From SAR86 cluster bacterium AG-422-E19 (lineage in GTDB: Bacteria; Pseudomonadota; Gammaproteobacteria; Magnimaribacterales; AG-339-G14): a DNA stretch of 64,000 nucleotides. Below are positions 1-64,000 of this stretch, piece after piece. Position 1 is the first letter of the stretch; every line of letters starts with the position of its first letter. Location of the stretch: contig QCMR01000003.1 of the NCBI GenBank assembly GCA_003213595.1, positions 7,346 through 71,345 of the forward strand, read 5' to 3'. The notes under the pieces were generated by a model. That model had not been told where the DNA came from and made no database searches. It worked only from the letters and a program-made list of their open reading frames with translations. Position numbers and translations under genes: made by a program.

Positions 1-812
1 TAAAATCTCTGGATCACTTTTTAAAAATCTGATGAACATTGTTGGAACCCACTGACTATGAGTGATCTTATACTTTTCTATAGCAGCTAATGCAGCCTCA
101 GGATCAAATTTTTCTAAGATAATGCTGGTTGCCCCCAAAGCAAGGAATCCTGTATTGAACCCCATTGGTGCCGAGTGATAGAGAGGAGCTGGAGATAGGT
201 AAACAGATTCTTCATCAGCAGAATACAATCCTTGAACAACGCGAGTTAGGCCTAAGTCATCTTCATCAGCTTTATAAGGTAAAGGACTTAAACTTATTTC
301 TCGACTAACGCCTTTTGGCTTTCCAGTTGTTCCTGAAGAATACAACATTGCAGCTCCTTGACACTCATCCTCTATGGGTGTGTCTGGCATATTTTTTATT
401 TCATCCTCATAAGACTTAAAATCATCTGTAATTCCATCAAGCATGAATTTGTGAACTCCTTCTAATGAATTGGCTAAAGACTTTGCAGAATCTTCAAGGA
501 ATTTACTTGTAATAAAAACTTTTGCGCCACAATCTTTAACAATATATTCGACTTCACTTGCCTGGAGTCTCCAGCTTATAGCTGTATATTTCAATCCACT
601 TCGATAAGCAGCAAAGGCGATTGGAAAAAATAACTTATGGTTTTCCATCATAAAAGCCATACTATCTCCAGGTTTAAGACCTAAAGATCTAAATAATTGA
701 GCTCCTTGATTTGATAATTCGTTTAATTCTTGGTGAGTGATTACGTCACCACTTCCCGCCATGATAATGGCCGGCTTATCTTGTAATTTAGGTCCGTTTA
801 TTCCTGGATGCA
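1..812 (-). CDS. Acyl-CoA synthetase / AMP-dependent ligase, 5' portion (3' end lies beyond the left edge)
   Basis: Not in the ORF track because it is open at the window edge. My translation of the reverse strand from ATG 812-810 reads MHPGINGPKLQDKPAIIMAGSGDVITHQELNELSNQGAQLFRSLGLKPGD... It contains the AMP-binding signature YSSGTTGKPKG and stays in frame to position 3. Confidence 0.85.
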
Positions 813-841
813 TGTCCTCTCCTCCAAATAATGTAAAATCA

Positions 842-853
842 AACTTATAAGTT
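842..853. promoter_or_regulatory. Candidate operator: perfect 12-bp palindrome AACTTATAAGTT in a divergent promoter spacer
   Basis: The palindrome sits in the 59-bp spacer between the acyl-CoA synthetase start (812) and the ketosynthase start (872). The region is AT-rich, so chance occurrence is not excluded. Confidence 0.25.
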
Positions 854-871
854 AATTTAAATAAATTTTAC

Positions 872-2524
872 ATGCAAGATTTTAAAAGATTTCCAGTTAT
901 TTGCAGTGTTGGAGGCATAAATTCAGCTGGAAGATCTTCTTTTGATTTTTCCTACAAACGACTAGTTATAGACAATCTTGATGCAAATTCTAAAAAAACA
1001 TTATTGAAAGACTTGAATTCACTTACGAATTCTGAAATTTCATCAGAAAAAGATATTTTTGAGAAAACTTTAGTAAGAAAAGTCAATTCAGATCTTTTTG
1101 ATCCAGATTTGCTTATGAAAGATGTCATGAATGTGAATGCCGCTGGACAACTGCCTGAAGGAATAAATCTTTCAAAAATGTATAACTCGAGACAACATCC
1201 CAAAGGAATTCAAATGACTATTTTTGGGGTTACCGATTGCTTGAAAAATATGGGCAAGGACTGGGATACTGAAATAAAACCATTATTGAATCCAAAAAAA
1301 ATAGGTGTTTTTTCTGGTCCTGCAATAGGGCAGCTAGACTACGAAGGAATGGGAGGCCTTTTACAGTCAAGAAAGATTGGTAAAAGAGCCAGTTCAAAAC
1401 ACCTGTCAATGTCTTTGATTGGTATGTCAGCAGATTTTATAAATGCTTATGTAATTGGATCTCTGGGAAAGACAGGAACTGTGGCTGGAGCTTGTGCAAC
1501 TTTTCTCTACAACTTAGATTTGGCTTTGAAAGGAATTAAAAATGATGAATTAGACTTTTCAATCGTTGGATCTGCAGAAGCGCCTATTAATCCAGAGATA
1601 ACAGATGGCTTTTTAGCTACTACAGGAATTGCTGATGATAAAAAAATTCTAGAAATGCAGATTAGAAATAACGACGATAACACTGAAGAAGTAGATCATA
1701 AAAATGCCTGTCGGCCCTTTGGAGATAATGCGGGAATGATTTTAGGAGAAGCAGCTCAATTTGTAGCTGTTACAACTTTAGAATTTGCATTGAAAAATGG
1801 TCTAAAGATACTTGGTGGTTTTACAGACGTAGCAATAAATGCGGATGGATTCAAAAAATCTATTAGTTCTCCAGGAATTGGTAACTACATTACAATGGCT
1901 CAATCTCTTTCTAATACTTTAAAAATAGGCTGCTCCATTCAAGAGAGTATTGTTATTGCTCATGGCACAGGGACCTTTCAAAATCGAAGTACCGAATCTG
2001 ATGTACTTAGTAGAGTCGCTGAGGGATTTAAATTAAAAAATTGGAAGGTTACTGCTCTGAAAGGGATGTTGGGTCATACCATGGGTCCCGCTGCTGGAGA
2101 CGAATTAATAACAGCTTTGGGAATTTGGAATCATGGTTTGATTCCAGGAATAAATACAACTAAGAAATTAGCCAATGATGTGTTATCAAATAATTTAGAT
2201 TTTTGTCTGAATACTCGAGAAGTGGATAGAGAAAAAATAGATGCTATCTTTTTAAATGCTAAAGGTTTTGGAGGCAATAATGGTTCTTGTGGTGTGGTAA
2301 GTCCAAGCTTCATAAAGTCAAAAATAAATAAAAGAGATTTTAAAAATTATGAGGAAAAACTTTCTGATACTGAAGCGAAAAGAAAGGTTTATTTAGAAGA
2401 AAGTAATAATGGAAATTACGATTTAATTTATCGCTTCAAAGAAGAAATTCTTGACCCTTCAGGGGATATGAAAATAACTAAAGATAAAATTTCTATATCT
2501 GATTACAAAGATATAGATTTATAA
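872..2524 (+). CDS. Stand-alone beta-ketoacyl synthase, KAS I/II type (possibly FabY-class)
   Basis: 550 aa with the Cys-His-His triad context: GTVAGACATFLY (Cys), IAHGTGT (His), MLGHTMGPAAG (His). The N-terminus VICSVGGINSAGRSSF resembles the FabY class as I recall it (unverified). Confidence 0.85.
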   Translation: MQDFKRFPVICSVGGINSAGRSSFDFSYKRLVIDNLDANSKKTLLKDLNSLTNSEISSEKDIFEKTLVRKVNSDLFDPDLLMKDVMNVNAAGQLPEGINLSKMYNSRQHPKGIQMTIFGVTDCLKNMGKDWDTEIKPLLNPKKIGVFSGPAIGQLDYEGMGGLLQSRKIGKRASSKHLSMSLIGMSADFINAYVIGSLGKTGTVAGACATFLYNLDLALKGIKNDELDFSIVGSAEAPINPEITDGFLATTGIADDKKILEMQIRNNDDNTEEVDHKNACRPFGDNAGMILGEAAQFVAVTTLEFALKNGLKILGGFTDVAINADGFKKSISSPGIGNYITMAQSLSNTLKIGCSIQESIVIAHGTGTFQNRSTESDVLSRVAEGFKLKNWKVTALKGMLGHTMGPAAGDELITALGIWNHGLIPGINTTKKLANDVLSNNLDFCLNTREVDREKIDAIFLNAKGFGGNNGSCGVVSPSFIKSKINKRDFKNYEEKLSDTEAKRKVYLEESNNGNYDLIYRFKEEILDPSGDMKITKDKISISDYKDIDL

Positions 2525-2525
2525 A

Positions 2526-3428
2526 CTACCTATCTAAAAGCTTGTCCTTAGGAAATAGTCTTCCAATTAGAGGTATAAGTGGTAACAAGTAAATATATTT
2601 TTTTGGGAAAAATCTTTGAATTCTGTCATACCAATGAGCATCCCCCCCAACTAATATTCTTTTATTTTTTTTCTTGATGTTTTTTAAAATAATTTTTGCT
2701 GCTGTATTGGCATTAATTGGAGCTTGATTTTTAAAAATCTCTCCTACCTCTTCTTTAGTTTTTGCTTTTGGACCAAACAGATTAGGTCTTTCATCTTCTC
2801 TTTCAAGATCTATTTCTAACTTATCGTTTTTCACGCCATAGTTTGCGATATTGGTACCAATATGACCTGGATGAACTGAATAAACCTCTACTGGCGAATT
2901 TTCCATTTTCATTTCAAGGGCTAAAGTTTCTGTAAAAGCTCTTACCCCATATTTACCGACATGATAAATGGATTGCGTAGGAACAGATAAAAGCCCAAAA
3001 ATAGATGAAGTGTTAATTATGGCTGCTTCGGGTCTTTTTTTAAGATGAGGTAAAAAAGCCCTTGTACCATTTATTACTCCATGGAGAAGAATCCCTAAAC
3101 CCCAGTCCCAATCCTCGTCAGTCGAATCCTCTATAGTTTGTGATAAAGCAACTCCAGCATTATTGAAAACCATATCCACAGCACCATGTTCATCTATGAC
3201 TTTCTGCGGCAAAGCGAAAACTGCCTCTTTATCACTGACATCTATTACATGTTTGGAAACACCTACATTGTAATTTTTTAAAAGTTCAGCAGTTTCATTG
3301 AGTGTATCTTCATTCCATTCTGCTAAAGCTATGTTTGCTCCTGATTTTGCAAGTTCTATGGCCAATTCTCTACCCATACCAGAACCTGCTCCGGTAATAA
3401 CTGCAACCTTACCTTCAAAATTTTTCAT
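2526..3428 (-). CDS. Short-chain dehydrogenase/reductase (SDR)
   Basis: TGAGSGMG nucleotide-binding motif, NNAG, and the YxxxK catalytic motif (YHVGK). Confidence 0.85.
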   Translation of the reverse strand: MKNFEGKVAVITGAGSGMGRELAIELAKSGANIALAEWNEDTLNETAELLKNYNVGVSKHVIDVSDKEAVFALPQKVIDEHGAVDMVFNNAGVALSQTIEDSTDEDWDWGLGILLHGVINGTRAFLPHLKKRPEAAIINTSSIFGLLSVPTQSIYHVGKYGVRAFTETLALEMKMENSPVEVYSVHPGHIGTNIANYGVKNDKLEIDLEREDERPNLFGPKAKTKEEVGEIFKNQAPINANTAAKIILKNIKKKNKRILVGGDAHWYDRIQRFFPKKYIYLLPLIPLIGRLFPKDKLLDR

Positions 3429-3491
3429 AATACTCTCCGCTTAATAAATATAATTTATGACAGTAGGACTGTCCAATTTTTAATAAATGTT

Positions 3492-4097
3492 TTATTTATG
3501 TATAGCTTTTTTAGATCCTAAGAATTCTAATATTGGATCTAAAGTCAATCCTTGAATGGTAGTCTCATCACCTTTGGTAGATGAAAATAAATTTTTTCCT
3601 AGTGATTCAAATCGATAGGCTCCACATGCCATGAAAGGCTCATCTTTATCAATGTAATTTTTAATTTCTGAATCTGTTAAAGATTTCATGGTAAGAGCTG
3701 CTTGAGCGTAATGCGACCAAACTTCTTTCCCATCTTTACAGATGCTGATACCACAGTTTTGGTAATGAGTATTTCCAGATAATTTAGATAATGTTTTGAA
3801 ACAGTTTTCCTTAGTTAATGGTTTACTAAAAATTTCGTCTTCATAACAACATATTTGATCCGAACCGATTACATAAGCGTTCTTCTTTTTATTGCTTACA
3901 TCTAAGGCTTTTGCTTTTGCTAAAGCAAGGCAATATTCTTTGAAATTATTACTTGATAAAGATTGTTTAAGCTCTTCTTCCTCCACTTCTGAAGGAACAA
4001 CTTCAAAAGAAATTCCTGAGTTTTCTAGAATCTTTTTTCTTATAGAAGAATTTGATGCAAGGATAACTTTTTGTTCAGGTAATGATTCTGAACTCAA
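3492..4097 (-). CDS. maf: Maf-like nucleoside triphosphate pyrophosphatase
   Basis: 201 aa with a Maf-type N-terminus VILASNSSIRKKILENSGISFEVVPSEVEEE. The TTG start overlaps the folE stop (TTGA). Confidence 0.8.
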   Translation of the reverse strand: MSSESLPEQKVILASNSSIRKKILENSGISFEVVPSEVEEEELKQSLSSNNFKEYCLALAKAKALDVSNKKKNAYVIGSDQICCYEDEIFSKPLTKENCFKTLSKLSGNTHYQNCGISICKDGKEVWSHYAQAALTMKSLTDSEIKNYIDKDEPFMACGAYRFESLGKNLFSSTKGDETTIQGLTLDPILEFLGSKKAIHK

Positions 4098-4714
4098 GAT
4101 TGGTTGGAGTTAGAATGTATAAGATTCATAAATTCTGTTCGAGTAATAGCGTTCTCTTTAAAAACACCCAACATTCTGCTTGTTACTGTACTTGTTTCGG
4201 TTTTATGAATTCCTCTTGTAGTCATGCATTGATGTGCAGCATCAATTACCACAGCAACTCCTTTTGGCTTTAAAACGTTATTTATTGTATCTGCGACTTG
4301 AGCAGTCATGGTTTCTTGAGTTTGTAACCTCTTCCCAAAAATATCAATTATTCTGGCTAATTTACTTATACCTACTACCCTTTGGTCGGGTATATAACCA
4401 ACGTGTGCAACGCCTAATATTGGAACCATATGATGTTCACAATGAGACTCAACTCGAATGCCCTTCACTATAACCATTTCATCATAGCCCTCGACTTGTT
4501 CAAAAGTTTTGGATAGGACTTCTTCAGGATCTTCATCGTAGCCGGCAAAGAATTCGCCGTATGCTTTGATTACTCGCTTAGGAGTCTCTACTAATCCTTC
4601 TCTAGTAGGATCGTCTCCAGCAAAAGCTAAAAGAGTTTTCACAGCTTCCATTGCCTCTTCAGGTGATGGTCTGGAAATTGGTATAGCCTTTTTGGCAAAA
4701 TTCTTCTTACTCAT
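4094..4714 (-). CDS. folE: GTP cyclohydrolase I
   Basis: Conserved block VESHCEHHMVPILGVAHVGYIP and the QERLT-like RLQTQE. Confidence 0.95.
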   Translation of the reverse strand: MSKKNFAKKAIPISRPSPEEAMEAVKTLLAFAGDDPTREGLVETPKRVIKAYGEFFAGYDEDPEEVLSKTFEQVEGYDEMVIVKGIRVESHCEHHMVPILGVAHVGYIPDQRVVGISKLARIIDIFGKRLQTQETMTAQVADTINNVLKPKGVAVVIDAAHQCMTTRGIHKTETSTVTSRMLGVFKENAITRTEFMNLIHSNSNQS

Positions 4715-4758
4715 TATAAATCCTTTACGGTTATATTTTACAGACTTTTTTATAACTT

Positions 4759-5106
4759 TTAATCATTATCTTCTTCAGGTAAGGGATTAAAAGGGAAAGG
4801 TCTTTCTTGACTACTATATGTTACAAAATCAATAATTTGAACAATGTAATTTCTTAATTTAATAGAAAAAGTTGATAAATGCGAATTTGGTTCCTTAGTG
4901 AACAAGGTAAATAAGAATTGTGTACCTGCAATAATCCATAAGACTAAATCTAAAAATCCTAACAAGAATAGGTAGAAAACAACCAAAACAGCTGTAATCC
5001 AAGTAGAAGGATGCTTAACCTTCTCAGGTATTACATCTTTAAAATTCTTCTTTTCTTCTAGTTCAACTTCGGCAATTTCCGACGAATCATCATTTTTTTC
5101 AGTCAT
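4759..5106 (-). CDS. DUF4389-like small membrane protein
   Basis: Two TM helices followed by the tail ...SSQERPFPFNPLP. I place the start at Met8 (ATG 5106-5104, ATGACTGA overlap with the gpsA stop) rather than the track start at 5127. Confidence 0.6.
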   Translation of the reverse strand: MTEKNDDSSEIAEVELEEKKNFKDVIPEKVKHPSTWITAVLVVFYLFLLGFLDLVLWIIAGTQFLFTLFTKEPNSHLSTFSIKLRNYIVQIIDFVTYSSQERPFPFNPLPEEDND

Positions 5107-6103
5107 AAGCGGTGTCAATATTACCACTTTCGTGGATAAACTTTAAAAAACATTTTTTTGGGTCTTTTTTTAAGTAAACAATCTTATATAAAGCATCAAT
5201 TATAGGCATATTTAAAGATAGCTTCTTCTTTTCTAAATAAAGAACTTTTAATGTTCTATGTCCTTCTACAGACTGCTTTACCATCGATAAAGCCTTACTA
5301 GGACTATTTCCTTTCCCTAAAAACTTTCCAAAGGAATAATTTCTACTTTTTTCAGAGCTACTTGTAGCTATTAAATCTCCAACTCCTGATAGACCAAGAA
5401 GAGTTAAAGGATTAGCATTGATTTTCTTAAAAAGTTCAGACATCTCTGATAAAGATCTTGTTAGCAACATAGCTTTTGTATTTGATTCAAAACCTAATCC
5501 ATCAGATAAGCCAGAGCATATTGCATACAAATTTTTTAAAGCTCCGGCCATTTCTATACCTTTAGTATCGTTTGATAAAAATATTTTAAAAAAATCACTA
5601 TTAAAGAAATCTGATACTTGTTTTAAAGATTTTTTATCACTTCCTGCAATTACTGATGCAGATATGTTTTTTCTCATAATTTCATCTGCAATATTTGGAC
5701 CTGAGAGAACCATGATATTTTTTTTTGAATGATTTGTTTCGTCTAAAAATACTTCACTCATGGTCATAAACGATTCATTTTCTATGCCTTTTGTTGCTAT
5801 CAAAATTTTTTGATTATTTAAGTATTTAGATATTTTTGAAGAAATTTTCCTAAAATCTTTGGAAGGAATTGCAATAATAATTAAGTTAGCACTTAAAACA
5901 GCTTCTTTGATATCTTCTTGAATTTTTAATTTTGAAGAAAGTTTGTATTTAGGGAGATATTTTTTATTAGTAAGAGTGTTTTTATTTTTAACAAAGATCT
6001 TAGGATCTCTTGCCCAGATGGAAACATTTAAGTCTTTTGCAGCTAACAAATTAGCAAGCGTAGTTCCCCAAGAACCCCCACCTAGCACTGAAATTTTATC
6101 CAT
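5099..6103 (-). CDS. gpsA: NAD(P)H-dependent glycerol-3-phosphate dehydrogenase
   Basis: Rossmann N-terminus ISVLGGGSWGTTLANLLA. The track ORF starts at 6142, but Met14 (6103) gives the canonical N-terminus and removes the overlap with the patatin gene. Confidence 0.9.
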   Translation of the reverse strand: MDKISVLGGGSWGTTLANLLAAKDLNVSIWARDPKIFVKNKNTLTNKKYLPKYKLSSKLKIQEDIKEAVLSANLIIIAIPSKDFRKISSKISKYLNNQKILIATKGIENESFMTMSEVFLDETNHSKKNIMVLSGPNIADEIMRKNISASVIAGSDKKSLKQVSDFFNSDFFKIFLSNDTKGIEMAGALKNLYAICSGLSDGLGFESNTKAMLLTRSLSEMSELFKKINANPLTLLGLSGVGDLIATSSSEKSRNYSFGKFLGKGNSPSKALSMVKQSVEGHRTLKVLYLEKKKLSLNMPIIDALYKIVYLKKDPKKCFLKFIHESGNIDTAYD

Positions 6104-6110
6104 GAAATAG

Positions 6111-6977
6111 TTACAAAATAAATTCTTTGGATTTTTCACCAAATCTTTCCCACCAACTTTCTCCCAATTTTTTAATTGAGTCTAAATTTCTTTTAGAGGT
6201 GTTATCAAATGACGATTTAATGCCAACAAGTGAAGAATCTACTCTTAAATAATTATCATTAAATAGGGATTGTGCAATAACATGTTCTATATTAGATTCC
6301 ATTAAGATCTGGATTATTCCGGCATTAAGCCAGGAAATTGAACCCCATTTTCTTGCTTTCCTTCCATCTAATCTTCTTTCATTATAGCCTGTACCAACAC
6401 TTAGAATTTTTATTTCTTCATTTGGCCATAAAGCTTTTGATTCTGCATGAGCTATAAGAACAGGATTATTAGTTGATACTGCACCATCAAGATACCATTG
6501 GCCTTCTATTGATTCGGCTGGAAAGTAAGTTGGTGCTGCTGAGGTTGCGGCAGCTACTCTTCTAGCTGGCAAGTAACCCTCTTTCCAAGATTTGAACATT
6601 TTTACCCGTCTTCTTTCCAGATCGAATGCAGTTATAATCAATGGTGTTTTTGCAGAACTCAGTGTTTCAGCTTTGAAATATTCTTCGAAAGTTTTTCTCT
6701 TTATTTTGCCCGCATATTTAGATCCCAAAAATCTATACCTTAAAGGGGAAAAAATTTTTTTAAGATTTTCTTTTGAATAAATTTTTACCAGATCGTCACC
6801 TTCAAGACCTAAAATTGAAATTGCCAGGGCTATTATGCCTCCTGTAGATGTACCTACAATTAGATCGAAGCTTTCTGAAAGTTTTTTATTGGTTGACTTA
6901 TCCAGTTCACTTAAGAATGTTGCTGAAGCTAAACCCCTTACTCCACCACCATCAATGGATAAAACATATTTAGTCAT
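6111..6977 (-). CDS. Patatin-like phospholipase
   Basis: GGGVRG oxyanion motif, GTSTGG (GxSxG nucleophile), and YLDGAV (Asp of the Ser-Asp dyad). Confidence 0.85.
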   Translation of the reverse strand: MTKYVLSIDGGGVRGLASATFLSELDKSTNKKLSESFDLIVGTSTGGIIALAISILGLEGDDLVKIYSKENLKKIFSPLRYRFLGSKYAGKIKRKTFEEYFKAETLSSAKTPLIITAFDLERRRVKMFKSWKEGYLPARRVAAATSAAPTYFPAESIEGQWYLDGAVSTNNPVLIAHAESKALWPNEEIKILSVGTGYNERRLDGRKARKWGSISWLNAGIIQILMESNIEHVIAQSLFNDNYLRVDSSLVGIKSSFDNTSKRNLDSIKKLGESWWERFGEKSKEFIL

Positions 6978-7033
6978 TGTTATTTTTAGATAAATTCAGC
7001 ATATTATGGACAAAACTATACTAAGTATTTCAA

Positions 7034-8473
7034 ATGAATTCATTTAATGCCAAAAAAATCGGTTTTTGGATTGGACTTGCGATTTTTGTTTGTATCTATT
7101 TCATGCCTGTCCCAGATGGATTATCAAACGAAGGTAAGCTAACTGCAGCTATTTTTTTACTGATGGGAATTTGGTGGGCTACTGAAGCAATGCCACTTTA
7201 TGCAACGGCTTTATTGCCTTTAATTTTCTTTCCTTTGTTAGGAATAGATCCAATTGGAGTAATCAGTAGAGAATACATGAATAAGGTTCAGTTCCTTTTT
7301 GCTGGTGGATTTATGATAGGAATTGCTATGCAAAAATGGAATTTACACAAAAGAATTGCACTTAATATCCTGAAATACAGTGGCATGCAGGCAAAAAATA
7401 TCGTGGCTGCTTTTATGCTAACAAGTGCAATTTTGAGTATGTGGGTTATGAATACTTCTACAGCAATAATGCTCTTGCCAATTGGAGTGTCAGTCATAGC
7501 TGTAATAAATGAGACAGTAAAAGATTTGCTTCCAAGTGAGAGTAAAAATTTTCAATTTGCCTTGTTACTAGGTATTGCATATTCAGCTTCTCTGGGAGGA
7601 ATATCTACTCCAATTGGAACTTCTCCAAATGGCTATCTTATTCAATATGCAAATGATAATTTTAATCAAGATATAGGTTTCATAAGTTGGCTTGCAATAG
7701 GACTGCCTGTGACAATAGTTATGGTACCTCTTGTTTGGTTTATTTTAACTTCTTTAATTTTTCCAATAAATTTTAAGGCTTCTCCGGAAACAAATTCAAA
7801 ACTAAGAACAATGCTTGAAGATTTAGGAAAGATTACTTCAGAGCAAAAAATGGTTGCAATAATTTTCTCGATAACTGCCTTTTGTTGGGTATTTAGAAAA
7901 TTATTAGACGATTTGCCAGGATTAGGTTTTTTAGAAGATGCAGTTATTGCAATGATAGGAGGCATCTCATTATTTTTTGTTAGTTCTAAAAATAGAGAAG
8001 ATTATTTGCTTAATTGGGATGACTTACAGCAAAAATTTCCATGGGGGCTTATCTTTTTGTTTGGTGGAGGTATGGCTTTAGCCTATGAAGTAAATTCCAC
8101 CGGCCTTGCTTCATGGTTAGCTAATTTGATACCTGCAGACGTCAATCCCATTATAGTAGTTGCTTTGATTATATTGTTGGTCTTATTCCTTACAGAGTTA
8201 ACGAGCAATCTAACAACGACAATTACTTTTATGCCCGTAATTGCTAGCGTAGGTTTCAATTTAGATATAAACCCTTTGCTGCTTACATTGCCGCTAACAA
8301 TTGTTGCTAGCTGTGCTTTCATGTTGCCAGTTGCAACTCCTCCCAACTCTATAGTCTTTGCTTCAAACTTAGTTCCCATTCAGCAAATGGTAAGAGCAGG
8401 AATTTTTATTAATTTAATTTCATTTCTATATATCCTTCTTTTATCGGTCTTTTATTACCCTCTAGTCTTATAG
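7034..8473 (+). CDS. DASS/SLC13-family anion:sodium symporter
   Basis: 479-aa polytopic membrane protein with duplicated hairpin motifs VMNTSTAIMLLP and LPVATPPNSIVF, typical of DASS transporters. Confidence 0.85.
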   Translation: MNSFNAKKIGFWIGLAIFVCIYFMPVPDGLSNEGKLTAAIFLLMGIWWATEAMPLYATALLPLIFFPLLGIDPIGVISREYMNKVQFLFAGGFMIGIAMQKWNLHKRIALNILKYSGMQAKNIVAAFMLTSAILSMWVMNTSTAIMLLPIGVSVIAVINETVKDLLPSESKNFQFALLLGIAYSASLGGISTPIGTSPNGYLIQYANDNFNQDIGFISWLAIGLPVTIVMVPLVWFILTSLIFPINFKASPETNSKLRTMLEDLGKITSEQKMVAIIFSITAFCWVFRKLLDDLPGLGFLEDAVIAMIGGISLFFVSSKNREDYLLNWDDLQQKFPWGLIFLFGGGMALAYEVNSTGLASWLANLIPADVNPIIVVALIILLVLFLTELTSNLTTTITFMPVIASVGFNLDINPLLLTLPLTIVASCAFMLPVATPPNSIVFASNLVPIQQMVRAGIFINLISFLYILLLSVFYYPLVL

Positions 8474-8479
8474 TAAAAT

Positions 8480-8502
8480 AACTTAAGTGTTGCACTTAGG
8501 TT
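8480..8502 (+). other. Stem-loop directly after the transporter stop codon
   Basis: AACTTAAGTG-TTG-CACTTAGGTT forms 10 bp (one G-U) with a 3-nt loop. No U-tract follows, so it is not a classic terminator. Confidence 0.35.
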
Positions 8503-8714
8503 CAATATCAGGGGTTCCTAGTAAAGTGCGTTTTATTCTTACCCTGTGAAGGAGGTGGTCCAAATTAGTATTAACGAATTAGCAGGAATTTCAGGGGGTG
8601 CCTCTTGACAACGGGTTAACCCGATTCCGACCTTTTGCCGGTTCGCCCGCTTAAGGTAAGAATTAAGTTGAAATACTTATTCTTAAGCCCCGTCAGAAAT
8701 GACGGGGTTTTTTT
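8503..8714 (+). ncRNA. Candidate structured small RNA of unassigned family
   Basis: There is no ATG between 8474 and 8697. The core is GC-rich (37 of 60 nt at 8591-8650). Nested helices are 8535-8543/8655-8663, 8550-8555/8601-8606 and the hairpin 8612-8623. It ends in an intrinsic terminator. The 5' boundary is a guess. Confidence 0.4.
8687..8714 (+). terminator. Rho-independent terminator
   Basis: GCCCCGTC-AGAAAT-GACGGGGT stem (7 GC-rich bp plus one G-U) followed by T7 (8708-8714). On the minus strand the same hairpin follows the SDR stop codon but lacks a U-run. Confidence 0.7.
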
Positions 8715-9516
8715 ATTCGCTCAAATCGTGACCAGTTGCAGAGATGGTTCCGCCATCGCAAGTAATGGTTTCTCCTACGGTGTAAGAACCAGCCTTTGAT
8801 GAAAGATATAAAGCTAAACCGCCGACATCTTCGGCTCTACCCATTCTATGGACCGGATTTCTAGAAATAATGCCATCATAGTTATGGGCTACTGCTGAAC
8901 CCAACATATCGCTGGGAAAAGGTCCTGGTGCAATGGCATTCACTAAAATGTCTTCTCTAACAAGTCTTGCGGCGAGCACTCTTGTCATGTGATGAACAGA
9001 GGCTTTTGATGCACTGTAAGGGTATGTTTCAAAAACAGGAGTTCCAATACCATCAATTGAACCTATGTTGATAACCCGAGAAGGATCTTCTCTTGTAGCT
9101 TTTTTCTTCAACAGTGGAAGAAACTTTTGCGTAGAGAAGAATACACTTTTGACATTCAGATCCATCACCTTATCCCAGCCTTTTTCTGAGAAAACATCTA
9201 TAGGTTCCGCCCATGCTGCTCCAGCATTATTTACCAAAATATCAATCCCAGATTCTAACGCCTCTACTTCTTTTACAAACTTCTCTATTCCTTCTAGAGA
9301 AGATAAGTCAGATGGAAGAGATGTACATTGAGCATTATATTTTTCCGAGAGTTCTATTGCCTTTGCATCACAAACATCAGCCTTTCTGGACGTAATGTAT
9401 ACAGTAGCGCCATTTGCTAAATACGCTGATGCAATCATTTCACCTATCCCTCGAGATCCTCCAGTGACAACTGCAACCTTGTCTTTTACTGAAAACAAAT
9501 CTTCAATTTTCATCAT
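8713..9516 (-). CDS. Short-chain dehydrogenase/reductase (SDR)
   Basis: VTGGSRGIG, NNAG, and YSASK (YxxxK). Confidence 0.85.
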   Translation of the reverse strand: MMKIEDLFSVKDKVAVVTGGSRGIGEMIASAYLANGATVYITSRKADVCDAKAIELSEKYNAQCTSLPSDLSSLEGIEKFVKEVEALESGIDILVNNAGAAWAEPIDVFSEKGWDKVMDLNVKSVFFSTQKFLPLLKKKATREDPSRVINIGSIDGIGTPVFETYPYSASKASVHHMTRVLAARLVREDILVNAIAPGPFPSDMLGSAVAHNYDGIISRNPVHRMGRAEDVGGLALYLSSKAGSYTVGETITCDGGTISATGHDLSE

Positions 9517-9522
9517 TATCTC

Positions 9523-9852
9523 CTAATCTTCAATTTTTAAAATTTTTGGTTCTTGAAATTTATCATCTTTACTACCCATCATGTAGGTACATACGATTAT
9601 TAAATCTCCGGTATCTGCTTTATGGGCAGCAGCACCATTTAGAGAAATCTTTTTGCTTCCGGCATCTTCATAAAAGGCATAGGTAACAAACCTATTTCCA
9701 TTTGAAATATTATAGACATGAACTTGTTCATATTCTTTGATATCAAGAGCGTCCATCCAGTCCTTATCAATTCCGCAAGATCCATCGTAGTCAATGTTTG
9801 TAGAAGTAACCTTTACTCTGTGTAACTTAGATTTAAGAACAGTAATGTACAT
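9523..9852 (-). CDS. panD: Aspartate 1-decarboxylase proenzyme
   Basis: KLHRVKVT, the self-cleavage site YDGSCGID, and SLNGAAAH. Confidence 0.9.
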   Translation of the reverse strand: MYITVLKSKLHRVKVTSTNIDYDGSCGIDKDWMDALDIKEYEQVHVYNISNGNRFVTYAFYEDAGSKKISLNGAAAHKADTGDLIIVCTYMMGSKDDKFQEPKILKIED

Positions 9853-9859
9853 ATTTTTA

Positions 9860-9938
9860 TGGCGGACCGGACGGGGCTCGAACCCGCGACCTCCGCCGTG
9901 ACAGGGCGGCGTTCTAACCAGAACTGAACTACCGGTCC
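9860..9938 (-). tRNA. tRNA-Asp (GTC)
   Basis: Hand-folded cloverleaf on the reverse strand: GGACCGG TA GTTC AGTTCTGGTTA GAAC G CCGCC CTGTCAC GGCGG AGGTC GCGGG TTCGAGC CCCGT CCGGTCC G CCA. The CCA end is encoded. Confidence 0.9.
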
Positions 9939-10006
9939 AATTTAGGAAAACAATTATACATAGTATGAAACGAAAGTAACTTACAAAAACAATATAAAAA
10001 CCTAAT

Positions 10007-11602
10007 CTAAGTGATTGCTTCGCTATGGTTAACTTTAAAAGTTATGGGTTTTAAATTCTTATAATTTTTAGATTTAACCGAGGAAACAAAATTGAATTTT
10101 ACGTCTACATATTCCGAAAAAATATTAAGTTCTACATAACCCTTGTTCCTTCCATTAGTCCAAATAAGATCTTTATTTGAATCAATAAATGATTTATCCA
10201 ATGCTTCTGTAAAATCTCCAAAAGTATCAACAAAATTTGGAGATGTGATAGAGGGAGCTCCTATCTCAACGCCAACAAATTTATTATTTTTATCGAATAG
10301 ATTTGAAAGCCAAGAATTGTGTGAATCACCCGCAAGAATGAGACTGGATTGAGAATTACTTATAGTTTTATAAAACTTTTCCCTTTCCTTTGGATATCCG
10401 TCCCACTGATCTGTGTTGTAAGGAATCTCAGTACCAGCTAAAGAAAGATATTTATGGAGAAATTTTGGAAAGTTTTCTTTGTCAACAGCCTTAAAAATTG
10501 TTGGTAAATATTTTGGTCCGATTAGAATTTGTTGTCCAAAAATAGACCATTTAAAAGAACTATCTACTTTAGTTCTTATCCAGTTGAACTGTTCTTTACC
10601 AAGAAGTTTTCTTGGTTTATTAATATCTTTTAAATAAGAAATTTTATTAAAAGAATTACCGTCGAAGTATTTTTCTATATCTAATTGTTTATCTCTTTCA
10701 TATGATCTGGTATCCAACATCATCAAATTTATAAGATTTCCTACCCTGAAATTTCTCCAAATTTTATCTTTTCTGCCTTTCTCACGAATTGGCATCCATT
10801 CGTAATAAGCTTGAAGAGCACTCTTTTTTCTATTAGCAAAAGTACCTTCATCTTTAGAATGGTTCTGAGCTCCTTTTTGCCAACTATCATTAGTAAATTC
10901 ATGATCATCCCAAACAGAAATCATAGGTTTTTTTTGATGTAATAATTTTAGATCGGGATCAGACCTATATGTTGCGTACCTTTTTCGATAATCATCCAAT
11001 GAAACCATTTCGTGTTTCGGATTTACAACTCTACCCATTTGTTCTGCATCCTTTGACGCATAACCACCATGACCATATTCATAGAGATAATCTCCAAGAT
11101 GCAAAACCAAGTCTATTTTTTCATTTTTTGCTATTTCTTTGTAAGCATTAAAATATCCTGCAGGATAATTTGAGCAGCTACAAAAAGCGATATTGAAATT
11201 GCTTGGATTTTCGCTAGGTAATGTTGATGTCATTCCAATATCAGAGGTTTTACCATCTGCTAAAAATCGGTAATAAATTTTTTCACCATTAAACTTTTTT
11301 GGAATTTTTGCATCGACTTTAACTGAATAATCTTTTTTAGAATTTGTCCTGACATGACCATAGGTAATAAGATTTGAAAAATCCTTAGAACTTGAAACTT
11401 CCCACCTAACTCGAATTTCTGGATTACCCATTGGTAAGATTTTTGTCCATAAAATTACATTAGTATTTGTAGGGTCCCCACTCGCCACGCCATACTTGAA
11501 AGAAATAACCGATTCTTTATTAAATGACGGAAAAATACGTATAGGCAGAAAAAGTAAAAGTAGGGCTAAACTTTTTAGAAATTTTCTTCTGTATTTGTTC
11601 AC
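10007..11602 (-). CDS. phoD: PhoD-family alkaline phosphatase/phosphodiesterase, Tat-exported
   Basis: Twin-arginine signal MNKYRRKFLKSLA and the metallophosphatase blocks LHLGDYLYE and VWDDHEF. Confidence 0.85.
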   Translation of the reverse strand: MNKYRRKFLKSLALLLLFLPIRIFPSFNKESVISFKYGVASGDPTNTNVILWTKILPMGNPEIRVRWEVSSSKDFSNLITYGHVRTNSKKDYSVKVDAKIPKKFNGEKIYYRFLADGKTSDIGMTSTLPSENPSNFNIAFCSCSNYPAGYFNAYKEIAKNEKIDLVLHLGDYLYEYGHGGYASKDAEQMGRVVNPKHEMVSLDDYRKRYATYRSDPDLKLLHQKKPMISVWDDHEFTNDSWQKGAQNHSKDEGTFANRKKSALQAYYEWMPIREKGRKDKIWRNFRVGNLINLMMLDTRSYERDKQLDIEKYFDGNSFNKISYLKDINKPRKLLGKEQFNWIRTKVDSSFKWSIFGQQILIGPKYLPTIFKAVDKENFPKFLHKYLSLAGTEIPYNTDQWDGYPKEREKFYKTISNSQSSLILAGDSHNSWLSNLFDKNNKFVGVEIGAPSITSPNFVDTFGDFTEALDKSFIDSNKDLIWTNGRNKGYVELNIFSEYVDVKFNFVSSVKSKNYKNLKPITFKVNHSEAIT

Positions 11603-11656
11603 AAGGTTAATTTAACACTCAAAAAAAATATGCCAATTAAAAAATGATGTTTTTGA

Positions 11657-11732
11657 TGGTGGGCGACACAGGACTTGAACCTGTAACTTCCACCTTGTAA
11701 GGGTGGCACTCTACCAATTGAGTTAGTCGCCC
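11657..11732 (-). tRNA. tRNA-Val (TAC)
   Basis: Reverse strand: GGGCGAC TA ACTC AATTGGTA GAGT G CCACC CTTACAA GGTGG AAGTT ACAGG TTCAAGT CCTGT GTCGCCC A CCA. Confidence 0.9.
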
Positions 11733-11820
11733 AAAAGAGAAAGCATTATACCCAAATTAAATATAATCAAATGGACATTGTGAAAAAATTAGTGCATATT
11801 TTTTTCTTTATAAAGAAGTA

Positions 11821-13452
11821 ATGAAGCAACTAGAATCTCAACCCTTCCAATCAAAACTAAATTTAAATTCTGAAGAATTTGAGAACAACAAGTCATCCAT
11901 GCTAGAGATGATTTCTGAATTGAATGAACTGTTAGATGAAGCTGAAGCAGGCGGTGGTCCAGATCATCATAAAAGATTAGCAGCAAGGGGAAAACTTCCA
12001 GTTCGAGAAAGAGTTTTCCACTTCTTGGATCCAGATAGTCCTTTTTTAGAAATTAGCGGTTTAGCGGCCTACAAATCTGAATACCCTATAGGTGGCGGTG
12101 CTTTTGCTGGTATTGGAGTATCTTCAGGAATCGAGTGTGTAATCTTTGCAAATGATCCTACTGTTCTTGCAGGAGCAATGCATTTTTACTCTGTAAAAAA
12201 ATGGATGAGATGTATGCAAATTGCACGAGATTGTCGTATTCCTTTCATTCAATTTGTTGAATCTGCTGGAGGTGATTTACGTCCAAGAGCCGGAGCTGCC
12301 GTTGGCGGAATGGGTCATTTTGCTGAATCAGGTAGACAATTTTATGAAATCACTGAGCTTTCAAAACTAAACATTCCAACTATAACTGTTGCTTTCGGAA
12401 CTGCTACCGCTGGTGGAGCTTATCAACCTGGGATGTCGGACTATAATATTTTTGTTAAAAACCAAGCAGATGTTGCCCTTGCAGGACCACCTTTAGTTCA
12501 AATGGCAACTGGTGAAATTTCTTCCAGAGAAGACATTGGGGGCGCAAAAATGCATGCCGAAAAGTCTGGTTTAGCTGAATATTTAGCTGAAGATGATTTA
12601 GATGGAATAAGAATTGCTCGAGAAGTAATGTCTCATTTAAATTGGGATAAAGAAGGGAATAATCCTCGATTTGAAATAGCTCCTCCTAAATATAGTCAAG
12701 AAGACTTGTTGGGAATTATCGAGCCAAGTTTAAAGACTCCTTTTGATATCAGAGAGATAATTGGTCGTATCTCCGATGGATCAAAGTTCGAAGAATTCAA
12801 ACCACTTTTTGGACCGACAATAATTTGTGGTTTTATTTCCATTCACGGATATCCAGTTGGTGTGCTTGGAAATAACGGTATGCTTTTTCCCGATGCTTCT
12901 CAAAAAGCAGCCCACTTCATACAACTATGCAACAAAAGAAATTTACCTTTAGTTTTTCTTCAAAATATCACTGGATTTATGGTCGGAAAAGATTATGAAC
13001 AAGATGGTTCCATTAAAAAAGGAGCTCAAATGTTAAATGCTGTTTCAAACTCAAACGTTCCACATCTTACAGTGATAGTAGGTAATTCATATGGGGCTGG
13101 AACTTATGCAATGTCTGGAAGAGAATTTGGGAATTCTTTCACGTTTCTTTGGCCAACTGCAAAAATTGCAGTAATGGGTGGAGAAGTGATCGCAGGAGTG
13201 ATGTCTATAGTGAGAAGAGGTCAAGCTGCAAGAAAAGGTCTTAAATTTGATGAAAAAGCTGACGCAGAAATTGTTAAAAATCAACAAATCTCTCATGATA
13301 AGGGTTCCAAAGCTTTGAGAGCTACAAGCGTTATTAGTGATGACGGAATTATAGATCCCCGAGATACGAGAAATGTATTGGGAATGTGTTTATCGATTGT
13401 TAATAATAAAGAAGTTAAAGGATCAGAAGGATTTGGGGTATTTAGGTTATGA
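11821..13452 (+). CDS. Acyl-CoA carboxylase carboxyltransferase (beta) subunit, methylcrotonyl-/geranyl-CoA carboxylase type
   Basis: 543 aa of the carboxyl-transferase family, MCC-beta/AtuC type by overall similarity. ATGA overlap with the alpha subunit gene. Confidence 0.85.
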   Translation: MKQLESQPFQSKLNLNSEEFENNKSSMLEMISELNELLDEAEAGGGPDHHKRLAARGKLPVRERVFHFLDPDSPFLEISGLAAYKSEYPIGGGAFAGIGVSSGIECVIFANDPTVLAGAMHFYSVKKWMRCMQIARDCRIPFIQFVESAGGDLRPRAGAAVGGMGHFAESGRQFYEITELSKLNIPTITVAFGTATAGGAYQPGMSDYNIFVKNQADVALAGPPLVQMATGEISSREDIGGAKMHAEKSGLAEYLAEDDLDGIRIAREVMSHLNWDKEGNNPRFEIAPPKYSQEDLLGIIEPSLKTPFDIREIIGRISDGSKFEEFKPLFGPTIICGFISIHGYPVGVLGNNGMLFPDASQKAAHFIQLCNKRNLPLVFLQNITGFMVGKDYEQDGSIKKGAQMLNAVSNSNVPHLTVIVGNSYGAGTYAMSGREFGNSFTFLWPTAKIAVMGGEVIAGVMSIVRRGQAARKGLKFDEKADAEIVKNQQISHDKGSKALRATSVISDDGIIDPRDTRNVLGMCLSIVNNKEVKGSEGFGVFRL

Positions 13453-15368
13453 CAATTAAAAAATTGTTGATTTCAAACAGGGGAGAAATCGCAAGTAGAA
13501 TCATAAAAAGTGCTCACGATATGGGAATAACCTGTGTAGCTATCTATACAGAGGCTGATAAAAATACTCCTTATGTTAGAGAGGCAGATCAGTCTTTTAA
13601 ACTTTCAGATTCATATTTAAATGCTAAAGAAATTTTAGAAATCGCTAAAAAAAATAATGTAGATGCAATTCACCCTGGTTATGGATTTTTATCTGAAAAT
13701 GCTAATTTTGCGAATAATGTAAAAAAAGCAGGAATCAAGTGGGTAGGTCCTTCTGCAAACGCCATAAAAAAAATGGGAGATAAAATTACTGCAAAAACTT
13801 TAGCAGAAAAAGCCGGTGTACCCACCCTACCTTCAGGTTCTTCAGCTAAAGATGCAAACAAAATTGGTTATCCTATCCTTGTTAAAGCTGCCGCAGGAGG
13901 TGGTGGTAAAGGTATGCGTATTGTCAAAAGTTCAAAGGATTTGAAAGAATCTATTGCTTCTGCAGAGAGAGAAGCTGAGGGTGGCTTTGGTGATAAGAGA
14001 GTTTTTTTAGAAAGATATATTGAAAAGTCTAGACACATAGAAGTACAAATCCTCGGCGATTCCTATGGTAATTTGGTTCATTTGGGAGAAAGAGAATGTT
14101 CAATTCAAAGGAGACATCAAAAGGTAGTTGAAGAGTCGCCCTCGCCCATGGTTGATGATTCCATGAGAGAAAAAATGGGAGATGCTGCCATAAAGTTAGC
14201 TTCGAAATTGAAGTATGAATCAGCTGGAACTATTGAATTTCTCGTTGATGAGAAGACAAAAGAATTTTGGTTTCTTGAGGTTAATACCAGGCTTCAAGTT
14301 GAACATCCTGTTACTGAAGAAGTTACCGGAATTGATCTTGTAAAAGAACAGCTCAGAATAGCCGAGGGTGAGTCTTTAGGTTATGACCAATCCGATATAG
14401 ATTGGTTTGGAAGCTCTATAGAGGTGAGACTGTATGCCGAAGATCCGAATAATGATTTCTTACCGGTAACTGGAAAGATGATTTCTTTTTTACCGGCAGA
14501 TGATCCTCTCGTTAGATGGGATGTAGGAATTGAATCTGGGTCAGTCATTACTCCTGATTTTGATCCAATGTTAGCTAAAGTTATTTCTTATGGAGAAACT
14601 AGAACAGAAGCTGCAAAAAAATTAGCTCTTGCTTTAGAAAATAGTCACTTTGGTGGAATGCAAACAAATCGAGAATTCTTAATAGCTATTTTAAGATCTG
14701 AGAAATTTCTAAAAGGTGCTACCACTACTGATTTCATCGAGAAAGAAAAACTAAGTGGAGAAGTAGACCTTTCCGAAGAAGAAATAAAAAATTATGCAAA
14801 AGCAGCAAGTTTATGGATTCAAGGATTGAATAGAGAAAACTCTTCTGTTTTAACGAATATGGATTCAGGGTGGAACAATGCAAGGTTACCTTTTCAGGAA
14901 GTTAAACTTTCTTTAAAGGATTCAAATTTTATTATTAATTATAAAAAATCAAGAGATGGTAAGTTTAAATTTTCTGATTCAGAATTGGCAACCGTCTATG
15001 AATGGAAAGATAATTTTATAGATGTAGAAATATCGGGATCCAGACTCAGATCGAAGGTATCTTTTGAAGATAATCTTTTATTGATTCATACCTACAAAGG
15101 AGATTTGCTATTTAATATTTTACCCAAATTTGAAGTTAAAGATTCAGGAATAATTGAAGGCGGTCTAAATGCACCAATGCCAGGAAAGGTAGTAGAAGTC
15201 CAAATTAAAAAAGGTTCTTCCGTTAAAAAAGGAGATACTTTGATTATCTTAGAGGCGATGAAAATGGAACACAAAGTAAGTGCTCCGTCATCCGGAAAGA
15301 TTAAAAATATTTTAGTTTCTAAAGGTGAACAAGTAGAAAACGGTCAAACCTTAGTTGTCTTGGATTAA
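13449..15368 (+). CDS. Acyl-CoA carboxylase biotin carboxylase/BCCP (alpha) subunit
   Basis: ATP-grasp biotin carboxylase (KAAAGGGGKGMRIV, EVNTRLQVEHPVTE) and a C-terminal biotinyl domain with EAMKMEH. Confidence 0.9.
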   Translation: MTIKKLLISNRGEIASRIIKSAHDMGITCVAIYTEADKNTPYVREADQSFKLSDSYLNAKEILEIAKKNNVDAIHPGYGFLSENANFANNVKKAGIKWVGPSANAIKKMGDKITAKTLAEKAGVPTLPSGSSAKDANKIGYPILVKAAAGGGGKGMRIVKSSKDLKESIASAEREAEGGFGDKRVFLERYIEKSRHIEVQILGDSYGNLVHLGERECSIQRRHQKVVEESPSPMVDDSMREKMGDAAIKLASKLKYESAGTIEFLVDEKTKEFWFLEVNTRLQVEHPVTEEVTGIDLVKEQLRIAEGESLGYDQSDIDWFGSSIEVRLYAEDPNNDFLPVTGKMISFLPADDPLVRWDVGIESGSVITPDFDPMLAKVISYGETRTEAAKKLALALENSHFGGMQTNREFLIAILRSEKFLKGATTTDFIEKEKLSGEVDLSEEEIKNYAKAASLWIQGLNRENSSVLTNMDSGWNNARLPFQEVKLSLKDSNFIINYKKSRDGKFKFSDSELATVYEWKDNFIDVEISGSRLRSKVSFEDNLLLIHTYKGDLLFNILPKFEVKDSGIIEGGLNAPMPGKVVEVQIKKGSSVKKGDTLIILEAMKMEHKVSAPSSGKIKNILVSKGEQVENGQTLVVLD

Positions 15369-16156
15369 TCCCATTTGGGCTCTCTTTTCTCTAGAAAGGC
15401 AGCAATTCCCTCTTTTGCGTCAGGACCAGCAAAAGTTTCAGCACTCTTCTTTCCTAAATAAGGCAATGCTTCATCAAAATTCATATTGTCTTGATTTACA
15501 TATGCTTCAAGTCCAAATTGCATTGTACCAGGAGCAAGACTGGCTAAATCCTTTGCTAATTTAGCGACAGTTTCGTCTAAAGCTTCTGGAGCTACGGATT
15601 CATTAATCAATCCCCACTCTTGAGCTTTATTCGCATCTATTGCCTGACCACGCATACAGAAATCTAATCCAACTCTCTTAGGCATAACTCTAAATAATCC
15701 AGCCATAACCATATGAGGCCAAACTCCACGAAGAATTTCAGGAGCCGAAAATTTTGCAGATTCAACAGCAATTGCATGAGTACAATTTGTAACCATCAGA
15801 AGAGCACCAGCATGAACCGATCCTTGAATTTTACAAATAACAGGTTTGTACAAATGCCTAATTGAGAGACTTATATCGTCTGATCCCTCCAGCCTAGGAA
15901 CGTTTGATTCTTCCTGTTTTCTATTTAAGTCTGCTCCTGCACAAAAAACATCTCCTTCCGCTGCAATAATTACAACTCTTATAGCTCTTTCTTGTTTGGC
16001 ATATGCAAGTGCATAATTTATTTCATTCATCATTACATTGTTTAGTGCATTTTTCTTTTCAGGCCTGTTCAAAGTAATAGTTAAAATGTGGTTAGAAACA
16101 TCTATTTTAGTTGCTTGAAAAGTTAGATTTTCTATTGAAAGTTTTTTGCTTGTCAT
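15365..16156 (-). CDS. Enoyl-CoA hydratase/isomerase family protein
   Basis: Crotonase fold with the FCAGADL motif. Convergent with the carboxylase alpha gene, overlapping it by 4 nt. Confidence 0.85.
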   Translation of the reverse strand: MTSKKLSIENLTFQATKIDVSNHILTITLNRPEKKNALNNVMMNEINYALAYAKQERAIRVVIIAAEGDVFCAGADLNRKQEESNVPRLEGSDDISLSIRHLYKPVICKIQGSVHAGALLMVTNCTHAIAVESAKFSAPEILRGVWPHMVMAGLFRVMPKRVGLDFCMRGQAIDANKAQEWGLINESVAPEALDETVAKLAKDLASLAPGTMQFGLEAYVNQDNMNFDEALPYLGKKSAETFAGPDAKEGIAAFLEKREPKWD

Positions 16157-16162
16157 TTTGTC

Positions 16163-17926
16163 TTATTTTAAAATAATTTTAGGCACATTAATTTTTTTAG
16201 CTCTTAAATATTCCCCTAGCGATTTTGCCTGCCCGTCCATTCTTGTTGATGAAGAAACTCCATCTTGCAAAATTCCGTGAATATAAAAATTTAAAGATAA
16301 AATATTAGGTAATTCAAATCTATCAATTTCAAAAGATTTTAAATCTGGGAGCAATTCTTTCAATTTATCAATTGTTAAATAATCAAATAAAAATCCATAA
16401 GCTTCCGGATTTTTACTCCATACACCAAGATTAGCGCAACCCCCTTTATCTCCAGATCTGGTACCAAAGATATCTCCAAAAAATATTTCCGTATCAGGAT
16501 TTTCAGTTATTTGTTTTACTTCAGCAGGTTCCTTTTGGTAATAAACTTCTTCAAAGTCCAGTTGGCTAGTTGGAATAACTTCCATGGTCTTGCCATCAAA
16601 ATGCACTTTTTCCTTTATAAATTTACTATCAACCAATGCTGGCCAATACTCAATATAAGGTCCGCTAGGGACAACTCCACTTCTTCCTGTCCAGCCTGGA
16701 AAGTTTGCTAAGGCTAATTCAATTATTTTAGCGCTGAATAATCGCCCTGCTAAATCAGGGTTTTGAGACATCACATCAATTCTTAGAAAGGCTTGTGCCT
16801 GTTCATTGCTTTCTGGATTTTCTTTATCAGTCCTATGTAACTGTATATCTACCTTATCAAACTGCTCTTTACCACCAACCGAATCAAAAATAGTTTCAGT
16901 AATTAATTTAGCTTTTTCTTCAATATCTAAACCCGTAAGAAGTAACTCAGTCCCATTTCTGAAACCTCCCGCAAGATTAATACAAACTTTATGATCTTTA
17001 GGTGGACTACTTCCTCTACAGCCAGAAACAAATACTCTATCTTCGGCCTCTTGTTCAATTTTTAGAGTATCAAAATGAGAAATAACATCTGGATTTACAT
17101 AAGCAGGAGAACCTATCTCATAGAGAAGCTGTGCTGTGACGGTACCAACCGAAACCAATCCTCCGGTATTTGGGTGTTTGGTAATTATAAAGCTGCCATC
17201 TTGGTTTATTTCAGCTATTGGATAACCAATATCTTTAAAAGTAGGAACTTCTTTAAAAAAAGAATAATTACCGCCAGTGGCTTGAGCACCGCATTCGATT
17301 ATATGGCCAGCTGCAAGAGCTCCGGCAAGCTGATCATAATCATTTCTTGACCAATTAAATTTCCATGCTGCAGGACCTATAACTACTGCAGCATCTGTGA
17401 CTCTCGGGCAAATGACCACATCAGCGCCGTTATCTAAAGCCTCTTTAATACCCCAAGCTCCTAAGTAAGCGTTAGCAGTAAGTGGTTTTTTCTCATAAGA
17501 AAAAAGATCGTTATTCTTATCAATATTTTTTAGTTTTTCACCAGACGAACTTAATTCATCAAGTCTAGGCATCAAATCGTCACCATCAATATAAGCGACC
17601 TTCAAATCAAGATTCAATTCTTTGATTATATTTTCAACTTCAGCTGCCATTGAAGCAGGATTCAAACCTCCTGCATTAGAAACAATTTTAATTTTTTGAT
17701 CATTGCAGAGTTTTGCTACATCTCTAAATTGTTTCAGAAAGGTTCCTACATATCCTAGATTTTCTCCCCTTTTAATTTTCTGGTTATACAAAATAGTCAT
17801 CGTCAATTCAGCAAGATAGTCTCCTGTTAAAACATCTATTGGTCCGCCTTCAACCATTTTTTTTGCTATGGACAGATTGTCTCCATAAAATCCACTGCAA
17901 TTTGCTATCTTTATTACTTCTGACAT
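16163..17926 (-). CDS. AtuA-like acyclic terpene utilisation protein (DUF1446) with C-terminal extension
   Basis: N-terminus IKIANCSGFYGDNL...GPIDVLTGDYLAELTM is typical of DUF1446/AtuA. At 587 aa it also covers a C-terminal part that, as I recall, can be a separate small protein in other genomes. Confidence 0.75.
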   Translation of the reverse strand: MSEVIKIANCSGFYGDNLSIAKKMVEGGPIDVLTGDYLAELTMTILYNQKIKRGENLGYVGTFLKQFRDVAKLCNDQKIKIVSNAGGLNPASMAAEVENIIKELNLDLKVAYIDGDDLMPRLDELSSSGEKLKNIDKNNDLFSYEKKPLTANAYLGAWGIKEALDNGADVVICPRVTDAAVVIGPAAWKFNWSRNDYDQLAGALAAGHIIECGAQATGGNYSFFKEVPTFKDIGYPIAEINQDGSFIITKHPNTGGLVSVGTVTAQLLYEIGSPAYVNPDVISHFDTLKIEQEAEDRVFVSGCRGSSPPKDHKVCINLAGGFRNGTELLLTGLDIEEKAKLITETIFDSVGGKEQFDKVDIQLHRTDKENPESNEQAQAFLRIDVMSQNPDLAGRLFSAKIIELALANFPGWTGRSGVVPSGPYIEYWPALVDSKFIKEKVHFDGKTMEVIPTSQLDFEEVYYQKEPAEVKQITENPDTEIFFGDIFGTRSGDKGGCANLGVWSKNPEAYGFLFDYLTIDKLKELLPDLKSFEIDRFELPNILSLNFYIHGILQDGVSSSTRMDGQAKSLGEYLRAKKINVPKIILK

Positions 17927-18808
17927 TTAATTCTTTATAGTTTTTTGATCGGAAATCCCTGCTAAATAAATCCCAATTAAGAGAATAGTAGCACCGAAAA
18001 TCTGCTGTATTAAGAACATTTCCTGAAAAAACATAAAGCCAAGAAATGCTGCCGTAAGAGGTTGTAACAATAATATTAATGAAGAAAATTGAACTCTTAT
18101 TAAAGATAATCCGTAAATTATTAAACCTTGACCAGCTATCTGAACAAATAGTGCCTGTGAAGTAACGTTCAACCATCCAAATAAAGTTGTTGGGATCATT
18201 TGACCTGATTCAAAAAAAATACTGCCTAAGAATAGAGGTATGCTTCCAAATAATGCTGAAAAAAACATTAAATCAAAAGTTTCATATTTTTCTGAAAAGA
18301 TTTTTACAGAGATCAAGTATCCTGAATAAAAAATTGCTGCTAACAAAGATAATAAATCACCTCTAAAAGATTGATGTTCATTTTGTTCAAATAAAATCAT
18401 AATTACTCCTAACAAACAGCATGAGCCTGCAAAATAAAAAAATAAATCTAGATTATCCTTAAAAAAGAAATAAGAAATTATGGCAACATAAATTGGCGCT
18501 GTATTTACAAAGAGTGCTGCATTTGCAACAGAGGTCTGATTAATTGACCAATGCCATAAAGTTATGTCGCTCCCAAAAAATAAACCTGGAATAGCGAGAA
18601 TTAAGATATCTTTTAAACGTAAATTAGAAAATTTCCTTCTGTAAACTCCATAAAAAAATAAAATAATTGATGCAATTAAAAATCTATAAAATCCTGTCAG
18701 CGCAGGTGATATTTCACTCGTTCTTACTAAGATAGGTACAATTCCTATTAAAATAGCCCCTACAGATGTGGACAAAATACCAATTTTTCTTGTTGTAAGA
18801 TTTATCAT
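17927..18808 (-). CDS. EamA/DMT-family transporter
   Basis: 293 aa with about 10 TM helices and two EamA-like halves. Its stop abuts the AtuA start with no spacer. Confidence 0.75.
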   Translation of the reverse strand: MINLTTRKIGILSTSVGAILIGIVPILVRTSEISPALTGFYRFLIASIILFFYGVYRRKFSNLRLKDILILAIPGLFFGSDITLWHWSINQTSVANAALFVNTAPIYVAIISYFFFKDNLDLFFYFAGSCCLLGVIMILFEQNEHQSFRGDLLSLLAAIFYSGYLISVKIFSEKYETFDLMFFSALFGSIPLFLGSIFFESGQMIPTTLFGWLNVTSQALFVQIAGQGLIIYGLSLIRVQFSSLILLLQPLTAAFLGFMFFQEMFLIQQIFGATILLIGIYLAGISDQKTIKN

Positions 18809-18838
18809 TTTTAAAGGAACTATCGATATACTGTAGCA

Positions 18839-20197
18839 ATGTTAGATAAAGAGCAAAAAAATTCACCTGAAATTTTTTCTGTCTCTCAACTCAATAAAAA
18901 CGCTAAGTTTACTCTTGAAAAAAAATTCAATGATGTTTGGGTAAAAGGAGAAATTTCTGAATTTACCAATTACCGTCAATCTGGACATTGGTACTTCACC
19001 TTAAAGGATGATAATTCATCCATCAATTGTGTGATGTTTAAATTTAAAAACTCATATCTTAAAAATATTCCTGAAATCGGTGACGAGATAGTCCTCAAAG
19101 GAAAATTATCCTTATTTGAGGCTCAAGGTAGATATCAATTTATAGCAGAAAGCTTAGAGTATTCAGGAGAAGGAGATTTGTTAAAGGCTTTTGAAAATTT
19201 AAAAAATAAACTTTTAAAAGAAGGTCTTTTCGATGAATCTTTTAAAAAAGAAATTCCTGAATTACCGATGCATATCGGTGTAGTAACTTCGCCATCAGGC
19301 GCCGTAATTCAAGATATTAGAAACGTATTGGAAAGAAGAGCGCCCTTATCAAAACTTATTTTAGCCCCTTCTTTGGTGCAGGGAGACAAAGCAGAGAACG
19401 AAATAATAAATGCATTAAACATGCTTCGAGAATTTAATAAAACAGAAAAATTAGATCTAATAATAATTGCAAGAGGCGGTGGCTCCCTAGAAGATCTTTG
19501 GTGCTTCAATAGCGAAAATATTGCAAGAGAGATTTATGCTCTTGAAATTCCTGTAATAAGCGCGGTTGGTCACGAAACAGATTTTACAATTTGCGATTTA
19601 GTTTCTGACTTAAGGGCTCCAACTCCTTCAGCAGCAGCTGAAATAGCAAGCCAAGCTCACTCACAAATTATTGATAAAATTGAGATTCTAGAAAAATCAA
19701 TCTCAATATCATTAAAAAATTATCTCGAAACTAAAAATGAAAATTTTAGTGATGCATCCAATGTTCTAAAGAAAATTAATTTTAATCTAGATCAAAAGAT
19801 TTTTAAAATTGATGAAAGCTTCAATAAAATAGTTTTTTTACAAAAAGACAGGTTTTCATCTAAAAGGTTTAACCTCATAAAAAAAAGAACTTCTTTAAGA
19901 GATAGAAATCCACTCATAAAGCTTTCAAATCAAAAAGCAGATTTAAAGAGTAAAAAATTAATTTTTAAAAATGTATTTAATAAAGTTCTTTTCAGCAAAA
20001 AAAATTCTTTTGATGCTTCTTCATCAAAATTACAAGCTTTTAGTCCTCTATCAGTTTTATCGAGGGGCTATACCGTTTCCACCAAAGATGATGAGCTCTT
20101 GGATAACACGAAGTTAACTGAGGGAGATGAAATTCTCACTAGAACTGAACGAAATCTCATTCTTTCAGAAATAACTAAAATAGATGAAATTAAATAA
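18839..20197 (+). CDS. xseA: Exodeoxyribonuclease VII large subunit
   Basis: N-terminal OB fold (VWVKGEISEFTNYRQSGHWYFTLKD), the catalytic core IGVVTSPSGAVIQD and IIARGGGSLEDLW. Confidence 0.9.
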   Translation: MLDKEQKNSPEIFSVSQLNKNAKFTLEKKFNDVWVKGEISEFTNYRQSGHWYFTLKDDNSSINCVMFKFKNSYLKNIPEIGDEIVLKGKLSLFEAQGRYQFIAESLEYSGEGDLLKAFENLKNKLLKEGLFDESFKKEIPELPMHIGVVTSPSGAVIQDIRNVLERRAPLSKLILAPSLVQGDKAENEIINALNMLREFNKTEKLDLIIIARGGGSLEDLWCFNSENIAREIYALEIPVISAVGHETDFTICDLVSDLRAPTPSAAAEIASQAHSQIIDKIEILEKSISISLKNYLETKNENFSDASNVLKKINFNLDQKIFKIDESFNKIVFLQKDRFSSKRFNLIKKRTSLRDRNPLIKLSNQKADLKSKKLIFKNVFNKVLFSKKNSFDASSSKLQAFSPLSVLSRGYTVSTKDDELLDNTKLTEGDEILTRTERNLILSEITKIDEIK

Positions 20198-20978
20198 TTT
20201 TTTAATATTTTTTTGTCTGACTTTTTTATTTAGTTGTACAAACTTCAAATTATCTGAGGTAACTCCTTGTTCATTTCCAAATGAAGCACTTGAAAAAGGA
20301 GGCCTGCTAAATAGATTTATTAGCAAAGAAAATCTAGACAATTCTTATAAAAAATATATTTGTAAAGACATTGCTGGTCATCGACTTGTATACCCCATTT
20401 CTTATTCTTCAAAAATGAAATTTACAATTATGGGAGAGACCATAATTCTTTCTGAAAAAGAATTCAGAGAATCTAGGATTACAATTAAAGATAATAAATT
20501 CAACCAAATCTCTAATGAAAATCTAACAAGAATTAAGACCGAAAGAGAAATTTATGGAAGAAAGATATCAGTAAAATCAGTAAAAAAATATCAGGATACT
20601 AAGTTCAATTTCCCTGCTAAAGGGATAATTTCCAGTGAGTATGGAGTAAAACGTTTTATAAATGGTTCCCCTAGAAATCCCCACTTAGGACTAGATATAG
20701 CGGCGGAAACTGGAACGTCAGTAGTAGCTCCAGAAAATGGCAAAGTTATTTTTGTTGGTGATTTTTTTTATAGAGGCAACCTAATAATCATTGACCATGG
20801 TAATGGCATTATCTCTACCTATTCCCATTTAAACGAAACTTTTGTTTCTGAAGGAGATAATGTTCTTAAAAATTCAAAAATTGGAACAGTTGGTTCTTCT
20901 GGAAGAGTCACTGGGCCTCATCTCCACTTTGAAATTATTTTATTAGGAATAAAAGTAAATCCAATGCTATTTCTTTAA
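20184..20978 (+). CDS. M23-family peptidase lipoprotein
   Basis: Lipobox LTFLFSC and the LytM motifs HLGLDIAA and GPHLHFE. Confidence 0.85.
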   Translation: MKLNNFLIFFCLTFLFSCTNFKLSEVTPCSFPNEALEKGGLLNRFISKENLDNSYKKYICKDIAGHRLVYPISYSSKMKFTIMGETIILSEKEFRESRITIKDNKFNQISNENLTRIKTEREIYGRKISVKSVKKYQDTKFNFPAKGIISSEYGVKRFINGSPRNPHLGLDIAAETGTSVVAPENGKVIFVGDFFYRGNLIIIDHGNGIISTYSHLNETFVSEGDNVLKNSKIGTVGSSGRVTGPHLHFEIILLGIKVNPMLFL

Positions 20979-21415
20979 AGAGATAACAATTTAATAATTT
21001 CTTCTTCTGTTTGCGGTCCAACTAATGTAAGTTCCAATTCTCCTTTTCTATTAACAATAAATGTTACAGGAAGGTTTTCTGGTATGACCCAATCATAAAT
21101 AATAGAAGGGTCTGTTAATAAAGAGTCTACTTGTACATTAAATTTTTCTAACTGTTGTTTTAATTCCTCTCCTTCCAACATATCAAAGTTAATTAAAAAA
21201 ACTTTTAAATCATCAGAGAAATTGGACTGAAGATTATTTAATTCAGGAATTTCTTTTATACAAGGAGGACACCAATCTGCCCAATAGTTAAAAACTATCC
21301 ATTTACCTTTTAAATCATCAAGAAAAACTCCTTTTCCTTCAAAAACATTTAGATCCGGTTTTGAGCAAGAGAGCAGAAGAAAAATTATCAAAAAATTATT
21401 AAAAATAGACTTCAT
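20975..21415 (-). CDS. TlpA-like periplasmic thiol:disulfide oxidoreductase lipoprotein
   Basis: Lipobox LLLSCS and a thioredoxin fold with WADWCPPC. Confidence 0.8.
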   Translation of the reverse strand: MKSIFNNFLIIFLLLSCSKPDLNVFEGKGVFLDDLKGKWIVFNYWADWCPPCIKEIPELNNLQSNFSDDLKVFLINFDMLEGEELKQQLEKFNVQVDSLLTDPSIIYDWVIPENLPVTFIVNRKGELELTLVGPQTEEEIIKLLSL

Positions 21416-21439
21416 AATCTTTATATAATACTTCTTTAA

Positions 21440-23167
21440 ATGAGCTTCTTAAGAAAATTTTTCAACTTCGTTGACCTAACAAGAAAAGTTATTTTGAATC
21501 TATTTTTCATTTTGGCTTTGTTGTTCATTGCAATCACTTTTTTGGTTAGCGACGTCAAGGAAGACCTTAGTGCTGTATTAACTTTTGCCCCAAAAAAAAT
21601 AAACGAAACAACAAATTCAAATCTTTCTTTTTTTGAGAGGGAAACCTATGAATTGAATTTGTTTGAAATAATTTCGGCTATTGAAACGGCGGGTACAGAA
21701 GAAGAAGTAAAGATACTATTTATGGATTTAACCTATTTAGACATTTCATTCACAGGTATCTTAGAAATTGGTAAAGCCATAGAGAGTTTCAAAAGTCAGG
21801 GCAAAAAAGTAATTGCCTATTCTGATTTTTACGACAAGAAAAACTATCTTTTGGCTTCTTATGCTGATTCTATTTTATTGAATCAGAATGGTTTGGTTCT
21901 TTTAGATGGATTTTCTTCACAGAAACCTTTTATTAAACAATTATTAGAAAAACTTAATATTGGTGTATCAACTTTTGTTTCTGGAAAATATAAATCAGCA
22001 TTGGACACTTTTACTCGAGATAATTTATCCGAAGAAGATAGACTCCAAACATCTTCTTATCTTTCTGAAGTCTGGGATTCTTGGAAAGAAATAATTACAA
22101 AAAATAGAAGTAAAATTTCAGATTTAAAAATAGATAATTACATAAATAATCTTGGAAAATTAACGGAAAAATTTGATGGTGACACTGCAAAGCTAGCTAA
22201 AAGCGAAGGTTTGGTTGACACTTTAACTGTAAGAACGAACTTAAATGACTATCTATCTTCGCTTGTTGAGGAAAAAATAATATCTTTTAAAGATAACCTA
22301 GCGCTCTTGAACAATGAAAATTCTTCAGATAATAAATTTGCTGTCTTAGTAGCCTCTGGAGAAATAATAGATGGTGAATATGCAGAAGGAGCGATCTCCA
22401 GTGAAAACTTTTCAAAAACTCTCAATAAAATTGATAAAGATGAGTCAATTAAAGGTTTATTTCTAAGAGTAAATTCTCCAGGAGGAAGTGGTTTTGCTTC
22501 AGAAATAATCAGACAAAGATTAGAACTTCTCAATAAAAAAATTCCAATAGTAGTTTCAATGGGAGATATTGCTGCATCGGGAGGTTATTGGATTTCTATG
22601 AATCAAAATACAATAATTGCAAACCCATTTACTCTTACTGGGTCCATTGGTGTCTGGGCAGCCTTACCTAATTTTAAAGATTCCTTTGGAAATGTTGGAA
22701 TACTCTTTGATAAGGTTTCTACCAACGAATTAAATTTTTCGTTATTGGAACCTCCTAATGATAACTTATCTTCATTTATGCAAAGTTATGTTGATGGTTC
22801 TTACAATAAATTTATCAAGCTTGTATCAAAGAACCGACAGTTAACTATCGATAATACTGAAAAGATTGCTCAAGGAAGAATTTGGTCTGGCAAATCAGCT
22901 CTTCAAAATAATCTTGTCGACTCTCTTGGGGTATTTCAAGATGGTATTAAAATTCTTGAAGAGAAATCAGGAATTTCAGATTTCAAAATAAAATATATAT
23001 CTACTTCTCCAGGAATTATTGATGATTTATTTGCATCTTTTAATTCTTTTTTGAATTCAACTTACAGCCTTTTTGGCTTTATAGAATCAATAGATATTCA
23101 AAGACTTGTCAGTAAGAAAAAAATTGAAACGAACTTAATTTGTTTAGTTTGTCCTGAATTAAGATAG
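21440..23167 (+). CDS. sppA: Signal peptide peptidase SppA (67K type)
   Basis: 575 aa with an N-terminal TM helix and duplicated S49 domains (RVNSPGGSGFASE, ASGGYWIS). Confidence 0.85.
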   Translation: MSFLRKFFNFVDLTRKVILNLFFILALLFIAITFLVSDVKEDLSAVLTFAPKKINETTNSNLSFFERETYELNLFEIISAIETAGTEEEVKILFMDLTYLDISFTGILEIGKAIESFKSQGKKVIAYSDFYDKKNYLLASYADSILLNQNGLVLLDGFSSQKPFIKQLLEKLNIGVSTFVSGKYKSALDTFTRDNLSEEDRLQTSSYLSEVWDSWKEIITKNRSKISDLKIDNYINNLGKLTEKFDGDTAKLAKSEGLVDTLTVRTNLNDYLSSLVEEKIISFKDNLALLNNENSSDNKFAVLVASGEIIDGEYAEGAISSENFSKTLNKIDKDESIKGLFLRVNSPGGSGFASEIIRQRLELLNKKIPIVVSMGDIAASGGYWISMNQNTIIANPFTLTGSIGVWAALPNFKDSFGNVGILFDKVSTNELNFSLLEPPNDNLSSFMQSYVDGSYNKFIKLVSKNRQLTIDNTEKIAQGRIWSGKSALQNNLVDSLGVFQDGIKILEEKSGISDFKIKYISTSPGIIDDLFASFNSFLNSTYSLFGFIESIDIQRLVSKKKIETNLICLVCPELR

Positions 23168-23170
23168 TTT

Positions 23171-23830
23171 TTAAATAATTTTCTTTATTAAATTTATTGA
23201 AATAGATTTTTTTTCTTGATGGGAGATTTCATCAAGTTTTTCTGCCAAATTTAATAAACTATTTAAATCTCGAGAATGATGCGTAAATATGTATTGCATT
23301 TCTTTGTCATTGATTTCTAAGCCCCTTTGCTGAAGTTCAAAGTTAATTAGGTTCATTTTTTCTTCATCAGCAGGATTTAAAATCTCAACAGGTAAAACGG
23401 TATTCAATCTTGATTCAAGATCTGCCAATTTAATATCTAAATTTTTAATGAAATCATTACTTGAAAATAAGATTTTGTTATTTTGACTTAAACAATAATT
23501 AAAGCCATTAAATAGAAAAATTTCTGATTCTTGATTTAAAGTATCGCTTGATAAGTTTTTTATAAACACCATTGGATATTTAAATACATCCGGGTTTAAA
23601 GTCTTTTCATTTAGATCGATTATTTTGGGTTGTGTTTTGTAAGAATTTAAAGAAGCATGAAATAAATAATTTCTTATTAGATCTTCTTTGATGTTTAGTA
23701 ATAAAAAATTTTCTTCATTACTAAAAAATAACTCAATTTCAGAGATCATTTTTTTTAAAAATGAAAAGTTTTTCAGCTGCTCCAATGATCTCTCTTTAGG
23801 CAAGAAAATATCTAAAACTTTTTGATTCAT
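23171..23830 (-). CDS. hda: Hda-like DnaA-related protein with degenerate AAA+ motifs
   Basis: The C-terminal half aligns by eye with Hda (LADLESRL...LNPADEEKMNLINFELQQRGLEINDKEMQYIF). The synteny with DUF2066 and purMN matches Pseudomonas. No P-loop is visible. Confidence 0.6.
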   Translation of the reverse strand: MNQKVLDIFLPKERSLEQLKNFSFLKKMISEIELFFSNEENFLLLNIKEDLIRNYLFHASLNSYKTQPKIIDLNEKTLNPDVFKYPMVFIKNLSSDTLNQESEIFLFNGFNYCLSQNNKILFSSNDFIKNLDIKLADLESRLNTVLPVEILNPADEEKMNLINFELQQRGLEINDKEMQYIFTHHSRDLNSLLNLAEKLDEISHQEKKSISINLIKKII

Positions 23831-24381
23831 TAAAAGAATATTTGGGAAATTACTTTTCTACCTGGATAGTTTAAATATTCTATTACGCTATAAAGAGAAG
23901 TTACTAAGAGCGCTACCATCAGAAAATTTAAGAAAACTATAGGAACAAGACCAAACGAGACCTCAATAATTACGAATCCTAAATAGGTCATCAAAACGAA
24001 ACTATTAAATTTTCCAGAAAAATATGGTTTTATTTCGTAATTATCAATTAGAAGAGAAGACAAAATGACTCCAACAATGATAAAGAGATCTCTACTCAGA
24101 AGAAACATTGTTAAATAAATATTTATTTCTCCAACTAAAGATAGAGATATAAGTGTAGCAATGACAAGAACTTTGTCTGAAATAGGATCAAACACTTTAC
24201 CAAATCTACTTTCCCAAGAGTACTTTCTTGCAAGATATCCATCTAAAAAATCAGATATTCCTGCCAGAAAAAAGAAAAAAAGGGTAAGTTGATAATTTTC
24301 TTCTAAAATACTTATTACAATCGGGTAAACCAAAAAAAAACGAAAAACGGTCAAGAAATTAGGTATTGAGGACGCAATCAT
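23830..24381 (-). CDS. CDP-alcohol phosphatidyltransferase (PgsA-like)
   Basis: Motif DFLDGYLARKYSWESRFGKVFDPISDK (DGx2ARx8Gx3Dx3D) in a 183-aa multi-TM protein. Confidence 0.8.
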   Translation of the reverse strand: MIASSIPNFLTVFRFFLVYPIVISILEENYQLTLFFFFLAGISDFLDGYLARKYSWESRFGKVFDPISDKVLVIATLISLSLVGEINIYLTMFLLSRDLFIIVGVILSSLLIDNYEIKPYFSGKFNSFVLMTYLGFVIIEVSFGLVPIVFLNFLMVALLVTSLYSVIEYLNYPGRKVISQIFF

Positions 24382-25376
24382 TATTCGCCTAAAGCTAGGA
24401 AAAGTTTATCTTTTTCTTTGTTTATAAGGATTAAATTTTCAATTTCATCAAAGTAATTCAATAGATTTCTTTCCTCTGATAAAAGATTGAAACTATAAGT
24501 AGCTGTATTATTTTTTAATGACATTAAACTTAGATTATTAATAAATAAAATATTTTTTAATTTATTTTCAAATGATTTGTGATCTGAAAACTTTTTTAAT
24601 CCTCTAATTTCTAAATAGTAAGGAAGATTGGATTTTGAGCTTGCTTTGAGTCTTTGGTTACTAAATAAGTTATCAATTAAGATGTTTATGCCGACTGCTG
24701 GCTTATATTTAGATTCAATATCTAATTTAGAAAATTTCTTTTCAATATCTTCTGGAAGAAAACACCATTCACTTGAACTTGAAATTTCACAAAAAAACCA
24801 TCCGTCGGAAGGATAACGATCATTAAAAATTGTTAAATTCTCTAAATTAGAATTATTTTCAAAGCTAAATAAACTAATATCTCGAGAGTCTAATATAGGG
24901 TAGACAATTGTTATGTCCCTCTCGTTTGCAACCCTATCAAATTCTTTTTTCACAAACTTACATTTCTGATCTAAAGATTTAGCTGCCTGAAGAGATGAGT
25001 AATCTGGCTTACAAAGAACCCAAGCGGCAACTTTTGGATTTTTTAAAAAAGAAATTCCAAGATTTAGTTCCAGTAGCTTTTCCTGAAGTGCTTTTAAATC
25101 AATCATTACCTCAAGAGCTTCCTCATCATTAAATTCGATAAATTTGTACTCTCTCACAAAATTATTAGGATTTAATTTTTTAAAATTTTGTTGATTAAGA
25201 TTGAAGTCCCTTTGACTGCCTAATACTTTTAATATCGATTGGTTTAAAGCTTTTTGAAGTAATTCAGAAACTTCCTCATCATCACCTTGAACAATTGTAG
25301 AGTAATCCTCGCTGTATAAATTAAAAACAGAAAAAATAAGAGAAATAAAAAAAATAACTTTAATAATTTTTAGCAT
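24381..25376 (-). CDS. DUF2066-like secreted protein
   Basis: Has a signal peptide. The call rests mainly on its position divergent from purM, as in Pseudomonas, and is tentative. Confidence 0.5.
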   Translation of the reverse strand: MLKIIKVIFFISLIFSVFNLYSEDYSTIVQGDDEEVSELLQKALNQSILKVLGSQRDFNLNQQNFKKLNPNNFVREYKFIEFNDEEALEVMIDLKALQEKLLELNLGISFLKNPKVAAWVLCKPDYSSLQAAKSLDQKCKFVKKEFDRVANERDITIVYPILDSRDISLFSFENNSNLENLTIFNDRYPSDGWFFCEISSSSEWCFLPEDIEKKFSKLDIESKYKPAVGINILIDNLFSNQRLKASSKSNLPYYLEIRGLKKFSDHKSFENKLKNILFINNLSLMSLKNNTATYSFNLLSEERNLLNYFDEIENLILINKEKDKLFLALGE

Positions 25377-25426
25377 TAAAAATGATTATAATATGTTTTT
25401 TTAATAGAACTTAAATTCAAAATCCT

Positions 25427-26464
25427 TTGTCTAGATCAAACAAAACTTCCTATGCTGATTCTGGAGTAAGCATAAAAAGGGGTGATCAATTAGTAGATAT
25501 CATAAAACCTTTAGCCAAGACTACCTTTAGAAAAGAAATAATCGGCTCTATAGGAGGTTTTGCTGCTGCTTCTGTTCTCCCAAAAAAATACAAAAATCCT
25601 GTCTTGATAAGTTGTACCGATGGAGTGGGTACAAAAATTGAAATTGCTGATGCGATGAAAGTTTATGATTCAATAGGCATAGATTTAGTAGCAATGTGTG
25701 TAAATGATTTAATTACTTTACAAGCAGAGCCACTTTTTTTTCTAGATTACCTTGTTACAGATAAAATAAATCTTAATGTTTCAAAAGAAATAATTAAAGG
25801 AATAACAAAAGGTTGTAAGGATTCGCAGTGCTCTTTAATAGGTGGAGAAACAGCAGAACATCCTAACGCTTTCCCTAAAGGTAAGTTTGACTTGGCAGGC
25901 TTTTGTGTTGGAGTTTTAGAGAAAAGCTCAAAGAAGCTTAAAAACCAAGTAAAAAAAGGTGATGTTTTGATAGGTTTAAAATCCAATGGATTGCATTCAA
26001 ATGGCTTTTCTTTGGTTAGAAAACTCATTGAAAAAAAGCAGATTAGATTAAATCAAAAATTCAAAGGATCTACTCTGGGAAAAGCTCTATTGAAGCCCAC
26101 GAAAATCTATGTAAAAGAAGTTTTATTCCTTAAAGATAAGATTCATTTAAATGCCTTAAGTCACATTACTGGAGGAGGACTTACGGGAAATTTAGAAAGA
26201 ATAATTCCAAGTAATCTTTCAGCAAATATTTCTATCGGATCAAAGTATCCATTTCATGATGATCTTTTTAGTTTAATTGAGTCAAAATCGAATCTATCTA
26301 AAATGGAGATGTTATCAACTTTTAACTGCGGCATTGGCATGATACTTTCGATAAGCAAAAGCGATTTAACACAATGCAAGAATCATTTAAAAAAGTTAAA
26401 AATGCCCCACTTCGAATTAGGTTTTATAAGTCCAAGAAAATCAAATAAAGGAATCATTTTTTGA
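25427..26464 (+). CDS. purM: Phosphoribosylformylglycinamidine cyclo-ligase
   Basis: SYADSGVSI, GGFAA, CTDGVGTK and GGETAE blocks. TTG start as given by the track. Confidence 0.95.
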   Translation: MSRSNKTSYADSGVSIKRGDQLVDIIKPLAKTTFRKEIIGSIGGFAAASVLPKKYKNPVLISCTDGVGTKIEIADAMKVYDSIGIDLVAMCVNDLITLQAEPLFFLDYLVTDKINLNVSKEIIKGITKGCKDSQCSLIGGETAEHPNAFPKGKFDLAGFCVGVLEKSSKKLKNQVKKGDVLIGLKSNGLHSNGFSLVRKLIEKKQIRLNQKFKGSTLGKALLKPTKIYVKEVLFLKDKIHLNALSHITGGGLTGNLERIIPSNLSANISIGSKYPFHDDLFSLIESKSNLSKMEMLSTFNCGIGMILSISKSDLTQCKNHLKKLKMPHFELGFISPRKSNKGIIF

Positions 26465-27112
26465 ATGAGCAAAAAATTAGCCTTAGCAATTCTCTTATCA
26501 GGAAATGGTACAAATTTTCAAGCAATAGTTGATAGCATTGAAAATGGTCGTTTAAAAGCTGCTATAAAAATTGTTATTTCAAATAACAAGGATGCTAATG
26601 GTTTAAAAAGAGCAAAAAAACACAATATAAAAAATTTGTGTTTAGATCATAAAGATTTTGAGGACCGTAAATCGTATGATCAGAAACTTAAAGAAGTAAT
26701 AAAGCAAGAAAGTGTAGATTTTATAATTCTTGCAGGTTTTATGAGGATATTAGGGTCGAATTTTGTAAAGAACTTCCCTAACAAAATAATAAACATTCAC
26801 CCTTCTCTTTTACCAAAATATCCAGGTCTAAATACTCATAAAAAAGTCCTTGAAAACAAAGATAAAGAACACGGGGTTACGGTTCACATCGTTGATGAGG
26901 GGCTAGATAGTGGTCCAATAATTGGCTACGCAAAAGTTAAAGTGGATGTTAAAGAAAAAGAAAACGATCTTATAAATAAAATTCATAAAATAGAACATTT
27001 TATTTATCCAGAAATATTAACTGAACTTCAGGAAGGTAAAATATCTATCATCAATAACAAAATAAAAATAGATGATGTCTATCATAAAAATGGTAAAGAA
27101 TATTTTATTTAA
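26465..27112 (+). CDS. purN: Phosphoribosylglycinamide formyltransferase
   Basis: LSGNGTNFQAI, IINIHPSLLPKYPGLNTH and HIVDEGLDSGPII. Confidence 0.95.
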   Translation: MSKKLALAILLSGNGTNFQAIVDSIENGRLKAAIKIVISNNKDANGLKRAKKHNIKNLCLDHKDFEDRKSYDQKLKEVIKQESVDFIILAGFMRILGSNFVKNFPNKIINIHPSLLPKYPGLNTHKKVLENKDKEHGVTVHIVDEGLDSGPIIGYAKVKVDVKEKENDLINKIHKIEHFIYPEILTELQEGKISIINNKIKIDDVYHKNGKEYFI

Positions 27113-27749
27113 AGTACTGTTTTGTTTTTTTTGTAATCAAATATTCTTATTTGATCTAAATCCTTATGAAAATTATTATTCATCAAAACCAACTGGATCG
27201 GTAAAAGAAACATTAGAGAAAATATCTGAAAAAAGTTGGAAGATTTCGTCCTCTGGTAAACATCCCCTTTTCACCATAAAACAAGAATCTATTTTTAGTA
27301 TAGACAATGGAAATGTTATTTTGGAATCTGGATTTAGAAAGCTTGATATTTTAGGAGGACTAAGAAAGGATCATCAGACCTATAAAGTTAAAAAAGAAGG
27401 TGATCGAAAAATTATTATTTATTCTTTCGGTAAAAAGAAAGGTTCAATTGAAATTGAAGAAAATTTTTACGATAACCTAACTCTTCAGATTCAAACTAAA
27501 ATGAATTTTCTTAAAAAGGAAGAGTTTAAAATAAATTATTACGACAAGGGAAAAATTAAAATAAAGTCTTTTTTAAATAAAAGAGAAAAAATTATTTATA
27601 AATCAAAAGCCGTTGAAGTATTTGAGTTTACTGAGCAAAGAGAAGATAAGAGATATTTTAAATTTTTGATCCAGAACGATTCTGACAAAGAAACAATAAG
27701 GGTTTTCCAAGGCGGAAGAGGATTTAATGTTGATTGGGAATTAGATTGA
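27072..27749 (+). CDS. DUF3108-like hypothetical protein
   Basis: Has a signal-like N-terminus and sits directly after purN. The family assignment rests on synteny as I recall it. The start is uncertain and overlaps purN by 41 nt. Confidence 0.5.
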   Translation: MMSIIKMVKNILFKVLFCFFCNQIFLFDLNPYENYYSSKPTGSVKETLEKISEKSWKISSSGKHPLFTIKQESIFSIDNGNVILESGFRKLDILGGLRKDHQTYKVKKEGDRKIIIYSFGKKKGSIEIEENFYDNLTLQIQTKMNFLKKEEFKINYYDKGKIKIKSFLNKREKIIYKSKAVEVFEFTEQREDKRYFKFLIQNDSDKETIRVFQGGRGFNVDWELD

Positions 27750-27750
27750 G

Positions 27751-28323
27751 TCAAGCTTTAGGAAGAGTTACTCCTTTTTGACCTTGGTATTTCCCGCCTC
27801 TGTCTTTATAACTTACCTCACAAACTTCATCTGATTGAAAAAATAACATTTGAGCTACGCCCTCATTTGCATAAATTTTTGCTGGAAGACTGGTGGTATT
27901 GGAAAATTCTAAGGTTACGTGCCCTTCCCATTCTGGTTCAAGAGGAGTTACATTTACAATGATTCCACACCTTGCGTAGGTTGATTTACCGAGACAAATT
28001 GTAATAACGTCTCTTGGAATTTTGAAATATTCAATTGTTCTTGCTAAAGCAAAAGAATTAGGAGGAATTACGCACTCATCTTGAATAACATCAATAAAGC
28101 TAGAACTATCAAATTTTTTTGGATCAACTGTTGCTGAATGGATATTTGTGAATACTTTAAATTCATTTGCACACCTTACGTCATAGCCATAGCTGGAAAG
28201 CCCATAGGAAATTAATTTTTCATTATTTTCTTCATTAGTTTTTACTTGATTGGATTGGAAAGGAGAAATCATGTCATTTTCTAAAGACATCTTTTTTATC
28301 CAATTATCTGATTTGATAGACAT
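27751..28323 (-). CDS. dcd: dCTP deaminase (short Pseudomonas type)
   Basis: [12 protein letters not shown]..., [53 protein letters not shown]. Confidence 0.95.
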
Positions 28324-28327
28324 GGTT

Positions 28328-28927
28328 TTATTTTAATTCAGTTCTAAAGGAAATTGCTCTTCTAAGAGTATTATTATCAACATAATTTAAGTCTCCACCT
28401 GCCGGAACTCCTTGTGCGATTCTTGTAACAGTCACGTCTTTCTTTTTTAATTTTTCCAACAAAAAATAAGCAGTGGCCTCGCCTTCTAATGTTGAATTCA
28501 ATGCAAGAATGACCTCTTTTGAATTGAATTCTTCTATGAGATCTAATAATTTTTCTATTCTTAGTTCTTCTGCGCCAATATTATCGATTGGGGAAAGAAG
28601 ACCATTAAGAACAAAATACCTACCATCGAATTCAGATGTTTCTTCAATTGAGTAAAGATCTGAAGTTGATTCTACAACACATATTGAATTGTTATTTCTA
28701 GTCGCTGAGTTACAAATTTCACAAAGCTCTTGATCATTTAAAACATAACATTTTTGGCACAATTGAATATTTAAAATTGCATCTTCGATAGACTTGGAAA
28801 GCGATAAGCCAATTTCTTTATTTGAACTCAATAATGAAAGAGCCATTCTTTTAGCTGATTTTGGGCCAATTCCAGGAAGAGATTTTAATGAATCGATTAA
28901 TTCAGAAATTTTAGGACTAAGTTTCAT
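28328..28927 (-). CDS. recR: Recombination protein RecR
   Basis: HhH N-terminus [13 protein letters not shown], Cys4 finger CQKC...CEIC, and a Toprim domain. Confidence 0.95.
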
Positions 28928-30398
28928 TTTTTTTATTAAATTTTACAGATTCAACTTTAAGTCCACCCATGATTTCATTGAAGTTTTTATCTTTTTCCAT
29001 GGTTTTTTTAATATTTTTTCTAATTCCTTTATCTTTATTTTTTTTCTCATATTCCGGGGTAAGTTTTGAATCAACTTCATCGTCATAGCTAAAAACCAAT
29101 TCCATTTTTAGATAATCTTCAAAGCTTTTTTCAATATCTTTTTTTTGATCTTCATTAAGTATAGAAAGAACGTTTTTTGGAAAAGATAGTTTTAAATTAT
29201 TTTCTTGTTGAATAACACTTGCTTGCTTAAGTAGATTTTTCGATATGCCATTTAGATTTAAATCAGAGAATATTCCTGGCCAGAGTATTTCAGAGTTATC
29301 TTGTTTTTTAATTTTTAAAGAATTTTTTTTTTGATTTTCAGGAGAAAAGGCAATCATTTTTAATAAAGTCATTTTCAGTATTGAAAACGAATCGTAGCCC
29401 AAACTAAAGTGCTTTAAATTGGAAAGTCCTAACTGATAAAGGAACTGCAGTTTAGCAGGGTCTGTTTTTAAAAAATCATTGATATTATTTTTGGATCCTT
29501 TTTTTTCAAACTGACTAATTGCAATGTCTTGTATTAAATCCATTAAAGATTTTAATAAAAATTCATGATCTTCGTATTCTCCATAATTTTCAAGAATTGA
29601 TATAGCCTCTGTTACATCTTCATCTAAAATTGATTTCAAAAGATTCTCAATAATTTCAGGTTCTGGAATTCCCAAAACACCTCTCACTTCTTTCTCTTTA
29701 AGGTTTCTATTGCAAAAGGATATTACTTTTTCAGATATAGATAGAGCATCTCTAATACTTCCTTGTGCAGCTTCGGCAATAAGCTTCAAAGAATTTTCAT
29801 CGTATTTTATTTTTTCTTTTGTAAAAATTTCTCCCAATTGATTTGAAATAACTTTTACAGAGACAGAACTTAAATTTATTTGGAGGCATCTAGAAATTAT
29901 TGTGGGCAAAATCTTTTTATATTCTGTGGTTGCAAACATAAATATGACATGGGGAGGCGGTTCTTCTAAGTTTTTCAGCAAAGCATTAAAACTTTCAGGA
30001 GTCAGCATATGTACTTCATCAATCAAATAGATTTTATACTTTGATGACGAAGGCAAATAAGAAATAGTTTCTAAAAGATTTTTAGTATCTTCAATACCTC
30101 TTCTGGATGCCGCGTCAATCTCAATAAAGTCAATTGCAGCTCCTTCATTTATTGATGTACATGATTCACAAGCATTACAAGGTTCTGTGTTATTAATTAA
30201 TTCAGAACAATTAAGTGCTTTGGCTAGGATTCTGGCAATAGATGTTTTTCCGATACCTCGGGTACCTGTAAATAAATATGCGTGGTGAATGTTTTTTGAA
30301 GAAACGGAATTTTTTAAAGCTGCAACAGCATGATCTTGACCAACAACTTCTGAAAAATTGGATGGTCTCCATTTTCTTGCCAATACTAAATAACTCAT
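28917..30398 (-). CDS. dnaX: DNA polymerase III subunit tau/gamma (short, 493 aa)
   Basis: Walker A GTRGIGKTS, zinc module CNACESCTSIN, Walker B DEVHML, and SRC (ISRCLQ). Confidence 0.95.
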   Translation of the reverse strand: MSYLVLARKWRPSNFSEVVGQDHAVAALKNSVSSKNIHHAYLFTGTRGIGKTSIARILAKALNCSELINNTEPCNACESCTSINEGAAIDFIEIDAASRRGIEDTKNLLETISYLPSSSKYKIYLIDEVHMLTPESFNALLKNLEEPPPHVIFMFATTEYKKILPTIISRCLQINLSSVSVKVISNQLGEIFTKEKIKYDENSLKLIAEAAQGSIRDALSISEKVISFCNRNLKEKEVRGVLGIPEPEIIENLLKSILDEDVTEAISILENYGEYEDHEFLLKSLMDLIQDIAISQFEKKGSKNNINDFLKTDPAKLQFLYQLGLSNLKHFSLGYDSFSILKMTLLKMIAFSPENQKKNSLKIKKQDNSEILWPGIFSDLNLNGISKNLLKQASVIQQENNLKLSFPKNVLSILNEDQKKDIEKSFEDYLKMELVFSYDDEVDSKLTPEYEKKNKDKGIRKNIKKTMEKDKNFNEIMGGLKVESVKFNKKNET

Positions 30399-30853
30399 TA
30401 TTTAAATAATTTGTTTATTTGATCAAATTCAAAACCTCTTTGTAAAAGAAATTTTTTTGCACGGGAAATATCTTCTTCAGCAAAATCGTTATCAACTATA
30501 AATTTTTTTCTAAACTCTTTTTTAATAATCTCCATCCAGTTTATTTCATCAGAATACACTATCTTGCTTATGAGGTTTTCACTTATTCCTCTGGATTTGA
30601 GCTCGTAAGAAATTTTTTCAGGACCAAAACCTTTTACACTTCTTGACCGTGTATAGGATTCAGCAAATCTCTCATCTGACTGCAGATTTTCTTCTTTTAG
30701 CCGTGTTAACTCTTCAAAAAGCTTTTTTTCTGAATCTACCCTATCCTTTAATTTATTGATTAATTCTTTAAAGGAATGTTCTCTCCTGGATAAAAGATCT
30801 AGTATCTTAAATCTAATCTTATCTTCTGTGATAAATGTTTTTTTAAATCCCAA
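30398..30853 (-). CDS. recX: RecA regulator RecX
   Basis: 151 aa with a RecX-type helical repeat pattern (LSRREHSFKEL..., RSVKGFGPEKISYELKSRGI). Not adjacent to recA in this window. Confidence 0.75.
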   Translation of the reverse strand: MGFKKTFITEDKIRFKILDLLSRREHSFKELINKLKDRVDSEKKLFEELTRLKEENLQSDERFAESYTRSRSVKGFGPEKISYELKSRGISENLISKIVYSDEINWMEIIKKEFRKKFIVDNDFAEEDISRAKKFLLQRGFEFDQINKLFK

Positions 30854-32126
30854 GCGCCTTATAAACCAATTTTTCTACCTTATTATTTATCCTTGGACTT
30901 CCCAAAACCTGTGACATGTTCACAAAAACCAAATCATTTTCAGGATCTACCCAAAACAAAGTTCTAGCAGCACCTCCCCAAAAATATGAATTATCTCCTC
31001 TTTTCATTCTCATTTTTTTTGAATTTAGAGCAACTCCAACAGTAACTCCAAAACCAAAAGCATCGAACTTATACGGTTTAGCTTTTTTTTCTACTTGATT
31101 TGAAGTCATTATTTCTACAGTTTCTGGATTTAAAATCCTCTTTCCATTAAAAGAACCTTTGTTCAAAAGCATTGTTGCGAATTTGAGATAATCATTGGCA
31201 GTAGATACTAATCCAGATCCGCCGTCTTCTATGGAGGCACCCTGAAAAAAGAAACTATCTTCTTTGGGATCAAGAAGTATTAATTTATTTTTTTGGCTTG
31301 CTATTGAATCTGGAACATCTACGCCATATTCTTTAAAACCTTTTTTGTGAGCATATAAATCAATCATCCTAGCTTGCTTAGAACCAGGAACTTCAAAAAA
31401 TGTATCCTTCATTTCTAAAGGGTCAAAAATATTTTTCTTAAGAAAATCTCCAAAAGATTGATTGGATGCCCTTTCAATAATACATCCCAGAATATCCATG
31501 CCTATAGAATAAGTCCATTTTTCTCCTGGTTGATGAACCAGAGGTAATGTAGCGACTTTCTCAGAAAAAGCACAAATATCTGGGTAACTTTTTTTGGCAG
31601 GTCTTTCTAACGAAACGTTATCCAAAAAGTAATAGGGATAAATTTTTTCCTGGTCATAAATTTCTTTTATTCTTCCTTTATCAATGAATGAGTAAGTTAA
31701 ACCAGAAGAATGTGTTGCTAAATCCAACAAAGTTATAGATCTGTCTAGATTTTCTAATTGTTTGGTTTTTTTATTAAAAACTTTAGTATTTTTGAACTCA
31801 GGGATATATTTCTCTACAGGGTCTGAAAGTGATACTTTTCCTTGTTCAACTAAAACCATCAATGCAGCGCCAGTTATGGGCTTTGTCATGGAGTAAATTC
31901 TAAAAAGAGAATCTTCATTCAAAGGAACTTGTTCTTCAATATCAGAAAAACCTCTCGTGTCAGAAAAAATAATTTCTCCATTTTGATAAATTAAAGTTAC
32001 AAATCCAGGATAGTTGCCTTTATTTATCTGTTTATTTAAATATTTGGTGTATCCGGAGAAGTCATAATCCGCGGAAAAACTAAAAATTGATAAAAATAAA
32101 AGACTTAAGTAAAAATATTTTTTCAA
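30843..32126 (-). CDS. Serine hydrolase, beta-lactamase/esterase (class C-like) family
   Basis: Signal peptide and the SxxK nucleophile motif YSMTKPITG. Confidence 0.8.
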   Translation of the reverse strand: MKKYFYLSLLFLSIFSFSADYDFSGYTKYLNKQINKGNYPGFVTLIYQNGEIIFSDTRGFSDIEEQVPLNEDSLFRIYSMTKPITGAALMVLVEQGKVSLSDPVEKYIPEFKNTKVFNKKTKQLENLDRSITLLDLATHSSGLTYSFIDKGRIKEIYDQEKIYPYYFLDNVSLERPAKKSYPDICAFSEKVATLPLVHQPGEKWTYSIGMDILGCIIERASNQSFGDFLKKNIFDPLEMKDTFFEVPGSKQARMIDLYAHKKGFKEYGVDVPDSIASQKNKLILLDPKEDSFFFQGASIEDGGSGLVSTANDYLKFATMLLNKGSFNGKRILNPETVEIMTSNQVEKKAKPYKFDAFGFGVTVGVALNSKKMRMKRGDNSYFWGGAARTLFWVDPENDLVFVNMSQVLGSPRINNKVEKLVYKALGI

Positions 32127-32139
32127 AGTTGGCCCTCAG

Positions 32140-32859
32140 TTAATCGATGGTGTAAGTATTAAATAATAAACTATTTGCGGAGTAATTTTCATATTCTTCA
32201 CAAGCATTATCCATTCCATTTTTCTTAATAAGATTAAGATCATTCATGACAAAATTTGTTTCTAAGTAAATCAAAAAATTAAAATCTATCATGTTGAAAT
32301 CAGGAGTAAGAATCACTTGATTATAGGGTTTATCCAAAAAAATAGAATTTTTCCTTATCTCAGATATTAAGTAATCCAAATCGAATCCATCTTTTAGTTG
32401 GCAAAATCCTACATAAGTCTGATCACCATCTAAAAAATCATAATTATTCGTAATTTCAGTTTCATAAAATGTCTGTTTTTGAGTATCACAGATAATTATT
32501 TCATCTTTGCTACTCAACCAATTTTTGTGAATTTCAGAGTTTTCTGCAAACTCATAAAACGCTTTCTTTTCCAATTCATTTTCAAAAATATCTAACCAAG
32601 AAAAATCATATTTTTTTTGCTTAAAAGATGGATCCAAGTATTTAGTTTCTTTGTAAAGTCCATGTTTATCCTTGAGATTTTTTAAAAATCCTAAATAAGA
32701 TATTAATTCATTATTTAGATCTTGAGCTTTAAAACCATCCTTATAGCTACACCAGGAAAATTCATAAATTTTTTTGTCTTGCATTGAAATACTTTCATTG
32801 TGTTGAGAACAGCCAGAAAGGATTAATAAAAACAAACAAAAAACTACTATCGACTTCAT
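32140..32859 (-). CDS. Hypothetical lipoprotein with an internal two-module duplication
   Basis: Lipobox LILSGCS. Repeated blocks are YEFSWCSYKDGFKAQDL..LISYL and YVGFCQLKDGFDLDYLISEI. Confidence 0.6.
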   Translation of the reverse strand: MKSIVVFCLFLLILSGCSQHNESISMQDKKIYEFSWCSYKDGFKAQDLNNELISYLGFLKNLKDKHGLYKETKYLDPSFKQKKYDFSWLDIFENELEKKAFYEFAENSEIHKNWLSSKDEIIICDTQKQTFYETEITNNYDFLDGDQTYVGFCQLKDGFDLDYLISEIRKNSIFLDKPYNQVILTPDFNMIDFNFLIYLETNFVMNDLNLIKKNGMDNACEEYENYSANSLLFNTYTID

Positions 32860-33689
32860 GAAATATTTAGAGAAAAATCTATAGATTCAATATTTTTTGT
32901 AAGATCTCCTAGTGAAATATAATGGATAGGAAGGTCTTTATATTTTTTAATGTCCTCGGGCTTCTTTATTCCTGAAACTTCAATCAAACATTTATTGTCA
33001 ATTAGAGAAATTGCTTTTTTTATTTCACTAAGATTTAAATTATCCAGTAATAAAATATCCGGTTTGCTCTTCAATGCTGCTTTAATTTGAGAAAGCTTTT
33101 CGATCTCAATCTCTAAAAAATCACCCTTTTTTAAAAATTTGATGTTTTTTATTTTACTAATACCGCCAAAAGCTTTTAGGTGATTATCTTTAATCATAAT
33201 TGCATCAAAAAGGCCGAATCTATGATTTTTTGCTCCTCCAACAAAGGTTGAATACTTTTGTTCGTATCTAAGTCCGGGAAGAGTCTTTCTGGTATCTAAT
33301 AATTCTATATTGCTGTTTTTAAGGAGTTTTGAATATTTATTTGTTTTGGTAGATATTCCAGACATCATTTGTAAAAAATTTAAAGCTGTTCTCTCTCCGG
33401 AAAGAATTGATTGTGAGCTAGCGTTTATTTCGGCAATTTTATTATCTTTTTTAAAAGCCTCTCCTTCAGTTACGCTCCATTTTATTTTTGCTTTCTTATC
33501 AATTTGCTTGAAGGATTCTTCGAACCATAGACTACCGCTTAAAATTCCATTTTCCCTAGATATGAGGGACGCTTTAAAAATATTCTTTGGATTGATGTTT
33601 TTTGCTTTTAAAGAAAGATCGCTTTTATAGCCATCTTCAAGTAAAGCTCTCTTTACACTTTCACTGACTTTGCTTTTTTTTAATTTCAA
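32856..33689 (-). CDS. nadC: Nicotinate-nucleotide diphosphorylase (quinolinate phosphoribosyltransferase)
   Basis: LDTRKTLPGLRYEQKYSTFVGGAKNHRFGLFDAIMIKDNH. Confidence 0.9.
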   Translation of the reverse strand: MKLKKSKVSESVKRALLEDGYKSDLSLKAKNINPKNIFKASLISRENGILSGSLWFEESFKQIDKKAKIKWSVTEGEAFKKDNKIAEINASSQSILSGERTALNFLQMMSGISTKTNKYSKLLKNSNIELLDTRKTLPGLRYEQKYSTFVGGAKNHRFGLFDAIMIKDNHLKAFGGISKIKNIKFLKKGDFLEIEIEKLSQIKAALKSKPDILLLDNLNLSEIKKAISLIDNKCLIEVSGIKKPEDIKKYKDLPIHYISLGDLTKNIESIDFSLNIS

Positions 33690-33690
33690 T

Positions 33691-34728
33691 TTATTTAAAG
33701 TTGACCATGCGATTAAGAGAAATCTGGGCTTTTTTTACAATTTCGTTATCTACATTAATTTCGTCTCCTTGGTCGGAGACTGCATCTAATAAATTTTCTA
33801 GAGAGTTCATACCCATCCAAGGACACCTTGAACAACTATTACATGTAGCGCCATCTCCTGCGGTTGGAGCTTCAAAAAATTCTTTATCTGGATTATTTTT
33901 CATTAGTTGATAAAAAATTCCTTTGTCCGTCGCGACTATAAATTTCCTCGAAGACGAATTGTTAGCATAGTCTATTATTTGTGATGTTGAGCCAACACAA
34001 TCTGCTAAATCTATCACGTCATGAGGTGATTCTGGATGAACCAAAACCTCTGCATCTTGGTGCAGTTTCATAAGAGATTTAAGACCTTCATATTTGAATT
34101 CTTCATGAACAACGCAAGCTCCATCCCATAAAATCATATCGGCTTTGGTTTTTTGTTGAATATATCTTCCTAAATGTTTATCTGGACCCCAAATAATTTT
34201 TTTTCCTTCAGAATCGAGATAATCGACGACATCTAAAGCAATGCTAGAAGTAACTACCCAATCTGAAATAGCTTTAACTTCAGCTGAGGTATTTGCATAA
34301 ACGACTATTTCTCTATCAGGAAAGTCTTCACAAAATTTCTTAAACTCATTAGCAGGACATCCCAAGTCTAAGGAGCAAGTTGCCTCTAAGGTAGGCATGT
34401 AAACTTTTTTTTCTGGACTTAAAATTTTAGCGGTCTCTCCCATAAACTTTACACCTGAGACTACCAGAGTATTTGATTTGGATTCTTTTCCAAACTTAGC
34501 CATTTGCAAAGAATCAGAAACACATCCGTTGAGTTCTTCGGTAATTTTTTGAATTTTTGTATCTGTGTAGTAGTGAGAAATAAGAGATATATTATTCTCT
34601 AAGACTTTATCTTTAATTTTTTTTACTAATTCAAGTTCTTCTGGAGTAATTTTATCTTCGGCATAAAGCTTTCTTTTATGCGAAGCCAATAAATTCTCAG
34701 GAACTAGTTCAATAGAAGAAGATTTCAT
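33691..34728 (-). CDS. nadA: Quinolinate synthase
   Basis: ISHYYTD, conserved Cys-containing blocks, and VHPESP. I start it at Met15 (ATG 34728). The track start at 34770 would overlap the divergent yqgE-like ORF. Confidence 0.9.
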   Translation of the reverse strand: MKSSSIELVPENLLASHKRKLYAEDKITPEELELVKKIKDKVLENNISLISHYYTDTKIQKITEELNGCVSDSLQMAKFGKESKSNTLVVSGVKFMGETAKILSPEKKVYMPTLEATCSLDLGCPANEFKKFCEDFPDREIVVYANTSAEVKAISDWVVTSSIALDVVDYLDSEGKKIIWGPDKHLGRYIQQKTKADMILWDGACVVHEEFKYEGLKSLMKLHQDAEVLVHPESPHDVIDLADCVGSTSQIIDYANNSSSRKFIVATDKGIFYQLMKNNPDKEFFEAPTAGDGATCNSCSRCPWMGMNSLENLLDAVSDQGDEINVDNEIVKKAQISLNRMVNFK

Positions 34729-34738
34729 AAGTTTTAAA

Positions 34739-34776
34739 AATATATTGTGAATTCTAATGAATATAAGCAATATATT
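34739..34776. promoter_or_regulatory. Candidate operator: 9-bp inverted repeat in the nadA / yqgE divergent spacer
   Basis: AATATATTG (34739-34747) and CAATATATT (34768-34776) are exact reverse complements 20 nt apart, 11-48 nt upstream of the nadA ATG. The region is AT-rich, so significance is modest. Confidence 0.25.
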
Positions 34777-34785
34777 GAAATAATA

Positions 34786-35343
34786 ATGATTACTGAACTA
34801 GAAAATAGTTTCTTATATTTTTGTCAAACTGATGAAGAAGAAAACTATTTCAAAAATGCTCTAATTTACTTATGTAAAAATGATAAAGAAGGTTCGTTTG
34901 GAATTATTATAAATAAGAAGGTAAAAATTAAATTAAAAGATTTTGCCCTACAACCCGACAAAGAGCTAGAAGCTATTCTGAATGACGATAAAGTATTTTT
35001 AGGAGGTCCTGTTACCCCTTTTTCACCATTTGTTCTTCACAGTTTAGAAAAAAAATATGATGAAACTCATGCAATTACTTCTGAAATTGGAGTTTCATCA
35101 AAACCAGATATAATCCAATCAATTCTTAATAAAAATTTTCCTGATAAATTTATAGTTTCATTTGGATATACAGGCTGGAGTTCTGGTCAACTTGAAAAAG
35201 AAATCCAACAAGGTTCTTGGGTAATAATTCCTGCTAATGAGCAAATAATCTTTTCAACTAAGAGTGATAAAAAGATTGAAGAGGCAAGTAAACTTGCAGG
35301 CTTTAATCTAAATTTAGTAAGTAGTAATTATGGCAAGGCTTAG
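34786..35343 (+). CDS. YqgE/AlgH-family protein (UPF0301)
   Basis: From Met14 the N-terminus MITELENSFLYF...ALIYLCKNDKEGSFGIIINK aligns with E. coli YqgE (MNLQHHFLIA...VVYICEHNTNGAMGIIVNK, from memory). The track start at 34747 is a GTG. Confidence 0.8.
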   Translation: MITELENSFLYFCQTDEEENYFKNALIYLCKNDKEGSFGIIINKKVKIKLKDFALQPDKELEAILNDDKVFLGGPVTPFSPFVLHSLEKKYDETHAITSEIGVSSKPDIIQSILNKNFPDKFIVSFGYTGWSSGQLEKEIQQGSWVIIPANEQIIFSTKSDKKIEEASKLAGFNLNLVSSNYGKA

Positions 35344-37342
35344 AAATTATTCAATACTGTTATTTCTATCGTTTATTCTTTTGAGCACTGAAGCTATATC
35401 AGAAAACAAGTATGTCGCCTCAAATTCGTCTTTCGAAGTAATCCCTGAAAGAAATGTTATTGCTAATGAAGGTGAAATTTTTTTAGTAGTAAGATTCAAT
35501 TTAGATAAAGATTGGCATACCTATTGGATCAATCCTGGAGATTCAGGAGATCCTGCATCTTTCAATTGGGACCTTCCTGAAGGATTTAATATTTCTGAGC
35601 CAATTTGGCCTACTCCAGAACTGATACCTTATCCTCCTCTAACTACTTTTGGTTATACAAATGAGTTAAAGCTTCTCTTCAAACTGTCTCTTCCAATGCA
35701 ATTTGATCCAATCAATAAATTTTCTGTGGTATCAAAATGGTTAGTTTGTGCAGATGTTTGTATACCTCAAGAAGGAAAAGTGAACTTTGTACTTTCCAAA
35801 GGAAGCACTAATGATTTTTCAATTCAAAACAATTTAATTAGCGAAGTTAGATCGAGTATTCCGAAAACGTTAAAGCAAAAAATAAGCTCTAAAATCGAAA
35901 GTGGAATACTTACCCTAAATCTTAGTGATATTAGTTCTGATATAAAAGATGCTTATTTCTTTCCCTTTGAGGAAAATGTAATTGATTACTCATTAAATCA
36001 AAAATTAGAAAAAAACTTTGACGAAATTAAGCTAAATATAAATCTTCTTGAAAGGAATAAAGCTGAAAATTTGTCAGGTGGTGTTTTAAAAACAAATATG
36101 GGTGATTATGAAATTGAATTAGCTTCTGATGTTATCGCTTCTGAATCAACTTTAAATCCAGAATTCATCTCTCTTTCAGCAGCAATTTTATTTTCTTTGA
36201 TTGGTGGTCTTTTACTAAATTTAATGCCATGCGTGTTTCCTGTAATCTCTTTGAAAATTCTAAATTTTATCAATCACTCTGAAAATAAAGCCCAAACTTC
36301 ATTACATGGTTTTGCTTTTTCGTCTGGATCAATCTTAATGTTCGTTTTAATTGGCCTTTCTGTAGTTCTTTTAAAAGGATTAGGCATGGATATTGGATGG
36401 GGATATCAACTCCAGTCACCTCTGGTTGTAAGTTTATTGATTTTCCTCTTCATTTTCTTAGCTGGATTCTTTTTATTGAATGTTAATTTCTTAAATTCTT
36501 TACTCAGTATAGGTTCCTCTGGAATTAGTACTCCTAGCTATATGAATTCTTTTGGTACAGGCTTTCTAGCAGTGATTGTTGCTACCCCTTGTACTGCTCC
36601 ATTTATGGGCTCTGCGCTAGGTTTTGCTATCCTCCAGCCAGGTTTTTCATCTTTTTTAATTTTTCTTTCTTTGGGCATTGGATTTGCTTTGCCATATATT
36701 CTTTTGTCAATTTTTCCGAGTATGCTGTCCTTACTTCCAAGGCCTGGAACTTGGATGGAAACTTTTAAGCAGTTTATGGCCTTTCCTATGATTCTTACTG
36801 CTTTGTGGTTGGTATGGGTCTTAAGTAGCCAGATTGATTCTTTTCAGCTTGTCTTAGTACTTTTAGGGATTTCTTTAATTGTATTTTTTTATTGGTTAAA
36901 CCAACTCAAAATATCTTCTAAGATAGGATTGCAATTTAGGAATGTTATTTACCTAGCAGTCTTAGTTTCCTTATTCTTTACGTTGCCAGTACAAAAAGCT
37001 TCTCTTCAGCAAGATAATAATATTTTTAGTGATGAAGAGTTGGCCAAGAGGTTAGCAAAAGGTCCGGTTTTTTTAAATTTTACAGCTGATTGGTGCATAA
37101 CTTGTAAAGTAAACGAAAGAGTTGCTCTAAAGACTGGTGAAACTCTAAAATTTTTTGAGAAAAAAAATATCTTTTACTTAGAGGCAGATTGGACAAATAA
37201 AAATGAATTAATTGCAAAAAAACTTGCTAGCTTCGGGAGATCAAGCATTCCGCTTTATATTTATTATCCTGATGAAAAAAGCGTACCGATTATTTTACCG
37301 GAAATCTTAACTGAATCGGTAATTCAAGATTACTTGAATTAA
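35330..37342 (+). CDS. DsbD/ScsB-like thiol:disulfide interchange protein
   Basis: Signal peptide, N-terminal DsbD-alpha-like domain (WHTYWINPGDSG, LVCADVCIPQ), CcdA-type TM core (LMPCVFPV, TPCTAPF), and a C-terminal thioredoxin domain with WCITC. Confidence 0.85.
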   Translation: MARLRNYSILLFLSFILLSTEAISENKYVASNSSFEVIPERNVIANEGEIFLVVRFNLDKDWHTYWINPGDSGDPASFNWDLPEGFNISEPIWPTPELIPYPPLTTFGYTNELKLLFKLSLPMQFDPINKFSVVSKWLVCADVCIPQEGKVNFVLSKGSTNDFSIQNNLISEVRSSIPKTLKQKISSKIESGILTLNLSDISSDIKDAYFFPFEENVIDYSLNQKLEKNFDEIKLNINLLERNKAENLSGGVLKTNMGDYEIELASDVIASESTLNPEFISLSAAILFSLIGGLLLNLMPCVFPVISLKILNFINHSENKAQTSLHGFAFSSGSILMFVLIGLSVVLLKGLGMDIGWGYQLQSPLVVSLLIFLFIFLAGFFLLNVNFLNSLLSIGSSGISTPSYMNSFGTGFLAVIVATPCTAPFMGSALGFAILQPGFSSFLIFLSLGIGFALPYILLSIFPSMLSLLPRPGTWMETFKQFMAFPMILTALWLVWVLSSQIDSFQLVLVLLGISLIVFFYWLNQLKISSKIGLQFRNVIYLAVLVSLFFTLPVQKASLQQDNNIFSDEELAKRLAKGPVFLNFTADWCITCKVNERVALKTGETLKFFEKKNIFYLEADWTNKNELIAKKLASFGRSSIPLYIYYPDEKSVPIILPEILTESVIQDYLN

Positions 37343-37343
37343 T

Positions 37344-37859
37344 TTAGGCAACTATATATTCCTGCCAATCGGTTTCTATTTTTTTTATTCCTATAGATTC
37401 TTGACCTTTTATTAGATCTCTCAGAGAAGGGGTTTTTACTTCTGGAGAAGGGTCAATTATTTTATCTGCCTTTGATAAATTACAAGATTTACAGCAGGTA
37501 GTTACATTTAACCAATTGGTTTCTCCGCCCTTACTTTTTGGAATTATATGATCAATAGTTAAATCTTTTTTTTCGAAAACATTTTTGCAGTATTGGCAAG
37601 TAAACATATCTCTTAAAAATACATTAGATCTCGAAAACTTAACTTTTTTTGAAAACTTGTAATACTTTCTTAACATGACAATACTCGGTACTTTGAAAGA
37701 TTGCGATGGCGATCTTACTTCCCAATTATCATGTTCTTTAATAACAATAACGTTTCTAGTAAATACTAATTTGACAGCAGTTTTCCAATCTACCGCCGAT
37801 AAAGGAAAATAACTCAGAGGTTTTCCGTTTCCATTAAGTATCAAACAATCGCTAGACAT
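37344..37859 (-). CDS. HNH endonuclease family protein
   Basis: CQYC...LTIDHIIPKSKGGETNWLNVTTCCKSCNLSK (HNH with two CxxC pairs). Confidence 0.8.
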   Translation of the reverse strand: MSSDCLILNGNGKPLSYFPLSAVDWKTAVKLVFTRNVIVIKEHDNWEVRSPSQSFKVPSIVMLRKYYKFSKKVKFSRSNVFLRDMFTCQYCKNVFEKKDLTIDHIIPKSKGGETNWLNVTTCCKSCNLSKADKIIDPSPEVKTPSLRDLIKGQESIGIKKIETDWQEYIVA

Positions 37860-37915
37860 GGATTAATCATACAAGAATTTTTAAGAATTATTAATTCCAT
37901 AAAATAAATAATTTA

Positions 37916-38941
37916 ATGCTAGAATGGCTCGCCATGGAGTTCCTAGGAAGCCACATTCTCTCCATAGATCAGTTTGAAAGAACTGACATAGAAAAAATAT
38001 TTACAACCTCTGATGCTCTAGTTCCTTACGCAAAAAGAGAAAGTATTACTCGTGTGCTTCAAGGTGCAATTCTTTCAAATATGTTTTTTGAACCCAGTAC
38101 AAGAACCAGAATAAGCTTTGGAAGTGCATTTAATATTTTAGGCGGAGAAGTTAGAGAGACTACAGGAATTGAAGCAACTTCACTGGCTAAAGGCGAATCT
38201 CTTTATGATACCTCAAGAGTTTTAAGTGGCTACAGCGACATAATTGTCATGCGTCATCATGAGGCGGGGTCAGTTGATGAATTTGCAGAAGCTTCACGGG
38301 TTCCTGTCATAAATGGAGGCGATGGTGACAATGAGCATCCTAGTCAGGCTTTATTGGACCTTTACACAATAAAAAAAGAGCTAGAATCAAAGAATAAATC
38401 AATTGATGGTTTGAGAATTGCTCTGATAGGTGATCTAAAATACGGAAGAGCTGTACATTCTTTATGCAAGGTTCTCTGCCTATATAAAGATGTAACCATA
38501 AACTTAATCTCTCCTAAAAAGTTAAAACTTCCATCCTCTATAAAAGAAACTTTTGAAGAATCGTCTGTAAGTTTTTTTGAAACAGATGACATCACAAAAG
38601 GTATTTCTGATGTGAATATTATTTATATGACTCGAATTCAAGAGGAAAGGTTTTCTAATAAATCTGAGTCTGGAAAGTACAAAGGACTCATGTCTTTAAA
38701 CCAAGAAATTTATACAAAAAACTGTGAACCCAATACCATTATCATGCATCCTCTTCCCCGCGATTCTCGTCCAGACGCAAACGAATTAGATCCTGATCTC
38801 AATCAAAATCCTAATCTGGCTATTTACAGACAAACCGACAATGGTCTTTTAATTAGAATGGCGCTTTTTTCTCTAGTCTTGGGAGTTCAAAACAAAATAG
38901 AAGAATCTACTGCCAATGTAGCTTGGTTTTCCAATAAATAA
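37916..38941 (+). CDS. pyrB: Aspartate carbamoyltransferase catalytic subunit
   Basis: FFEPSTRTR, the HPSQALLD-type block EHPSQALLDLYT, and HPLPR. The true start may be Met7 (37934). Confidence 0.95.
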   Translation: MLEWLAMEFLGSHILSIDQFERTDIEKIFTTSDALVPYAKRESITRVLQGAILSNMFFEPSTRTRISFGSAFNILGGEVRETTGIEATSLAKGESLYDTSRVLSGYSDIIVMRHHEAGSVDEFAEASRVPVINGGDGDNEHPSQALLDLYTIKKELESKNKSIDGLRIALIGDLKYGRAVHSLCKVLCLYKDVTINLISPKKLKLPSSIKETFEESSVSFFETDDITKGISDVNIIYMTRIQEERFSNKSESGKYKGLMSLNQEIYTKNCEPNTIIMHPLPRDSRPDANELDPDLNQNPNLAIYRQTDNGLLIRMALFSLVLGVQNKIEESTANVAWFSNK

Positions 38942-38944
38942 GTT

Positions 38945-40207
38945 TTAATTAACCGCTAAAATATCTTGTAAGTTGGTCGTATATCGAGGAGATTGTAATT
39001 CTCTTTTCATTGACCATTCTTTTTTAATTCCTTGTGCAAGAAAACTCACAGGTCCTAAATTACTTTGATTAATCTGATCGACTAAGCTCATCATCTTGAA
39101 GTCTCTGGTATTTCTATCTTTTTGTTTAAACAAGTCTAGTTGATATACAGTTTCATCAAAAAAATCACTCAACATAATGCCAGCTTTATTGTAGTTAAAG
39201 TCTTTTCGATATAAGTCCTTTAGTAGAAGTTTTGCAGACTTAATCAAGTCTCTTGTATCGTTAGTTGGATATAAAAGAGAAGTTGATCTAATTTCTCTAT
39301 GCTGGACATCTTGTTTTCTAAAAGGGTTGGTTCTAATGAAGACAGAAATGATCTTACAAGCCTTTCCTTCTTTTCTTAATTTTTCAGCTGCTCGGGCTGC
39401 ATAATCACTGACTGCTTCCTCTAAAAAATCTAATTCTGTGACGCGTTTGCCAAAAGTCCGACTGACTACTATTTGTTTTTTTGGTGCAGGCGCATTATCC
39501 AAGGGAATACAAGTCTCTCCTCTTAACTCTCTAATAGTATTAACCAACATAATGCTAAATTGTTTTCGTACCTGTCCTATATCCATTTGGCTTAAACTAA
39601 ATGCGGTTGAAACTCTTTGGGAAAGAAGGTGCTTATTCAATCTCCGCCCTACTCCCCATATTTCATTTACTGGCATTAGCTTCATGAGTTTTGTTCTTTT
39701 GTGTAATGCAGTGACGTCTAGCACTCCTTGAGTAGTTGGATAACGCTTAGCGCCATAACTTGCAACCTTGGCTAAGGTCTTTGTGGGACCTATACCGACA
39801 CGAACTGGCATCCCGGTATACTGCATAATTTTTTTTTGACAGACTCTACCGAACTCTTCTAAGTCCATGCAATTAGCTATACCAGTTAAATCAAGAAATG
39901 CTTCATCAATACTATAAATTTCTACTTTAGGAGCAAGCTCTTCTAAAATACTCATAATTCGAGACGAAATATCGCCATACAGTTCATAATTAGATGAGAA
40001 TGCAATCCCGCCTTTTTTCTTGAATATCTTTTCGATTTTAAACCAAGGATCGCACATCTTGATTCCAAGATTTTTTGCTTCCTTAGTTAAAGCAACGACG
40101 CAGCCATCATTATTTGATAAAACAACTACTGGTTTTGTTCTAAGATCTGGCCTAAAAACTCTTTCGCACGACGCGTAAAAACTATTACAGTCTACTAAAG
40201 CAAACAT
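38945..40207 (-). CDS. umuC: DNA polymerase V catalytic subunit (Y-family)
   Basis: MFALVDCNSFYASCERVFRPDL and SIDEAFLDLTG. Confidence 0.95.
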   Translation of the reverse strand: MFALVDCNSFYASCERVFRPDLRTKPVVVLSNNDGCVVALTKEAKNLGIKMCDPWFKIEKIFKKKGGIAFSSNYELYGDISSRIMSILEELAPKVEIYSIDEAFLDLTGIANCMDLEEFGRVCQKKIMQYTGMPVRVGIGPTKTLAKVASYGAKRYPTTQGVLDVTALHKRTKLMKLMPVNEIWGVGRRLNKHLLSQRVSTAFSLSQMDIGQVRKQFSIMLVNTIRELRGETCIPLDNAPAPKKQIVVSRTFGKRVTELDFLEEAVSDYAARAAEKLRKEGKACKIISVFIRTNPFRKQDVQHREIRSTSLLYPTNDTRDLIKSAKLLLKDLYRKDFNYNKAGIMLSDFFDETVYQLDLFKQKDRNTRDFKMMSLVDQINQSNLGPVSFLAQGIKKEWSMKRELQSPRYTTNLQDILAVN

Positions 40208-40208
40208 C

Positions 40209-40634
40209 TTAAAACTGATTTATTGCCGCAGTAACAACTCCCATTATGTCTAGTTCTTCTCCGTTCTTTAAAAAAATTGGCGGGTATTTAATATTCTCTG
40301 ATAGTAAACCCACCTTAGGTGTTAATTGAAGACGCTTACAAGCATAAGCACCATCGATGGAAGCGATAACGATGTCACCATGTTTGGGCTCTAGACTCCT
40401 ATCAACTATAAGTATTGCGCCATTATTGATTCCTGCATTTAACATGGAATCTCCATTTGCTCTCACGAGATAAGTAGCAGCTGGAGCTTTTATTAAGAGT
40501 TGATGTAAATCAATTGATTTTTCTATGTAGTCATCTGCAGGACTTGGCCAACCTACTTGAACGTACTCAGAAAACAAAGGTGTTTCTGAGTTTCTGTCAG
40601 AGTCTGCAATCTGCCCTAAATGTTTTAAATTCAT
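40209..40634 (-). CDS. umuD: Polymerase V accessory/self-cleaving subunit
   Basis: S24 peptidase with the Ser nucleophile in ANGDSML and Lys in YACKRL. A LexA box lies upstream. Confidence 0.9.
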   Translation of the reverse strand: MNLKHLGQIADSDRNSETPLFSEYVQVGWPSPADDYIEKSIDLHQLLIKAPAATYLVRANGDSMLNAGINNGAILIVDRSLEPKHGDIVIASIDGAYACKRLQLTPKVGLLSENIKYPPIFLKNGEELDIMGVVTAAINQF

Positions 40635-40657
40635 AAATATTAAGGTTGAATAATTAA

Positions 40658-40677
40658 TACTGTATATATATACAGTA
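40658..40677. promoter_or_regulatory. LexA (SOS) box
   Basis: TACTGTATATATATACAGTA is an exact match to the gammaproteobacterial CTGT-N8-ACAG consensus, 24-43 nt upstream of the umuD ATG. Confidence 0.9.
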
Positions 40678-40680
40678 TAT

Positions 40681-40701
40681 TTGCATTAGGAGAAAATGCA
40701 A
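40681..40701 (-). terminator. Hairpin after coq7 (possible terminator/insulator before the umuDC promoter)
   Basis: TTGCATT-AGGAGAA-AATGCAA forms a 7-bp stem 12 nt after the coq7 stop. The U-tract is weak. Confidence 0.35.
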
Positions 40702-40712
40702 CTGGAATTTTA

Positions 40713-41228
40713 TTAGATAATTTTAGCTACCTTGACTGCGAAAGCCGAGCCACCGCCTACTATTTTGGTCCAGATATTAATAAAAATACCCGGGGTTAAA
40801 TTTTTCTTTTCAGCTGATTCAAGTTTATGATCAATTTCATCGTCCTGACACGACTGAAGAAGATCTATTAGCTCTTGGTTAGGATTTGGCTGAGCTCGAA
40901 GATATTTGAGTTGTTCTTCGTAGTGCTCTTCTACAAAAGCTTCAACAGCTTCTATAGTAGCAAAGACAATTTTTGGACCAAATAGCGTAGGAAGAAAACC
41001 GAGTAAAAAGCCAGCAACTTTCCACAGCCAAACTAATTTACTTCTGTCTTTTTTTGGAAGCACTCCTTCAATCTTTTGAAGATGAGATTCTTCAGTTGCT
41101 AAATGCCTTTTAGAAAAATTAACTAATTCAGGATCCTTAGCAATTTTAAGAATTCCTTTGTAAATATAAACAGCTCCTACTTCGCCAGCATGATCTGATC
41201 TCAGAAAGCCTTTTAATAGATTATCCAT
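40713..41228 (-). CDS. coq7: Demethoxyubiquinone hydroxylase (Coq7 family, di-iron)
   Basis: RSDHAGEVGAVYIYKG, the ExxH motifs (EESHL, DEIDH), and a 171-aa length. Confidence 0.85.
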   Translation of the reverse strand: MDNLLKGFLRSDHAGEVGAVYIYKGILKIAKDPELVNFSKRHLATEESHLQKIEGVLPKKDRSKLVWLWKVAGFLLGFLPTLFGPKIVFATIEAVEAFVEEHYEEQLKYLRAQPNPNQELIDLLQSCQDDEIDHKLESAEKKNLTPGIFINIWTKIVGGGSAFAVKVAKII

Positions 41229-41270
41229 TAGAGAAAAATACCTACAAACTTAGTTATAAAAAAATATCTT

Positions 41271-41534
41271 TTAAGCAACTTTAGTTTTTTTATATTCCCT
41301 ATAGTTATTAACTATTCCAATGTAGTTGATATAAGCCCAGATTGGCATGAATGCCAATAACCACCAAAGTTCAGTAACAATTAACAAATAAACTCCTGGA
41401 ATAAAACCAACAGTACCAACAATAAAACCGTAAAAACGAGTTTTTGCATTGAGACTTGTAAGCAAGTAAACACAGATGAATGCAAAAATTTGATCAAAAA
41501 TTTGTGCAGAATTGAAAATATTAAATTCAAGCAT
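41271..41534 (-). CDS. Small 3-TM membrane protein, function unknown
   Basis: 87 aa with three predicted TM helices. A GAGG Shine-Dalgarno lies 6 nt upstream of the ATG, 16 nt after the tRNA-Val gene. Confidence 0.6.
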   Translation of the reverse strand: MLEFNIFNSAQIFDQIFAFICVYLLTSLNAKTRFYGFIVGTVGFIPGVYLLIVTELWWLLAFMPIWAYINYIGIVNNYREYKKTKVA

Positions 41535-41550
41535 TTTTACCTCAGAAACT

Positions 41551-41627
41551 TGGTAGACACGCCCGGATTCGAACCGGGGACCCCTACCATGTCAAGGTAG
41601 TACTCTAACCAACTGAGCTACGTGTCT
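41551..41627 (-). tRNA. tRNA-Val (GAC)
   Basis: Reverse strand: AGACACG TA GCTC AGTTGGTTA GAGT A CTACC TTGACAT GGTAG GGGTC CCCGG TTCGAAT CCGGG CGTGTCT A CCA. Confidence 0.9.
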
Positions 41628-42886
41628 AAATTCGGAACGAATTCTAACACAGTCGCATTGATACAATACCTTGGTTTACCATTTGGACCATCATTGAATA
41701 CGTGTCCTAGGTGAATGCCTGATGATTTAGATCTTATCTCAACACGAACCATGCCATAACTGTAATCCATATGTTCAGTTACAGCATCCTCAATCGCTTC
41801 AGTAAAAGAAAGCCATCCTGTTTTGGAATTAAATCTGTGTTTGGTATCAAAAAGAGGAGCTCCGCTTAATTTGTCAACAAATACTCCTTCAGGAGTATTT
41901 TTAAATAATTCATATTCTTTGCAATACGTAGGATCCGTACCTTGATTGAACGCTACGTTGTAAGCTTCGGTTTTGCCAAGTTTAAATTTCCCTAGAAACT
42001 CATAAAATTTATCTTTAGCAAGGTATCCTTGGTGGGCAGAAATTTCTTGACCGTTTTCTAAAAAATAGATTGTGGGTGTAGCCCAGGTAGGTGTTTTTAA
42101 ATCTAAGCCATCTAATTCATTTGATTTTCGAAAAAATAACTCAATGGAGCCTTCATAGCTATTTAAGACTTCTTTCCTTAATTTGAAGCAATAAGGACAA
42201 TCTTCAGCATCAAGAACAAGTATTTTTTTACCGGATGTTAAATCTTTGTTATCTACTAGATCTTCAGTTTCTTTAGAAAAAATAATTCCTGTTGAATTAT
42301 CTGGGCAATACCCATTAGGATTTTTTACTAAATAATCTTGATGATAATCTTCTGCCAAATAAAAATTTGTATACTTTTTAATATCTGTTGAAATTGGTCC
42401 ATAACCTTTTTTACTTAATAAATTCTGGTAATTTTTTTTTACTCCTTCAGAGATATTTATTTCGTCAATCGTATTAGCGAGAATCAAGGAGCGATATTGA
42501 GTCCCTATGTCGTTTCCTTGCCTGTTAATTTGGGTTGGGTCATGCATTTCAAAGAAAATCTTTACAAGACTTTCGAAGTCAGTTTGATTACTGTTATAAG
42601 TTACTCTAACTACTTCAGCAAAATTATTTGGGTTGAACCTATTTTCTCTTTTGATTATTTCTTTATAAACAGGCTTAATATTTTTTCCATCAGCATAGCC
42701 TGACTCAACATTTACAACTCCGTAACTTTCCTGAAATTTTTTTTCAACGCTCCAAAAACAACCCGCCCCAAAAATGATTGTTTTCAGGTGATTTGTTGAG
42801 TTCTCCGCAAACAAGTTTGTATTTAAAAAAGAGATACAAAATAAACTAAAAATAAATTTATAAGAAAATGATGATATTTTGTTCAT
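41618..42886 (-). CDS. Periplasmic MsrA / thioredoxin-like / MsrB fusion (methionine sulfoxide reductase A+B)
   Basis: Signal peptide, MsrA GAGCFWSVE, a middle CPYC thioredoxin-like segment, and MsrB GWLSF...RYCINATVLEF. The last 10 nt overlap tRNA-Val. Confidence 0.9.
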   Translation of the reverse strand: MNKISSFSYKFIFSLFCISFLNTNLFAENSTNHLKTIIFGAGCFWSVEKKFQESYGVVNVESGYADGKNIKPVYKEIIKRENRFNPNNFAEVVRVTYNSNQTDFESLVKIFFEMHDPTQINRQGNDIGTQYRSLILANTIDEINISEGVKKNYQNLLSKKGYGPISTDIKKYTNFYLAEDYHQDYLVKNPNGYCPDNSTGIIFSKETEDLVDNKDLTSGKKILVLDAEDCPYCFKLRKEVLNSYEGSIELFFRKSNELDGLDLKTPTWATPTIYFLENGQEISAHQGYLAKDKFYEFLGKFKLGKTEAYNVAFNQGTDPTYCKEYELFKNTPEGVFVDKLSGAPLFDTKHRFNSKTGWLSFTEAIEDAVTEHMDYSYGMVRVEIRSKSSGIHLGHVFNDGPNGKPRYCINATVLEFVPNLDT

Positions 42887-42907
42887 ATATAAATATTATC
42901 CCATTAG

Positions 42908-43486
42908 ATGAAAATAATTCTTTTTATTGTTATAACCATAATAATTTTTTTTTCTTGGTTTTTTCTTGACACCACATCATCTTCGAATTCTCTCGAGAAG
43001 ACTGAGAATGCATACATTTCAGAGGAAGAGGCGTCTTCTAAAATAACCGATTTGACTTCTTTGAGCTCAAGAATATCAAAAAAAAATATCTATCTTGATC
43101 TAAAAGGTATTGATAGTAATGAATACTTCTCTCCGGTCAAAAATTTATTAGCTTTTAAACAAGTTACTAATTTTGAAGAATCTTTTATTGACATAATTCC
43201 TGGAGATATTCTAAATATAAATTTATTTGGAAATAATTTTCAAAAAGAAATTAAAACGGTTAATAAATCCAACTCAAATAAAATTATTAGAACAAAGTCG
43301 CTCGATAACGAAAATGAGTCTTTTTTGGTTATAGGTAACGAGCTAGCTTTTGGAAAGTTTCATATCGATGGAAAAGTTTTTTTGCTTAACAAAAATGAAA
43401 ACCTTACATATATTACAAATACTTCTGAAGCAGATTTAGAAATCCCTCAATTCAGTGAAGAAGATTATTCTTTAGAAAAGAAATAG
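42908..43486 (+). CDS. Hypothetical membrane-anchored protein
   Basis: 192 aa with an N-terminal TM helix. I recognise no motif. Confidence 0.5.
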   Translation: MKIILFIVITIIIFFSWFFLDTTSSSNSLEKTENAYISEEEASSKITDLTSLSSRISKKNIYLDLKGIDSNEYFSPVKNLLAFKQVTNFEESFIDIIPGDILNINLFGNNFQKEIKTVNKSNSNKIIRTKSLDNENESFLVIGNELAFGKFHIDGKVFLLNKNENLTYITNTSEADLEIPQFSEEDYSLEKK

Positions 43487-43491
43487 TTCGC

Positions 43492-46400
43492 TTAATCAGG
43501 TATGCCATCTGAATTGGAATCTACAGATGCAGTTGGATCTAATTTAAATGCATCGGAGTTGTCTAAAACTCCATCATTATCATCGTCATCGTCCAATTTG
43601 TTATCTATTCCATCGCCATCGGAGTCTGTACTTTCTAATTTCCATATCCTTCCTAAGTGATCGCGATACTGAATGATTCCCATCTCTGAATTTAACCAGA
43701 ATATGGTATGCATTAAATATGGAGTGTCACTATATGGACTATTATTATTATCCCAGAGAGTAAAAACATATTTTATGGTGCTGAAACTTCCATAAGGAAC
43801 GCTTATATTTTCACTTTTTATGAAGTGATTGAAATGAAAAACATCGTTATAAACAGGAGGGTCTCCATAGTGTGCGTTACTGCAATCTCTTGCTAAATAA
43901 TTTCCTATGCTTTGAAACGAATCGAAGAAAACACACAAATTGTTGTTGTTATAAAGAGTGTATTCATCTTGATTGGAAAACTTATAACCCGCCTCATAGT
44001 CAGTTCGATTTATAAAGTATTTATTATCCTTTTCATAAAAATGATAAGCCATCTTAGGATTTCCATTAGAAGAATTTTCCCATTTAAAGCTTTTATAAGT
44101 CTGACCATTTATGTCGACATCGGAAAACTCAGTAACTTGGAAAATTCGTGTAGAACCAGCATTTGAAAAAGTAGAAATGCCTCCCGAAATCTTTGGAAAG
44201 AAGTTTTTTATGTTGATTTTATTAGAAGTATTTGAATTATCTAAGGAACTAGCTGGCAGAATACTAGAAAATCTTGTTCCTAAGTTGTTATACCACTTGG
44301 TATTGTCGCTAACATTTACTACACCACAAGCTAGGCCGTTTTTACATGACACGTTTGGATTTGAAAAATAATCGGGTGAGATATTGTTGTAACTCATAAC
44401 AGTTCCCCAGTCGAAACTATCTGTGAAGTCTCCGTCGGTATTTCCATCAACACGATGACCATAGGCATAAGACTGTCCAGTTTCTCCTGGCCAATGTCCT
44501 GATCCTAAATTGTGTCCTAATTCATGGGCAAAGACTTTATCAGGAAAACATGGATTACATCCTGGTTCTGACCAATTGGGATCAACGGACCATGCTGATA
44601 AGTATCCATGGGCTGCATCCCAATCGGTTAAATTATCTATTGTTAAATCAATTGAAGCTGTTCCTCCAGTCTGTCCTTTTGATGAATCCCATCTTGAAAC
44701 AAGAATAAAATAATCAGCTCCATACATAATTTGATCTTTTTTAATTTTTTCTCTACCAAGAAGAGAAGAAAAAATTGTATTCCCTGATTGGTTACTTACA
44801 TCAACATCGTAAGGCAATAGTTTTAGCAAATTAAATTGAACCTCCGACTGACTCCTTTTTAGAGCATTGTTTGCAGATTCAATAAGATATAAAACTCTGG
44901 TCTCAACTCCATTTTCTGAGGTGTATTCAGATAACATATCAGGAGCGTAATAAACCAGAAGATCAACTTCATATAAAACATTAGAAATATTTATGACTAA
45001 ATCTTTGCTGTCGGATAAAGCTCCATCACTCACTGAGACTGTCACTTCAAAAGAAGACTTGGTTTCATAATCTGGAGGATTTATAAAAGATAACTTACCT
45101 GAATTAGAAATACTAAAATAGGCAGAATCAGTTCCTGACAAACTGTAGCTAAGAGGATCACCATCAGCATCACTGGCTACTATATCTACAACATTAATTT
45201 GATTTTCTAGAATTGTTATCTCAGTCGATGATATTGAAATGATTGGAGCATCAGGTAATGGTTGGACCGAGATATTTACAGATGCAGTGGAGCTTAAAGA
45301 GCCTTGTTCAAGAGTATATGAAAAGGAATCGTTACCATTGAAATTTGCATTTGGCTGATAAACCAAAATATTCAAATTATCCTTGCTTATCGTTCCATTG
45401 GCAGGCTGTGTAAATGAAATGTTATAACTTGATTGACTATCATAATCATCGTTTTCCAAAACGTTTATATTGAAAGTCTGATCTTCAAAAGAAGAAACCA
45501 AGTCAGAATTAGCTGTTATGGAAAAAGCTAAGTTTGATTCTGTTTGTCCAGATATCTCTGAAATGTAAGTGATTAGATCAAGACTATATCTGGAATAAAT
45601 ATTTTCTTGATCATTATTGGATGCAACTAAAACAAGATCATTAAAAAAAGTATTGGTAGCAAAATAAAATAAACCATGTGTAGCTGCTAAGTTAGGCTTA
45701 ACTTGTATCAAAGGTATGAAAGCTTTATACATATTTTTTACTTTCGTCTTAATTTCATTTTCCAAAGAAAGAGAAAATTTTAAATTTACATCGTCGACCA
45801 ATGCATCTATGAAGGCTGAAGATTCTATATTTACCTCATTTTGAGAGCTTTGATAAATTTCTACCATTCGATCTAGGATTACTTGGAAAATTTCACTGCT
45901 ATTGATTTCAGAAGTACTTAAATTATTGACTAATCTTGTAAAAGATAGTGAAAGAGAGGTCAGTTGATTGGCTCTTTCATAAACCTCAGCATACATAAAT
46001 CCATCATTCAAACTAGCTACATGATCAACAGTATTGACGTTTAAGTTTTGATCCAAGCCCAGAAGGTCATTTATGGTTGTTGTTATTGGGTTGGATAGTT
46101 TATTTAGAGATTCTGAAAGAAAAAAATCTGCGGTCGTTAATGGCGAAATAATAAAATTCTGAGCAATATTAGAAGATGCAAGTTCATCTATCTTGTAATT
46201 AATTAAAATCAAACCTTCTAAACTATTGTTTGTATCTAAATCAATGCCGCCAGAGGACTGAACTCTGTAGTCTGTGAGGCTTGTTGTTAAGCTAAATCTT
46301 CCTTGTAAGTTAGAATACGTCTTTGTTTCTCCAATATTTGAAAAATCGTTTGTAGTTTCGATCCAAATATCGGCATTTCTGATATATCCATCAACTACCA

Positions 46401-46530
46401 GGCCATTAATTGATTTTGGTTGACTCACGAAAGAACCTTCACTTGAAGGAGTGGCAGAGCTATTACCTCCCCCACAAGAGGATAGGACTAAAGTAAAAAG
46501 AAGTATTTTTAAAAAACTTGAATCTAGCAT
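43492..46530 (-). CDS. Large surface/secreted lipoprotein: cadherin-like repeats, metzincin metalloprotease and thrombospondin type-3 Ca-binding repeats
   Basis: Lipobox VLSSCGG. Cadherin-like modules are INVLENDDYD...NGNDSFSYT and ASDADGDPLSYSLSGTDSAYFSI...DYE. The zinc site is HELGHNLGSGH (HExxHxxGxxH). The C-terminus reads DSDGDGIDNKLDDDDDNDGVLDNSD. Confidence 0.85.
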   Translation of the reverse strand: MLDSSFLKILLFTLVLSSCGGGNSSATPSSEGSFVSQPKSINGLVVDGYIRNADIWIETTNDFSNIGETKTYSNLQGRFSLTTSLTDYRVQSSGGIDLDTNNSLEGLILINYKIDELASSNIAQNFIISPLTTADFFLSESLNKLSNPITTTINDLLGLDQNLNVNTVDHVASLNDGFMYAEVYERANQLTSLSLSFTRLVNNLSTSEINSSEIFQVILDRMVEIYQSSQNEVNIESSAFIDALVDDVNLKFSLSLENEIKTKVKNMYKAFIPLIQVKPNLAATHGLFYFATNTFFNDLVLVASNNDQENIYSRYSLDLITYISEISGQTESNLAFSITANSDLVSSFEDQTFNINVLENDDYDSQSSYNISFTQPANGTISKDNLNILVYQPNANFNGNDSFSYTLEQGSLSSTASVNISVQPLPDAPIISISSTEITILENQINVVDIVASDADGDPLSYSLSGTDSAYFSISNSGKLSFINPPDYETKSSFEVTVSVSDGALSDSKDLVINISNVLYEVDLLVYYAPDMLSEYTSENGVETRVLYLIESANNALKRSQSEVQFNLLKLLPYDVDVSNQSGNTIFSSLLGREKIKKDQIMYGADYFILVSRWDSSKGQTGGTASIDLTIDNLTDWDAAHGYLSAWSVDPNWSEPGCNPCFPDKVFAHELGHNLGSGHWPGETGQSYAYGHRVDGNTDGDFTDSFDWGTVMSYNNISPDYFSNPNVSCKNGLACGVVNVSDNTKWYNNLGTRFSSILPASSLDNSNTSNKINIKNFFPKISGGISTFSNAGSTRIFQVTEFSDVDINGQTYKSFKWENSSNGNPKMAYHFYEKDNKYFINRTDYEAGYKFSNQDEYTLYNNNNLCVFFDSFQSIGNYLARDCSNAHYGDPPVYNDVFHFNHFIKSENISVPYGSFSTIKYVFTLWDNNNSPYSDTPYLMHTIFWLNSEMGIIQYRDHLGRIWKLESTDSDGDGIDNKLDDDDDNDGVLDNSDAFKLDPTASVDSNSDGIPD

Positions 46531-46545
46531 GGCGCTAGCTTTTTG

Positions 46546-48009
46546 TTAGGACTTTTTATTTGAAAACTGAAGATTGCCGTCTTCCATTTTTCCAAATTTA
46601 ACGTCAAACCAATCTTTTAGATAATCTTGGTAATTCACCCAAGGTTTTTTGTTTCCTTGCTTGGCAAACTTATGGATAGACCTTTGAATGTATCCTGAGG
46701 ACCAGTCTTCTAGCCAGTCTTTAGATTCTTTAACATCGGCTGGAATTTCGGGGCAGCATTTCTTAAAATTATTTTTGTCCATATGTTTAATTAACCGACA
46801 AACATATTCACTGGTAATGTCAGCCTTTAAAGTCCAAGAAGCATTAATATAACCAAAAGAATTTACAAAATTGGGTATACCGCTATACATCATGCTTTTG
46901 TAAGTCATAGTATCCGAAACCTTAACCATTGAATCATCAACTTTAACTTCTATTCCACCAAAGTTTTCAAGAACAATTCCAGTTGCAGTAATAATGACAT
47001 CAGTTTTTAAAACTTCACCAGACTTAAGCTCAATACCTTCCTTAGTAAACTTTTCAATGTGATCAGTAACAATGGATACATCATCTTGTCTAATAGCTTC
47101 AAATAAATCACTATTTGGAACCAAACACATGCGTTGTTCCCAAGGATTGTAAGACGGAGTAAAGTGCTTTTGAATGTTGTAGTTTGGAAGTTCTTCTTTG
47201 ACCCTATCCAGTAAAAATTCCTTAACCTTTTCAGGACGATTTCTGGCTCTTTTGTAAAGCCATTGTTGGAAAAGGACATTCCTAAGTCTTATAATGTTGT
47301 AAACAAAACGTCTCGGTAAAAACTTGTTCAGAAAAAGAGCCATCGCATCCTCATCTGGAGCAGAAGCATAATATGTAGGTGACCTTTGAAGCATTGTCAC
47401 ATGCTTTGCTTTTTTTGACATTGCTGGAACAATCGTTGCTGCGGTAGCGCCACTTCCAATCACGACAATATTTTTCCCCTCGTAATCAAAATCTTCTGGC
47501 CACTCCTGAGGGTGAATGATGTCGCCTTGAAATTCATCTCTTCCTTTAAATTCTGGCAAGTATCCGCCCTTATAGCTGTAATAACCTGCACACATATAAA
47601 GAAAAGAAGATTTAAAAAGCTTAGATTCTCCAGTATTTTTGTCCTCAACTTTTAAGGTCCAAAGATTTTCAGAAGAGGACCATTCGGCTTGATGCACGTA
47701 ATGTCTGTATCTTATTTTATCTGTGAGTTCATACTCTTGAATGGTTTCTTCTAGATATTCCATTATGGAAGAGCCATCTGCTATGGATTTTTTGTGAAGC
47801 CAAGGCTTAAAACTAAAGCCCAAAGTATGCATGTCTGAATCTGATCTTATGCCTGGGTATTTGAATAAATCCCAAGTTCCGCCAAAGTTTTCTCTACCCT
47901 CTAAAATAAGGTACTTTTTATTTGGACACTTCATACTAAGATGAGCGCCAGCACCAATACCAGAGATACCGGAACCAACAATCAGAACATCTAAAATTTC
48001 TTCGTTCAT
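46546..48009 (-). CDS. Type I Baeyer-Villiger (flavin) monooxygenase
   Basis: FAD motif VGSGISGIGAG, BVMO fingerprint FQGDIIHPQEWP (FxGxxxHxxxWP), and a second Rossmann motif GSGATA. Confidence 0.85.
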   Translation of the reverse strand: MNEEILDVLIVGSGISGIGAGAHLSMKCPNKKYLILEGRENFGGTWDLFKYPGIRSDSDMHTLGFSFKPWLHKKSIADGSSIMEYLEETIQEYELTDKIRYRHYVHQAEWSSSENLWTLKVEDKNTGESKLFKSSFLYMCAGYYSYKGGYLPEFKGRDEFQGDIIHPQEWPEDFDYEGKNIVVIGSGATAATIVPAMSKKAKHVTMLQRSPTYYASAPDEDAMALFLNKFLPRRFVYNIIRLRNVLFQQWLYKRARNRPEKVKEFLLDRVKEELPNYNIQKHFTPSYNPWEQRMCLVPNSDLFEAIRQDDVSIVTDHIEKFTKEGIELKSGEVLKTDVIITATGIVLENFGGIEVKVDDSMVKVSDTMTYKSMMYSGIPNFVNSFGYINASWTLKADITSEYVCRLIKHMDKNNFKKCCPEIPADVKESKDWLEDWSSGYIQRSIHKFAKQGNKKPWVNYQDYLKDWFDVKFGKMEDGNLQFSNKKS

Positions 48010-48044
48010 TTTTATATTATAAATCCTTAATTTTTCTTTTGAAA

Positions 48045-48401
48045 TTATTCTTCTATTTCAAATCCCGCAGTAATCCAGTCTGTAATTCCTCCTCTTAGGG
48101 AAAAAACGTTTTTGAATCCCATATCGTTGAGAGATTTGGAACCCAACACCGACCTGAAACCACTTGCACAATACAAAATAATTTCATCTTCACTATCAGC
48201 AACTTCGAAGATGCCTTTTTCAAGAACGCCTCTACCAATGTGATATGCAGTAGGAATTTTACCAGAAACCCACTCTCGGTCTTCTCTAATATCGATTAGT
48301 TTTATTTGTTTATTACTTTCGATTTTTTCTTTAAGTTGATAAATGTCAACTTCCAGAACGTTTTTCAAAGCTTCTTGAACTAAATCTTGAAAATTCTTCA
48401 T
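48045..48401 (-). CDS. Single-domain rhodanese sulfurtransferase
   Basis: 118 aa with the active-site loop YCASGFRS. Confidence 0.85.
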   Translation of the reverse strand: MKNFQDLVQEALKNVLEVDIYQLKEKIESNKQIKLIDIREDREWVSGKIPTAYHIGRGVLEKGIFEVADSEDEIILYCASGFRSVLGSKSLNDMGFKNVFSLRGGITDWITAGFEIEE

Positions 48402-48616
48402 TTAAACCAACAAACCTTTGCAGCTTCTAAGCCCTCAACTTCAGTTACACAACCATCTTCATGAGCGATAATGATTGCGCTTAAAATAATACCTACGGAG
48501 ATGATAGAAGAAATTGCAATCAGTCTTCCAAATCTTTTCACTAAGTAAGTCGTTAGGTAAGAAAAGATTAAAATAGTTCCGACTAAAAATAGAGAAATTA
48601 TTAAAATTCTTAACAT
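48398..48616 (-). CDS. Small 2-TM membrane protein with a Cys-containing tail
   Basis: I start it at the internal Met (ATG 48616-48614), which overlaps the upstream stop as TAATG, giving 72 aa: MLRILIISLFLV...AHEDGCVTEVEGLEAAKVCWFK. Its stop overlaps the rhodanese start (ATGA). Confidence 0.55.
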   Translation of the reverse strand: MLRILIISLFLVGTILIFSYLTTYLVKRFGRLIAISSIISVGIILSAIIIAHEDGCVTEVEGLEAAKVCWFK

Positions 48617-48822
48617 TAGCTTGAGTATTTTTTTTTGAGAACTCTTACAAGAAAATAAATTGGAGAAATTATTAAGAAGCAAATCAATAGTTCTGCCCAA
48701 AAATTTAACTTCGTGACACTTCGAATGAAACTTGCCAAGTACATACTGCCAAATCCTAAAAATCCATAAATCACAAATAAAGTAATGTCGATCTTTGAGA
48801 TTATGCTTTTAATGAATTTCAT
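48616..48822 (-). CDS. Small 2-TM membrane protein
   Basis: 68 aa and hydrophobic. It is the first gene of the coupled string, and I recognise no motif. Confidence 0.5.
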   Translation of the reverse strand: MKFIKSIISKIDITLFVIYGFLGFGSMYLASFIRSVTKLNFWAELLICFLIISPIYFLVRVLKKKYSS

Positions 48823-48896
48823 TTTTTGAAATTTTCAATACAGATACTTTCAAGCTTATTTTACTTTAAATTCTTCGTGATAGACTTATTAGTATT

Positions 48897-49664
48897 ATGA
48901 GTTATAAAGACCTTAAAACGAAAATTGAAAATCATATTGGTTATGTCACTATTAATAGGCCGCCAAATAATCATTTTGATGCAGAACTGATAGGTCAAAT
49001 AGCTGACTTCCTTGAGGAAATGGATAAAGAAAAGGAATGCAGAAGTATTATTTTATCTTCAGAAGGCAAGCATTTTTGTGCTGGAGCAGACTTTACGAGA
49101 TCTTCTTATAAGGAGGAGTCAGACCCTTACGAAAGGTTGTATCAAGAAGCAGTGAAGCTTTTTAAAACCAAAAAACCTGTCATAGCAGCCATTCAAGGTG
49201 CTGCCGTTGGAGGTGGGTTGGGTGTAGCTCTGTCTGCTGACTTTAGAATAGCTTGTGAAGAATCTAGGTTTAGTGCAAATTTTTCAAAATTAGCATTTCA
49301 TCAAGGATTTGGTACCACAGTAACTCTGCCACGAGTGGTTGGCAATCAGAAAGCAAAATGGATGTTACTCACTAGCGCCAGAGTAAAAGGTAAAGAAGCC
49401 TTTGAGATTGGACTTGCTGATTTTCTTGTTCCTCAAAGTGAGTTAATGTCTAAAGCGGAAGAACTTGCAATGGAAATTAATGCTGCCGGTCCTTTAGGAG
49501 TTCAAGCCATTAGAGAGACTATCAAAGGTGACTCCGTTCAAAAAATAGAAGAAATAGTCAAATGGGAACTCTCTGAACAAAATAGACTTAGGGAAACAGC
49601 AGATTTTCAAGAAGGAATAAAAGCCTCTCTGGAGAGAAGAGACCCAGAGTTTACTGGTAATTAA
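48897..49664 (+). CDS. Enoyl-CoA hydratase/isomerase family protein
   Basis: Crotonase fold with HFCAGADF and AAIQGAAVGGG. Confidence 0.85.
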   Translation: MSYKDLKTKIENHIGYVTINRPPNNHFDAELIGQIADFLEEMDKEKECRSIILSSEGKHFCAGADFTRSSYKEESDPYERLYQEAVKLFKTKKPVIAAIQGAAVGGGLGVALSADFRIACEESRFSANFSKLAFHQGFGTTVTLPRVVGNQKAKWMLLTSARVKGKEAFEIGLADFLVPQSELMSKAEELAMEINAAGPLGVQAIRETIKGDSVQKIEEIVKWELSEQNRLRETADFQEGIKASLERRDPEFTGN

Positions 49665-50131
49665 GTTTTAATCTTAAACCTTAAGCCAAAATCCAATTCG
49701 CCAAGAGTATCGTTTTCTTCTTTCATTTGAAGAACTTTATTGAAAGACTCATCTGGCATAGGGCATGACTTTCTTTTCTTCATATCTATGTGAATAAGAA
49801 GAATTTCTTCTATAGCGCTTAATTCTTTATCGTTATTAAGAAGAATCCCAACATGATGGATTAATTTTCTATTCACATTAACAATTCTGTAATGAGTTGA
49901 AATCTTATCTCCTAATAGGTTTTCTTTTACGTATCTGAGATTTTGCTCAAGAGTGAAAGTACTGAAACCGGAATTTATGTAATCGAATCCCATTCCTAAT
50001 TGATTGAACATTTCATAGGAGCCTTCTTCAAATATTTTTGTATAGAAAGTAACATTCATATGTCCATTTAGATCACACATTTCTTCAGTAACCTTTTTTG
50101 TAATGCCTGAATATGGAAATTTATTTTTCAT
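49661..50131 (-). CDS. Hotdog-fold acyl-CoA thioesterase (4HBT-like)
   Basis: 156 aa. The N-terminal block CDLNGHMNVTFYTKIFEEG is typical of the thioesterase superfamily. Confidence 0.6.
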   Translation of the reverse strand: MKNKFPYSGITKKVTEEMCDLNGHMNVTFYTKIFEEGSYEMFNQLGMGFDYINSGFSTFTLEQNLRYVKENLLGDKISTHYRIVNVNRKLIHHVGILLNNDKELSAIEEILLIHIDMKKRKSCPMPDESFNKVLQMKEENDTLGELDFGLRFKIKT

Positions 50132-50196
50132 AGCTATTTAAATAATGAATAGTTATTAATTGGATAAAAAAGTTTCAAATAAAGTAAATTAAAAGA

Positions 50197-51687
50197 ATGA
50201 GTGATGATACTTTATTAATAATTCTTGGCAATCAACTTTTCGATAAAAAATATCTTTCTGAAGGAAAAACTAAAAATATTTTTATGGCTGAAGACTTCGG
50301 ACTTTGCACAGAAGAAAAATATCACAAACAAAAAATATTCTTCTTTTTAAGTGCGATGCGTTCTTTTAAGGACGAATTAACTGATCTTGGTTATAAAGTT
50401 TTTTACAACAAACTTAGTGAAAATAATAAAAATAAGGATTTCATTACCCTTTTAAGTGAGTTTTTAAATAAAAATAAATTTAAAACTATTAAATTTTTTG
50501 AAATAGAAGATAAATTCTTCGAAAAAAAAATATTTGATTTTTTAAAACAAAAAGAATTTGATTTTGAAATCATCCAATCCCCAATGTTTCTCTGTTCAAG
50601 AGATAAATTTAACAAGTTTGCTCAAAACAAAAAAAATCTCAGAATGGTAAGTTTTTATCAACTGATGCGAAAAGATTTAGATATCTTAATTTCAGATGGT
50701 AAACCACTAGGAGGAAAATGGTCTTACGATGAAGAAAACAGAAAAAAAATTCCTAGAGATTTAGAACTTCCTAATATAGAAGTGTTTTCAAAAAATACTC
50801 ATGGAGATGATGTAAAAAAAGATGTTCAAAAGTATTTTGATAATCATCCTGGAGAGTTAAATTCTTGGTTGCCAGACAATAGAAAAGACGCCAAACGAAG
50901 TTTAAAAAAATTTTTAGAACAAAGATTTAAGTTTTTTGGAACTTATGAAGATGCCATGCAAGAACAACAAAACTTTTTGTTTCATAGCATGTTATCGCCT
51001 CTTTTGAATGTTGGACTTTTAACACCCAAGGAAGTTATAGCTTCAGCTCTAAATCATGCTGAATCTAATGATATTCCCTTGAATTCTCTAGAAGGCTTCA
51101 TCAGACAAATTATTGGATGGCGAGAATTTATAAGAGGTGTCTATCAGGAAAAAAGTGAGATTGAGCTTAAAAGTAACTATTGGGACCATAAAAATAAAAT
51201 TAACTCAAATTGGTACGAAGGCACTACAGGGCTAGACCCATTGGATGATGTAATAAGAATGGTGAATGAGTATGGTTATACCCATCACATACCCCGATTG
51301 ATGATACTTTCAAATATTTTTACTCTTTGCGAGATTGACCCTAAAGATATCTACAGATGGTTTATGGAAATGTTTGTCGACTCTTCTGAATGGGTAATGG
51401 TGCCTAATGTCTTTGGCATGGGTACTTTTGCCGATGGAGGGATAATGTCCACTAAGCCTTATACATGTGGTTCAAATTATGTCTTAAAAATGAGCAATTA
51501 TAAAAAAGGACCTTGGTGTGAGGTTTTAGATGGTCTTTATTGGAGATTTACAGAAAAACATCGTGATTTCTATGAATCAAACCCTAGATTATCAATTTTG
51601 ACTCGTTCTCTGGATAAGATGAATCCAGAACGAAAGGGAAGAATTTTTGGTCTTGCTGATGAATTTATTAAAAAAAATTCGCTATGA
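50197..51687 (+). CDS. Cryptochrome/photolyase-related protein (COG3046 / CryPro-like)
   Basis: N-terminus [29 protein letters not shown], and [16 protein letters not shown]-type blocks. Confidence 0.8.
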
Positions 51688-51818
51688 AACACAAAGAGGA
51701 AAAAATTTGTAAGGTATGTAAAAAACCTTTTTCATGGCGAAAAAAATGGGAAAGGGATTGGGAAAATGTTTTGTACTGTAGTGAACGTTGTAAAAGAAAC
51801 AAGTCTAAGACATTGTGA
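51684..51818 (+). CDS. DUF2256-like 44-aa four-cysteine protein (not in ORF track)
   Basis: My translation is [44 protein letters not shown]. The ATG overlaps the upstream stop (ATGA). The CxxC...CxxxC pattern and the WRKKW..W..V.YCSERC block match DUF2256 as I recall it. Confidence 0.75.
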
Positions 51819-52812
51819 CTGTAACTTTTCCCACTAATTTTCTATCTCTTAAATATTCCAGGCCGTCTTTTGAATTTTTTAAAGGAAATTCCTTACAAAT
51901 ATGAGGTTTGAGTTTTCCTGATTCGGCTAATTCCATGATGATTTCATTATTTTCTCTTCCTTTTTCAGGATCTCTTCTGCCAAATTCTCCTGCCCTTACG
52001 CCAATGACTGAAAATCCTTTAATGAGAGGATAGTTAACTGGAACGGTTGGAATCCTGCCACTTGTAAAACCAATTATTAATAACCTGCCTCCCCAATTTA
52101 TACATCGAATAGATTCATCGAATACATCGCCGCCGACTGGGTCATAAATTACATCGGCCCCCTTTCCATCCGTCAGCTCTTTTACCTCCTCTCGAAAAGA
52201 AACAGAACCTTCTAATCCAGTGTTAATGATTTCATCTGCGCCCCAAGTTTTTACAATTTTTAATTTTTTATCCGAAGTACCGCTAGCAATGACTTTTGCG
52301 CCATAAAGTTTACCCATTTGCACTGCAGCCATTCCTACGCCACCTGAAGCACCATGAACAAGAAGTGTCTCACCCTGTTTTAATTCGCCTCTTCTAATTA
52401 AACCAACATATGCAGTCAAATAAGCTGTTTTAAAAGAGGCTGCTTCAGAAAAATTTAATGACTTGGGTTTTAAAGAGACCAAACCCTCTGGAAGAATGAT
52501 TGATTTGGCAATTGCACCATGTCCCCAACCACCAAACATAACTTCATCGCCTTCTTTGAATGAAGAAACTCCAGATCCAACCTTTTCAACAATTCCTGCT
52601 CCCTCCATACCAAGAGCAAATGGAAGATTAGGTCTATTTTGGTATTTACCCTGAGTCATGAGTAAATCAGGGAAATTAAGTGAAGCGGCCTTAATTTTAA
52701 TTTGAACCGAATTATCCTGAAAGGAATCTAATTTGAGTTCTCCTAAATTTGTCTTAGACAAATCTTCGGAGAGCTCAGAGCAGACTAATCCATACGTTGT
52801 ATGATCAGCCAT
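51805..52812 (-). CDS. NADPH:quinone oxidoreductase (MDR/zeta-crystallin family)
   Basis: GVNFPD-like LNFPDLL and the cofactor motif [13 protein letters not shown]. Confidence 0.8.
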
Positions 52813-52818
52813 TAAAGA

Positions 52819-54075
52819 TTAGCTTGGTCTGCCGATATATTCTTCTGCTTTTGCTTCTTCAGCTTGATGTTTGCCAAGTTCCAATCTTGCAACCGTTCTT
52901 CTGTGAACTTCATCAGGTCCATCAGCTAAACGAAGAGTTCTCATCCCAGCGTAAAGCCTTGCAAGAGGGGTATCTTGAGAAACTCCTGCGCCACCATGAA
53001 TTTGAATCGCTTTATCAATAACGCGAAGTGCCATATTAGGAACAGCAACTTTGATTTGTGCAATTTCACTTTTAGCAATTTTGTTGCCAACTGTATCCAT
53101 CATGTACGCAGCTTTTAAAGTAAGAAGCCTACACATATCAATTTCTATTCTGCAATCAGCAATGACATCATAATTTCCACCCAATTCGGAAAGCGTTTTT
53201 CCAAACGCAGTTCTATTTAGAGATCTTTTACATAACAAGTCTAAGGCTCTTTCCGCAGCTCCAATTGTTCTCATACAGTGATGGATTCTTCCTGGGCCTA
53301 AACGACCTTGGGCTATTTCAAAACCTCTGCCTTCACCTAAAAGAAGATTTTCTTTAGGTACTTCAACATCTGTAAATTTCATATGAGCATGTCCGTGAGG
53401 AGCATCGTCATTTCCAAAAACAGTCATCATTCTTAAAACTTCGACTCCGGGAGTATCCATTGGGACAAGAATTTGAGATTGTCTTTGGTGTTTGGGGTTA
53501 TCTGGATTTGTAACTCCCATGAATATAATGATTTTACAACGAGGATCGCCAGCGCCAGAAGTCCACCATTTCTCACCATTGATGACATATCTATCCCCCT
53601 TATCCTCGATTCTGCTACCTATGTTTGTTGCATCCGATGAAGCAACATTCGGTTCGGTCATTCCAAAAGCTGATCTGATTTCGCCATCAAGCAAAGGTTT
53701 TAACCATTGTTCTTGTTGCTCAGGATTTCCATACTTATCAATTACTTCCATGTTTCCAGTGTCTGGAGCTGAACAATTGAATACTTCCGATGCGATCCCA
53801 CATCTACCCATTTGCTCTGACAAAGGAGCATATTCTAAGTTTGTCAGTCCTGGTCCCCACTGAGAGTCAGGCAAAAATAAGTTCCACAAGCCTTCAGCTT
53901 TTGCTTTTGCTTTAAGCTCATCTAATGCTGGAGGAACTTGCCAAGGGTTTCCCTGATTTCTAAATTCTGTCATTTGGTCCGCGTACACTTTTTCGCCTTC
54001 ATAGACGTGGTCGTCCATGAACTTTGTTACGCGTTCTAATAAATCTTTTACTTTATCCGTGTGTTGAAATTCCAT
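52819..54075 (-). CDS. Acyl-CoA dehydrogenase (ACAD10/11 / FadE2-like)
   Basis: [23 protein letters not shown], and [10 protein letters not shown] at the C-terminal catalytic region. Confidence 0.85.
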
Positions 54076-54124
54076 ATATATCCTCTTGAATTAAGACGAA
54101 AAATATTAACAAGTTTTTAAAAAA

Positions 54125-54145
54125 TTTGACACCCTATATGTCAAA
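54125..54145. promoter_or_regulatory. Candidate promoter/operator: inverted repeat TTTGACA-N7-TGTCAAA containing a consensus -35 hexamer
   Basis: Lies in the 84-bp divergent spacer between the ACAD gene (start 54075) and the VOC gene (start 54160). TTGACA is at 54126-54131, and a third TGTCA half-site is at 54154-54158. Confidence 0.3.
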
Positions 54146-54159
54146 ATAATACATGTCAT

Positions 54160-54999
54160 ATGATTAAATCCATCGACCACATATTAGTTGCAGTAGAAGA
54201 TTTGGATAAAGCTGTAGAAAACTATTCACTTGTATTTGGCTTTGGTCCTACTTGGCAAGGAAGTCATCCATCTCTGGGAACGAAAAACGCCCTATTTCCC
54301 CTAGACAATCTGTATTTTGAATTGATTGCTGTAGATGATGACGGGCCCCTTGCAGAAAATGTTAACGAACATTTAAAAAAAAATGGAGAGAGTGTTTTTG
54401 GCTTAGCCTTGGAGACAGATGATATTGAAATGGCAAAAAAAGAACTTTCGGCAAGTTTTAATACAGATTTAGAAATATCAAATGGAAAAGGTGTAAATAA
54501 TATTTCAAATGAGGAAAGACATTGGAGAAACATTTTTATCCCTAGGAAGTTTTCAAGAGGAATATTTACTCTTTTAATTCAACACACAAAAGGCAACCTT
54601 CCAAAACACGAAATATCTGACGAATCATCTATTTCAAGAATGGATCATGTAGTTATTAATTCAAACGATCCTGATGGTTTGGTCGATCTTTATAAAGAGA
54701 AATATGGAATTAGGCTCGCTTTAGACCAATTTGTAGAAAAATGGGGAGGTCGAATGCTCTTTTTTAGGACCAACCACACCACTATTGAGGCTATTGGAAT
54801 TAAAAAAGATGGATCGCCAGAAGATTCCCTTTGGGGCCTAGCCTGGACAACAAAAAATATAAAAAAAACGCACAAGAGATTGCTTGATGCGGGTATAAAT
54901 ATTACTGATATTAAAGATGGTAGAAAACCTAATACTCTTGTTGCAACAATCAAATCTCACTGTTCGAATGTTCCAACTTTACTGATTGAGCATCTATAG
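54160..54999 (+). CDS. VOC (glyoxalase/dioxygenase) family protein, two-domain
   Basis: 279 aa. IDHILVAVEDLDKAVENY and MDHVVINSNDPDGLVDLY mark two VOC-type beta-alpha-beta-beta-beta modules. Confidence 0.55.
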   Translation: MIKSIDHILVAVEDLDKAVENYSLVFGFGPTWQGSHPSLGTKNALFPLDNLYFELIAVDDDGPLAENVNEHLKKNGESVFGLALETDDIEMAKKELSASFNTDLEISNGKGVNNISNEERHWRNIFIPRKFSRGIFTLLIQHTKGNLPKHEISDESSISRMDHVVINSNDPDGLVDLYKEKYGIRLALDQFVEKWGGRMLFFRTNHTTIEAIGIKKDGSPEDSLWGLAWTTKNIKKTHKRLLDAGINITDIKDGRKPNTLVATIKSHCSNVPTLLIEHL

Positions 55000-55011
55000 T
55001 TGCTAATTTTT

Positions 55012-55096
55012 TGGTGCGGATAGAGGGAGTCGAACCCCCACACCTTTCGGCACTAGAACCTAAATCTAGCGTGTCTACCAGTTCCACCATATCCGC
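55012..55096 (-). tRNA. tRNA-Leu (TAG)
   Basis: Reverse strand: GCGGATA...anticodon arm CTAGA TTTAGGT TCTAG, long variable arm TGCCGAAAGGTGT, T arm GGGGG TTCGACT CCCTC, then TATCCGC A CCA. Confidence 0.9.
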
Positions 55097-55116
55097 GTGA
55101 AAAATAAGTATATTGA

Positions 55117-55749
55117 TTAGTTTTCTATTGGCAAGGAATTACTTTCTGAGTTCTCCTGATTGGAAATAGATTTTGAAAGTTCATCTTTTAATTTGAGGAT
55201 AGATTGATTGGTTTGCCTTCTAAAAGAATCCATAGAGTTCACCGCCTCCTCCAAATCTTTTATACGCAGCTCATAATCAGGAGAACTTAAAGAGGATGTA
55301 TCTATTTTAGCTACTCTGGTTTTTATATCGGAAATAGATTTTGAAAATTCTTTTGAAATCAATCTTATTTCTTGAGATTGAGTGAAAATTTCTTTAATCG
55401 AGCTATCAATTGAGTTGAGCTGATCTTCAAGAGTAGCAATTCTTTGTTTATTTCTTTTATTACTCAAATCCCATAACTTTCTTATCTCTCTATTAACTTC
55501 CTTAAGGTCGTCTGAAAGAGTTTCAACAGTAACTTCTGACGACTGAACGGATTGTTGAACTTGTTGTTCCAAATCAATCAATCTGGAATTCATGTTTATG
55601 AGATTTTGTTGCTGAGAAGAAGTTCTGAATAACATAAAGGAAATCAATATAATGAAAACCAAAAGAAAGACTCCATATGATACTACTGAGCTTGGTGGTA
55701 CCTGACTGGAAGGAAATATTCTTCTAGTTGAGATTGGATTTTTTTTCAT
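55117..55749 (-). CDS. Membrane-anchored coiled-coil protein, function unknown
   Basis: 210 aa with one TM helix (VFLLVFIILISFMLF) followed by heptad-rich Q/E/K/S sequence. Confidence 0.6.
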   Translation of the reverse strand: MKKNPISTRRIFPSSQVPPSSVVSYGVFLLVFIILISFMLFRTSSQQQNLINMNSRLIDLEQQVQQSVQSSEVTVETLSDDLKEVNREIRKLWDLSNKRNKQRIATLEDQLNSIDSSIKEIFTQSQEIRLISKEFSKSISDIKTRVAKIDTSSLSSPDYELRIKDLEEAVNSMDSFRRQTNQSILKLKDELSKSISNQENSESNSLPIEN

Positions 55750-55822
55750 TTACTTGAGATTGGTTATTTTGTTTATTTTAATTCATGGTTAGAATAGAAA
55801 GCTATTATTTAAAGGAGAACAA

Positions 55823-56935
55823 ATGAATTTTAATTTTTCTGAAGATCAATTGTTGATGAAAGAAGAGGTGAAAAAACTTCTTGATAAAGAGAATTCTGTA
55901 AAAAGAAATAGAAATGTTTTAGAGGGAGAAGAAAAGTTTGATAAAGAACTTTGGAACCAGCTAGTTCAAATGGGCTTAACGGCTACTACCATTCCTGAAG
56001 AATACGGTGGAATAGGTATGGGCTTTTTGGAATTGTGTGTCATTGCTGAAGAGCTTGGTAGAGGAATAGCTCCAGTTCCCTTCTCTTCAAGTGTTTATCT
56101 TGCGACTACAGCAATTTTAAATTCCTCAAATGAAGATATTAAAAAGGAATTTCTCCCAAAATTAGCTAGCGGCGAAATTATAGGTACTTTTGCGCATTCA
56201 GAAAAAACAACATTTCCTAGCGAGTCTGGAATAAGTGTTGCAGCTAAATCTGGAAAAATCACTGGAAAAAAAGTTGCTGTGCCTGATGGAGATATAGCAA
56301 ATTTTTCTCTGGTGTCCGCAACATCAGGTAAAAATAAAATTGGCCTTTATTTAGTTGATTTATCTGCTGATGGGGTGGAAATTGATTCTTTAGAGACTTT
56401 TGATCCTTCTAGATCTCATGCTGATATATCTTTTAAAAATACACCTGCTCAAGAGCTAAGCGCAGATGCTTGGGAAGATATAGAAAAACTTCTAGATCAA
56501 TCTGCGGTTTTATTCGCTTTTGAACAAGTAGGCGGTGCTGAAGCTGCAATGAATCAAGCTAAAGATTATGCTATGGGTAGATATGCTTTCGGAAGAGCTA
56601 TTGCTTCTTTTCAAGCTATCAAACACAAAGTAGCTGACATGTATATTTCACTTCAATTGGCTCGTTCCAACTGTTATTACGGTGCCTGGGCTTTGAGTAA
56701 TGATGCTCCTGAGCTTCCAACTGCCGCAGCTACTGCTCGAGTAAGTGCTACAAAAGCATTTTATGAATGCTCAAAAGAAAATATTCAAACTCATGGAGGA
56801 ATGGGTGCTACTTGGGAATTTGATTGTCATCTTTTTTACAGAAGAGCAAGATTGCTTTCCAGTAATATAGGCAGTCAAGGAATATGGAAAGATAAATTAA
56901 TTACATCACTAGAAAAAAGTAATTCACCAACATAA
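55823..56935 (+). CDS. Acyl-CoA dehydrogenase family protein
   Basis: 370 aa with the ACAD N, middle and C domains (EYGGIGMG, IQTHGGMGATWEFD). Confidence 0.85.
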   Translation: MNFNFSEDQLLMKEEVKKLLDKENSVKRNRNVLEGEEKFDKELWNQLVQMGLTATTIPEEYGGIGMGFLELCVIAEELGRGIAPVPFSSSVYLATTAILNSSNEDIKKEFLPKLASGEIIGTFAHSEKTTFPSESGISVAAKSGKITGKKVAVPDGDIANFSLVSATSGKNKIGLYLVDLSADGVEIDSLETFDPSRSHADISFKNTPAQELSADAWEDIEKLLDQSAVLFAFEQVGGAEAAMNQAKDYAMGRYAFGRAIASFQAIKHKVADMYISLQLARSNCYYGAWALSNDAPELPTAAATARVSATKAFYECSKENIQTHGGMGATWEFDCHLFYRRARLLSSNIGSQGIWKDKLITSLEKSNSPT

Positions 56936-56959
56936 AATTACGTTAATCGGAGGATAAAT

Positions 56960-58200
56960 ATGGATTTTAACGATACTAAAGACGAAGCTAAATTTAGAGA
57001 TGAGGTAAGTTCTTGGTTATCTGCTAATGCAGATAAAAAAGAGCATGCCAAAGACATTTACCGTCCTGCTGAAATGAGTGGCGAGGGTGAATCTGGAGAA
57101 TCAAGCGCACTTAAAGATGCAAAAGCTTGGCAAGCAAAAAAATATGATGCTGGCTGGGCATGTCTTCATTGGCCAAAAGATTATGGCGGACGTGATGCAG
57201 CTCCAATGGAAAGAGTAATTTGGGGGCAAGAAGAATCCAAATTTAAAGTACCAGGTGGTTTTTTTGAGATCGGTCAGGGTATGGCAGGTCCAGTATTAAT
57301 GCTATATGCAACAGAAGAACAGAAAAAAAGATATCTTCCTCCAATGGCTAAAGGTGAGGAAATTTGGTGTCAATTATTTAGTGAGCCTGGAGCTGGTTCC
57401 GATTTAGCGGGTATTAAAACTAAAGCTGAACTGGATGGTGACACTTGGACTATTAATGGTCAAAAAGTATGGACTTCTGGAGCTCACTACAGTGATTATG
57501 GAATCATTGTCACTAGAAGTGATTTTTCAGCACCTAAACACAAAGGCCTAACTTATTTCTTCTTAGATATGAAATCTCCTGGAGTTGAAGTTAGACCAAT
57601 CAAACAAATCACAGGTGGAGCAAACTTTAATGAAGTTTATTTTACCGATGTAAAAATTCCTGATTCACAACGTCTAGGTGAAATTGGAGACGGTTGGAAG
57701 GTCTCTTTAACCACTCTAATGAATGAGAGACTTGCTGTAGGTGATGCATCCGGAGTTGATTTCCAAGAAATTTTTGAGCTTGCTAAAGATCAAGATTTTA
57801 ATGGTGATACTGCCATTTCAAATGGTGCTGTTAGAGAAAAACTTGCAGATTGGTATTGTGAGCAATCCGGCTTGAAATACACAAAAATGAGAAATATCTC
57901 GGCTTTATCGCAAGGAAGCACTCCTGGTCCTGAAGCTTCTATAACTAAGATAGTTAGTGCAAATAAACTTCAAGATATTGCAAACTATGGCATGGATCTA
58001 ATGGATAATGCCTCTATTGCAAGAGATGAAGAAACTGCAATTTTTCAAGGAAGCTTACTTGGAGCGCCTCTTATAAGAATTGCAGGTGGAACTGACGAAG
58101 TACTCAAGAATATTATTGCTGAGCAAGTCCTTGGAATGCCGCAAGATATTAGGGTAGATAAAAACGTTCCGTTTAACGAAATACCTACAGGTTCAAAAAA

Positions 58201-58204
<4 letters not shown>
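56960..58204 (+). CDS. Acyl-CoA dehydrogenase family protein
   Basis: 414 aa with FSEPGAGSDLAG, KVWTSGAHYSD and IAGGTDEVLKNIIAE. Confidence 0.85.
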
Positions 58205-61499
<3,295 letters not shown>

Positions 61500-61500
<1 letters not shown>

Positions 61501-63932
61501 TAACTTGCAGCCATTTTTAGAGCTTCATCGACATCCACAGAGACCAATCTTGATACACCTGGCTCCTGCATAGTAACGCCCATAAGGTGTTTACTTTTTT
61601 CCATTGAAATTTTATTGTGCGTTACGAAAATAAATTGAACCTTTTCAGACATTTCTTCAACCATATTGATAAATCTTGAAGTATTGAAGTCATCCAATGG
61701 AGCATCTATCTCATCAAGAATACAAAAAGGCGCAGGATTTAGAGAGAAAAAACTAAATACCAATGCAATAGACGATAAAGCTTTTTCTCCGCCTGATAAC
61801 TGAGAAACATTTACATTCTTTTTTCCTGGAGGCATAGCCTTAAAAAGCACTCCGGATTCCAATAAATCTCTTTCGGTTAATTCTAATTTTGCAAAACCAC
61901 CTCCAAACAGTTTTGGAAAAAGTTCACCTAATTTAATATTTAGCTTATCCAATGTATCCTTAAATTTTGTTCTTGATTCCAAATCAATTTTCTTAATCGC
62001 CCCTTGCAAGGTTTCCAGCGCACTATTCAATTCAGACATTTGAGTATCAATTTCGGAGTTTCTTTCTTCTTCCAATTTATACTCTTCTGCTGCAGCTAAA
62101 TTTATCGGACCGATTCTTTCTATTGAAGTTTCAATTCTTGAAATTTCTTCTACCAATGACTCCTCAGTCATATTTTCAGTAATTTCATCCAGCAATCCTT
62201 GAATTTCATAATTGTCGTTTTTAAGTTGTTCTTCAAAAATTGCTGATTCAGAAATAAATCCTTGTCTTTCTAATTTATATTTTTGAATATCTTTATTAAA
62301 CTCTTCAAGACTGAGATCAGTTTCGTGAATTCTTCGCTCATTGGCTCTTATGTTTTCGTTTAAATCATTAAAATGTTCTCTTAGTTTTGACAGGTTCCCC
62401 TCTACGTCTATTCTAGAGTCTAATAAGGGCTTAATATCTGCTTCAATTTTTTGTATCGGACCTTCAATCTCGTAAAGCTTTTCTTCAAGAGAGTTTTTTG
62501 CAGCAATAGTATTCAGCTTGGAACTTTCGATTGAAGATAATTTACTCTTAATTTCAGCTATTTTTACTTTGAAAGACGTAATTTCTGAACTCAAAGAAAG
62601 AAGTTCAGTTTTTTGAGCCTTAAACTTTTCTTCTTGATATTGAGATTGATGTTTAATTGATTCCTTTAGTTTTTCTAACTTGTTTTTAATCTCTAGAGCA
62701 AAAGAATGAATTTCTTGGATATCGCTCTCTGTTTTTGTTGAGAAATCCCTCGTAGTCTCTTCTAAAGAAACCGTTAGATTAGATACATCAAGAAAGATTT
62801 TTTCCACTAGAAAATCCGGAGACATTGCCCCCTCAAGTTTAGAAAAACTTTCGTCTAAGGCTTGAAGTTCTGGTTCTTTTTTTGAAAGTTCTAATTCAGC
62901 TTCAGACAACTCTTTTGATAAATTATCTTTATCGGAAGAAAAACTATTTAAAGTTTCTTCCATTTGGTCCTTTTCTAAAAGCAGATCCTTTCTCTTTTCT
63001 TTTAACAAAGATAATTCTTGTTCTGAACTAGTAAGGTCCGCGCCACTAGAATAGTAATCCTGTTGAACTTTATCTATTTTTTGCTGAATTTCAGATTGAG
63101 TTACTTTGGTTTTATCTATTTCGGAGTTTAGTGAGATTTTAAGAGTTCTTTCTTTTTCAAGGCTTGATTCAAGTTCTTTGATAGATAAATCTATATTTGA
63201 AATTTTTTCTTTTCTTGTTTGCCATGATATTGCTTTCAAAAGGCCTTTTTTTGACTTTTCTTCAGCTTTTAATGCTTCGTATCTTTCAGCTGACTTTACC
63301 TGTCTTTTAAGTTTTAAAAGCTGTCTTTCAATCTCATCTTTAAGATCTTTAACTCGACTGAGATTCTCTTTAGTTTTCTTAATTCTTGATTCGGTTTCTT
63401 TTTTCCTTTCGCGATAAACTGAAATACCTGCAACCTCTTCAATGTACATTCTTAGTTCTTCAGGTTTAGAGCTTATTAGCTTAGTCGCCATTTCTTGTTC
63501 AATGACTGCATAACTTCTAGGTCCGAGACCAGTACCGAGAAATATATCTGTAATGTCTTTTCTTCTACATTCTGAGCCGTTTAAAAAATAGATAGATCTC
63601 CCATCAATTTCTAAAACTCGTTTGACAGAAATTTCTGAATAGCTTGAATATTCTCCTCCTAATTTTCCTAAAGAATTATCAAATAAAAGTTCTACAGAAG
63701 CACGACTCGATGGTGCTCTGGATGATGATCCGCTAAAAATAACATCGGCCATATTTTCGCCTCTTAAATTTTTAGCAGATATTTCTCCCATGACCCATCT
63801 AACAGCGTCAATAATATTAGATTTACCGCAACCGTTAGGCCCGACTACTCCGCTCATGCTGCTGGGGAAGGAAATTTTCGTGGGGTCCACGAAAGATTTA
63901 AAACCAGATAGGCTGATGTTTTTTAATCTCAT
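61500..63932 (-). CDS. smc: SMC chromosome-partition ATPase, atypically short (810 aa) with no recognisable hinge
   Basis: N-terminal head FKSF...GPNGCGKSNIIDAVRWVMGE and C-terminal head LSGGEKALSSIAL...CILDEIDAPLD. About 430 aa of heptad sequence lies between them, broken only around residues 367-397. Confidence 0.85.
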
Positions 63933-64000
63933 CCTTGGATGTATATTTTAACCGATTTAGGCTTTTAAAACCCTATTTTTTCTAATTTTTAAGCTCTTTT

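Follow-up and report, generated by a model that had tools for sequence, protein, structure and literature searches.

Small RNAs embedded in the 3′ ends of coding genes are well described in enterobacteria, where DapZ and MicL are transcribed from their own promoters and CpxQ and SroC are released by processing. A second group of described systems consists of non-coding or antisense RNAs under riboswitch control: the B12 riboswitch with AspocR or Rli55/EutX, and the S-box antisense RNA of ubiG-mccBA. Here we describe an element from a SAR86 gammaproteobacterium that can be compared with both groups. Like DapZ, MicL, CpxQ and SroC it is placed at the 3′ end of a coding gene, ends in an intrinsic terminator shared with that gene and is conserved to a degree beyond that of the flanking coding sequence; a candidate promoter inside the locus, where the coding sequence ends, recalls DapZ and MicL. 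It is, however, much longer and more structured than the four enterobacterial RNAs, with five or more helices, and its invariant block extends over ∼90 nt where theirs is a short seed; SAR86 is an unrelated lineage, and there is no sequence similarity. With the riboswitch-controlled RNAs it shares a conserved structure followed by a terminator, a downstream region free of ORFs and a convergent gene that it faces. Unlike them, it has no known aptamer (as judged by Rfam) and no supported antiterminator.

Positions 8487–8714 on the plus strand of the window (the whole 64 000-nt stretch of DNA that was analysed) are a non-coding, highly structured RNA of ∼228 nt. The element sits at the 3′ end of a gene for a DASS transporter, and its intrinsic terminator is common to the convergent gene for a short-chain dehydrogenase (SDR). 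The element is new and its role is probably that of a regulator; for the mechanism, which is inferred, the explanation that we tentatively prefer is a lineage-specific, 3′-end-embedded sRNA acting in trans and gated by alternative pairing. The features of the locus are collected in Table 1.

Table 1. Features of the transporter–SDR locus (positions in the window; sequence motifs as RNA or DNA)
Feature	Position	Strand	Basis or remark
Gene for DASS-family (SLC13/VcINDY-like) sodium-coupled anion symporter	7034–8473	+	Pfam Na_sulph_symp, 2.6e-73
Putative promoter: weak −35 TTTATT (8451–56), 17-nt spacer, −10 TAAAAT (8474–79)	8451–8479	+	Inferred
Hypervariable stretch of 7–8 nt between −10 box and first conserved base	8480–8486	+	Alignments
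Whole RNA, ∼228 nt	8487–8714	+	Conservation starts at 8487 and stops with the U tract
P1 (8492–95/8526–29) and P1b (8496/97–8500 with 8517–8520/21)	8492–8529	+	Covariation, MFE
A/U-rich linker, variable in sequence and length	8530–8541	+	Alignments
Near-invariant block CCCUGU-nn-AGGAGGUGGUCC	8542–8561	+	Invariant outside 8548–49 in 35 aligned sequences
String AGGAGGUGG	within 8540–8610	+	
14-codon frame, AUU to UGA, encoding ISINELAGISGGAS	8564–8608	+	Read from sequence
Candidate three-way junction: P2 8585–89/8624–28, P3 8591–97/8602–08, P4 8612–15/8620–23	8585–8628	+	All 16 pairs invariant
P5 hairpin, 9 bp (8630–38/8649–57) plus 2 apical bp	8630–8657	+	Five pairs changed on both sides
P6 hairpin (8658–63/8679–84 and 8665–68/8675–78)	8658–8684	+	Two pairs changed on both sides
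Intrinsic terminator: GC-rich stem, GAAA loop, seven U	8685–8714	+	Terminator scan
Gene for SDR, convergent	8713–9516	−	Pfam adh_short; same place in clade 2

The flanking genes converge, as an earlier note on this DNA had stated: the transporter is read from the plus strand and the SDR from the minus strand. The transporter scores above the cut-off of the NCBIfam model TIGR00785 (dass), its relatives in PDB are SLC13 and VcINDY, and its stop codon is at 8471–73. The next plus-strand gene begins at 11821, everything between being on the minus strand. The spacer between the two genes was said to be the largest non-coding gap in the window, and it is indeed the largest stretch without an ORF or tRNA; the sole longer gap (41229–41617) contains an 87-aa ORF and a tRNA. 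The first terminator after the transporter stop codon is the one starting at 8685, an arrangement found alike in both clades discussed below, and since there is no terminator between the stop codon and the element, the transporter transcript is likely to run into it.

The composition of the spacer also agrees with that earlier description. ATG is absent from 8474–8697 (the first is at 8699), and 37 of the 60 bases in 8591–8650 are G or C; the GC content of the core (8541–8657) is 50% compared with 33% for the whole window. Set against 200 shuffled versions, the plus strand gives the better fold (z = −3.1), a single shuffle doing equally well. The terminator that had been drawn is present, with a stem at 8685/8688–8707/8710 followed by seven T; the terminator scan reports 11 pairs (six of them G-C), a 4-nt loop and the seven T, which characterize it as an intrinsic terminator. 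The hairpin and the U tract are present in both clades with different stem sequences, and in both the stop codon of the SDR and the U tract overlap.

A TAnnnT hexamer is held 7–8 nt before the first conserved base of the RNA in both clades (TAAAAT in most sequences; TATTAT, TAATAT, TAAGAT or TAAACT in a few), and in clade 2 a conserved TTGTTC lies 17 nt ahead of the hexamer, with the spacer sequence variable. The consensus promoter scanner made no call at 8451–8479 because the −35 box matches the consensus at just three of six positions. The stretch between the hexamer and the RNA differs in almost every genome, even where the RNA is 100% identical, and transcription probably starts at about 8486/8487, as judged from these alignments. 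A second possible plus-strand promoter, at TTGACA (8604–09), was rejected by eye, a −10 box being absent at 16–18 nt.

The same spacer occurs in the same position in at least 40 genomes and metagenome contigs of two SAR86 clades; the element directly follows the transporter gene, as seen in species genomes from GTDB (13 + 9) and in 20 contigs from metagenomes. In the collections searched it was found solely in these two clades. The genome scans were done with exact patterns, while nhmmer and a covariance model (R1) were applied at selected loci, where they detected no homologue in other SAR86, gammaproteobacterial or betaproteobacterial clades, nor one elsewhere in the window; a weak second match at 11940–12059 falls inside a carboxyltransferase gene and was attributed to chance. 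Transporter homologues at 50–61% identity lack any spacer after the gene, and SDR orthologues from other SAR86 clades (65–77% identity) have different neighbours and lack the RNA. There was no match to the element in the IMG/VR viral contigs, the phage collection or the plasmid collection. The element has been passed on vertically in two genus-level clades of SAR86.

Identity of the RNA far exceeds that of the transporter third codon positions. It is 0.98–1.0 where the third positions are at 0.67–0.97, and still 0.98–0.996 where these are at 0.67–0.76; more distant pairs have 0.92–0.93 against 0.52, and in the most distant pairs the RNA is at 0.75–0.78, with the core (89 nt, 91% identical) at 0.91, against 0.42–0.45 for the third positions. 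Judged by this comparison, the RNA is under strong purifying selection across all 228 nt, well beyond the terminator.

Four helices (P1/P1b, P5 and P6), and with them the plus strand, are backed by compensatory base changes read from the alignments. Across the structure 95–96% of the cells are paired, compared with 37–52% in a control with the partners slid, and seven pairs are altered on both sides. The plus strand is fixed by invariant G.U pairs in P3 and by the score of the covariance model, 178 bits on the plus strand versus 16 bits on the minus strand. In P1 the pair 8495:8526 appears as C-G, G-C or U-A, and in P1b one sequence (L176) has G.U in place of U-A at 8497:8520; the two-part hairpin is the MFE fold of each clade folded alone, and its loop carries an invariant CAGGG, within AUCAGGG in nearly all sequences. 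In P5 the clade 1 arms ACCUU..GC/GC..AAGGU are replaced in clade 2 by GCUAGAGGC/GCCUCUAGU, with a third variant in L148. P6 pairs AAGAAU with AUUCUU or AAGAGA with UCUCUU around a conserved loop UGARAU (UGAAAU or UGAGAU, and UGGAAU in one sequence).

The earlier note had proposed a structured plus-strand RNA element ending in an intrinsic terminator, to be given up if relatives had neither conservation nor compensatory changes and there was no transcript either. Conservation and compensatory changes are both present; identity above the third-codon-position rate together with compensatory changes marks a structured non-coding RNA, and the element is genuine. The particular fold drawn for it fared otherwise. 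The motifs AGGAGG (8550–55), CCTCTT (8601–06) and CGGG-TTAA-CCCG (8612–23) are where they were reported, but the 10-bp stem at 8480–8502 exists in this genome only (72% paired across relatives), its 5′ arm falling where nearly all relatives differ from it in sequence. The 9-bp helix 8535–43/8655–63 is 80% paired, with five pairs broken without compensation in clade 2. On these counts both helices were rejected. The proposed pairing of GGGGTT with AAGCCCC becomes, in our reading of the clade 2 alignment, GGGATT against AAAAACCCC, with an A.C mismatch, and the covarying P1, P5 and P6 were absent from the drawing.

The most conserved part of the core contains a Shine–Dalgarno (SD)-like stretch, AAGGAGGUGGUCC, at 8549–61 in this window (the leading A8549 is itself variable). 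It is complementary over 13 nt, with one G.U pair, to the canonical 3′ tail of 16S rRNA, a standard sequence that the window does not contain. Over both strands of the window an exact 9-nt match to the anti-SD complement occurs only twice, one of the two being the SD-like block, and gene starts there have an SD match of at most 6 nt. A search with the complement of the block returned only same-sense look-alikes within genes. An invariant core of near 90 nt is unusual for seed-type sRNAs and resembles a ligand- or protein-binding fold, an observation that counts against an sRNA.

Downstream of this block the candidate three-way junction is a fold for which covariation is uninformative, since all 16 of its pairs are invariant; the variable sites and indels near the junction (8590, 8598–99, 8618, 8620 and an insertion after 8623) all lie in loop or junction positions. 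P3, in which CCUCUU (8601–06) pairs with CAGGGG, competes with the pairing AGGAGG:CCUCUU, and the constrained energies of the two are 0–4 kcal/mol apart. On paper the invariant core is predicted to fold in two ways, as the three-way junction or with a helix hiding the 13-nt SD-like block. An H-type pseudoknot made of CCCUG:CAGGG and AGGAGG:CCUCUU is geometrically allowed.

The element matches no catalogued RNA family in Rfam 15. The search that the earlier note had called for was run with 4227 covariance models, and at gathering thresholds only tRNAs pass anywhere in the window. At E ≤ 10 all matches within 8400–8800 are driven by the terminator (14–21 bits against thresholds of 38–65), and the clade 2 homologue gave nothing relevant. 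The best terminator-free match, RT-5 RNA (RF03026), aligns weakly over 8539–8638 with 17.5 bits against a gathering threshold of 45.7 (E = 0.37); the clade 2 homologue has no such match, there is no reverse transcriptase nearby, and we treated the match as chance. The element does not resemble tmRNA, SRP RNA, RNase P RNA or 6S RNA: ARAGORN finds no tmRNA, and Rfam has nothing for these families at E ≤ 10. Resemblances to T-box, 5S-like, SRP-like and dif-like sequences were considered and dropped, as none had model support.

The CsrB/RsmZ sponges are likewise small RNAs with a terminator and purine-rich loop motifs, but carry 7–22 GGA motifs. The element has two, as had been counted before (8551–53 and 8585–87), the remaining purine motifs being GGG, and for this reason is not Csr/Rsm-like. 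Its placement differs from that of a riboswitch, an aptamer 5′ of an ORF on the same strand, and from that of a leader-peptide attenuator, as there are no downstream genes on the same strand, no regulatory codon run and no supported antiterminator. A literature search with strings from the core gave no match. An abundant SAR86 ncRNA, first seen by Shi et al. 2009, was placed by Dupont et al. 2012 (PMC3358033) in a region of glycolysis, glucose-uptake and pentose-phosphate genes. Both RNAs are non-coding and conserved among SAR86 genomes; the present one lies at another locus, the DASS transporter/SDR spacer, and it is the genomic context that sets the two apart.

If the element is a 3′-end-embedded sRNA, it would exist in two forms: as the 3′ UTR of the transporter mRNA and as a discrete sRNA from its own weak putative promoter. 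In a trans-acting riboregulator the working part would be the near-invariant and largely unpaired segment CCCUGU..AGGAGGUGGUCC. Gating would be exerted by CCUCUU: paired with AGGAGG it would hide the segment at 8542–61, and paired with CAGGGG within the three-way junction it would leave the segment exposed. The covarying P1, P5 and P6, with the terminator, may stabilize the RNA and possibly offer proteins a binding module on its 3′ side. As the core has no covariation, the gating model is purely thermodynamic. A crude RNAduplex screen of 60 gene starts, covering only the 64 kb of the genome in the window, gave no interpretable target, and neither Hfq nor ProQ is among the ten small ORFs of the window scanned with Pfam.

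An unlikely alternative is a cis-acting switch, that is, an orphan riboswitch or attenuator whose aptamer-like core senses a ligand or the ribosome and decides whether the terminator forms; read-through transcripts, antisense to the convergent SDR-panD genes, would then repress these. Precedents exist in AspocR, which a B12 riboswitch controls, and in the antisense RNA under S-box control in the ubiG operon. Such a switch would fit the order of putative promoter, complex invariant fold and terminator with no plus-strand ORF before 11821, the riboswitch-level conservation of the core, the two near-isoenergetic folds and the overlap of the U tract with the SDR stop codon in both clades. In both clades, moreover, RNAalifold places ACCCUGU (8541–47) in a helix with the terminator's 3′ arm. 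The antiterminator pairings, however, do not covary, and complementarity between runs of G and runs of C is commonplace in this element; the stable, covarying P5 and P6 separate the core from the terminator, no known aptamer class matches, and in clade 2 the gene past the SDR is a different one, panD being absent there.

More doubtful still is an RNA of RNP type, a sponge or decoy that binds a protein or the ribosome and does not pair with mRNA, with the 13-nt 16S complement or the conserved loops as its sites. Near-invariance throughout ∼90 nt of core is typical of constraint by tertiary structure or protein contact, the apical loops CAGGG (P1) and UGARAU (P6) are conserved, and a near-perfect SD sequence is kept here in a genome that otherwise makes little use of them. 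The small number of GGA motifs, the lack of resemblance to 6S, SRP, RNase P and tmRNA, and the restriction to two clades, unexpected for a housekeeping RNP, argue against it; in addition, 8558 is G and not A, giving a wobble against the canonical 16S tail.

We hold it somewhat less probable again that the core acts as a sensor, in the form of a three-way junction or pseudoknot resembling a riboswitch, which exposes or hides the near-perfect 13-nt SD and passes its signal on by trans regulation or antisense read-through. The signal might come from a metabolite with a link to the DASS transporter; alternatively, it might be ribosome/IF3 availability read through the AUU-initiated 14-codon frame. 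The ability of the SD-like block to pair with the downstream CCUCUU recalls the SAM-II/V and preQ1-II pseudoknots and RNA thermometers. Those precede a real gene, whereas here only the 14-codon AUU frame follows, and the SAM-II/V and preQ1-II covariance models do not match the element.

We give little credence to a role for that frame in its own right, in which it would be translated, with the function residing in the peptide ISINELAGISGGAS or in its translation as such, as in a dual-function sRNA or leader-peptide device. The AUU lies 8–9 nt past the SD-like block, the frame and its UGA stop are intact in all sequences, 1-nt indels fall just before and after the frame with none inside, and four of seven variable sites are third codon positions. 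A canonical start codon is nevertheless absent, the peptide has no recognisable motif, and by alignment count ∼3 synonymous stand against 9 non-synonymous changes at variable sites, about the neutral ratio and without the synonymous enrichment of a small protein-coding gene. The clades differ by a lone synonymous change over the 14 codons while flanking third positions are saturated, which points to constraint on the RNA; this lack of synonymous drift in the only open frame, with the 1-nt indels between clades, argues that the element is not protein-coding, and the frame is probably not selected as a peptide. A start at GUG 8546 was rejected, its frame being broken in clade 2, as were read-through of the UGA and a SECIS-like reading, the downstream frame showing no conservation. 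That the element has no RNA function of its own, being a long 3′ UTR with a common terminator or a DNA-level site (dif, att or protein-binding), is very unlikely and the least probable reading of all: a spacer between convergent genes is the usual place for terminators and dif-type sites, and the clade 2 terminator looks bidirectional, but purifying selection over all 228 nt, compensatory changes in four helices, strand-specific G.U pairs, the absence of similarity to phage or plasmid DNA and the lack, by eye, of a dif-like 28-mer all stand against it.

SAR86 is among the most abundant uncultured bacterial groups of the surface ocean, and its streamlined genomes carry hardly any non-coding DNA and are poor in known regulators. 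Since 228 nt stay nearly unchanged while the neighbouring genes drift to saturation, the RNA must matter to the cells. It is a candidate for a new Rfam family, with a seed alignment of ∼40 sequences, a structure partly supported by covariation and a working covariance model. The ∼90-nt near-invariant core, together with an SD-like block where the genome is otherwise poor in SD sequences, makes the RNA a reasonable candidate for studies of ligand or ribosome binding; the sensor reading, if true, would mean a new class of aptamer or sensor, from a bacterium abundant worldwide yet uncultured. The element thus offers a testable handle on RNA-based regulation in SAR86.

The element at 8487-8714 (+), about 228 nt long, is a real, new and lineage-restricted structured RNA. 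It occupies the largest stretch of the window without an ORF or tRNA, as a gap survey confirmed for the earlier note, and its flanking transporter and short-chain dehydrogenase (SDR) genes are convergent as that note had stated; a reading of 8200-9000 found all the sequence features listed there in place. ATG is absent from 8474-8697, G/C bases make up 37 of the 60 at 8591-8650, the number originally counted, and a terminator scan recovered the terminator first recognized by eye as a hairpin of 11 pairs (6 G-C) followed by seven T. The GC content of the core (8541-8657) is 50% versus 33% for the window, and folding compared with shuffled sequence gave z = -3.1 for the plus strand and z = -2.6 for the minus strand.

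The sole intergenic gap longer than the element is mostly occupied by an 87-aa hydrophobic ORF (41271-41534, minus strand) that adjoins tRNA-Val and has no Pfam match. The next-largest gap without an ORF or tRNA is a 196-nt spacer (48701-48896) between two divergently oriented genes, one an ORF of 100 aa lacking any Pfam match and the other an ORF of 255 aa. A lone HNH endonuclease gene (37344-37859, minus strand; Pfam HNH_5/HNH) lies amid a streamlined region of housekeeping genes.

Features of the element and its flanking genes
Feature	Position	Strand	Remark
DASS-family sodium-coupled anion symporter	7034-8473	+	
Short-chain dehydrogenase (SDR)	8713-9516	-	panD next beyond SDR
P1	8492-95/8526-29		pair 8495:8526 occurs as C-G, G-C, U-A
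P1b	8496/97-8500 with 8517-8520/21		U-A to G.U in one metagenome variant
SD-like block AAGGAGGUGGUCC	8549-61		A8549 variable, remainder invariant
Core fold (a), three-way junction	P2 8585-89/8624-28; P3 8591-97/8602-08; P4 8612-15/8620-23		
Core fold (b)	8550-55/8601-06		AGGAGG paired with CCUCUU; MFE choice
Core fold (c), H-type pseudoknot	fold (b) plus 8542-46/8592-96		CCCUG:CAGGG
Core variable sites	8548-49, 8568, 8575-78, 8590, 8598-99, 8618, 8620		insertions after 8561 and 8623
P5	8630-38/8649-57		five compensated pairs over three sequence variants
P6	8658-84		two compensated pairs

A protein-anchored scan with one genome per GTDB species assigned the window to a SAR86-cluster gammaproteobacterium; the record nearest to the window was BPAJ01000001.1, which is not identical to it. 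Searches by blastn and nhmmer placed the element directly 3′ of the transporter gene in two SAR86 clades: 13 species genomes of the window's own clade (clade 1), with transporters 87-100% identical to the query, and nine of a second (clade 2), with transporters only ~61% identical. A metagenome scan with two invariant anchors as query returned 109 stretches; 20 of them are true copies, and each of these belongs to one of the two clades. Five of these 20 contigs (L093, L139, L159, L165 and L181) break within the element or at its edge, likely through assembly tangles, because the two co-occurring SAR86 clades share long identical core stretches. Both clades share the order gpsA, patatin, transporter, RNA, SDR, from which orthology of the locus and vertical inheritance of the RNA follow. 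Clade 2 has a Sir2-family gene immediately 5′ of the transporter (2-nt gap; 3249-3995, plus strand, in locus L017), missing from clade 1, and beyond SDR a PHP-domain protein in place of panD and tRNA-Asp.

Beyond the two clades the element is missing. In other SAR86, gamma- and betaproteobacterial genomes no spacer separates the transporter homologues (50-61% identity) from the gene that follows, and the SDR orthologues of other SAR86 clades (65-77% identity) stand in another context, again lacking a spacer. One ENA contig encodes a 345-aa SDR variant (P0005) versus the usual 266-267 aa; it may be a fusion, or its stop codon may be lost so that the minus-strand frame reads into the element. 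No second copy was found by nhmmer and a covariance model built here in the window or 39 other loci, and viral, phage and plasmid collections held nothing similar. A core-like stretch, GGCGGTGGTCCAGA...ATTAGCAGCAAGGGG, within a carboxyltransferase gene (11940-11990, plus strand) was judged a chance match (nhmmer E ~0.1; covariance model 11 bits).

In our structure model 95-96% of cells are paired, and the compensatory changes that the earlier note had suggested looking for in relatives were found, with both sides changed in seven pairs; when the 3′ partners were shifted by 1-3 columns as a control, only 37-52% were paired. The two-part hairpin P1/P1b is the MFE fold of either clade folded separately. 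Two helices drawn by eye did not hold: the 8480-8502 stem, whose 5′ arm is hypervariable spacer, reaches 72% pairing, and the 8535-43/8655-63 helix 80%, with five pairs of the latter broken without compensation in clade 2. Invariant G.U pairs and covariance model scores of 178 bits (plus) versus 16 bits (minus) fix the strand as plus.

Since 8542-8629 is essentially invariant across 35 aligned sequences, covariation is unable to decide the core fold. All variable sites and indels of the core fall in loops or junctions of fold (a), and likewise of fold (c). Constrained MFEs of folds (a) and (b) lie only 0-4 kcal/mol apart in six representatives, which makes a conformational switch in the core plausible but unproven. 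A cis switch governing read-through antisense to the SDR gene is unlikely. The terminator hairpin and U tract are retained in clade 2 with a different stem sequence. The clade-2 hairpin (L015-L024; e.g. L017 about 5683-5712) has A5 on its upstream side and U7 on its downstream side; it thus looks bidirectional, and both convergent transcripts could use it. In clade 1 the terminator has a U tract on the plus strand only.

A TAnnnT hexamer (mostly TAAAAT, in a few cases TATTAT, TAATAT, TAAGAT or TAAACT) lies 7-8 nt 5′ of the conserved start in both clades. Clade 2 has a conserved TTGTTC 17 nt ahead of the hexamer, with a variable spacer between, and clade 1 a weak -35, TTTATT, within the last codons of the transporter. 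A consensus promoter scanner called neither, so the promoter of the element stays putative. No terminator was found between the transporter stop codon and the element, so the element must serve as the 3′ UTR of the transporter mRNA, too.

The Rfam search proposed in the earlier note (Rfam 15) gave no match at gathering thresholds and only terminator-driven matches at E ≤ 10; with the terminator removed the best match, RT-5, was rejected at 17.5 bits against a gathering score of 45.7. ARAGORN found no tmRNA. PMC3358033 describes a SAR86 ncRNA at a glycolysis/pentose-phosphate locus, a location different from that of the element; the papers searched contained no other SAR86 ncRNA and no match to core sequence strings. 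In arrangement the element is most like 3′-end-embedded sRNAs; its level and pattern of conservation are like those of RNAs that bind a ligand or protein. A protein- or ribosome-binding RNA is, in our judgement, quite improbable.

The SD-like block is complementary over 13 nt, with one G.U, to the canonical 16S 3′ tail; the window itself contains no rRNA. Its exact 9-mer at 8549 occurs only twice in the window, both strands counted. A crude survey of 60 window ORFs, approximate in its figures as start codons were called mechanically, found a trivial anti-SD complement of ≤3 nt upstream of 34 starts and a longest one of 6 nt; the genome thus appears SD-poor. An AUU 8-9 nt 3′ of the block starts a 14-codon frame (stop UGA at 8606-08) that is unbroken in all sequences. 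The frame has a single synonymous difference between clades, while neighbouring third positions are saturated, and its variable sites show ~3 synonymous versus 9 non-synonymous changes (manual count); scarce synonymous drift and this count therefore indicate that constraint acts at the level of the RNA rather than of a peptide. A translated mini-frame device is very unlikely; translation of the frame as an event is conceivable.

Relative to the window, transporter third-position identity is 0.67-0.76 and RNA identity 0.98-0.996 in clade-1 loci L005-L027, as against 0.52 and 0.92-0.93 in L008 and L009; in clade 2 third positions are saturated (0.42-0.45), with 0.75-0.78 for the RNA and 0.91 for the core (8541-8629). 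The 7-8 nt from the putative -10 box to the first conserved base (8480-8486) vary in nearly every genome (window, L001-L027, L015-L024), even between genomes with 100% identical RNA, and can therefore be used as an internal neutral control; by its sequence this segment behaves like a neutral spacer and likely marks the transcription start. From this control and the identities, the entire 228 nt are under purifying selection, beyond the terminator alone, against which the absence of any RNA function is hardly tenable. We tentatively favour a trans-acting, 3′-end-embedded riboregulator, in which the near-invariant SD-like segment would be gated by alternative pairing.
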